Origin: Rickettsia endosymbiont of Pseudomimeciton antennatum
GTDB taxonomy: Bacteria; Pseudomonadota; Alphaproteobacteria; Rickettsiales; Rickettsiaceae
Assembly (NCBI GenBank): GCA_020881195.1
Contig: JAJIYL010000008.1
Coordinates: 4,053 to 68,052, forward strand
Direction of reading: 5' to 3'
Length of the DNA stretch: 64,000 bases
The notes beneath the pieces were generated by a model. That model saw only the letters and a list, made by a program, of their open reading frames with translations. It was not told the origin of the DNA and did no database searches. The translations under genes were made by a program, and so were the position numbers. Within the stretch, counting starts at the first letter, position 1. Each line of letters starts with the position of its first letter. Shown piece by piece: positions 1 through 64,000 of this stretch.

Positions 1-9438: not shown

Positions 9439-9699
9439 TAAACCTCAGTTTTGGATTAGAATTTAAAAATTCTAATCCAAAAACTGGTAAAGCAATAAGG
9501 AAAAATGCATTCTTGAAGCGGTTCTACGAATGCATTTTAACCTAATTTTTAGCTAATAATCTTATTTTTAGTCTGAAAAATAAGATTATTAGCCATTTTT
9601 ATTATTTTAACAATCAGGCGACGAACCGCTTCTAACCTAATTGTTTACATTATTATTCCAATTTTGGATTAACTAAGTTAATCCGAAATTGGGGTTTTA
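9439..9699 (+). repeat. 261-bp symmetric five-hairpin element, copy 1
   Basis: Inverted copy at 12475-12735 with 5 differences by manual alignment; five internal stems; imperfect terminal inverted repeats. Confidence 0.92.
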
Positions 9700-9747
9700 C
9701 AGGAGCCACTGCTTAAATAAATCATTATTAAGTATAATCAAAAATAA

Positions 9748-9875
9748 GCTAGTAGGCTGCCTGCGATAACTAATTATATTTTCTGGCGAGAATAAATATG
9801 ATTTTTGAAGGAATATTCGCAGCTAAAAAGAGCCAAATATAGAATTACTTTAGTTATTGCAGGCAGCCTACTAGC
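9748..9875. mobile_element. 128-bp MITE-like element with 26-bp terminal inverted repeats
   Basis: GCTAGTAGGCTGCCTGCGATAACTAA (9748-9773) / TTAGTTATTGCAGGCAGCCTACTAGC (9850-9875); relative at 57926-57984. Confidence 0.7.
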
Positions 9876-10003
9876 ACTAGGTATTTATTATAGATTATTT
9901 ACAAAAAGATAAATATTTTTGATAATAATCTAATAAAATAGTGGAAGTATTGTAATTCTTAATTTACACTAATTTATGATATAACTAATATTATAGGATA
10001 AAA

Positions 10004-10729
10004 GTGCTTGATAATCGGAAGTATAATTGGCAAACAAAATATCCAAACTGTAAATATGCCGAGAAGTTACTGAGCAAGCTATCTGAGTTGAATCATCAAG
10101 TAACTAGACCGGTAGATATTGATGCGGTTAAAAAAGGTATCTATTATGCTAAAAAATATCATGGTAGCCAAATGCGACAATCTGGTGACCCTTATTATTC
10201 TCACCCGATAGAGGTGGCGTACATGGTTGCCGAATACACCGCATTAGAATTGCCCCAATATTTTAGGACTGATATGATTATTACCAGTTTACTGCATGAT
10301 ACTCTTGAAGATACGGATTTGAGTGAAAAGCTGATTTCTATGGTCTTTGGTAAGCAAATTGCTAGCCAAGTAGAAGATTTAACCAGGATCAAATCATATG
10401 GGAAGATCAGTTCCAAGGAGATGTTAGATTTATTATTTCAACAGAAAAAATTTGATGTGGCATTTATTAAAGTCTTCGATCGAATTCACAACTTACAAAC
10501 TATAAGTGCTAAATCACCAGAAAAAGCTAAGAAAATCGTTAAGGAGACAATAGAATATTTTATAATTCTTTGCACATACTTGGAGATACCGGCAGCAGAG
10601 CAAAAATTAATAAAGCTATGTTACCAAAATTTTCCGACTAACCAACCAATCTACTATGATTCTGAGGGTAATGTCCAGAATCTTTTGCCAACTTCTCAAA
10701 ATGAAAGAACCCGTATGCGAAAAATATAA
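10004..10729 (+). CDS. Stand-alone HD-domain (p)ppGpp hydrolase-like protein (SpoT HD/SAH)
   Basis: QMRQSGDPYYSHPIEV, LLHDTLEDT and DRIHNL motifs; no synthetase domain. Confidence 0.9.
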   Translation: MLDNRKYNWQTKYPNCKYAEKLLSKLSELNHQVTRPVDIDAVKKGIYYAKKYHGSQMRQSGDPYYSHPIEVAYMVAEYTALELPQYFRTDMIITSLLHDTLEDTDLSEKLISMVFGKQIASQVEDLTRIKSYGKISSKEMLDLLFQQKKFDVAFIKVFDRIHNLQTISAKSPEKAKKIVKETIEYFIILCTYLEIPAAEQKLIKLCYQNFPTNQPIYYDSEGNVQNLLPTSQNERTRMRKI

Positions 10730-11973
10730 TTGCAGGAAGCATAATAACCAATAATCCCCAATTGCCAAAATGGTTAGTAAGATAGACAAAACCAAAAGAG
10801 GCAATGACAAACATTAAGGTCCTAGATGCAGCAAATGTAATACTAGCACAGGTAAAACGTTTAAATACCGGAAAGCTTTTATAACAAATGGGAAGAATAG
10901 GAGGTAAGCATTCAAGTAAAAGTATAACGAATTGAATCAAAAATAACTGATAAGGAGAATTAATATTATTCAATAAATACGGACAAAATATGATAAAAAT
11001 AGAACATATGAATAGTATAATTTTCATTGTTAATAATGGATTCACTTTTAAACTTAAATAACATAACGTTAATGTGGTTACAAACTCCATTATACAGACA
11101 ATGAAATTATGATGAATAACCTCGGAAGTTGTATAACCAAAGCTGGTTTTTAAAATATTACCACAATATATATAAAGAAAATAAAAGCTTATCGGTCCAA
11201 CACAATGTAATAAAAACAAAGATATTACTGTTTTTTTATTAACTTTTTCTTGCCAAATAGGATGGTTTGTTAAGCTAGCTGTATCGGTATTAATTTCCTC
11301 AAAAACTTTTTTTATTCGATGTTTGGCATCAGCAAATTCTGGTGTTTCTCGCAAGGTTGTTCTAGCAACAGAACCAATTAATGATATTACTGCACCAAGC
11401 CAAAATGCTAGACGCCAGTTAAAACCATGTGAAGTAACAAGTGAGGCAATGCCTAAAGCAGCTATACCCCCTAAGGCAGCAAAAGCTGATAATGATCCCA
11501 CACTTGCATATTGTATTGGGGGCTTAAGCGTTTCCGTTAAATACAGTTCTGCACCTATTATTTCACTCATAGAAGATATGCCTTGCACAATACGACATAT
11601 TGTAAGTACCCAAGCCGCTGTAACTCCTATCTGGGCATAAGTAGGCAGATTAGCCATCACCAGACATGATGCCGCCGTCATAAAGGTTGTGATGATCACT
11701 GTTGATTTACGCCCTATATTATCACCTAACCAACCAAATATTACTGTTCCAACAAGTCGGAAAACATAAGTGGAACAAAAAGCAAAAGACATCATTAAAG
11801 AAGTTGTCTGAGGATCAGATGGTTCAAAAAATAACTCATTAAGAATCCCTACCATATGCACATAAAGCAACAGATCAAAATACTCCAGAAATGTTCCTAT
11901 GGAAAGCAACCCTATAGCTTCTTTCTGTTCTCTTGTAAGGCTAGTCTGCTGATTAGGGATAATATCCTGACAT
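10638..11973 (-). CDS. ProP-like MFS transporter; the natural 5' end (ATG 11973) is out of frame
   Basis: TREQKEAIGLLSIGTFLEYFD, GWLGDNIGRK and ETPEF motifs; ATG 11973 reads MSGYYP* because of one extra C at 11956-11958. Confidence 0.85.
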
Positions 11974-12082
11974 CTTCTTGAACTAATATACTCACAGCTA
12001 GTTGACCTGGTTTTGTTGTTGGCTTTAAATGGTTTATAAAATTAGATTCCTACTGCACATGGATAATACCTTTATTCCCGTG

Positions 12083-12184
12083 CGTCATTGCGAGGAAGAG
12101 CTTAGGTTGACGAAACAATCCATACAGTGTTGTATAGCATTGGTGGATTGTTTTGTCGGCTTACTACGCTTCCCTGGAAGGACG
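12083..12184. repeat. Family D palindromic repeat (degenerate)
   Basis: CGTCATTGCGAGG...AACAATCC...GGATTGTT. Confidence 0.75.
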
Positions 12185-12474
12185 CTTTTTTTAGATACCT
12201 ATTTCGCAGGAATGACATAAAGATAGCAGGGGTGACATTAGTAGCTAAGAGCACATAACACAACATCCTCTTTGCTGACTAGTGTCGTTTCTGCTTCAAG
12301 TGGAGAACAATCAATTGTTAAGTTTTGGTCACAGTAGTATAATTTTTAATTAAATATAACCTACATTAATATAGTCAAATAATTTTCATATTAAAAGATA
12401 TTTATTTTTTATCAACAGAAAATATTTAATAATTTACTAATTAATTGTCTGTTATGGTTAAAAAATTTGCTATT

Positions 12475-12735
12475 TAAAACCCCAATTTCGGATTAACTTC
12501 GTTAATCCAAAATTGGAATAATAATGTAAACAATCAGGCTAGAAGCGGTTCGTCGCCTGATTGTTAAAATAATAAAAATGGCTAATAATCTTATTCTTCA
12601 GATTAAAAATAAGATTATTAGCTAAAAATTAGGTTAAAATGCATTCGTAGAACCGCTTCAAGAATGCATTTTTCCTTATTGCTTTACCAGTTTTTGGATT
12701 AGAATTTTTAAATTCTAATCCAAAACTGAGGTTTA
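12475..12735 (-). repeat. 261-bp symmetric five-hairpin element, copy 2 (inverted)
   Basis: Reverse complement matches 9439-9699 except at 5 positions. Confidence 0.92.
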
Positions 12736-12875
12736 GAGCATTTAGATTTACTTTGCACTAGTGATATTGTTACAATCAAAAATTTATTATTTCACTTCTC
12801 TATATTATTTCTTCTTGCTATCACTGACCAAATAGTCAAATGTATTAATATTAAATATTAACTAATGGTAAAGAA

Positions 12876-14183
12876 ATGATAACATATCAAGACCATAAAA
12901 TTCTAACAAGAGAACAAAAAGAAGCGGTTGGGTTGCTGTCAATCGGGACATTTTTAGAGTATTTTGATTTGATGCTCTATGTTCATATGGCAGTATTGTT
13001 GAATGAGTTATTTTTTCCAAAAACTGACCCGCACACTGCTACTCTGCTGTCAGCTTTTGCCTTCTGTGCTACTTTTGTTTTTCGACCAATTGGTGCTGTG
13101 CTATTTGGTTGGATAGGTGATAAAGTAGGTCGCAAAGCTACGCTAGTTGTTACAACTTTTATGATGGCGTGTTCTTGTTTGGTGATGTTTAGTTTGCCGA
13201 CTTATGCACAAATTGGTATTACTGCTTCGGTATTAATCACCATTTGTCGGATAATGCAAGGTATGTCATCCTTAGGAGAAGCAATAGGGGCAGAATTATA
13301 TTTAATGGAAATGACTAAGCCACCACTACAATATCCTGTTGTTGGTGCCATTTCAATATTTGCTGATTTAGGTGGAGTATGTGCTTTAGGTATCGTGACG
13401 TTGGTTACTTCATATGGTTTTAATTGGCGATATGCTTTTTTATTTGGTACAGTGATTGCCCTAGTGGGGGCTATGGCAAGAACGCGATTGAGAGAAGCAC
13501 CAGAATTTGCTGATGCAACTAGAAGGCTGCTAAATAAACTTAAAACTTTCGGTTTAGAGAAAAAGGATATTACTAATCAAGAAATGCTAAATGAAAAAGT
13601 TAATATAAAAACTATATTAGCTTATTTATCAATTGAATCGACTAGACCAATTATTTTTTATCTTGTATATATGCATTGTGCTACTATACTGAAAAGCACC
13701 TTCAATTATAGTGTTGAACAAATTATTAGTCATAACTTGCTTGTTAGTATAGCAGAGCTACTTATCAGTATTCTATATACTTATTTGAGTTATAAAATAT
13801 ATCCACTAAAAATTTTAAAAACAAAATTAGTAATTTTTGCTATTATTATTATATTTTTGCCATATTTATTAACTAATCAGTCTCCTTTCTATTTATTATT
13901 ATTGCAGTTTTTTATATTGCTATTTCAGACAGGGTCATTTCCAGCTGCTCCAATATTTTATAAGCAGTTTCCTGTGTTTAAACGTTTTAGATGTGTCAGT
14001 ATCTCATTTGCTGTGATGAAGGCAATAATGTATGTTGTTGTCTCTTTTGGATTAGTTTGTTTAATAGAGTATTTTGGTAATTGGGGCATAGTAATATTAT
14101 TTGTACCCTTCCTTGTGGCATATGGATTTGCCTTGCGTCATTTTGAGATATTAGAGAAGTTACGACGTGCGAGTGGTTTTTAA
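12876..14183 (+). CDS. ProP-like MFS transporter
   Basis: LTREQKEAVGLLSIGTFLEYFDLMLYVHM and GWIGDKVGRK; paralog of 10638..11973. Confidence 0.9.
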   Translation: MITYQDHKILTREQKEAVGLLSIGTFLEYFDLMLYVHMAVLLNELFFPKTDPHTATLLSAFAFCATFVFRPIGAVLFGWIGDKVGRKATLVVTTFMMACSCLVMFSLPTYAQIGITASVLITICRIMQGMSSLGEAIGAELYLMEMTKPPLQYPVVGAISIFADLGGVCALGIVTLVTSYGFNWRYAFLFGTVIALVGAMARTRLREAPEFADATRRLLNKLKTFGLEKKDITNQEMLNEKVNIKTILAYLSIESTRPIIFYLVYMHCATILKSTFNYSVEQIISHNLLVSIAELLISILYTYLSYKIYPLKILKTKLVIFAIIIIFLPYLLTNQSPFYLLLLQFFILLFQTGSFPAAPIFYKQFPVFKRFRCVSISFAVMKAIMYVVVSFGLVCLIEYFGNWGIVILFVPFLVAYGFALRHFEILEKLRRASGF

Positions 14184-14311
14184 CAATCTGATTTATTATA
14201 TTGGGAATGATGATCCAACAAGTTTACCGCTGTATAGCTAGACTTTTGACGTGAGTGTTCACGGATTTTTTTGCTATTTTCTTATGATAAATAAAAAATC
14301 TGCTTGTCAAG

Positions 14312-14397
14312 CGTCTATTAGCGAGGAGCTGCTTTGCGGCGACGCGGCAATCTAATGAATGTGGATTGCCACGACCACTACGCCTTCTGCAATGATG
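14312..14397. repeat. Family D palindromic repeat
   Basis: CGTCTATTAGCGAGG...GCAATC...GGATTGC...GCAATGATG. Confidence 0.8.
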
Positions 14398-14432
14398 TCT
14401 TGCATTTTAACTTTTTTTCCGTGAACACTCAC
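14398..14432 (-). repeat. Flank module A (inverted); partial opposite copy at 14251-14265
   Basis: Reverse complement GTGAGTGTTCACGGAAAAAAAGTTAAAATGCAAGA. Confidence 0.8.
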
Positions 14433-14473
14433 AATTGCATTAGAAAAAGAATAAATTAGAAGGAATAAATTAG

Positions 14474-14713
14474 TTAGACCTCTATCTTTTCTATAACTAT
14501 GGTAGAATCTGCCTGCTTAGTGATTTTTTCAATCTTCAATCTAGCGGCTTGTAGTTTTTTTTCACAGTGATCTTTTAGTAAAACTCCTCTTTCAAAGCTA
14601 CTAATTGACGAATCCAAACTTTCCTCACCAGCATCAATTCTTTTTACAATTTCTTTTAGTTCAGCTAAGGCAGCTTCAAAGCTCATATTTTCAATAGATG
14701 TTAAGTCTGGCAT
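14474..14713 (-). CDS. xseB: Exodeoxyribonuclease VII small subunit
   Basis: [13 protein letters not shown]...[11 protein letters not shown]. Confidence 0.93.
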
Positions 14714-14745
14714 TGTAGCTTCCTCCTTTATCTGTTCTTTTCATC

Positions 14746-15936
14746 CTAATTCCTAACATATTTTCTATCTAGTTCATTATATAACCTATAAATTGCCATC
14801 TCACGATCTTTAATCTTTTTACTAGCAATTTTTAGTAATCGTTCTGACGATTCTTCAGTTAACTGAATTGATGAATGTAATTGGTCAGCAAGCTTTTTCA
14901 GTGATTCCTGAATTTCTATAAAAGATTTTTGTAATTGCACTTTAATCGATATAGAGGAATTTTCAAGCTCATTAAGTTTTACATACACATGCTCTACCAG
15001 CTGATTAATTTTATCCTGCAGTAAATTTAATTTCTCTTTCCTTCCCTCTATTAGGTAGTTACTCGTTTCATTTTTTTTGGCTTGTATTCTAATTTCAGGT
15101 GTAACTTCTAAATTCCAAGCTAGTCCTAATTTACTCATCATGTATATTATCCATTTATGGACATCAAAATGATACCACTTAATGCCATTACGGTAATCTG
15201 ATGGGAAGGCATGATGGAAATTATGCCAATTTTCACCTAATAAGAATAATGCCATCCACCAAATATCTCCGGCAGTACCTTTGTAATATTTCTTGCTACC
15301 GACGAAATGGCATAGAGAATTTACGGAAAAAGTCGCATGTTGTTGCAGTACTCTACCCATACCAATAAACAAGAAACCAGCATAGGCAGAGGTGATAGTT
15401 CCACCAATCAGATAGCCTATTAATGCGGGCATTATAGTGTTCATAAATATAGAGATTTTCCAGTAATACTTTAATTGCCATCTCAGCAATTTATTTTTAC
15501 CAAGTTTAACCATAGTAATTCGGTCAATGGACTTATAACTTCCGTCAATGATCATCCATCCAATATGTGACCATAAAAACCCTAAAATTCTATTCTCAAA
15601 TTTTAGTGGGCTGTGCGGATCTTGATCTTTATCAGTAAAACCATGGTGTTTATGATGATTTGATGCCCAAGACAAAACTGGTCCTTGTAAAGTAGCAGCT
15701 GACATCATAACAAGAATAAACTCCACCACCTTATTTGTTTTAAAGGCATGATGTGACCATAGCCGATGTAATCCAACACCAACAGCAATATTAGAGCCAT
15801 AATAGCCAGCTATCAACAAACCTATCTCAAATACGCCTATCTTATGGCTAGCGTAGTATTTTATAACCAAACATGAAAGTATAATTGGGTATATAATAAG
15901 CACAAAGAAAATGGACCAAACGATTCTTTTTAGCAT
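14746..15936 (-). CDS. Acyl-CoA (delta-9) fatty acid desaturase with C-terminal coiled coil
   Basis: His boxes HRLWSH, HHKHH, QDPHSP and GENWHNFHH. Confidence 0.92.
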   Translation of the reverse strand: MLKRIVWSIFFVLIIYPIILSCLVIKYYASHKIGVFEIGLLIAGYYGSNIAVGVGLHRLWSHHAFKTNKVVEFILVMMSAATLQGPVLSWASNHHKHHGFTDKDQDPHSPLKFENRILGFLWSHIGWMIIDGSYKSIDRITMVKLGKNKLLRWQLKYYWKISIFMNTIMPALIGYLIGGTITSAYAGFLFIGMGRVLQQHATFSVNSLCHFVGSKKYYKGTAGDIWWMALFLLGENWHNFHHAFPSDYRNGIKWYHFDVHKWIIYMMSKLGLAWNLEVTPEIRIQAKKNETSNYLIEGRKEKLNLLQDKINQLVEHVYVKLNELENSSISIKVQLQKSFIEIQESLKKLADQLHSSIQLTEESSERLLKIASKKIKDREMAIYRLYNELDRKYVRN

Positions 15937-16009
15937 ATATCTAATTTTTAATTAAATAAATTGGGTACTATTGTAGCATATTATGTCACAATTACAATAT
16001 CATATTGCA

Positions 16010-16462
16010 TTACATTTTACGCTTCCATAATTTATTAAACATACGTTGTCCAAAATAGAAACTAATAATGCCGGCAAAAATAGCCTGATCGTCTATATTC
16101 CATAAAACATCAAGATATTCTACAAGGATTGCCGTACTTTGGATGGTTTTATATTGCACATATTTGACATAGGCATACATAATAAAAAAACTATATGCCA
16201 GAATAGGGCGAACTGAAGCATTTAAGGCATCAACCCAATTAATGCCTGATTTATATGTTGAATATAAACTATTATTCTCCGCAATGTCTTTGGAAGCATC
16301 AAGCTCTGAGAGCAGTTTGCTATTCCCTAATTTATGGCTTTCAATTTGCCGATCTAAAATATTAAGTTCATGTTTTTTATCATTTTGATCCTTTAGAATT
16401 TTTAAAATCTCCGGAATAATTGAGCTAATAAAGCCCGTTATTGAAGCAAGTAGTGTAATCAT
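16010..16462 (-). CDS. Small membrane protein, holin (3TM)-like
   Basis: N-terminal amphipathic helix, DALNASVRPILAY, C-terminal IISFYFGQR and basic tail. Confidence 0.45.
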   Translation of the reverse strand: MITLLASITGFISSIIPEILKILKDQNDKKHELNILDRQIESHKLGNSKLLSELDASKDIAENNSLYSTYKSGINWVDALNASVRPILAYSFFIMYAYVKYVQYKTIQSTAILVEYLDVLWNIDDQAIFAGIISFYFGQRMFNKLWKRKM

Positions 16463-16638
16463 AAAAAGCTCATTAATTCTTGTATGGTATCATTATACCA
16501 AAATTTTTCCTTGCACTAATACCTGTCATCCAGTTTTTTTTTAAATTCTAATCAAATTATTTGACTATAAGTATATGCAGGAAATAAGTCACAATTGATA
16601 AAATTTTATAAATTTTTTGTAAACTATTTAAAACCTTC

Positions 16639-16667
16639 TTGACTCTATAATTATAGTACAATATCCT
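16639..16667 (+). promoter_or_regulatory. sigma70-type promoter of the dcw operon, TTGACT-N17-TATCCT
   Basis: Consensus spacing, about 100 bp upstream of mraZ. Confidence 0.65.
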
Positions 16668-16707
16668 AAAAATTCCATATAATCCCAAATTATCCCAAAT
16701 ATGACCA
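16663..16707 (-). promoter_or_regulatory. Putative MraZ operator: five 10-bp-periodic boxes (TCCCA, i.e. TGGGA on the minus strand)
   Basis: CC at 16665, 16675, 16685, 16695 and 16705 (ATCCT, TTCCA, TCCCA, TCCCA, GACCA). Confidence 0.7.
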
Positions 16708-16765
16708 AATCATTCGAGTATATACCGATGCATGACAGTACCAATTCTTTAAAGGTAAAGGGTAA

Positions 16766-17224
16766 ATGAATATTTTTTTATCAAAATATATAAATAATCT
16801 TGATAAGAAAGGTCGTGTTTCAGTACCTGCTAGCTATAGAGCAGCTTTATCTAGTCAGGCATTTAATGGAGTTATTGTTTATCCGTCTTTTAGAAATAAG
16901 TGTATTGAGGCGTGTAGTTTAAAGAGGCTTGAGGAGTTAAGTCAAATGATCCAAACCTTAGATCCATATTCTGAGGAACGAGATGCTTTCGAAACAATTA
17001 TTATTGGTGAGGCTATCCAACTTGCGTTTGATGGTGAGGGTAGGGTGATTTTACCCAAATCTTTAATAGAGCATTCTGATATATCAGATCAGGCTTGTTT
17101 TGTGGGAAAGGGATTAGTTTTTGAAATTTGGCAGCCGCAAAATTTTGAAACCTATCTTTCTTCAGCTCGGCAAATTGCTCAAAATAACCGTTTAACTCTT
17201 AAGAACATTAATAAGGATATATGA
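16766..17224 (+). CDS. mraZ: Division/cell-wall cluster repressor MraZ
   Basis: [11 protein letters not shown] and [10 protein letters not shown] duplicated AbrB-fold motifs. Confidence 0.97.
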
Positions 17225-18300
17225 TATACTCAAATGATTTGAAGAATTGGAACGTAAAACAAGGGGTGAGCGAGCGGAGCGTACAACTAGTACGTGAGCA
17301 CGCGAATGCCCCAAAGTTTTGCGGAGCCAATTCTTCAAAGCAGAAGAGTATACAAGAATCCGCATCACCTCATACAGCTGTTCTGTTAAATGAAGTTAAG
17401 GAAGTCTTGTGTCCTAAAGATGGGGGGATTTATCTGGATTGTACCTTTGGTTTTGGTGGTTATAGTCGGATGATACTCGATTCTTGTAATTGTCAATTAG
17501 TGGCAATTGATCGCGATCCAAATGTTATAACTTATGCCAATCAATTGATAAATGATTATCCAGGTAGAGTAAATTTTATTCAGACAGGTTTCGCTGAAAG
17601 CTTTTCAGAATTAGGTTCATTGAAATTTGATGGCATAGTTATGGATTTAGGAGTTTCCTCTATGCAACTTGATTCTGGAGATAGGGGTTTTTCCTTTACC
17701 CATGATGGACCACTTGATATGAGAATGAGTGGGGTAGGGGAGAGTGCTGCGGATTTTATAAATAAGGCTGATGAACAAGAAATAGCCGATGTGATTTATC
17801 AATATGGCGATGAACCTTATTCTCGAAGAATTGCTAAAAAAATCATAGAACATAGGAGATTAGAGCCTATTACCAATACAGCAAGATTTGCCAATATTGT
17901 TCGCAGTACTATAGGTTTTCGAAAAGGTAAAATTGATACAGCTACTAAGAGTTTTCAAGCAATCCGTATTTACATTAATGACGAATTAGGTCAATTAGAA
18001 AGATTTCTAAATAATAGCAAGAATATTTTAGCACCAAATGGTCGCCTAGTAATTGTCTCATTTCATTCATTAGAAGACCGAATTGTTAAGAATTTTTTTA
18101 AAGCAAATTCTGCTAGGTTAATTGCCAGGTCTAAATATGCGGCAAAAGTCTTAGCTGAAGAAAATTCTAAGGAATGGCTTAAGATTCTTACAAAAAAACC
18201 AGTATGTCCATCGTCTAGAGAAGTTGCACTTAATCCAAGAGCAAGATCTGCAAAGTTAAGAGCTGGACAGAAAATAGATGGTACTACATATGGTAGTTAG
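17221..18300 (+). CDS. rsmH: 16S rRNA m4C1402 methyltransferase with in-frame RPE3 at the N-terminus
   Basis: [35 protein letters not shown] and [10 protein letters not shown]. Confidence 0.97.
17225..17352 (+). repeat. RPE3-like element (family C), 128 bp
   Basis: TIR TATACTC/GAGTATA; encodes [42 protein letters not shown]. Confidence 0.93.
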
Positions 18301-18700
18301 AATATTTAGTTGTATAACTGTATGCACTATAATTTTTTCTATTTATGGGCTATTTAGAGTTAAAGATAAGGTTATTATCTTGCATTATCAGCTTGGAGAG
18401 GTTTCAAAACAATTAACTGATGAGAGCGATAGAATTCACGTGTTAAAAGTCGAACAATCATACCTTACTTCTCCTGCTAGACTAAGAAAATTGTCATCAC
18501 TTTATTTACAATTAGATACTATTAAAGTTAAGCAAATGATTAGTGATCCTTTAATGCCTGAGAGTAAGAAATATGCAAAATCTAACGAGGTAAGAGATTC
18601 TCATTTTAATAAAGCTAATGTTAAGTGGCGTTATAAAACAACCGCTAATAATAAATACATAAAAACTGTTTCAACTAAAAAATCAGAGTATATTCGATGA
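18290..18700 (+). CDS. ftsL: Cell division protein FtsL-like
   Basis: One TM, coiled coil and EQSYLTSPARL; position between rsmH and ftsI. Confidence 0.75.
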   Translation: MVVRIFSCITVCTIIFSIYGLFRVKDKVIILHYQLGEVSKQLTDESDRIHVLKVEQSYLTSPARLRKLSSLYLQLDTIKVKQMISDPLMPESKKYAKSNEVRDSHFNKANVKWRYKTTANNKYIKTVSTKKSEYIR

Positions 18701-18743
18701 AAGGTACTCTTTTTGCCTATGCATACGTCATTGCGAGTAGGCT

Positions 18744-20453
18744 ATGAGTAATAATATATCTTTATTAGGATTGTTAAAAAATACTCTAACTAAAATAAAG
18801 AAAAATTTTGCTAATATTATTTTATGGGATATTTGTGCTGACAATACTAAAATCAGACTATTCATAGTTAGCTTTTGTTTTGCTGTGTTTTTTTGTGGAT
18901 TATCATACCGCTTAATAATTGTTGCCACTAATGGTTATGTTAAGCCAGAATATCAAGTAAAGAATAGTAACTTTAGAAAAGAAATAGTAGATCGTAATGG
19001 TAATTTGTTAGCAGTTAACTTACCCTCTTCCTCATTATTTGTCAATCCACAGAAAGTAATCAATCCAGAGCAATGTTTAGAAAAATTGTCTAAAATTTTG
19101 CCTGAGATTGATAAAACGAAATTACTTGCAGAGCTAAAAAGTAACAAAAGCTTCGTGTGGGTAAAAAGGGATTTATTACCAAAAGAGCAAGAGGCAATAT
19201 TAAATTTGGCAATGCCAGGTTTTAGTTTTGAACAAGAACAAAAGAGAATCTATACTTTTTCCAATTTATTATCACATGTTATAGGATATGTGGGGAGGGA
19301 TTTGGTTGGTCTTGCTGGGCTAGAAAGGAGTTATGACAAGTTTTTAACTAATTCGGATTCTGACTTAGCACAACCAGATCAGCTTAAAAAACCACTTGAA
19401 CTATCTATAGACGTAAGATTACAGAATATCCTAAATGAAGAAATAGATAAGACATCAAAGGAATTTAGTGCAATAGGGGCGGTAGGGATAATTGTCAATC
19501 CTAATAATGGTGAGATTTTAGCTATGGTTAGTAAGCCTGATTTTAATCCACATTACCCAAGTAGTGCAAAGCCAGAAGAGTTGTTTAATATGGCAAGTCT
19601 TGGTATTTATGAGATGGGTTCGGTATTTAAAACCTTAACTATGGCAGTAGGTTTTGATACTGATGCTATAGCAATGAACGATGCTTATGATATTAGCTAT
19701 ATGAAGGTAGGGAGCTTTAATATAAAAGATTATCACCCAAGGCATGGGTGGCATAGTGTTCCAGAAATTTTTCTGCATTCATCAAATATTGGTGTTAGCC
19801 AAATTATGTTAGAAATTGGTAAAAATGATTTCAAAAAATACTTAAAGAAATTAGGATTACTAGACCAGCTTAAAATTGAGTTACCAGAGAGAGGTACCCC
19901 TTTGTTTCCACCTGATAAGAGATGGAGTGATTTGACTAGTGTTGTCATGTCATATGGTTATGGTATTTCAATTAGTCCTTTACATTTTATTCAAGCAGTA
20001 TTGCCAGTAGTGAATGGTGGGACATTATATGATTTGACTCTAATTAAAAGGCAAGATGAGCGTCTTGCTGGTACACGTATTTTTAGTGAAAAAACCTCTA
20101 AACAAATGAGTGAATTATTTCGTTTTGTGGTAAAAGAGGGGACAGGGCGTAGAGCTGATGTGAAAGGATATCTTGTTGGTGGAAAGACTGGTACCGCTGA
20201 AAAGTTAACTGCCGATGGGCATGGCAAAAGAAGATATCTTAAGAATAGCAGAATGTCGTCATTCTTAGGTTTATTACCATCCTCTAATCCGCAATATGTT
20301 ATTTTTATAATGTTTGATGAACCTAAAGGAACCAAGGAATCATTTGGCTTTGCTACTGCCGGCTGGACTGCAGCTCCTACCGTTGGGAGAGTTCTTGAGC
20401 GAATGGTATCACTATATGGAATAGAGCCAGTAGAAAAAGGCGAAGAATTGTGA
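18744..20453 (+). CDS. ftsI: Division transpeptidase FtsI (PBP3)
   Basis: EIVDRNG; GSVFK (SxxK), SSN and GKTGT motifs; dcw position. Confidence 0.92.
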   Translation: MSNNISLLGLLKNTLTKIKKNFANIILWDICADNTKIRLFIVSFCFAVFFCGLSYRLIIVATNGYVKPEYQVKNSNFRKEIVDRNGNLLAVNLPSSSLFVNPQKVINPEQCLEKLSKILPEIDKTKLLAELKSNKSFVWVKRDLLPKEQEAILNLAMPGFSFEQEQKRIYTFSNLLSHVIGYVGRDLVGLAGLERSYDKFLTNSDSDLAQPDQLKKPLELSIDVRLQNILNEEIDKTSKEFSAIGAVGIIVNPNNGEILAMVSKPDFNPHYPSSAKPEELFNMASLGIYEMGSVFKTLTMAVGFDTDAIAMNDAYDISYMKVGSFNIKDYHPRHGWHSVPEIFLHSSNIGVSQIMLEIGKNDFKKYLKKLGLLDQLKIELPERGTPLFPPDKRWSDLTSVVMSYGYGISISPLHFIQAVLPVVNGGTLYDLTLIKRQDERLAGTRIFSEKTSKQMSELFRFVVKEGTGRRADVKGYLVGGKTGTAEKLTADGHGKRRYLKNSRMSSFLGLLPSSNPQYVIFIMFDEPKGTKESFGFATAGWTAAPTVGRVLERMVSLYGIEPVEKGEEL

Positions 20454-23174
20454 TTATTGACAAATAGTATGCATATTTATCCAATTATCTCCTATTTTGG
20501 TTTCGACAATAAGTGGAACTGTTAATTTATGTGAGTTTTCCATAGTAGTTTTAATTAGTTGCGTTGCTAGTTCTAGCTCATCAATGGGGGACTCAAAAAG
20601 TAACTCGTCATGGATTTGCAAAATCAGCTTAGTTTTCAATTTTAGTTGTTGCATCTTACGGTCAAGATCAATCATTGCTATTTTTATTATGTCGGCACTA
20701 GTTCCTTGAATTGGAGCGTTGATTGCTGCCATTTCGGCAAATTGCTGTAAGGATGGTTTTTTATCATAGATTAAAGGAATAAAGCATTTTCGTCCGAAGA
20801 GATTCAAGACATAACCATGTTCCTTGGCGTAGTTTTTTGTATATTCCATATATCTTTGAATTTCCGGGTATTCTTCAAAATATTTTTTTATATATTCAGC
20901 TGCTTGTGAAGAGCTAATATGTAACTGTTTTGCTAGTCCAAAAGCACTAATACCGTAGATAATACCAAAATTTATGGCTTTTGCTTTACGTCGATGTTCA
21001 GATGTTAAATCCTCTTTGGTAATTTTAAATATATTACAAGCCGTTTTACTATGGATATCCTCACCATTGACAAAAGCTTGTTTTAATGAGGGGATATCTG
21101 CCATGCTACTTAAGATTCGTAGTTCAATTTGTGAATAGTCAGCCGAAATTAATTTGTGCTTATCTTCGGCAATAAAAGCTTCTCTGATTTTATTACCTTC
21201 TTTTGAACGAATTGGTACATTTTGTAAGTTAGGGTCTTGAGAGCTAAGCCTACCAGTACTAGTTGAAGTTTGTAAAAACGTTGTATGCACCCTATCAGTT
21301 ATCGGATTTACTTGCATAGGTAAGCTATCTGTATAGGTATTTTTTAATTTAGTTAATTGACGCCATTTTAGCAATAAATTAGCAATATCAAAGCCACTCT
21401 CGCTAATTTTTTCAAGAATTTCTGCACTAGTAGAATATGACTTAGCTTTTGATGACAATTTACCAAAGGGTAATTGCATTTTTTCAAACAAAATCTCTCC
21501 AAGCTGCTTTGGTGAGGCGATGTTAAACTTTGTACCAGTAATGGCAAAAATTTTCTGTTCTAATTGACTAATCTCATTACCAAACTCATCCGACAGCTGT
21601 TTAAGATATGGTGAGTCGATCTTAACCCCGACTTTCTCCATTTTATCTATTATATAACATAAAGGTAAATCAATTTCTCGATATAGTGTTAAGGCATGAT
21701 TCTCTTTTAGTTCTAACAATAGTTTTTGGTAATTAGTACTAAAGTCAGTAACTATTTCTGCTATATTTTCTAAACTAGACCTTTCCGGAAACTCTACTTC
21801 TGCTGGTAATTTGGACAATGATGCGGTACTCGAATCCTCACGTACATTAGAGTACGCTGCGGTTCGAGGTGAAGCGTCTCCTTCAAATCCCTCAGCATAA
21901 GCGAGTTTCCGAAGAGGTCTACTATCCTTTTGTACTCCATCAAATGGATTTTTCTGAGGCTTGCCAGCAGATATCAAATATTGCATTAGTTCAAGATCCT
22001 CACACGATGATATTTCACTATCAACAAAGAATTTTAATAATGATTTAAGTTTATAAGTGATCTTCTTAATAGACTTATTTTTTAGCAATTGGAGGATACC
22101 AGACATATTTCCAGAGTTGTAGCATTTACCATCAATCGATAAAATCATAGAAGGAGTTTGTCCAGGATAATCTGACAAATGAATATTGACAATCCCAAAT
22201 TCTTTTGCCTTGATTAGCATAGTATCAAGCTGTTGTTGAGAAGAAACTTCTTGAATTATAATTTGCTTAGTAGGTAAAGATTCATTGGTAATTTGTATTT
22301 GGAATAAGCTCTCCACTCTTTTATTTAGAGATTTAAAACCATATTCTACCAGAAAATCAGAGATTTGCTTGCTATCAGGCTGGGCATATTGCAATAAACT
22401 AAAGTTTAAATCAATATCAACATTATAATCTAAAGTAAATAATTGCCAGGAAATTAATGCCATATCCTTTGAGGAGCGGATTATTTCCCTTTGACGATCA
22501 TTAGTGATTTGATCGAGTGAATTTAACAGCTCTGCTAATGAACCAAATTGTTTAATAAGTGTTGCAGCAGTTTTGGGACCAATGCTTGGAACGCCTGGTA
22601 TATTATCTGATTTATCACCAATCAATGCCATTACTTCCCTGATGTTACTTGGTTCTACACCAAATTTCTCTATCACGTCATCTTCGGAGATGTATCTTGC
22701 TCTTATTGGGTCATACATTTTAGTATGTGAGTTAATTAATTGCATTAAATCTTTATCAGAAGAAATAATGATAGTATTTTGTTGTAATGCAGAGGCCTTA
22801 TAGGCTAAAGTTGCGATTATATCATCTGCTTCATAGCCAGCTCTCTCAATTATCGGAAAATTTAGGCTACTGGCTGCAAGACGAATAAGTGGTAATTGAC
22901 CCTTTAAATCTTCCGGTATAGGGGGTCTATTTGCCTTATATTGGTCATAAATTTGATGACGAAAATTCTTTCCCCCGGAATCAAAAACTACAACAGCATG
23001 TTCTGGCTTAAAATCGTTCAATATCTTTAACAACATGGAAGTAAAACCATAAAGTGCTCCAACAGCTAAGCCATTTGGAGAAGTTAATGGTGGTTGAACA
23101 TGGTATGCTCTAAAGACAAAACCATAGCCATCAATTATTATTAAAGTATTTTTGTTAGTTGTCTCGTTAGTCAT
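20454..23174 (-). CDS. polA: DNA polymerase I with in-frame RPE1-like insert
   Basis: [41 protein letters not shown] and QIHDELLFE; the ORF-track start at 23216 lies inside a repeat, so 23174 is preferred. Confidence 0.97.
21776..21921 (-). repeat. RPE1-like element (family A) in polA, 146 bp
   Basis: TAGACC...GGTCTA ends; encodes [48 protein letters not shown]. Confidence 0.93.
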
Positions 23175-23202
23175 TTTGTTATTAGGACAAATTATTATAT
23201 AA

Positions 23203-23348
23203 TAGACTTCCTGCATAAGTCAAAAATAGTTGAGGGATTTTTAGGAGAAACGAAGCCGAGCACCGTAGCGTACATAGACGTACGTGAGGAGCGGAGGCAA
23301 GTTTCGACGACAAAATCACCAACTAGATTGAGTTATGCAGGAAGTCTA
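23203..23348 (+). repeat. RPE family B element, 146 bp, upstream of polA
   Basis: TAGACTTCCTGCATAAGTC...TTATGCAGGAAGTCTA; near-identical to 27448-27593. Confidence 0.93.
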
Positions 23349-23414
23349 ATGTAGTATACAACAATTATAATGTACACTAAGCGTTATTAGTAATATTTTA
23401 TAAAAATATTATAT

Positions 23415-24695
23415 TTAAGCTGAAACAGTTTCTTCCACAAGTTCGTTGATTGATATTTGAGTTTTTGACTTTTTAAACAAATACCAAAGACCGATGATCC
23501 CGATAAGACAACAAATTGGGATTACAGAAATTGTCACAATAAAATTGTAACGACTATAGATAGGTATACCAGATTCGCTTAGTAAGCCATCCCAATTATA
23601 AGAAATTAAATAACCCATAATTGTGTGAAAGAAATGACCAAAGGACATGTTAATACAATTGACTATCGCAATAGCAAGTCCAACAGATTTCTCCGCAACA
23701 AGGTTACCGACAATGGTAAAAATTAGTACTTGATAACAACAAAAGATTCCTAATAAAAACATTAGAGAACTGGTAACAAAGAAATTTAACGAAGGAAAAG
23801 ATAATAGAATGATAAAAATTGTTATCATTACTAATCCCGTCATGGTTATTACAAAATTAGATGATTTTACTAAATTAGCAATGAGTGCGAGTATTGGTCC
23901 ACCAAAACACATACCTATATAAACGAATGAGGTAACCAAATTACTGTCCATATCATTCATTTGATAAACTTGTTTGAAGAATGGAATAGCCCATAGATCA
24001 GCAAAACCTTCCAATGCTCCTACCATTAAACCATCAAACAATCCAATTAATAAGATTGTGGGATTTAATAGTAGTTTCAATATTGAAGATTTGGAGTCTG
24101 GAACAATATGTGAGTCACTGCTTGTAGCATCATTTTTTATTACTAAAATAATTAGTCCAATAATAAATCCAACTAGAGCTAAACTACAAAAAGTTACGTC
24201 ATAACCAAAATGGGTAAATAATAGTTTCATTGGACTAATAGCAAATACTGCTCCAACTAAGCCAAAGGTAAAAGAAAATCCCAATATTAGAGAATGATAC
24301 TTAGCTGGAAAATAAGTCCTAGTAATTTTATTTACTGATAAAAAACCAACAGCAGAACCAGCTCCAATCATCAATCTTCCAATGATTAAGTAATTAAAAT
24401 TTGAGCTTGCAGCAAAAGTTAAAGTGCCAAGAGAGGTAACTAAGATAGATATAAATGCAACAATCCTAAAGTTAAATCTATCTAGCATTATACCTATTGG
24501 TATTTGCATACCGGCATAACCTAAATAATAATATCCAGCAAGTGCACCAAATGCTATAGTATCAATGGCAAATTTTTGTATAATTTCTTCTCTAAGAATT
24601 CCAGTCGAAAGTCTTAATATAAATTGAAATGCAAAAAATAAGCTGGCAAGGAACCATAGTATAAGTGGTTTTTTCAAGGATAAAGCTTTGTGCAT
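23415..24695 (-). CDS. MFS transporter
   Basis: 12-TM pattern; YAGMQIPIGIMLDRF. Confidence 0.88.
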   Translation of the reverse strand: MHKALSLKKPLILWFLASLFFAFQFILRLSTGILREEIIQKFAIDTIAFGALAGYYYLGYAGMQIPIGIMLDRFNFRIVAFISILVTSLGTLTFAASSNFNYLIIGRLMIGAGSAVGFLSVNKITRTYFPAKYHSLILGFSFTFGLVGAVFAISPMKLLFTHFGYDVTFCSLALVGFIIGLIILVIKNDATSSDSHIVPDSKSSILKLLLNPTILLIGLFDGLMVGALEGFADLWAIPFFKQVYQMNDMDSNLVTSFVYIGMCFGGPILALIANLVKSSNFVITMTGLVMITIFIILLSFPSLNFFVTSSLMFLLGIFCCYQVLIFTIVGNLVAEKSVGLAIAIVNCINMSFGHFFHTIMGYLISYNWDGLLSESGIPIYSRYNFIVTISVIPICCLIGIIGLWYLFKKSKTQISINELVEETVSA

Positions 24696-24764
24696 AGGAA
24701 TTTAAATTATAATATGTTGTATTCTATAGCTAACCTGATTAGTATTTAGCCATAATAAACTGAG

Positions 24765-24835
24765 GTCTATTAGCGAGGAAGTCTAATCACTTTTTGGATT
24801 GCTTCGTCGTACTCATGCACTCTTCGCTAATAGAC
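24765..24835. repeat. Family D repeat (internally shortened)
   Basis: GTCTATTAGCGAGG...GGATTGC...CGCTAATAGAC. Confidence 0.8.
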
Positions 24836-24922
24836 GCAGTAATGTTAGTCTGGTTAGATATAAGGTGATGAGTTATAGTATAGGATAGTATTTTGTCAAA
24901 CCTTTATAGACTAGTTTGAATT

Positions 24923-25348
24923 ATGGATCAGTTTGAAGCATATTCGCTATTATTTACTGATAGTTTAGTAGGTAATTTAGTTATAAGTTTAGATAGTGAA
25001 CTAATTGTTCATTCTATGAAAATGTTTGGTGTTTATAATAATTTAATAATACTTATAGTAGCAACTATTGCTTCATTAGTTGCTACTAGTATAAATTATT
25101 TTTTTGGTATAATGTTATTAAGAATTTTTTATCTTGTTAAAAATGCACAGATTCATACTAATCAGCAATTATTATCTCAATTTTTTTTAAAATATAACAT
25201 ATTTATATTATGGTTTATGCTGATACCATTGTGGGGAAAGTTTATTCCTTTAATTGCCGGTTTTACTAAAACAAATTTTATAAGGGTTTTAGCTATTAGT
25301 GCGGTTATTAAATTATGCTATTATACCTATAGCATATATATAATCTAA
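24923..25348 (+). CDS. YqaA/DedA(VTT)-like membrane protein
   Basis: IVATIASLVATSINYFFG and IPLWGKFIPLIAGF. Confidence 0.7.
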   Translation: MDQFEAYSLLFTDSLVGNLVISLDSELIVHSMKMFGVYNNLIILIVATIASLVATSINYFFGIMLLRIFYLVKNAQIHTNQQLLSQFFLKYNIFILWFMLIPLWGKFIPLIAGFTKTNFIRVLAISAVIKLCYYTYSIYII

Positions 25349-25361
25349 CTAGTACGAATTA

Positions 25362-28300
25362 ATGAACCTCTATAGAGTTAACCCATCTTCATCGTTTTTA
25401 GATATATTAGCTGATTTTATTTTAGATAATTTCAGTGAGAAGAATTCTATTAGCAATCTTAAGGTTATATTGCCGAGTGGTATTGCTTGTTGGAATTTAC
25501 AAAATATTTTGACTAACAAACAGAATATTGCGATTTTGCCCAATATTATTCCTTTGTCTAATATTATGGCTGAAGGTGAAGATATTTTTGCTATTGCATC
25601 AGAAAATTTACAGCCTATAACGTTTTTGCAAGAAAGAATTATCCTAGCTGAAATCATTCATAATTACCGTGAGTTACAATTTAGCATAACACAATCTTTA
25701 CAATTTTGTTCAACAATAGCCGAAGTTTTTTATCAGCTAGCTTGTAATAATTTATCGATAGATTCTGTAAACGAAATAGAAAAAATATACTCAAATGATT
25801 TGAGTATAAATCCATCGCAACATTGGAATGTTATTTATCAATTTCTTCAACACACTTATTCTGAATGGCAAAAAAAGATAAAATTGTTAGGGAAGCTAGA
25901 TCGAGTAAATTATCAGATAACTATGATGGAAGCAGAGATAGCAAGGCTGAAAAGAACTGGTACTAGTTTAATAGTAGCCGGTATAGTAGGGCATAATCCC
26001 GTATTGTGGAAGTTCTTGCAAAATGTGGCTAGTTCACCAGGTGGCTTTATAATTTTACCGCCTATTAGTAATTTATCAGATTCTATTGATAATCCTGAAG
26101 AAGATTGCTTATATAACTTTAAAAAGTTACTGACAGTTCTAGATAAAAATTTATCAGATTTTCATCCTCTAGGCAATCACCAGTCAGAGTACTTGATTTT
26201 TGATAAGATAATTTTTGATGATATAGCTAACCTGACTAACATTACGTCAAATTCACAAACGTCATTGCGAGGAGCTACTTTAGTAGCATTGATGCAATCC
26301 AGGAAAGTGGATGGAAATGGATTGCTTCGTCGGCTCACGCCTCCTCGCAATGACACCAGTTTGCCTGTAGATCATATAAAATATTTTGAGCTTGAAGATA
26401 TTTTTCAAGAGGCAGAGCAAATAAGCCTGATTTGCCAACAATATAGTGATAAAAAAATAGCTATTATTGTTAATAATCAAACAACCAAGAATTTTTATTG
26501 TAATTTCTTGACCAAATATTCTTTAGAATTTCAAGATTTACTAGGTGATAATTTATCAGAAACCCTAATTAGTTCTCTAATTATTGCCGTTAGTGAAATA
26601 TTATGTAATGATTTTGATATAAAAAAGTTATTTGTACTATTAAAGAATCCTTTGATTAATCATAAATTAGTTCAAAGATTAGAACTATTAATGAGCGGTA
26701 AAAATCGTTTCATCAGGCAATCTGATCAAATGCTGGCTATAGTAGAAAAAACCAATGATAGTGTATTAATAGAATGGTGTAAGAAACTAATAGATTTACT
26801 TTATACCAGTAGAGGTAATAGTTTTGCTAAAATATTAAGATATTCAATTAATATTGCTGAAAAACTTTATCGAGATATCTGGCATGAACAGCCAGCTGCT
26901 GAATTATCAAATTTTTTATTGGAGTTGATAAAAACTAATTGCAATTTAACATTAGATAATAAAAAAGATTTTCCAAGGTTGTTGAAGGGTTTAATGTTTA
27001 ATTGTAAGTATTTTACCCATCATAATTATTCTAAAAATATCATTATTGGTAAAGCTGAAGATTTAATGCTACTTAAATTTGATCTAGTAATTTTAACCGA
27101 CTTTAATCAAGGATGTTGGTCATCACCATCATCTATTAGTCAATGGATTAACGAGCAAACACTAAAAAAACTACATATAGTTCTTAAATCTTCCATAGAT
27201 CAATATTATTTTTATTTATTTTTGCATAATGCACAAGTGATAATTACCAGAGCAAAAAGACAAGATGGTAAATCTGGTTTATTACCATCGAATTTATTAC
27301 TAAAATTGCAATTTATTTTACAACAAAGTTTGATTTCAGAAAATTATTTAACATATTTATCAGAAAGTGACTTAGTGGATGTACAAAATAATGTTAATAT
27401 TAATATGGTTGAGTCAATTAATCATAATAGTCATGTGTATAGTCCAATAGACTTCCTGCATAAGTCAAAAATAGTTGAGGGATTTTTAGGAGAAACGAAG
27501 CCGAGTACCGCAGCGTACATAGACGTACGTGAGGAGCGGAGGCGAGTTTCGACGACAAAATCACCAACTAGATTGACTTATGCAGGAAGTATAGTTTTTC
27601 CCGAGATAATATCGGTGACTGATATAGAAATGTTAGTACGTAATCCTTATAGTTTCTATGCTAAGAAGATTTTAAATGTGAGAAGCAGAGATCAAATAGG
27701 GCAGGAGCCTAAAATATCCGAATTTGGTAGTTTTGTTCATAAGGTTTTAGAGCAATATTCTAAAAACTATAATAAGTTAGAAAATAACAAAGTTGGCTTA
27801 ATATTGGATATTAGTAATAATCTGTTACAAGATATTATCTTGCCAACCTATACACAAGAAATTTGGCAAATAAAGTTTATTCCTATTGCAGAGTCTTTTA
27901 TTGAGTTTGATGAACAACGTAGAAATGGTTGTAAATATATTTATTCTGAAAGTAGAGGAGAAATTTCATTAAATATTGGCAGGCAAAAATTAACAATAAT
28001 TGGAGTGGCTGATAGAATTGAGATAGATGAGTTTGGGGCAGCTATCATTATTGATTATAAAACTGGTAGCTTACCTAGTAAGAAAGATGTAGAGAGTGGA
28101 TTATCTCCGCAACTAATAATTGAAGGATTAATGTTACAAGAGGGTGGTTTTGGCATAGAAGTTAATAACGTAAAACAGATTACTTACATAAAAATTTCTA
28201 GTTCGAAACCAATAATCCAAACTTTAGAGATAGATCTCACTAGAGAGGAATTGGCTCGTCATAAACAGGGGATGATACGGTTATTGGAATATTATATAAC

Positions 28301-28376
28301 GGATAAAAGCTTTTCATATGATATTGATTTACTAAAACATGATGACTATGTACATTTGGCTAGGAGAGACGAGTGA
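25362..28376 (+). CDS. addB: AddB-like double-strand break repair protein (inactive helicase plus PD-(D/E)XK nuclease) with three repeat insertions
   Basis: C-terminal ISVTDIEMLVRNPYSFYA, GSFVH, GVADRIE and IIDYKTG. Confidence 0.85.
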   Translation: MNLYRVNPSSSFLDILADFILDNFSEKNSISNLKVILPSGIACWNLQNILTNKQNIAILPNIIPLSNIMAEGEDIFAIASENLQPITFLQERIILAEIIHNYRELQFSITQSLQFCSTIAEVFYQLACNNLSIDSVNEIEKIYSNDLSINPSQHWNVIYQFLQHTYSEWQKKIKLLGKLDRVNYQITMMEAEIARLKRTGTSLIVAGIVGHNPVLWKFLQNVASSPGGFIILPPISNLSDSIDNPEEDCLYNFKKLLTVLDKNLSDFHPLGNHQSEYLIFDKIIFDDIANLTNITSNSQTSLRGATLVALMQSRKVDGNGLLRRLTPPRNDTSLPVDHIKYFELEDIFQEAEQISLICQQYSDKKIAIIVNNQTTKNFYCNFLTKYSLEFQDLLGDNLSETLISSLIIAVSEILCNDFDIKKLFVLLKNPLINHKLVQRLELLMSGKNRFIRQSDQMLAIVEKTNDSVLIEWCKKLIDLLYTSRGNSFAKILRYSINIAEKLYRDIWHEQPAAELSNFLLELIKTNCNLTLDNKKDFPRLLKGLMFNCKYFTHHNYSKNIIIGKAEDLMLLKFDLVILTDFNQGCWSSPSSISQWINEQTLKKLHIVLKSSIDQYYFYLFLHNAQVIITRAKRQDGKSGLLPSNLLLKLQFILQQSLISENYLTYLSESDLVDVQNNVNINMVESINHNSHVYSPIDFLHKSKIVEGFLGETKPSTAAYIDVREERRRVSTTKSPTRLTYAGSIVFPEIISVTDIEMLVRNPYSFYAKKILNVRSRDQIGQEPKISEFGSFVHKVLEQYSKNYNKLENNKVGLILDISNNLLQDIILPTYTQEIWQIKFIPIAESFIEFDEQRRNGCKYIYSESRGEISLNIGRQKLTIIGVADRIEIDEFGAAIIIDYKTGSLPSKKDVESGLSPQLIIEGLMLQEGGFGIEVNNVKQITYIKISSSKPIIQTLEIDLTREELARHKQGMIRLLEYYITDKSFSYDIDLLKHDDYVHLARRDE
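25786..25808. repeat. Collapsed 23-bp RPE3 palindrome in addB
   Basis: TATACTCAAATGATTTGAGTATA = left end plus right end of RPE3. Confidence 0.8.
26260..26354 (+). repeat. Family D repeat in-frame in addB
   Basis: CGTCATTGCGAGG...CCTCGCAATGAC; encodes SLRGATLVALMQSRKVDGNGLLRRLTPPRND. Confidence 0.9.
27448..27593 (+). repeat. RPE family B element in-frame in addB, 146 bp
   Basis: Encodes [49 protein letters not shown]. Confidence 0.93.
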
Positions 28377-28504
28377 TATACTCTTCTGCTTTGAAGAATT
28401 GGTTTCGTAAAACTGCGGGGAATTCGCATGCTCACGTACTAGCTGTACGCTCCGCTCACTCACCCCTTGTTTTACGCTCCAATTCTCCAAATCATTTGAG
28501 TATA
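28377..28504 (-). repeat. RPE3-like element (family C), 128 bp, starting right after the addB stop
   Basis: Reverse complement of 17225-17352 with few changes. Confidence 0.93.
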
Positions 28505-28505
28505 G

Positions 28506-28520
28506 TATACTCAGAGTATA
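28506..28520. repeat. Minimal 15-bp RPE3 terminal palindrome
   Basis: TATACTCAGAGTATA. Confidence 0.65.
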
Positions 28521-28543
28521 TATAGGTAATGGTAGAACTAAAC

Positions 28544-29404
28544 TTACCGTCCCTTATCTCTATTAGAGTGTTGTATGTTAGAAGGGGTGGTATCGGGTTT
28601 TATAGTGTTGCCTACAGATATATCGTCTTTCTTAAGAACTTTTATTAGACGGTGATATAGTTTAGAACCAGCTGTTTCTGTGCTGTGAAATTTGCTTAAT
28701 ATTTTTTCTAATGCAGTCTTACTGTTCTGTAACCCATCAGTTTTATTTGCTTTATCAATAGCTTGAATTGTTCCAACACCATTTTGAATAAAAGCCTCTT
28801 TTTGTTCCTCAGGTGATTTAACAAATGATTCAATATATTTCCTAAGCCCTGCCCCTAAATTTTTAATAGTTATAGCATGCTCTGGATGGATAATATGCTT
28901 TAGATCAGCTGGTGAGGATTGCAATTTTGAATATATTTTGTTTGTACCAGCCCCTATAGTTGCAATAGTTTCAATTTGTTTCGTTTTTTCCTGCAAAGAA
29001 TTATGTGGTAATCTATCTATCAACACATCCATTTGTTTAGCTTGCTGACCAAATTTATCTAAATGAGGTTGTCCTTGAGCATATTCAGCAGCATATCCTT
29101 TAGCAAGTTCACCATGAGCATTTAGAGTGGTACCAATATTACCTTTAAACTCACCAAAATTTTGTCCAGTATCTTTTTCAGTTGGTGAAAGTACATTTGT
29201 GGTACCATCATCCAGCGATACCTGTATCTTTGCTTCTTGCTCTATGCCCATCTTTTCTATAGCTTCGGTAAGTTCAGGATTATATCTTGAATCAAAGCTA
29301 AAGTTGAGCATGCTTTTTAAGCGATTTACTTCCTCTACGAATTCTTCCTTTGGTTCACCAACAACATCAGCTATCTCTGATTTAAACTTTTCTAATTCTA
29401 ACAT
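28544..29404 (-). CDS. Hypothetical soluble protein, candidate secreted effector
   Basis: 286-aa ORF ending IKPDTTPSNIQHSNRDKGR. Confidence 0.6.
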   Translation of the reverse strand: MLELEKFKSEIADVVGEPKEEFVEEVNRLKSMLNFSFDSRYNPELTEAIEKMGIEQEAKIQVSLDDGTTNVLSPTEKDTGQNFGEFKGNIGTTLNAHGELAKGYAAEYAQGQPHLDKFGQQAKQMDVLIDRLPHNSLQEKTKQIETIATIGAGTNKIYSKLQSSPADLKHIIHPEHAITIKNLGAGLRKYIESFVKSPEEQKEAFIQNGVGTIQAIDKANKTDGLQNSKTALEKILSKFHSTETAGSKLYHRLIKVLKKDDISVGNTIKPDTTPSNIQHSNRDKGR

Positions 29405-29442
29405 AAAAATATCTTTAATTAATGTTGTTTAGCTTGAGTAAT

Positions 29443-29480
29443 GGATTGCCACGACCTACTTGCGTGGTCTCGCAATGACG
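29443..29480. repeat. Right half of a family D repeat
   Basis: GGATTGCCACGACCTACTTGCGTGGTCTCGCAATGACG. Confidence 0.8.
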
Positions 29481-29503
29481 CTTATGTATGGTACTATATA
29501 TTT

Positions 29504-31534
29504 TTATCTAAAACTAAATCTTTTGTTATTATTTGTTTTAATCGTACATTGGTGCTGATTACAAAATATCATTATTACTTCAAACTCTTTTAAAAATTCT
29601 CTACTAACAGTAATTTTATTGCCTTTACATTGGTTATTACCTAGCAGGTTAATATATATATCGACATTTTTACATATTTCATTCGAAGCAATTTGCTTCG
29701 AATCTATCAAACTAGAATCTATCAAAATTGTATATCCATTGGAAGTAAAAATATTTTTTTCTAGAGGAAATATTTTAGCATCCTTTTGACCAAACCAGTT
29801 AGCCCAATATATACGTTTAAATTCTGGCATCTCATTGGCATAAATGTCAAGTTCAGCATTGTTATTTTTTATACCAACAGCATTTAAATTTATATCAAAT
29901 ATGACATTAGGTTTAGGAGAGTTCAGCATTAAAATTACCGATATAATAATTATAATCAGACCCAAAAAATGCCATTTCGTTTTCCATAAACAAATCCAAA
30001 AGAAACCAAATAAGAAAGTAATTAAGCTAATTTTGGTTATATAGCCAAAATACCATACTGATAATGGTAACATGTTAGTAAATTTCACCGTTTCAATAAT
30101 TATATTAATGAAAAAGCCTATTAATTTCAGACAATATTGGTCTATACCAAAGATCATGAAGAATAATGAGATAATAGATAATGGCATCAAAAAGAAAGAC
30201 ATTATCGGTATAGCGATAAGGTTCATTGGAATAGAGTAAGTAGGAAATGTATAAAATTGGTTTATTACAACAGGAGCAGTGACTATAGCGGCAAGGAAAC
30301 TTGAATAAATATTAGAGGCAATATAAAATTTTATTGCAGAAAAGATGCCCTTACTTTCACCTAATATCCATTGATTTCTTATATAAAATTCATAACCAGC
30401 AGTTAGCGATAATACTGCAACAAAAGATAATTGGAAGCTTGGATGAAATATATATTCTGGATTCATTGATAATATTATGAACGCCGCAATCGCTAATGAC
30501 CTTAGAGGGTACGGTTTTCGCCCTATCATAACTGCGTAAATAAAAATTGCCGTCATAATGAAGGCTCTGGTGGCAGCAATTTGCATACCGCTTAGTTGTA
30601 AATAACCATAACTACCTATTAAAGAACAAATTGCCGCAATTGATTTTATATCATAATTATAGGCAATATAATTTGATAAATTTAATAAAAATCTGGTGGA
30701 TATGAAAAACAGCATTGCTACCAATGATAAATGTAAACCGGAAACGCAAAGTATATGAGATATACCGCTTTGTCTCATTTCCTTCATTAATTTTCTATCG
30801 AGGGCTTTGCTTTCACCTAGTAATATTGCTGCAGCAAAATTACCTTTAATAGAGCCAAGTACTTGGATTAGGCGGTTGTAAATATTTTTTTTAATTTTAT
30901 AGACAAAACTATTAGTGTCGAGATCACTATATGCTATAATTTAAAGGGGGGACAGTGCATAACCAGTAGCATTAATATCCGATAAATATGCATAAAAGCC
31001 AAAATCATAGCCACCTGGCAGAATACTAGTTTGCGGTTTGTAAAGCCTTGCCACTAGGCTAATATTATCATTAATATTAATTTCTTGAGCATATTTTGCC
31101 GGCATACTTATCCTGACTTTTTGTAAAACCTGCTTAAGTTTTTGAATTTTTACTTGATATAATATAACTTGCATACCATGAGTAGTAGGTTTCATTGATT
31201 CTACCATGCCGCTTACTCTTGAGATTATAGGACTCCTAATAGTGCTAACATGTAGACTTGATACGCGATATTTGCCAACTAGCATACCACACGAAAAAGC
31301 TATAATTATCCCCGAAAGAAATCGCCCAAATATATTGTTTCTTACAATTAGTAGTGATAAGGAAATTGTGAAAATAGCTAAAATAGATATAAAAGAAGGT
31401 TCTTTACTTAAAGTAAAATAAGTGCCGATACCACAAATGAAGCTAACAAAATACCAAAGGCTGAGATGGTGATATTCTTGTTCTAAAATGCTTTTGAAAA
31501 GATTAAGAATTAACTTATAATTTTCTAGGATCAT
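29504..31534 (-). pseudogene. comEC: ComEC/Rec2 competence protein interrupted by one in-frame TAA (30941-30943)
   Basis: Both ORFs are in the same frame and the gap translates openly; GISHILCVSGLHL, SFQLSF and PGGYDFG motifs. Confidence 0.88.
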
Positions 31535-31593
31535 TACATTTAATAGTAGAGTTATTTTTAAGATAGTCTACTATTAGATGTAACGCAAGAAAT

Positions 31594-33474
31594 CTATTCC
31601 TTCATCTTACCGTGAATATATAAGTCATAAGCTATTTGATAAAAACTAATAGCTTCCTCTACTAAACTAGGAATGTTCTCAATCTCTATTTTATCTTCAC
31701 CCACTAATTTATAAGTTTTTGCTTGCTCCTGTGGGCGTAAGATAATTAAATGATTATCCTTCATAAAACCAAGCAATTGATAGGTGCTAATAAAGGCTCT
31801 GTTTGTCGGCATATTTAATATATCTTGACCAAAAAACTTACTATTATATGAGAAATTTAATAATCCTAAAATAGTAGGAACAATGTCAATTTGACTTGCT
31901 AAATTATCAACTATCTGTGGTTTTAATATATTAGGAGCATATATTAATAGAGGTATATGGTATTTATTAATCGGCAAATCAGTTTTACCAGCACTTGATG
32001 CACAATGGTCAGCCGTAATAACAAAGATAGTATTCTCAAACCAGGGGTGAGTTTTAGCTAGTTCAAGAAACTTACCAATAGCATAGTCAGTATATTTAAC
32101 CGCTGCATTACGTCCACTACCAGATGGCAAATCAATCCTACCTTCAGTGAAAGTATAAGGACGATGGTTAGAGGTAGTCATAATTAATGAGAAAAATGGT
32201 TTGCCTTCCTTATAATTTTGATCAGCTAACTCTAGTGATTTTATTAGTATATCTTCGTCAGCTACTCCCCAAATATTAGAAAAACTTATTTCATTAGATT
32301 TTAAATTGCCTCGATCAACTATATTATAACCATTACCATGAAAATAATTTTGTAAATTATCAAAGTAGCTATAACCACCGAATAGGAAGTTAGTAACATA
32401 GCCTTGATCCTTAAAAACAGTAGATACATTAAATAACGACTGATTATCAGGGCGACGGATAATGGACGAACCAGGAGTTGGTGGTATTGATAAAGTAATT
32501 GCTTCCAAACCTCTTACTGTTCTAGTTCCTACTGCATATAAATTGGTAAAAAATATGCTTTGATCAGCTAATCTATCTAAATTTGGCGTAATATTTTGTT
32601 GATTGCCAAATTTACCCATGAATTCGCTACTAAGACTTTCTACGGTAATGAAAATAATATTATATTTTTTACTATTAGAAGAATTAGCTTTGATATAACG
32701 TGCTATAGTAGAGTCATCTGAGTATAGTTCTTCGTTTTTTGATAAACTAGTGCGAACAGTATCTAAAGCTTGTTTTTTATCAACTACTGGATAAAAACTA
32801 TCATAATCCAAACTATTATTAAAAAAGGCAGAAAAAAACTGATAATTACCGTTTCTAGCAAGTTCGATAGCATATTTATTAGAATTTACATCAATTTTAT
32901 TTGGGTTATAAAAATTAAAAGCAACTAGGCTAAACAAAAATAGTATTATCATGGAAAGAATATGCCTAGTGCTATTTAGAGTATTGGCGTGATTAGTTAT
33001 ATATTTCCTCAAGAAAAAACTAATTAATAGTGCAATAACTATAATGGCTAGTAATATTTCTACATAGGGCAAAGATTCCTTTACAGTTCCAATAATCTCA
33101 TGGGTATAAATTAAATAATCTACCGCAATAAAATTAAATCTAACACCAAACTCATCCCAAAAAGTAATCTCGGCAATTGTAATAAATATTAAGAGAGCAA
33201 TGGTACAGAAATAGCTAACAAAGCAACAGCTTAAATACAACAATTTATACCGAGCCAATAATTTATGGAAGCCAATGATCAGCAGTAAAATTACTGGTAA
33301 AAAATAACAAAGAGATACTAGATCATTGAGACTGCCAATAACAAAAATTGATGCTAGATCAGATATGGTTATTTGTTGTTGCCATAAAGCGTATGAGCTT
33401 AATAGGATGCGGGTAATAAACTGAAATATTAGATAAATTCTAACAATAGGAAAATGGAACAGTGTTTTTATCAT
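31594..33474 (-). CDS. LTA synthase/MdoB-like membrane sulfatase-superfamily protein
   Basis: N-terminal TMs; ITVESLS, GTRTVRGLEA, TTSNHRPY and ITADH. Confidence 0.85.
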   Translation of the reverse strand: MIKTLFHFPIVRIYLIFQFITRILLSSYALWQQQITISDLASIFVIGSLNDLVSLCYFLPVILLLIIGFHKLLARYKLLYLSCCFVSYFCTIALLIFITIAEITFWDEFGVRFNFIAVDYLIYTHEIIGTVKESLPYVEILLAIIVIALLISFFLRKYITNHANTLNSTRHILSMIILFLFSLVAFNFYNPNKIDVNSNKYAIELARNGNYQFFSAFFNNSLDYDSFYPVVDKKQALDTVRTSLSKNEELYSDDSTIARYIKANSSNSKKYNIIFITVESLSSEFMGKFGNQQNITPNLDRLADQSIFFTNLYAVGTRTVRGLEAITLSIPPTPGSSIIRRPDNQSLFNVSTVFKDQGYVTNFLFGGYSYFDNLQNYFHGNGYNIVDRGNLKSNEISFSNIWGVADEDILIKSLELADQNYKEGKPFFSLIMTTSNHRPYTFTEGRIDLPSGSGRNAAVKYTDYAIGKFLELAKTHPWFENTIFVITADHCASSAGKTDLPINKYHIPLLIYAPNILKPQIVDNLASQIDIVPTILGLLNFSYNSKFFGQDILNMPTNRAFISTYQLLGFMKDNHLIILRPQEQAKTYKLVGEDKIEIENIPSLVEEAISFYQIAYDLYIHGKMKE

Positions 33475-33518
33475 TTAACAAGGTTTTTTAAATTATCATA
33501 CTCCAATGCCCATCCAAG

Positions 33519-33611
33519 CGTTATTGCGAGACCATGTAATGGTCGAAGCAATCTATATTTACCCACTTTTTCTTGGATTGCTTTGCCACCTAGCAGTGGC
33601 TCGCAATGACG
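33519..33611. repeat. Family D repeat
   Basis: CGTTATTGCGAG...GCAATC...GGATTGC...CTCGCAATGACG. Confidence 0.85.
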
Positions 33612-33664
33612 GGTTTTCAATTATCGTTTTCTTAAATTAACCCTATGTGCAATGACGTCTTAAT

Positions 33665-34213
33665 TTACAGCACTCTAGCGTAAATATAATAGTCTCTATG
33701 TACTCCTTGCACAATCTCATATTTTTTGAGCGACCCTTCTTTAACAAAATTACACCGTTCCAGAACATTAATTGAGCGGATATTGTCAGTTATGACAGTT
33801 GCTTGGGTTCGAACAATTCCAGCATATTCTATAAATCTTAAAATAGCTTTGATAGATTTTAGCATAATCCCTTTACCCCAAAATGCAGGATCAAGATCAT
33901 AGCTTATTTCCGCTTTGAGGTGCATTGCAGAGACGGTATTAAACCCAGCCGTCCCTATAAGTTTATTAGTATCCTTGAGAGAAATAGCCCAGTAAAATCC
34001 TCGATGATTACGAAATAAGCTGGACCAATATCTTAGCTCATCAGTAGCTTGAGTGATATTCGATGGACAATTTTGTTCTGTCAGGAATGGTAGCATTTCT
34101 GGCTTATTCATATAGGTAAAATAGTCTTCTGAATCATCACTAGTTAATTCTCTAAGCACTATATCGCCTAGGTCTAATATAGGAAATTGATGGTATATAG
34201 ATTGGTTAAGCAT
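33665..34213 (-). CDS. GNAT N-acetyltransferase (RimJ/RimL family)
   Basis: EISYDLDPAFWGKGI and NIRSINVLERCNFVKEG. Confidence 0.88.
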   Translation of the reverse strand: MLNQSIYHQFPILDLGDIVLRELTSDDSEDYFTYMNKPEMLPFLTEQNCPSNITQATDELRYWSSLFRNHRGFYWAISLKDTNKLIGTAGFNTVSAMHLKAEISYDLDPAFWGKGIMLKSIKAILRFIEYAGIVRTQATVITDNIRSINVLERCNFVKEGSLKKYEIVQGVHRDYYIYARVL

Positions 34214-34228
34214 ATGTTAGAAGATAAT

Positions 34229-34915
34229 TTATTTTTTATAATTAGCGGGGTCAGTTGCATTATTTTCTTCAAAGGCTTTAAGTCTAATTAAGCATGAATG
34301 ACATGTACCACAAGACAACCCCTCATCTGATGGATCATAACAAGAAATCGTTTTAGAATAATCTACGCCTAATTCTATACCAGCCTTAATAATTTCTCCC
34401 TTTGACATATTTATTAAGGGAGCATGAATGGTAATTTGTTTGCCTGATACTCCTACAGCAGTTGCAAGATTCGCCAGATTATTAAAAGCTGCTAAATATT
34501 CCAGGCGGCAATCTGGATAATTAGCGGAATCAGTTGCGTGTACCCCTATAAAAATATCAAATGCTCCTATTATTTCACTGAATCCTAAAGCATAACTTAG
34601 AAATATGGTATTACGTGCTGGTACATAAGTAACTGGTATATCGTCCGGTAATTCACTATGATCTTTATATTTTGGTACGTCTATGCCACTGTCAGTGAGA
34701 GCTGAGCCTCCAAAGTTACGTAAATCAATATTTACAATTTTATGTTGTTTGACGTTATAGTTCTTAACTAATTGTTTAACCTTTTCCAGTTCAGCATTAT
34801 TGCGTTGTGAATAGTTAAAACTCATGGCATGAATTTCGTAATTCATTTTTTTTATCATTGCTAGTACTGTAGCTGAATCTGCACCGCCACTCACTAAAGC
34901 TACTGCTTTTTTCAT
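34229..34915 (-). CDS. queC: 7-cyano-7-deazaguanine synthase
   Basis: SGGADS, TYVPARN, YPDCR and CGTCHSC. Confidence 0.96.
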
Positions 34916-34977
34916 AAACAACCATCTATCCATTATATCATATTAGTATATAGCAAAATTTTTGTCCACTAAGCTAA

Positions 34978-37833
34978 TTATAGGTAATTTTTTAAATATT
35001 TTCCAGTATGGCTCTCACTACAACAAGCAATATCCTTTGGAGTTCCGGTAGCTACTATGCCACCACCTTTATCTCCACCTTCAGGACCAACATCTATGAT
35101 ATAATCTGCTGTTTTTATAACATCTAGATTATGCTCAATAACTACCACAGTATTACCCATATCAACTAACTTATGCAGTACTTTAAGCAACTTATTAATA
35201 TCATCTATGTGTAAACCTGTTGTTGGTTCATCAAGTATGTATAAAGTTTTACCAGTTGAGCGTTTTGATAATTCTTTAGCTAATTTTATCCTTTGTGCTT
35301 CACCTCCAGACAAAGTAGTAGCAGATTGTCCAATTTTTATATAACCGAGCCCTACTTCATTTAAAGTAACAAGTTTTTCATAAATTAGTGGCACTTTTTC
35401 AAAAAAACTCATTGCATCTTCAACCGTCATCTTAAGAACGTCAGATATGGATTTATCCTTATATTTAATTTCGAGAGTTTCTCTGTTATATCTGTCTCCA
35501 TTACAAACATCACATTTTACATAAATATCAGGTAAAAAATGCATTTCTATTTTAATCAGACCATCGCCTTGACATGATTCACACCTTCCACCTTTAACAT
35601 TGAATGAGAACCTACCAACTTTATAACCTCGTGCTTTTGCAGTTGGTAGTTCAGCAAACCAGTCTCTAATATGGGTAAATGCACCAGTATAGGTTGCTGG
35701 GTTTGATCTTGGTGTGCGACCTATAGGGGATTGATTGATATCAATAACCTTATCAATATATTCAAGACCGGTAATTGATTTATATTCTCCTGGGAAAATT
35801 TTTGAAGAAGGTTCTAAAAATTTTAAAGCTGCTTTATATAAAGTGTGAATTATTAAACTTGATTTGCCGCTACCGGATACTCCTGTGATTACAGTAAAAC
35901 TACCCAGAGGGATTGTAATATTAACATTCTGTAGATTATTAGAAACAGCCCCTGTTAAGGTTATTACCTTACCGGAAGAGGATACCCTGGTATTTGATGG
36001 CACTTCAATAAATTGTTTGCCGCTTAAATAGCTACCAGTTATACTATTTTCACATTGTTTGATATCTTCAATTGTTCCTTGTGCTACTATATGTCCGCCA
36101 TGAATACCAGCACCTGGTCCGACATCGATAATGTGATCCGATTCATACATTGTCTCTTCATCATGCTCAACAACCAGCACTGTATTACCAATGTCTCGAA
36201 GATTTTTTAGAGTTTCTATTAATCGAGCATTATCACGTTGATGTAAACCAATTGACGGTTCATCAAGTACATATAACACACCACTAAGCCCAGAACCAAT
36301 TTGTGATGCCAAGCGAATACGCTGACTCTCTCCACCAGATAAAGTACCTGATTCTCTAGATAAGGCAAGATAATCAAGACCAACATTCATAAGAAATTGT
36401 AGCCTTTCCTTAATTTCCTTTAATATACGTTCGGCAATAGCCAGCTGTTTTTTATTGAGCTGTTTGTCTAATTGATTAAACCATTTTTGTAGTTGCAAAA
36501 TACTCATGGCAGATATTTGACCAATATGCATATCAGCAATTTTAATACAAAGAGACTCCATTTTTAGTCTATAACCTTTACAAGATGTACATTTGTACTC
36601 TGCTTTGTATTTTAATAATTCTTCTTTTACTAAAGAAGAATCAGCCTTACGCTCTTTTTCTTGTAAGCTAGGTATTATTCCGGCAAAAGGTTGCTGGATA
36701 ATCTGAGATTTAGAACCATCATGATATTGAAAATCTATAATATCGTCACCCGATCCATGGAGCAATACTTGTTGCACCTCATTTGGTAGTTCTATAAAGG
36801 GAATGTCTAATGAAAACTTGTAATGACTTGCTAAGGCTTTTAATGTTTCTAAAAAGAACTTTGAGGATATTTTACTCCAAGGGGCTATAGCTCCATTTCT
36901 AATACTAATTTTGTTGTCTGGAATAATTAAATCTTTATCAAGAAACATTTCTTTACCGATACCTTCGCATTTCGGACAAGCACCAAATGGGCTGTTAAAG
37001 GAAAAGATTCTTGGTTCTATTTCTGTAATCTGGAAACCAGAAACTGGACAAGAATATTTTTCTGAAAAAATGATCCTTGAGCCTTTGGTAAGGTTTGTCT
37101 CTACTCCGTTTGGTAAATCAACAATTTCAACATATACTAAACCATCTGCCAACTTAAGAGAGACTTCCAAACTATCTGCAAGCCTATTACCTAAATCATC
37201 TTCTAGAGAAATCCTATCAACAATTACTTCAATATTATGTTTTTTATTCTTATCAAATTTTGGTAGATTATCAATCTCATAAATTTCATTGTTAATTACC
37301 AATCTGCCAAAACCCTGTTTTTTAAGATCAAGAATTTCACGTCTGAATTCACCTTTCTGCCCTCTGATAATGGGTGATAAAATGTATAATTTACTTCCCT
37401 TAGGAAGATTACGAATAGCATCTATCATTTCTGATATAGTCTGATTCTTTATAGGTAAACCTGTTGCTGGAGAATAGGGTACTCCTACCCGTGCATATAG
37501 TAATCTCAAATAATCATAGATCTCAGTTATAGTACCCACTGTGGAGCGTGGATTTTTAGATGTAGTTTTTTGATCAATAGCTATTGCCGGTGACAAACCA
37601 GAAACTGACTCAACATCAGGCTTATCCTGAAGATGTAAGAACTGCCTAGCATAGGAAGATAGGCTTTCAACATATCTACGTTGTCCTTCAGCGTAAATAG
37701 TATCAAAAGCTAGTGAAGATTTACCAGAACCACTAAGCCCGGTAATTACCACAAACTTATTTCTTGGAATATCAACACTTACGTTCTTTAAATTATGCTC
37801 CTTAGCACCGCGAACTTTAATATATTCTTGCAT
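34978..37833 (-). CDS. uvrA: Excinuclease ABC subunit A
   Basis: Two Walker A motifs ([16 protein letters not shown]), LSGGE signatures and Zn fingers. Confidence 0.99.
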
Positions 37834-37963
37834 AATAATTTATTATAAATTTTTAAGGAACTTAAAGAAACTTTCAAAAAATTTTCAAAAAACTTGTAGC
37901 ATTATAGGTTGTTTTGAATTACTATTGCAATAATAAATTTTTAAATAAATTAGGTAATGATTT

Positions 37964-38407
37964 GTGGCTGGTAGTTTAAATAAGGCAATATTAATAGGTA
38001 ATTTAGGACGTGATCCAGAAATTAGGCACACGGCTGACGGTAAAGAGATAGCAAGTTTCAGTGTTGCTACTTCTGAGACATGGAAAGATCGTGCTACCGG
38101 GGAGAGGAAAGAAAAAACCGAGTGGCATAGAGTAGTAGTATTTAGTGAAGGTTTGGTATCTGTTGTAAAAAATTATGCCAAAAAAGGAACTAAAGTTTAT
38201 TTGGAAGGTAATTTGCAAACTAGAAAGTGGGTGGATAACCTTGGACATGAAAAATATACGACAGAAATAGTGCTGCAGAATTTCAACTCACAATTTATAT
38301 TGTTAGATTCTAAAGGTGGTGGTACTCAAACAGCAGATTCTGTCGTGCCAAAAAATATGGTTACTAATTTTGACCATAGTGATCTAGATGATGAAATACC
38401 TTTCTAG
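37964..38407 (+). CDS. ssb: Single-stranded DNA-binding protein
   Basis: LNKAILIGNLGRDPE; C-terminal DDEIPF. Confidence 0.98.
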   Translation: MAGSLNKAILIGNLGRDPEIRHTADGKEIASFSVATSETWKDRATGERKEKTEWHRVVVFSEGLVSVVKNYAKKGTKVYLEGNLQTRKWVDNLGHEKYTTEIVLQNFNSQFILLDSKGGGTQTADSVVPKNMVTNFDHSDLDDEIPF

Positions 38408-39224
38408 AGTTGCGGTACTTTCTATATTTCTGTTACTTTCTTCCTGTGCTTCATCTATAGAGACAAGGATTGAGGAAGCAGAAAAACTAGCCTCAATAAA
38501 CAGGTTTGAGAAGAAACTTGTTAAGGCGGGTGATTTTGTCATCACAACTTACCAACGTATCTCGGATAAAGATAGTCCTTATGTGTTTTATATTGAGGGT
38601 GATGGGAGTATTAGTATAGGACGCTATACCATTGCAGATAATCCAACCCCTTCCAAGGTTATGTTGTTTAAGCTTGCAATCCTTGATACTAGACCTAATG
38701 TAGTTTATATAGCTCGTCCATGCCAATATACACCAGTAGAATTTAATGCCAATTGCAATCAAGTCTATTGGACAGACAAAAGAATGGCTGAAGAGGTTAT
38801 AGAATCAACAAATATAGTAATAGATACTATAAATAGTGGTAAACCAGCTAGTTTGGTTGGTTTTTCTGGTGGTGGTGGTATTGCTATCTTAGTGGCAGCA
38901 AGAAATAAGCATATTAAAGATATAATAACTATAGCTGGTAATCTTGATATTGAAAGTTTCAGTAAATATCATGGAACATACGCATTAAGGAAGTCATTAA
39001 ATCCCATAGATTACGCCATAAAAATCAATAATATCCCACAATTACATATTTCGGGAAGCAAGGATGCAATAGTGCCAAGTAGTATTATGCATGGTTATGT
39101 AAAAGCTAGTTCTTCAAATTGTATACAACAAAAGATTCTCCCTAATATTACTCATACCAAAGGCTGGGATAAGGTATGGCAAGATGTACTAAAAATTAAC
39201 ATTACCTGCGAATATGACAAATAA
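38388..39224 (+). CDS. Alpha/beta-hydrolase lipoprotein
   Basis: Lipobox LSSC; YIEGDG and GFSGGG nucleophile elbow; GSKD and HTKGW. Confidence 0.8.
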   Translation: MMKYLSRVAVLSIFLLLSSCASSIETRIEEAEKLASINRFEKKLVKAGDFVITTYQRISDKDSPYVFYIEGDGSISIGRYTIADNPTPSKVMLFKLAILDTRPNVVYIARPCQYTPVEFNANCNQVYWTDKRMAEEVIESTNIVIDTINSGKPASLVGFSGGGGIAILVAARNKHIKDIITIAGNLDIESFSKYHGTYALRKSLNPIDYAIKINNIPQLHISGSKDAIVPSSIMHGYVKASSSNCIQQKILPNITHTKGWDKVWQDVLKINITCEYDK

Positions 39225-39275
39225 CACAAGATAATCTAATTCGATATAACTTGTTATATTAAATTCAACGGTATT

Positions 39276-41528
39276 TTAGTTTTCTTTTGCCCATAAGTCC
39301 ATACTATATTGTTTACAATATTCAAGCATAGATACAGTATTAGAGTGATTTATCCCGAACTCTTTTACTTGCTGCTTACCAAAAAATTTATAGCTAGATA
39401 AATTTTTTGTTTTACATGCAGCTTTAGCTCCTTGACTATACAATTCGCTAACTTGTGCAACATTTTTACGATTATCTCTATATAAATAATAATATATGCT
39501 GTAAGCTTTATTATAGAATCCTATTGCTTCTTTTATCTTATCTTGGGCAAATAGAATATTACCTTGTACGAAGTAGCTCGCTGCTAGCTCTGGATCTTCC
39601 AAATAATCTGCATCTTTGGGATTCCTACGTTCGTCAGCTAAAAATATGGAGATAGCCTGGTTAACATGATCTGAGGATTGGTCTAGCTTACCCATCCCTA
39701 GCTCACTTCTTGCCATTTGAGTATAAATACGACCAAATATTTCAGGAGCCTCTTTTTTGCAAGACTCACACAAACTATGTAATTTTTTAGCTTGAGCATA
39801 TGCTTTTTGGTATTCTTCAAGATAATTTAATATCTCTGCTTTAAGTAGATAAGGGTTTGTAAGTAATAGGTCATCAGGACTTAGTCCATTTTTAATGGAT
39901 ACTTCTATAACTTTATTGATTTTCTCTAATGATTCGGTATATTTCCCTTGGGCAAATAATAATTTTGCCATTACACTATGTATATAGCTTATGCTATTTT
40001 TATCTATTAGTTCTGCATTAAACATTTGTTCCATAATTTGAATATTTTTTTCTGCTTCTTGAAGCTGTCCTAATGCAATATTAGATATTACTAAATGATA
40101 CAATAAATTCCATTTTACATGTTCATAATCTTTCACATTATCAAATATTTCTTTCGCTCTTACAAAATACTTTAGTGCCATCCTATAATTAGAAAACCCC
40201 CTATGATATCCACCTATTGCTTGTACATACCTCGCATATGTACATTTTTCATCATTATTCATTAACCATAACTTAAATTTTCCTTCCTGGTCAACTTTAT
40301 TAAACCAATTAATCTTTTTCTCTGCATCAGAGTAATTAAAAGAATTATGATATTGAATCATTATTTGCAAATTAAGTTGCATAAGTTTATATATATTTGC
40401 ATTATACTCTTCTGAATTTTTTAAAATTATTTCAAGATTTTCTTGAATAGTTTTAGCACTTCTGAAAATGCGAGCCTGTAATACATTCTTTGGTACATAA
40501 TTTATTAATTTAGTAATGATGTCATCTAAATAAGCTTTATTATCCTCAGCACAATTAATCTCGGCTATTTTCTGAGCAATAACATCATGCATTTCAAAGA
40601 TAGGATTAGTGTCATTAGGATCAATGTTAGATATTAAGGCAAATTTAGACAATTGATAAAGATCATCATTCATAGTATTTTTATCGTCAGTAATAAAACT
40701 TAATAATTCTTTCGAGAAACCTTGATTATTTATTAAGGCTATTTTATTTAGTAATTTTCTTGAGCTTGGCTTTAATTCATTGATAGCAAACATAATGTTG
40801 AATTTAATTTTGTCTGTTGATTGTTGGATTTTTCTCTTATATTCTTCTCTATTTAGACCTTTTACATTGTTTAATAATTGTGCCCCTTGTACCATCAAGA
40901 TAGGATAACCGGTAAATTCTTCGCTCAAGAATTCTGCTAATTGGGGATCATTATTTTCTAGAATATTATTAGCAAGAGCAATGACATCATCTTTTTCAAA
41001 GGGAGTCATTTTGATTACGTTAGGTAATATTTCGCTATCTTGGGAACAAAATATAACGTGTCCGTTATGTTCCCAATTAATGAACTCTTGAGCTTTTTTA
41101 TTTGTACCTATCTTTAGATTATCGAATATCAGTAACCACTTATCTTGATTCGATAAATAACTCATTACTTCTTTTCGTGCTAACATTATATCTTCTGATA
41201 ATATTAGATTAGATTTATTAGTACTATTAATAGCTTTTGCTAGCTTTAGAAATTCTTGATTAATATCTAAATTACAGTCAATAAACCAAATAAGTTCATA
41301 ATTATTTTGGTTCTCATAAGAATACATTCTAGCAAGTTGGGTTTTCCCCATGCCACTGGTACCTATAATGCTTACTTGTCTATGTTTTATTAAATTATTC
41401 TTGAGCAAATTTAGTTGTTTGACATGATTGACAAAATAAGTAACTGGTGTAACAAAATTAGATATAAATATTTGTTGTTGAGCGAATGAATTATGCGGCA
41501 TTATTAATAATATAAAATATTTTTTCAT
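39276..41528 (-). CDS. NB-ARC (STAND NTPase)-TPR protein
   Basis: Walker A GTSGMGKT, Walker B LLIFDN, FEMHD motif and C-terminal TPRs; start at MKKYFILL (41528) or 41555. Confidence 0.85.
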   Translation of the reverse strand: MKKYFILLIMPHNSFAQQQIFISNFVTPVTYFVNHVKQLNLLKNNLIKHRQVSIIGTSGMGKTQLARMYSYENQNNYELIWFIDCNLDINQEFLKLAKAINSTNKSNLILSEDIMLARKEVMSYLSNQDKWLLIFDNLKIGTNKKAQEFINWEHNGHVIFCSQDSEILPNVIKMTPFEKDDVIALANNILENNDPQLAEFLSEEFTGYPILMVQGAQLLNNVKGLNREEYKRKIQQSTDKIKFNIMFAINELKPSSRKLLNKIALINNQGFSKELLSFITDDKNTMNDDLYQLSKFALISNIDPNDTNPIFEMHDVIAQKIAEINCAEDNKAYLDDIITKLINYVPKNVLQARIFRSAKTIQENLEIILKNSEEYNANIYKLMQLNLQIMIQYHNSFNYSDAEKKINWFNKVDQEGKFKLWLMNNDEKCTYARYVQAIGGYHRGFSNYRMALKYFVRAKEIFDNVKDYEHVKWNLLYHLVISNIALGQLQEAEKNIQIMEQMFNAELIDKNSISYIHSVMAKLLFAQGKYTESLEKINKVIEVSIKNGLSPDDLLLTNPYLLKAEILNYLEEYQKAYAQAKKLHSLCESCKKEAPEIFGRIYTQMARSELGMGKLDQSSDHVNQAISIFLADERRNPKDADYLEDPELAASYFVQGNILFAQDKIKEAIGFYNKAYSIYYYLYRDNRKNVAQVSELYSQGAKAACKTKNLSSYKFFGKQQVKEFGINHSNTVSMLEYCKQYSMDLWAKEN

Positions 41529-41971
41529 TTTTTTGCTCCTAGTAAACGGTTTCAAGAAGGTATGTTAATTCATATTAATTTTAGTTTTATCTACTAAATA
41601 ATATTAACATGACTACGACATATTTTACAACCAAAATTACATTTTCATACCATTAAGGGATATACTGCTATTAGTCTCTATACTCTTATCTTTCTACATC
41701 TAAAAGTTATAATTTTTAAATTACCCTAATTGTGTAACTTATCGCTAGTAGTTCAAAATAAGTGAAAATTAGCAATTTTTTTATTGTAATTTATTTTTCT
41801 ATACTCCATATTGATTGAGTAAGTAATACTATAATATATCAAGACTTTTTGTAGAAGTCATTTATACTGAGGAATTTGAATGATACTCTCCACCTCAAGC
41901 CGAATTTTGGGTGAATCTTGTCCTGAATTCGCCTATATTCACAGAACCTAATATCACTTGAGTAAGCCTTA

Positions 41972-51871: not shown

Positions 51872-52233
51872 CTGTTCAGCAATTATAAATTCAAAAATAT
51901 TAGTTTAAAAACAAGCTAATATTATAATTATTAAGTTAAGAATAATATTTAATTACTAACTTTTTAGATAGTTATTACTCCAAATTGGTATCTATAAGTT
52001 GCAATTAGAACAATATTACTGTCATTTACATTCTGAATTTATAATTGCTGATAGCTGTTAGGAAAAATTATAAAAAATATTCTTTGCTAAATCCATTACA
52101 ATTGTGTTACATTCCGCAATAGCTTTTCAGAATTTAGGAAAATTATTGATTAGATTATTCCTTGATTATTAATCATTTCCTAATAATCTAAAATTATAGT
52201 ATAATTCATATAATATAACTTACAAAAATTTAA

Positions 52234-52881
52234 GTGAATATGTTTAATATTACTGCAAAAAATAAACAACTAGATAGAGCTAAAGTATCCAGTATTTTTT
52301 GTAAACTAGGACAAAAAGAAAAAAAAGGAAAGACTAAAATCAGTGAATTGTTAATTGATTTTCATGAAAATGGTCTTCTACTGATGATGCTTTTCTTTGC
52401 CATACCAATTGCAATTCCTTTGCCGTATCCTCCGGGTTTTACTACTATAGTAGGGATTCCCTTGATTATTTTATCGATGCAGATGTTGCTTGGCTTTAGA
52501 CAAGTTTCTTTACCATCCAAAATTAATAACTATCAAATTAGCAATGATATACTTATTAATATAAGTAACAAGATTGTGCCAAAAATTAAATTGGTAGAAA
52601 AATATATACGACCAAGATTTAGTTTTGCAACCTCTATATATTGCGAACAATTTATTGGCTTAGTATCACTGATTTGTGCTATTGCCATAGCAATACCTTT
52701 ACCTCTAACTAATGCTATACCTGCACTTGGTATTACTATAATGACACTAGGTCTGTTAAATCGAGATGGATTAACTATATTTCTTGGGTTTATGGTTTCT
52801 ATAGTTGGTCTTATTATAGCTGTTATAGCAATTACTGCTAGCTGGATTAGCCTAAAATATTTATTTAATCTATTTTTCTGA
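52234..52881 (+). CDS. ExoD-family membrane protein
   Basis: FAIPIAIPLP, IPLIILSMQMLLG and PLPLTNAIP...RDG. Confidence 0.85.
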   Translation: MNMFNITAKNKQLDRAKVSSIFCKLGQKEKKGKTKISELLIDFHENGLLLMMLFFAIPIAIPLPYPPGFTTIVGIPLIILSMQMLLGFRQVSLPSKINNYQISNDILINISNKIVPKIKLVEKYIRPRFSFATSIYCEQFIGLVSLICAIAIAIPLPLTNAIPALGITIMTLGLLNRDGLTIFLGFMVSIVGLIIAVIAITASWISLKYLFNLFF

Positions 52882-52894
52882 CGTTATTCTTCCA

Positions 52895-53614
52895 ATGAAA
52901 CAAAAATTATATCAAGGATCAAGTAAAATTCTTTATCAGTCACAAGAAGATTTTGCTTTTATTATGTCCTTTACTGACAAAATCACTTTAGAAAATGGCG
53001 AAATTTTTGATATTTCGGGTAAAGGAGTACTAAATAATAATATTTCATCCTTTATAATGAGTAAGCTCGATATGGTGGGGATAGAAAACCATTTAATTGA
53101 AAAAATGAATATGCGTGAACAATTAATACAGTCTGTGGATATTTTTCCCATTCAAATATCGATTTCTACAGTAGCATGTGGCAGGTTTGTAAAGGAGTTC
53201 TCAATGGAAGAAGGATATGTATTCGATCACCCAATTATCGACTTTAGAGTTAGAAGTAGAGAATTAAAACATCCTATAATTAATGAATATCAAATACTGA
53301 ATTTTGGTTGGTTAAATAAGCAGGAAATTGATGAAGTGAAACATCAAGCCATTAGAATACATGATTTTTTAAGTGGATTATTTACAGGTATTGGTATAAG
53401 ACTTGTTGAATGTATACTAGAATTCGGTAGAGTGTTTAATGGTGAAGGCTTTATGGTAATGTTGGCAGATGAAATCAGCCCTGATAATTGCCGTTTATGG
53501 AATATGAGCAATAATGAGAAACTTGGAGCAGAAATGATTGCCACTGATCCAGAAAAAGCTATTAAATCTTATCAGGCAATAGCTGAATTATTAAAAGATA
53601 AAACTTATAGCTAA
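52895..53614 (+). CDS. purC: SAICAR synthetase
   Basis: LYQGSSK, GKGVLNN, LEFG and [13 protein letters not shown]. Confidence 0.9.
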
Positions 53615-53624
53615 TCCGACTAAC

Positions 53625-53870
53625 ATGATAAAAATGAAACATCGCTTTAATTTATTGCTTATATTTATCTGGTTTTATCAATTTTTTATCTCTCCCTTAC
53701 TTGGTATTAATTGCCGTTTTTATCCGTCATGTTCAGAATATGCTAAGTCAGCAATAATGATACACGGTAATATTAAAGGATCATGGTTATTTATTAAGAG
53801 AATAGTCAGGTGTAATCCTTTCTGTCATGGTGGATGTGATCCTGTGCCTAATCAGGACGATTGTAACTAA
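53625..53870 (+). CDS. yidD: Membrane protein insertion efficiency factor
   Basis: YQFFISP...[10 protein letters not shown]...RCNPF..GG.DPVP. Confidence 0.95.
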
Positions 53871-53929
53871 ATACTGGTAATAAAAACATTAATAACTATA
53901 TATACAGTGTACATACTATGTTAACACAT

Positions 53930-54075
53930 TAGACTTCTTTCATAACTCTACTTCTGCTGGTAATTTGTGCGTCGAGCCTAGACTCGCATCCTCACGTACA
54001 TTTAAGTACGCAGCAAGGCTGCGTTCCGTGTCTCCTACAAATTCCCTAGCAGAAGTGAGTTATGAAAGAAGTCTA
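53930..54075 (-). repeat. RPE1-like element (family A), intergenic, 146 bp
   Basis: TAGACTTCTTTCATAACTC...GAGTTATGAAAGAAGTCTA. Confidence 0.92.
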
Positions 54076-54094
54076 TTATATATTTGTTTGTAAA

Positions 54095-54123
54095 TTGACA
54101 AATAATACAATCTTCTATACTAT
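54095..54123 (+). promoter_or_regulatory. sigma70 promoter TTGACA-N17-TACTAT upstream of dut
   Basis: Consensus boxes and spacing. Confidence 0.65.
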
Positions 54124-54238
54124 CAAATAACAAAATTTGTGACATCAATGGTAGGTTCTATTAACTAAAGTGTAATATGGTTAAGCAAAGCTGAAGCTTA
54201 ACTAATCAATCTGATCAATTTAAAAAAATAGCATATTT

Positions 54239-54685
54239 ATGAACATTAAAGTTAAAATTAAAAAATTAGAACATTCTGTAGATATTTTACCTGATTATGC
54301 TACCCAGCAGAGTAGCGGTATGGATCTAATAGCAGCAAATATTGAGCCAATCACTATTAAATCGCAAGAAGTAAAGTTAGTTCCAACGGGAATTTGCATA
54401 GCCTTGCCTACTCATTTAGAAGCTCAAATCAGACCAAGATCAGGTTTAGCACTAAAACATGGCATTACTGTACTAAATTCACCTGGTACAATTGATGCCG
54501 ACTATCGTGGCGAGATAAAGGTAATTTTAATTAATCATGCTAAGGAAGATTTTGTAATTGAACGTGGCATGAAAATTGCTCAGATGGTTATCGCTAGATA
54601 TGAGCAGATATTATGGGATGAGATGGATTTGTTAGATGAAACCCATAGAGGTTCTGGCGGATTTGGCTCAACTGGAAAATTTTAA
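54239..54685 (+). CDS. dut: dUTP diphosphatase
   Basis: [20 protein letters not shown] and [10 protein letters not shown]. Confidence 0.98.
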
Positions 54686-54749
54686 ATGATGCTTTTTTGG
54701 TATGGGAAATTATACTGTAGCAATGAACCGAACAAATTCTATTATCTTT

Positions 54750-55835
54750 TTATAATTTTATTAATTCTGCTTTTTTGGTTAAAGATTCTATGCCATTTAA
54801 GTCAGTAGCAGTTACCCATAATTGTAATCCTAATTCTAGGAAAAGATCAATTAAGTACTGCCTTCTTTTGCTATCAAGATGAACAAACACCTCATCTAAC
54901 AGTAAAATAGGCATAGCGATATTTTCTTTAATAGCATAATTAACTTGGGCAAGTATTATTGCAATGAGCATAGCCTTCTGTTCACCGGTAGAACAGTGTT
55001 TAGCTAGTGCATTTTTTTCTTTATGAATAACTACAAAATCACTTTTATGAACTCCAAAATTAGTACGATTAGACATCTTATCACGAATACGACAGCCCAC
55101 TAATTCTTTTTTTATAAAATCAATGTCTATATCATAATTTTTTGATATTTTTTCTTCTATAACCCCATTAATTGATAAAATAGCTTTAGGAAACTCATTA
55201 TCCAAATCATCAATAGTTTTTTGGATATGTTCTAAAATTTTCAGCCTATTAATAACGATTTCAACTGATAGTTCTGCCATTTTTTCTTCAATTACTCTAA
55301 GCCAACTTGTATCAACTTGGTCTTGTAATAGGATTTTACTACGTTCATACATATAATATTCATATTTACTAACTATTCCTGCATGAGACGGATTAAAGTT
55401 ATAAACAATCCTGTCAAAGAATTTACGTCTATCACTAATACCGGAAGAGAAAATACCATCCATTTGGGGTGTAAGCCAAATCATAGCAGAGAATTTGCTT
55501 AGTTCATTATTTTGTATTTTAACACCGTTAAATTCTGTAAAGCGTCTATTAGATTGACGTTTTACACCCGTTAAAATTTCAACTAGTCCAAGTTTACTAT
55601 GTAATAGCGTATAAGCCGAACAATGTTCTACTCCTCTTTGACAAATATTATCTAATTTGGCTGATCTTAAACCTTTACCAGGTGAAAATAGTGATATTGA
55701 TTCTAAAATATTAGTTTTCCCACTACCATTTTCCCCTATTAATATAATAGGGTTATTACCAGTGTTAATCTCTAAATCCTTAAAATTACGGTAATTTAGT
55801 AGTTTTAATTTTTGTAAGTAAATATTATTAATCAA
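54750..55835 (-). CDS. recF: DNA replication/repair protein RecF
   Basis: GENGSGKTN, STGEQK and LLLDEV. Confidence 0.95.
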   Translation of the reverse strand: MINNIYLQKLKLLNYRNFKDLEINTGNNPIILIGENGSGKTNILESISLFSPGKGLRSAKLDNICQRGVEHCSAYTLLHSKLGLVEILTGVKRQSNRRFTEFNGVKIQNNELSKFSAMIWLTPQMDGIFSSGISDRRKFFDRIVYNFNPSHAGIVSKYEYYMYERSKILLQDQVDTSWLRVIEEKMAELSVEIVINRLKILEHIQKTIDDLDNEFPKAILSINGVIEEKISKNYDIDIDFIKKELVGCRIRDKMSNRTNFGVHKSDFVVIHKEKNALAKHCSTGEQKAMLIAIILAQVNYAIKENIAMPILLLDEVFVHLDSKRRQYLIDLFLELGLQLWVTATDLNGIESLTKKAELIKL

Positions 55836-56500
55836 TAAATTGTCTTCCCACCACTCTTAAATTTTTGATGAGCCTGGTTTAATTTTTTGATAAATTCCGG
55901 AGAATATGATTTAAGATCACTTTTCGATCCACCTTCATATTGTTTAGCTAAATCCATCCCGCCTTTAATCATATTATAAGCAAAATTTTCTTTCTTTGTT
56001 TCTCCAGCTATTCTTTTAGGATTCATAAATTTATAAACTTGGTATAAAGCAAAATTTTTAACTAAACGTCTTGCTTCTAATCTAGATTGCTTGCTTATAC
56101 CTTGTAAATTGTCTTTTGGTTTTATCAAACCTCGGTTAGCTTCTTTTACCAATAGCGAATGTTGTTGCATTAAGTAACTACTTACTTCAGCAACATTCTT
56201 GCTGATAAGTTTCTCATCAATTTTAAGATTTAATTTCTTATTATTGAGTTTACCTAAATATTTTTTTATTAATATGATGATCTGTGTCTGTAATTTTGTT
56301 AAATCCATTGTTTGTTCGTTTAGACAAGCTAATATTTGTTCTATCTCCTGCTCGAAAGCATCGTTTGCACTTAATTCATTGTAAATTTCCATTGCATCAT
56401 CAGATGCAAGTTCATTATCATCAGTTATACCTACTAACGCATCCTTAATTTGGTCTGCTAACGTTCTAGAATCCTTTGGTTTTTTGTTATCTGTTTCCAT
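55832..56500 (-). CDS. Conserved rickettsial hypothetical protein
   Basis: 222-aa ORF coupled to recF; LYQVYKFMNPKRIAGET. Confidence 0.7.
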   Translation of the reverse strand: METDNKKPKDSRTLADQIKDALVGITDDNELASDDAMEIYNELSANDAFEQEIEQILACLNEQTMDLTKLQTQIIILIKKYLGKLNNKKLNLKIDEKLISKNVAEVSSYLMQQHSLLVKEANRGLIKPKDNLQGISKQSRLEARRLVKNFALYQVYKFMNPKRIAGETKKENFAYNMIKGGMDLAKQYEGGSKSDLKSYSPEFIKKLNQAHQKFKSGGKTIY

Positions 56501-56548
56501 TTATTAGTTTCCCATTTACGAAGTCTATCATACCCCAATTCCACTACT

Positions 56549-56590
56549 ATACTCCAATTCGGGATAAATTGTTATCCCAAATTGGAGTAT
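56549..56590. other. 42-bp hairpin ATACTCCAATT(C)GGGATAA-N4-TTATCCC(A)AATTGGAGTAT
   Basis: 19-position stem with one mismatch, directly after the stop of 56590..56943. Confidence 0.7.
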
Positions 56591-56943
56591 TATCGTTCTT
56601 GAGTAGTAAAGTGCCCTCTATAGGTTCTATACAACATGACCCCTCTACGCTCTTCAATTATAGTTTTGCATAATAAGGCTGAGTCAATAGCTTTTTGTCT
56701 TTTGGTAAATTTATATTCTTTTTCTGTACATAACTCACTTATACTAATATTTTGCCAAATAAGTCCATCAAAGATTTTAGCTTTAATATAACCACTTGAC
56801 TTTAAATTCTCATAATCTCCCTTGTTAAGACTTAATGTGTCATCATTTAACAAAAGTTTGACATCCCCAACATTTAACTTTGTTATAGGGTCAACATACT
56901 TAATATAGACTATACCGGTTAGTTCTATCGTACTAGGTATCAT
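56590..56943 (-). CDS. Hypothetical protein downstream of ctrA
   Basis: 117-aa ORF with AGGAG RBS. Confidence 0.7.
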   Translation of the reverse strand: MIPSTIELTGIVYIKYVDPITKLNVGDVKLLLNDDTLSLNKGDYENLKSSGYIKAKIFDGLIWQNISISELCTEKEYKFTKRQKAIDSALLCKTIIEERRGVMLYRTYRGHFTTQER

Positions 56944-56992
56944 AATCTCCTATTTTTAATTCTAGGAATGAGATGGTTCAATAAACTTATCC

Positions 56993-57697
56993 TTAAAAAT
57001 GATGCAATATTGGTTCTTGTTCATCATATTCTTTCAACATATAACCACGTCCCCATACTGTATCAATGTAGTTTGTACCACCAGCAGCATCAGCCAACTT
57101 CTTACGTAATTTGCAGACAAATACGTCTATTATCTTAATCTCTGGTTCATCAACACTACTATACAGATGGTCTAAGAACATCTCCTTATTCAATACCGTT
57201 CCTCTACGCAATACCAACAATTCTAAAATGGCATATTCCTTGTTCGTTAAATGAACCTTTTTACCATCAACTTCTACAATTCTGGTATCAAGATGAATAC
57301 TTACCTTGTCAAACCTAACCACTGACTCAGAATGTCCTTTAGAACGACGAACAATTGCGTAAATACGAGCAATTAATTCTTCGCGGTCGAATGGTTTTGT
57401 GATATAATCATCTGCCCCACATGTAAGACCTTTAATCTTCTGATCAACTGTAGTAAGCCCCGATAAAATCAATATAGGGGTTTTTACTTTAGCGGAACGT
57501 AATCTCAGCAGGACCTCGAATCCGCTAATATCTGGCAGCATAAGGTCTAAAATAATTAAATCATAATTGTAAACTTTAGCTATTTCTATTCCTTCTGCAC
57601 CAAACTCTACCACTTCACAAATAATTCCTTCTGAAGCTAACGTTAATTCAATAGAACTAGCTATATCACTATTATCTTCTACTAACAGTACCCTCAT
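56993..57697 (-). CDS. ctrA: Cell-cycle response regulator CtrA
   Basis: [41 protein letters not shown] and TVWGRGY. Confidence 0.95.
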
Positions 57698-57925
57698 TAC
57701 ATCTTTCTCCTTAATAAATTTTTCTTTATTAACTTACTTTTTATTACACGCTATGTTCTCATTTTATCTCTATAAGAGCAAGTAATTTTATTAGAATAAT
57801 CGAATTTGGGATAACTTATTTACCCCAAATTTGCGTATATTAAAGATAAATGTTCACAGCCCTTAATTAAATAAAATGTTACTTATAGTTACCTCCAGGA
57901 AAATTTCATCCATAGAGTTGACCTG

Positions 57926-57984
57926 GGAGGTTGCCTACAATAACTAAAATATAATTAGTTAGTTATTGTAGGCAACCTCCTAGC
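57926..57984. repeat. Short relative of the 9748-9875 MITE-like element
   Basis: GGAGGTTGCCTACAATAACTAA-N11-TTAGTTATTGTAGGCAACCTCC(TAGC). Confidence 0.75.
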
Positions 57985-58450
57985 AAGCAGTTAAAATCTT
58001 AGATACTACAATAAGATCATTATTACTAGTTTTTTCTATTATAGCAAATTTTTGATTTTGGATATCTTGTAGGTCGGCGGAGATTGTAAAATAAGCAAAG
58101 TTTATCATTAAATTTATCATTATTTTTAGTTGTTCTTAAACAAACTATAATTTTAACTCAACCTAGGTTCTTATATCTTGAAAATCTGATATAAGAATCT
58201 AAGTAGCTGAATTAAAAATAATCAAGTATAAATACTACAGATTTAGTTTAAACGATCATTTCATTGTAGACGTTTGTTATGATTTTTGCAATCACGTTAG
58301 TTGTAATTTTATTAAAATTTAGTATAGACAATTGTAGATTATTGTTATAATCATAAATAATGACGTAAGTATCTTACATAAATTTGACATTGATACGCAA
58401 ATTAAGTAGGTTCTGTGAACAAAATTAATGAGATGTATGCTCCGCTTAAA

Positions 58451-58547
58451 CGTCATTGCGAGGAGTGTGTAAACACGACGAAGCAATCCAGATTTATTCT
58501 AATTTTTGGATTGCTTCGTCGCCACAAAGTGGCTCTGAGCCATGACG
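58451..58547. repeat. Family D repeat
   Basis: CGTCATTGCGAGG...GCAATCCA...TGGATTGC...CATGACG. Confidence 0.85.
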
Positions 58548-58625
58548 TTTTAATTGGGAACTCGCGTGATTTAGCTTTCATGGTACATGGATGTTTCCAG
58601 GTTTTGTCCTACACATAGAAGACTT

Positions 58626-59233
58626 TTATGTATCATGAAGAGGATAAGTAAACCAAAATGTAGAAGGTTTCTCTGGTGGTCTTAAAAAATAAGGGATAGC
58701 ATTTTCTATATTTTGGTGGAACCCAAATAACAACTTACTAAGTTTCCACCAAAAAAGACCATGAGAAACAATAAGAACAGGAGATTTGTATGTCAAACAT
58801 TTATTTGTAGCAGAAATAACACGTTTTGTAAACTCTTGATTTGTTTCAACATTTTTAATAGGTTGTCCTTTTTCCCATTCTGTAATCCATGATAATTTGT
58901 TTAAAGCCTTTCCTTCCATAATACCCAAATTCATTTCTCTTAGGTTATTTAAATATATTAAAGGGCAGTGTAATTCTTTCTGTATGATTTCTGCAGTTTC
59001 AACAGTACGCAAAAGTGGGCTTGTTATTATTGAAGAAATCTGACTTTCCTTTTTTAGAAGTTTTGCAGCACTTTGGGCTTGTAATATACCTTTTTTATTT
59101 AAGGGACAATTGGTACTACCCATAGCTATATGCTTTCTATTCCATTCTGTTTCCCCATGGCGAATAAAAAAAATGGAATAAGTCTTATTTTTTTAGAATT
59201 AACAGATAGATAGTCTTTCTTAATTATATGCAT
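58626..59233 (-). pseudogene. Histidine phosphatase (phosphoglycerate mutase-like), frameshifted in a homopolymer
   Basis: RHGETEWN lies upstream of the track start 59123 in a frame with no start codon; ATG 59233 joins it by adding one A to the A7 run (59188-59194); SPLLR and VSHG motifs. Confidence 0.8.
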
Positions 59234-59328
59234 GTTTGTAATCTTCTAGTTTTTAAAAGGAAACCAATACATAATGTAACTATCAAACAACTATTCCAAA
59301 AAGCTTCGTTTGTAAGGTGGTTTTGCAT

Positions 59329-59748
59329 TTAAAGTGTTTTTAAGCTTATAGCTATTCTATTTAAAGCGTTCATAATCGAAATACAAATAGTAATATCCAC
59401 AATTTCCCTCTCAGAAAAATGCTTGAATATGTCATCTTTTATTTCATCAATCTTTTCAAATGAACCACATGTTATGGATTCACACCATTTTAGAGCTATA
59501 ATTTCTTTTTCACTAAATACTTCTTTAGTAGAGAACCAAATTGGTAACAAATCTAGCTTCTTTTGAGGGACATTATTCTTTCTGGCGTCTGAAAGATGTA
59601 AATTACAACAATAGAAGCAACCATTTATTTGTGATACCCTTAGTTCAATTAAATATCTTAGTCCTTTATCAAGGGGGGAGTTATCAAGACTTTCGTAAGA
59701 TTTATATATGCATGACATTGTATGTTTAGAGACTTCTGCATAGTTCAT
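59329..59748 (-). CDS. Carboxymuconolactone decarboxylase/AhpD family protein
   Basis: LRVSQINGCFYCCNLH and IMNALNRIA. Confidence 0.88.
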   Translation of the reverse strand: MNYAEVSKHTMSCIYKSYESLDNSPLDKGLRYLIELRVSQINGCFYCCNLHLSDARKNNVPQKKLDLLPIWFSTKEVFSEKEIIALKWCESITCGSFEKIDEIKDDIFKHFSEREIVDITICISIMNALNRIAISLKTL

Positions 59749-59950
59749 TTTTTCCCTCTAAATTAGTTATTTAATAAATATTATTTCCGAGCAATGACTA
59801 TATTTGGACCATGTAGTCTGTCAAGTAGGTTGATAAATTCTGTATGTAGTTACTTTATTCGATGATGTCTCCTGAGATTTTATATGCGTAGACCATGATT
59901 TTTGCCTTAAATTGCATGTCTAAATAAGATAAGTAAACTTAATATGATTC

Positions 59951-60589
59951 TTACTCCGCTACTGATTGTTCACGTATTATCTGCAAGTTATTTTGACAAT
60001 TATGCCAAAGGTTTTTGACTTCTTGTTCGTAAGCGATCAACTCAAGCATAGTCCAATTAAACTGTTCAAAAAGTTTATATGTGCTATTTATTCCTCTACA
60101 AATAGCATCTATATTAAACAACTTTGTAGAAAATAATTCTTCTATCCTTGTTTCTTGTGCTTTTTTATATTCATCGTGATTAGCGATACCAAATTCTGCT
60201 ACATCATGCATCTGACTGGTCCGTACCTGTATTTCCACATTACGTTTAGGAGTACCAACGGCAGCGACGATATGCAGAGAACTATAACCATTATCCTTAG
60301 GATTAATAATATAATCTTTATATTTCTCAAGGTTATGATGGTATAAATCATTAATAATATCTAATACTGTGTAACAGTCTTCTTGCTTGTCAACTATAAT
60401 TCTAAAAGCAATTAGGTCAGTTAATTGGTGAAAATCAATATTTTTTCTTATCAGCTTCTTTAAAATAGAATAAGGATCTTTTAATCTGTAGGATATCTTC
60501 TCTACTATAGACCTTTCATGTAACTTAGCACCAATAGTACCTGCGATCTTGTGTAAATTATCAATGTCTTTATATAACATAAACTTCAT
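59951..60589 (-). CDS. Stand-alone RelA/SpoT (p)ppGpp synthetase domain (SAS)
   Basis: RLKDPYSILKK, DLIAFR, KDYIINPKDNGYSSLH, EIQVRT and MHDVAEFG. Confidence 0.9.
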   Translation of the reverse strand: MKFMLYKDIDNLHKIAGTIGAKLHERSIVEKISYRLKDPYSILKKLIRKNIDFHQLTDLIAFRIIVDKQEDCYTVLDIINDLYHHNLEKYKDYIINPKDNGYSSLHIVAAVGTPKRNVEIQVRTSQMHDVAEFGIANHDEYKKAQETRIEELFSTKLFNIDAICRGINSTYKLFEQFNWTMLELIAYEQEVKNLWHNCQNNLQIIREQSVAE

Positions 60590-60746
60590 ATTGTTACTTT
60601 AACTATTTTGGCTATTATATATCCTACGAATATTAATAAAAACTACAGCTCTATGTCAATAGTTAAATTATTTTTTTATAAATAAGAGTTTTTGAATAAT
60701 ATAATTTATTGAATAGCTGTTATTTTGATTGAAGTACAATCATCGC

Positions 60747-62537
60747 TTATTGTGTAATACCCATCCTATACATACCACTCCTTACATTTCCACGTATTCT
60801 TCTATAAATTTTGTTCCACGTCATCCTAACACCATCTATACGCAATGATATAATTAATTGCACTATTACATTAGGTTTATGATTATTAGATGGCATAGTA
60901 GGAGTGTCATTAAATTTTATTAATTTACCTAATGGAAGATCAAATATTTTTGTTGTAGATGATAGTAGAAGTTTAATTTGTTTATCAAATTGACTTAAAT
61001 ATTGATCGTTCATAACAAATGAGGTAATATTAACCAGTCTTATTGTCATTTTTTTATTATTGAAACAGTTACTAGTGCCATAATCAATTCTAACCCGTGA
61101 TAAAGCTAGGTCAATTGCTCCTATATCATGTTTGCTTGCTATAGATATCCACAAACATACATCTTCACCAATCTTTATATTCTCAGGAAATTTATTTGAC
61201 ACAAAAAGAGAAGCTTTCGCCATCACAGTAGAGACTGCTATAGGACATTTACTAATCATTTTAGGAAACACCTGTCCGCTAAAAGTACCAGAGTTAATAT
61301 ATTTAATCAGATTTCCATCCCAATCTACCCTATGGTAAGAAGTATGCGAAAATAATAAACTATTATCCTCCATAAACTTCAATTGAGTTTCAAGTTTATT
61401 ATCATAAAACAAATCATCAGAATCAATGAATGCTATATACTGCCCAGATGCATGTTTAATAGCTAGGTTACGTGCCGCCGCTGGTCCTGCATTTTTCTTG
61501 CGAATATATTTAATTCTAGTATCCCTATTGCATTCCTCAATCAATGCAGATACATCATCTTTAGACCCATCATCTACTAGAATCAATTCAAAGTGTTGAT
61601 GAGTTTGGGCAAGGATACTTTTCACAGACTCAAGTGCCAAATTAACTCTATTATAAATTGGCATAATTACACTAATCTTAATATCAGATAAGAGGTCCTT
61701 AGCCATTGATTCAGCTAGCTTAGATGCAAGATGATAAGAGGCATTTGTAAGAAAAATACTACTACGATGCAAGAATAAGTAAGGTGACCCTTCCATTACA
61801 GTCATTTCTTCCGGAGTAAGCTTTCTGAGAAACCCGGACCACAACTCATTACATTCATCTATATTGCTAGTGATTTTATACGTTCCTCGATCTGGATGAG
61901 AACGACTTTTAATTAGAATACGATCATCAAAATGAGTAGGTGCTACTCTTAGGAACTTAAACCACAGGGCGTAATCTTGGGTGGTTAATAATGTTTCATC
62001 AAAAGTACCAATTTCATGGAAATATTTCAGGGGTATTAAGAGAGCACAACCGTGAATTAATCCTCGCATAAGAATAAATAATGGGATATTACACTTTTCC
62101 CTAGAGAATATTTTATCTATTCTTGTAAAATACAATGACTTGGATTTATGGTCTATAACCTCATAACTGCCATAAATAATCGTATTACGATTAGCAAGAT
62201 TATTAAGTACATTAATTTGATGTTCAATTTTTTCAGGGGTATAAACATCATCGTGACTTAGCCACGAAAAATATTCACCTCTCATTTCTCTAATTGCCAA
62301 ATTTAAAGCTGAAGCTACACCACCATTTGGCTTAGAAAAATAACGAATCTTATCACCATAAGTTAAGGCTATGCGTTCTGTTTCACCATTATCGTTTGAC
62401 CCATCATTAACCACTATAATTTCTAAATTTTTGTAAGTTTGAGCTATTGTGCTATCTATCGCTTCACGCATATAATTAGCCCCGTTATACACTGGAATAA
62501 CAATTGAAACTTTAGGATAAAATGTGGTGTTAGTCAT
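60747..62537 (-). CDS. Two-domain family 2 glycosyltransferase
   Basis: Two GT2 domains (IVIPVYN...LSHDD; VIMPIYN...IDSDD). Confidence 0.92.
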   Translation of the reverse strand: MTNTTFYPKVSIVIPVYNGANYMREAIDSTIAQTYKNLEIIVVNDGSNDNGETERIALTYGDKIRYFSKPNGGVASALNLAIREMRGEYFSWLSHDDVYTPEKIEHQINVLNNLANRNTIIYGSYEVIDHKSKSLYFTRIDKIFSREKCNIPLFILMRGLIHGCALLIPLKYFHEIGTFDETLLTTQDYALWFKFLRVAPTHFDDRILIKSRSHPDRGTYKITSNIDECNELWSGFLRKLTPEEMTVMEGSPYLFLHRSSIFLTNASYHLASKLAESMAKDLLSDIKISVIMPIYNRVNLALESVKSILAQTHQHFELILVDDGSKDDVSALIEECNRDTRIKYIRKKNAGPAAARNLAIKHASGQYIAFIDSDDLFYDNKLETQLKFMEDNSLLFSHTSYHRVDWDGNLIKYINSGTFSGQVFPKMISKCPIAVSTVMAKASLFVSNKFPENIKIGEDVCLWISIASKHDIGAIDLALSRVRIDYGTSNCFNNKKMTIRLVNITSFVMNDQYLSQFDKQIKLLLSSTTKIFDLPLGKLIKFNDTPTMPSNNHKPNVIVQLIISLRIDGVRMTWNKIYRRIRGNVRSGMYRMGITQ

Positions 62538-62648
62538 TAAGGATTCTGAATGAGTTAAAGTAAGTTAATATTTCACCTTACGCATGGCAAAAAGTCATAG
62601 GGGAAATAGCCTCGCAATGACGGAGTAATGCTATATAGTTTCTTGTAA

Positions 62649-64000: not shown

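Follow-up and report, generated by a model that had tools for sequence, protein, structure and literature searches.

A five-hairpin repeat in a Candidatus Tisiphia genome is probably a 254-bp IS982-type MITE

Results

A gene-less repeat is present twice at the locus

The DNA analyzed here is one stretch of 64,000 nucleotides (the window) from the draft assembly of a Candidatus Tisiphia, or Torix-group Rickettsia, genome (G000). Two 98%-identical copies of a five-hairpin repeat face each other in it across 2.8 kb of DNA containing two genes, which encode a SpoT-like hydrolase and a ProP-like transporter. Copy A, a member of subfamily A, occupies 9442..9695 on the plus strand. Copy B occupies 12479..12732 on the minus strand and is the reverse complement of copy A, so that the two form an inverted pair. 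In the initial annotation of this locus, the unit had been given as 261 bp, with a second copy at 12475-12735. The 5 differences between the copies and the perfect fourth hairpin of the second copy were found again, but the unit is 254 bp (9442-9695), the second copy is inverted, and the family to which both belong has about 60 ends genome-wide. The boundaries, ACCTCAG...AATTGGGGT, are common to 8 intact copies; the TAA and TTTA bases outside 9442-9695, formerly counted as repeat ends, are flank.

At these common boundaries, all intact copies carry terminal inverted repeats (ACCTCAGTTTTGGATTA and ACCCCAATTTCGGATTA), as expected of a MITE. In copy A, the left repeat, ACCTCAGTTTTGGATTAGAATTT (9442..9464, plus strand), doubles as the 5′ arm of the first hairpin, fits the inverted-repeat motif of the IS982 family and is similar to IS982 termini from the genus. 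The right repeat (9673..9695) reads ACCCCAATTTCGGATTAACTTAG on the minus strand and fits AC(N)6T(N)5TT. MITEs are under about 300 bp and lack a transposase gene, and this element of 254 bp agrees with both. Stops are present in all six of its frames (2-11 per frame), and no long reading frame crosses any of the 13 copies checked, 13/13 of which are intergenic.

Five hairpins are arranged with fold-back symmetry

All five hairpins previously described (H1 to H5) were recovered and are strong. Predicted folding energies, -89.7 kcal/mol (z = -10.9) and -93.3 kcal/mol (z = -11.9), were far beyond chance, and 0 of 200 shuffled sequences folded as well. In copy A, on the plus strand, H1 (9449-9464/9467-9482) is a perfect 16-bp stem formed by the terminal repeat and its own internal inverted copy. 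H2 (9502-9512/9528-9538) has a perfect 11-bp stem and a 15-nt loop containing GAAGCGGTTC. H3 (9552-9569/9576-9593), a perfect 18-bp stem, lies on the dyad axis and is followed by a terminator-like CATTTTTATT. H4 (9609-9619/9635-9645), the loop of which contains GAACCGCTTC, is an inverted, diverged copy of H2, and H5 (9658-9674/9676-9692) is formed by the right terminal repeat and its internal inverted copy. The earlier stem lengths stood for H1, H2 and H3; H5 was found to have 17-nt arms at 94%, and the 11-bp stem ascribed to H4 is complete in copy B (11/11) but not in copy A (9/11). A role of H3 as a terminator was considered and rejected: it is terminator-like on one strand, such sites were not above shuffles, and the orientation of copy B is unsuited.

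Pairing was then scored across 37 copies of the family. In H1, 98% of cells were paired, and 8 of the 16 pairs had changes on both sides between subfamilies. In H2, the value was again 98%, with a stem whose consensus sequence does not differ among subfamilies A, A2 and B; in H4, it was 98.3%, with a C-G to U-A exchange in 14 copies. The H3 position holds a wholly different sequence in other subfamilies, where a hairpin is still formed, and H5 of subfamilies B and C has the same geometry with a different sequence. The initial suggestion that the stems are maintained beyond chance was borne out, with pairing kept across the 37 copies and stems more conserved than spacers.

When the left half of the element was aligned with the reverse-complemented right half, 91-92 identities were found in 140 columns (65% identical), at a score of 108 compared with 48.6 +/- 7.9 for shuffles. 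In this alignment, H4 is the inverted, diverged H2. The element is a diverged fold-back of a half of ~127 bp, in which H1 and H5 each pair a terminal repeat with its own internal inverted copy, and H2 and H4 represent a single hairpin in opposite orientations, their stems having drifted apart with compensation. This fold-back of the whole element accounts for both its mirror symmetry and the complementary loops of H2 and H4.

The loop sequences GAAGCGGTTC (9515-9524) and GAACCGCTTC (9623-9632) had been reported as exact 10-nt complements, and recomputation confirmed this. Across the 37 copies, the central pair of the loop-loop helix was broken in 16/37 and an end pair in 17/37; double, compensated changes occurred in 1-2 sequences only, and no convincing covariation was seen. 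Moreover, the H2 loop was the most variable module within subfamilies (0.08-0.12 changes per site). We conclude that the complementary loops reflect the two-fold symmetry of the DNA and not RNA kissing.

The element is multicopy and dispersed

BLAST searches with the element yielded 112 matches in its own genome, with 8 intact copies (pairwise identity, 95.7-98.8%), about 30 left ends and 32 right ends (~60 ends in all), the multiple dispersed copies expected of a MITE. Copies are scattered over unrelated intergenic places in either orientation, and several sit at contig ends. Sibling subfamilies were found in six or more further genomes of the genus (G001, G002, G004, G006, G010 and G011); a BLAST search of a plasmid collection with the element gave no match. 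The TA dinucleotide at element position 50-51 (9491..9492), intact in copy A, is a hot spot for nested insertions in other copies. In at least 9 copies of this genome, a different palindromic element of ~124 bp is nested exactly at this TA and is flanked by TA; these inserts are present in both orientations and fall into two subfamilies.

Some apparent partial copies were also evaluated. BLAST matches to the core only, which had raised the possibility that a 150-bp core had entered a smaller element, proved to be complete five-hairpin elements of sibling subfamilies with ends too diverged to align. Matches to H2 only were diverged or deleted members, and those in other genera were spurious. 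Solo hairpin copies of 48 bp and 41 bp, considered as possible independently transposed units, had no clear duplications, and no clear target motif was found at these mini-copies. A scan of genome contigs with a gapped H2 hairpin pattern returned chance hairpins in unrelated bacteria, the pattern being too generic.

Insertions are bounded by target duplications and matched by empty sites

Although no target duplication had been noted at first, copy A is flanked by TTTAA on the left (9437..9441) and TTTAC on the right (9696..9700), and copy B by TTAAA on its inner side (12474..12478) and TTAGA on its outer side (12733..12737). Each of these pairs matches at 4/5 positions, and the 5-bp rule rests on other copies and on empty sites. 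Perfect 5-bp duplications were present at 5/8 intact-or-nested subfamily A copies in this genome and at most copies in G010, G001 and G004; they include TAATA, TATTA, TTTTA, TTATA, TAGCA, TATAA and TTAAA. Duplications measured 5 bp in subfamilies A and C and 6-8 bp in subfamily B.

Filled sites were compared with empty ones in relatives. For four insertions of this genome (C53:851, C45:14183, C53:18237 and C6:19269), the joined flanks were uninterrupted in 1-6 relatives each, at 91-95% identity, and these clean empty sites held a single 5-bp target copy. At a fifth (C27:6086), the uninterrupted match was more diverged (81%) and the junction alignment less clean. At least four insertions, and probably five, therefore have precise empty sites in relatives. 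Copy B, in addition, has a paralogous empty site with one TTAGA at C62:58500-58886 of its own genome. Filled and empty sites and target duplications, which are expected of a MITE, indicate that the copies spread as DNA. Multicopy dispersal, sharp common ends, terminal inverted repeats, target duplications, empty sites and fold-back homology were all observed in this family.

The termini resemble those of IS982 elements

In IS982-family elements, the termini begin with 5′-AC, the inverted-repeat motif is 5′-AC(N)6T(N)5TT-3′ and the length of the direct repeats varies (PMC7335449). The window termini, ACCTCAGTTTTGGATT and ACCCCAATTTCGGATT, fit this motif at every specified position. It had been proposed at the outset that a match to a known IS end or MITE would refute the reading as a functional structure, and the motif provides such a match. 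In subfamilies B and C, the termini agree with the motif at AC and T9 but, like the resident IS982s, have TA at positions 15-16. Transposases matching NF033520 (cut-off, 130 bits) were detected at 211-245 bits in 8/17 genomes of the genus. The corresponding IS982 ends were ACCCCAGTTGCCAATTAA, ACGTCARTTCGGGATAAG, ACGTTAATTCTGGATAAG and ACCCCGATTATGGATAAG, and the direct repeats were of variable length in both groups, 5-8 bp for the resident IS982s and, depending on the subfamily, 5 or 6-8 bp for the element. The sequence AATTCGGGATAAG was found exactly in the G004 IS982 end, which nearly equals the subfamily C terminus, and in both ends of subfamily C; the G009 IS982 shares it as well.

The exact subfamily A terminus (..TTTTGGATTAG; ACCTCAGTTTTGGATTAG) was present on no IS982 in the sampled genomes, the best matches covering 13-15 of 18-22 terminal bases. 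No homology to IS982 was found beyond the terminal repeat, which lends no support to descent by internal deletion. No IS982 transposase was detected in the window's own assembly, though its MITE copies look young. Across genomes, the presence of the element and that of IS982 correlate imperfectly: G010 has the most element matches with IS982 fragments only, and G012 has over 40 IS982 copies with almost no element.

These data suggest, with a probability of about 80%, that the five-hairpin stretch is a gene-less, non-autonomous MITE of 254 bp and of IS982 type, the copies of which in this genome are orphaned. The family is new, and its kind is already known. The earlier reading as a mobile element was right in that the repeat is a transposed multicopy element, but with IS982-like termini and variable duplications, it is not of an unknown kind. 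Judged from its ends, an IS982 transposase is the likely mover: the ~20-bp terminal inverted repeats (5′-ACCYCARTTTYGGATTA) would be putative binding sites of an IS982-type DDE transposase supplied in trans, and a staggered cut in A+T-rich DNA at insertion would duplicate 5 bp of target. The copies now in this genome appear to be stranded, because its assembly is without an IS982 transposase.

Discussion

Alternative explanations

The initial annotation had offered, as one possibility, a structured ncRNA or leader with H2-H4 kissing loops forming a pseudoknot, the DNA copies being copies of its gene. Predicted folds are indeed very stable on both strands, the minimum-energy fold of the plus strand pairs the exactly complementary loops, consensus loops are complementary over 8-12 nt in most subfamilies, and a matched GGCT/AGCC change is seen in one copy (G010 L050). 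However, no Rfam family matched at the gathering score, and the best permissive matches (25 bits against thresholds of 60-210) were generic hairpin matches. The copies lie in both orientations at unrelated intergenic sites and, from their duplications and empty sites, spread as DNA. With a loop helix so often broken, an H2 loop so variable, and inverted homology of the halves that already predicts loop complementarity, we regard an RNA function of this kind as very improbable. The other suggestion of the initial annotation, a single-stranded DNA or cruciform site, is not obviously correct either. The hairpins would in that case be recognized by an HUH (Y1) transposase, as in an IS200/IS605-derived palindrome or a REP/RAYT unit. 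Consistent with this, all five modules are hairpins, both ends included, and the genome encodes a Y1 transposase at C7:15211-15576 (124.6 bits), as well as a second, degraded one at C26:4534-4791, both within 0.5-1.6 kb of a piece of the element. Yet the Y1 gene, which encodes the genome's only HUH/Y1 transposase, forms part of a standard IS605-type tnpA/tnpB unit; the end hairpin of that unit (CCCATATG...CATATGGG), present at both loci, is unrelated to those of the element. IS200/IS605 elements and REPs are not known to make target duplications or to have terminal inverted repeats, and this element has both; the lack of a clear target motif at the solo mini-copies points the same way. The 5-bp duplications largely refute a Y1 origin, which we find scarcely credible.

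Mobilization of a MITE of the same build by a transposase outside IS982, either from another family with ~5-bp duplications or from one lost from the genus, would explain why no autonomous element was found with the exact subfamily A terminus, why subfamily A has strictly 5-bp duplications when the IS982 nearest by terminus (G001) has 6-7 bp, and why element and IS982 abundance correlate imperfectly. A second, IS5-like DDE element type is present in G006, G008 and G016, and two copies in G010 are without clear termini. This other abundant DDE element (IS5-type, about 257 aa) has unrelated termini, GGTTCTGTG, and a CTAG-type target, however, and the window termini agree with all conserved positions of the IS982 motif, the termini of subfamily C are nearly the same as a resident IS982 terminus, and the 6-8-bp duplications of subfamily B parallel those of the ISs. 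Another source of mobility is therefore unlikely. It is highly unlikely that copies A and B form a composite transposon or invertible cassette together with the SpoT-like and ProP-like genes, an arrangement that could coexist with the MITE explanation. The two copies do face each other around these genes, facing repeats can mediate inversion, and synteny with G002 and G006 stops within about 65 bp of copy A. But the two copies have separate 4/5 duplications, whereas the pair's outer flanks agree at only 3/5 positions; a paralogous empty site with one TTAGA exists for copy B by itself; and all relatives carry highly multicopy SpoT/ProP cassettes that are not bracketed by the element. As a separate observation, a swap of flanks by inversion between copies A and B gives 8/10 matching bases either way.

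Persistence of the hairpins

Hairpin stems, including the hairpin-shaped termini, are kept or compensated across subfamilies more strongly than spacers. The H2, H3 and H4 stems are identical between subfamily consensus sequences, and the spacers are only 40-55% identical; these stems, like the consensus H2/H4 loop motif, are conserved between subfamilies better than spacers or even termini. Moreover, every subfamily pairs each of its termini with an internal inverted copy, and the inner arms of H1 and H5 co-changed with the termini as these diverged toward different IS982 variants. A plain MITE model does not alone account for the stem conservation and the inner-arm co-change. It is conceivable, but rather unlikely, that the hairpin architecture is itself required for the element to spread. 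If it were, an IS982-type transposase or a host factor might recognize extruded or single-stranded hairpins, or alternatively palindromic double binding sites plus the loop motif, one per half, and the family would be a natural dissection of the requirements for IS982 transposition. A neutral process, with hairpin-templated correction of quasi-palindromes and recombination between subfamilies, would give the same pattern.

Significance of the family

Under the MITE reading, a striking structure is accounted for without a new RNA, and Candidatus Tisiphia gains its first characterized MITE family, with ends, a target rule and a likely transposase family. The MITE multiplied recently in this Torix-group genome. 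Its copies break the assembly at contig ends, attract nested insertions and mark synteny breakpoints and recent insertions, which makes them usable as strain markers. The family also shows that "palindromic repeats" of Rickettsiaceae can be ordinary transposons with terminal inverted repeats and target duplications, and the compensated changes in its hairpin termini give access to the mechanism of IS982 transposition.

Comparison with known elements

With IS982 elements, the window MITE has in common 5′-AC termini, the inverted-repeat motif and variable direct repeats, and the IS982 termini of Tisiphia are near matches. An IS982 is about 1 kb long and carries a transposase gene, whereas the MITE is 254 bp long and has no gene; in the ISs examined, the terminus is not repeated internally in inverted orientation, and hairpins of the H1/H5 type are thus absent. 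Correia elements of Neisseria (CREE/NEMIS) are bacterial MITEs that measure about 100-155 bp, duplicate TA and have a single long hairpin; once transcribed, their inverted repeats adopt hairpin folds, and they can carry a promoter, a terminator and RNase III sites. By analogy, they are a model for secondary effects that the window MITE might have on its host, which here are hypothetical.

Like the window MITE, Rickettsia palindromic elements (RPEs) are described as short palindromic dispersed repeats of Rickettsiaceae that are abundant in larger genomes; they measure about 100-150 bp and insert in frame into genes, with an ORF running through the element (Ogata et al. 2000, 2002, as summarized in PMC10969869 and PMC1166351). 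Unlike RPEs, the MITE is 254 bp long, has stops in all frames, was intergenic at every copy checked, and has terminal inverted repeats and 5-bp duplications. It differs from RPEs in both length and open frame, as judged from descriptions of RPEs rather than from their consensus sequences.

The closest parallel is found in the endosymbiont Cardinium of Oedothorax gibbosus, where MITECca01 is an IS982-derived MITE of about 240 bp (PMC9769881). MITECca01 and MITECca02 are, like the window MITE, ~240-250 bp long, gene-less, mostly intergenic and highly multiplied (PMC9769881). Their inverted repeats are like those of a resident IS982-family element, the likeness to the window MITE being drawn from their description. 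Next to its repeat, on the inner side, the Cardinium MITE retains a few parental bases, and intact parents are present alongside it (PMC9769881), whereas in the window MITE, the IS982 match stops at the terminal repeat and the host assembly is without IS982. A five-hairpin fold-back with hairpin-shaped termini is absent from the description of MITECca01 (PMC9769881). Cardinium belongs to the Bacteroidota and the host of the window MITE to the Alphaproteobacteria, and in both cases, the MITEs reside in maternally inherited endosymbionts of arthropods.

Structure and boundaries of the element

The stems proposed in the initial annotation for the stretch 9439-9699 were found to be present. H1 (9449-9482) is a perfect 16-bp stem, H2 (9502-9538) a perfect 11-bp stem with a 15-nt loop, and H3 (9552-9593) a perfect 18-bp stem; H5 (9658-9692) has 17-nt arms with a 94% match, and H4 (9609-9645) is paired at 11 of 11 positions in the second copy but at only 9 of 11 in the first. 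The H2 loop GAAGCGGTTC and the H4 loop GAACCGCTTC are exactly complementary. Predicted folding energies for the two strands were -89.7 and -93.3 kcal/mol, compared with about -40 +/- 4.5 for dinucleotide shuffles (z-score about -11 to -12 on either strand). The second copy, placed at 12475-12735, does differ from the first at 5 positions, and it is oriented as the reverse complement. When intact copies were aligned with their flanks, they shared the edges ACCTCAG...AATTGGGGT, which gives a unit of 254 bp, at 9442-9695 (copy A, plus strand) and 12479-12732 (copy B, minus strand). Each reading frame of the element contains 2-11 stops, and no long reading frame crossed it in any of the 13 copies examined.

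Transposition of the element

In the window's own genome assembly (G000; 1.47 Mb, 70 contigs), BLAST yielded 112 matches to the element, and the count came to 8 intact copies (pairwise identity 95.7-98.8%), with left and right ends numbering about 30 and about 32. Contigs end at several of the copies, indicating that the repeat breaks this assembly. Perfect 5-bp direct repeats (AATTA, TTAGT, TAATA, TTATA, TTCAA or AACTA on both sides) were found at copies of the element; at some others, including copy A (TTTAA/TTTAC) and copy B (TTAAA/TTAGA), the flanks matched at 4 of 5 positions. Among copies of the window's type (subfamily A) from relatives, the duplication was perfect in 14 of 19.

To look for empty sites, the two flanks were joined for 11 of the 13 examined G000 copies, and the joined sequences were searched against the genus, Candidatus Tisiphia (Torix-group Rickettsia). 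Four of these queries gave a single uninterrupted match in relatives, at 91-95% identity; a fifth, from contig C27, matched at 81% with a less clean alignment at the junction. In the alignments of the four clean cases, what is missing from the empty sites is precisely the element and one 5-bp target copy; for example, caac-TAATA-[element]-TAATA-tact in G000 corresponds to caac-TAATA-tgct in the relatives G016, G008 and G002. For copy B, a paralogous empty site with a single TTAGA was present within G000 (contig C62); no empty site was found for copy A. The five-hairpin element has transposed. The initial statement that there is no target duplication was incorrect, because direct repeats flank the copies and the empty sites hold a single target. 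Synteny with both G002 and G006 extends across the gene at 7752-9158 and ends just before copy A (~65 bp; window ~9378-9442), so that the element marks a rearrangement breakpoint; the synteny with G002 also takes in the small ORF at 9155-9394, which is located ~3.1 kb further on in that genome.

Range and subfamilies

The element was present in 12 of the 17 genus genomes searched, and strongly so in seven (G000, G001, G002, G004, G006, G010 and G011). No convincing match was obtained in other genera, where two weak ones were A+T-rich chance matches, and a BLAST check of a plasmid collection gave none. Matches limited to positions 57-208 had raised the possibility of a free core; this was rejected, as these are complete five-hairpin elements with different H1 and H5 sequences. 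Subfamily B has ACCTCAATTCGATATAAGAATT...AATTCTTATATCGAATTGG on the left and CCTGAATTCGATGTAAC...GTTACATCGAATTCAGGT on the right, with duplications of 6-8 bp (TAGCTA, TAATAAA, TACTAA, TAAATTA and TAAGATTA). Subfamily C has the termini ACCCCAATTCGGGATAAGAATT and ACGCGAATTCGGGATAAGAATT and a different, fully compensated H3, and a further group carries yet another H3, unlike those of the other subfamilies.

Probable relationship to IS982

Termini starting with AC and duplications of variable length suggested IS982 as the family, and this was then tested. By using the NCBIfam model NF033520 (cut-off 130 bits) on the 17 genus genomes, transposases above the cut-off (211-245 bits) were detected in 8, with up to about 40 copies each. 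In G000, neither this model nor tblastn with five of the genus IS982 proteins revealed an IS982 transposase. IS982 ends, set from several copies per genome type, were ACCCCAGTTGCCAATTAA in G001, ACGTCAGTTCGGGATAAG / ACGTCAATTCGGGATAAG in G004, ACGTTAATTCTGGATAAG in G012, ACCCCGATTATGGATAAG in G007 and G011 (GACT replacing GATT in G011), and ACGCGAGTTGCCAATTAAT in G002; the duplications of these elements measured 5-8 bp. These ends are similar to the termini of the five-hairpin element, and AATTCGGGATAAG is exactly common to the G004-type IS982 and both subfamily C ends. Published work on the IS982 family describes conserved 5'-AC ends, 5'-AC(N)6T(N)5TT-3' as the best-conserved pattern, and direct repeats that vary in length (PMC7335449). 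The window termini ACCTCAGTTTTGGATT and ACCCCAATTTCGGATT fit AC(N)6T(N)5TT at all specified positions. Several points weaken this link. The exact subfamily A terminus was not found on any IS in the genus genomes searched, and the element and IS982 had nothing in common beyond the terminal repeat. G010 contains many copies of the element and only fragments of IS982, and G012 many IS982 copies and almost no element.

Across the genus (G012, G004, G001 and G007 set against G000, G010 and G006), the IS982 load ranged from >40 intact copies (G012) to none (G000) and did not track the element load. A second DDE type, common in G006, G008 and G016, resembles IS5; it has the termini GGTTCTGTG and a target of CTAG type and is not related to the element. 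The two G010 copies of this type had no clear termini.

Fold-back origin and loop-loop pairing

When the left half was aligned with the reverse complement of the right half, 91-92 identities were obtained over 140 columns, with a score of 108 compared with 48.6 +/- 7.9 for shuffles. This inverted homology shows the element to be a diverged fold-back in which H5 is the counterpart of H1 and H4 that of H2, with H3 on the axis. In inverted orientation, H2 and H4 are identical at 12 of 15 loop and 6 of 11 stem positions. A motif kept in one half of a fold-back must recur as its complement in the other, and the loop motif is itself nearly self-complementary (8/10).

Thirty-seven copies from six genomes were then aligned, and pairing was scored in the five stems and the proposed loop-loop helix. 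Paired cells amounted to 98.0% in H1, 98.0% in H2, 92.6% in H3, 98.3% in H4 and 70.5% in H5, where the low value is due solely to misregistered alignment of subfamily B; changes on both sides occurred in 8/16, 2/11, 7/18, 2/11 and 6/17 pairs, respectively, one H4 exchange (C-G to U-A) being found in 14 copies. For the loop-loop helix, 85.7% of cells were paired and both-side changes occurred in 3/10 pairs, in only 1-2 sequences each; of the 37 copies, 16 had a broken central pair and 17 a broken end pair. Moreover, the H2 loop was the most variable module within subfamilies (0.08-0.12 changes per site and copy, compared with 0-0.03 in stems), and Rfam contained no family near threshold for the element. 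The proposal of a kissing-loop RNA is thus not supported, and judging from the alignment, the loop-loop pairing is a product of conserved letters.

Alternative explanations

Single-strand hairpins could instead be the substrate of an HUH (Y1) transposase, and such an enzyme is encoded in G000 near an element copy. Its gene, however, lies within a normal IS605-type tnpA/tnpB unit that has its own unrelated hairpin, and IS605-type elements make no duplications, so this explanation is not supported. Nor is a composite transposon or invertible cassette bounded by copies A and B: the two copies are flanked by separate duplications, an empty site exists for copy B on its own, and the sequences outside the pair agree at only 3 of 5 positions. 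On the plus strand of the element, H3 with its T-run is terminator-like by score, but sites of this kind were not enriched and the orientation of copy B is unsuited to termination; a terminator role is likewise not supported.

In the IS605-type unit (C7:15205-16791), a Y1 tnpA (open frame of ~133 aa) is accompanied by a divergent tnpB of 411 aa, and the end hairpin is CCCATATG...CATATGGG. The same hairpin occurs with a degraded tnpA, the second found, at C26:4534-4812. Each tnpA locus is 0.5-1.6 kb from pieces of the five-hairpin element, which probably reflects clustering of repeats.

Conserved hairpins and solo palindromes

The H2, H3 and H4 stems are identical between subfamily consensus sequences, compared with identities of 40-55% for spacers and 50-90% for termini. 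In every subfamily, each terminus is paired with a co-changed internal inverted copy that lacks two bases at its tip; genus IS982 elements have no such copy. The hairpin structure may, as a possible and unproven role, favor the element in competition for transposase, either by extruding hairpins or by offering binding sites that are doubled or palindromic; if true, the hairpins would report on the mechanism of IS982 transposition. Alternatively, hairpin-templated correction and recombination between subfamilies might maintain the structure. Perfect palindromes consisting only of two left termini (48 bp; C28:13151-13198 and C31:4766-4813) or of two right termini (41 bp; C14:27004-27044, C32:31109-31149, C53:23513-23553 and C59:30089-30129) also stand alone in G000. 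Both outer tips are complete, and no clear target duplication was seen at these palindromes. They could be minimal mobile units, or could have arisen by collapse or by template switching.

Nested inserts and neighboring features

In other copies, a different palindromic element of ~124 bp (termini TACTC...GAGTA, TA duplication) was nested at the TA dinucleotide that occupies element position 50-51 and lies at the 3' foot of H1; the equivalent site in copy A, window 9491-9492, is intact. Such inserts occur in G000 at C32:68815-68940, C53:18284-18409, C53:50119-50243, C48:14621-14746, C27:6133-6258, C55:47-172 and C64:47-172, and at contig ends of C14 and C25. Because the inserts represent two subfamilies and are found in either orientation, this one TA was hit independently at least three times, and it has the appearance of a hot spot directed by structure or sequence. 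We take the TA duplication to suggest an IS630/Tc1-type MITE, that is, a gene-less miniature inverted-repeat transposable element. Another small repeat, starting GGAGGCTGCCTGCGATAACTAATTA... (C53:18556-18714 and C48:9124-9282), was nested in two element copies at position 196, with positions 191-196 duplicated, and the same repeat family directly adjoins copy A (window ~9741-9880). A third insert lies at positions 165-168 in a copy on C55.

Between copies A and B, a SpoT-like HD-domain ORF (10004-10729, plus strand) and a ProP-like MFS transporter ORF (10638-11909, minus strand) are convergent, with a 92-bp overlap. The latter has a TTG start and ~20 fewer N-terminal residues than its paralog at 12876-14183 (plus strand). 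Dozens of paralogous SpoT/ProP cassettes were found in every relative searched, with tandem arrays in G002 at 635-643 kb.

Comparison with known systems

No published description of the five-hairpin family was found, Rickettsia palindromic elements, the classic repeats of this bacterial family, having been compared through their published descriptions. Those elements are ~150 bp long, form ten families and often lie in-frame within genes (PMC10969869; PMC1166351), whereas the five-hairpin element exceeds that length, has every frame closed and lies between genes. The closest described system is MITECca01, an IS982-derived MITE of ~240 bp that has come to outnumber every other mobile element in a Cardinium endosymbiont (PMC9769881).
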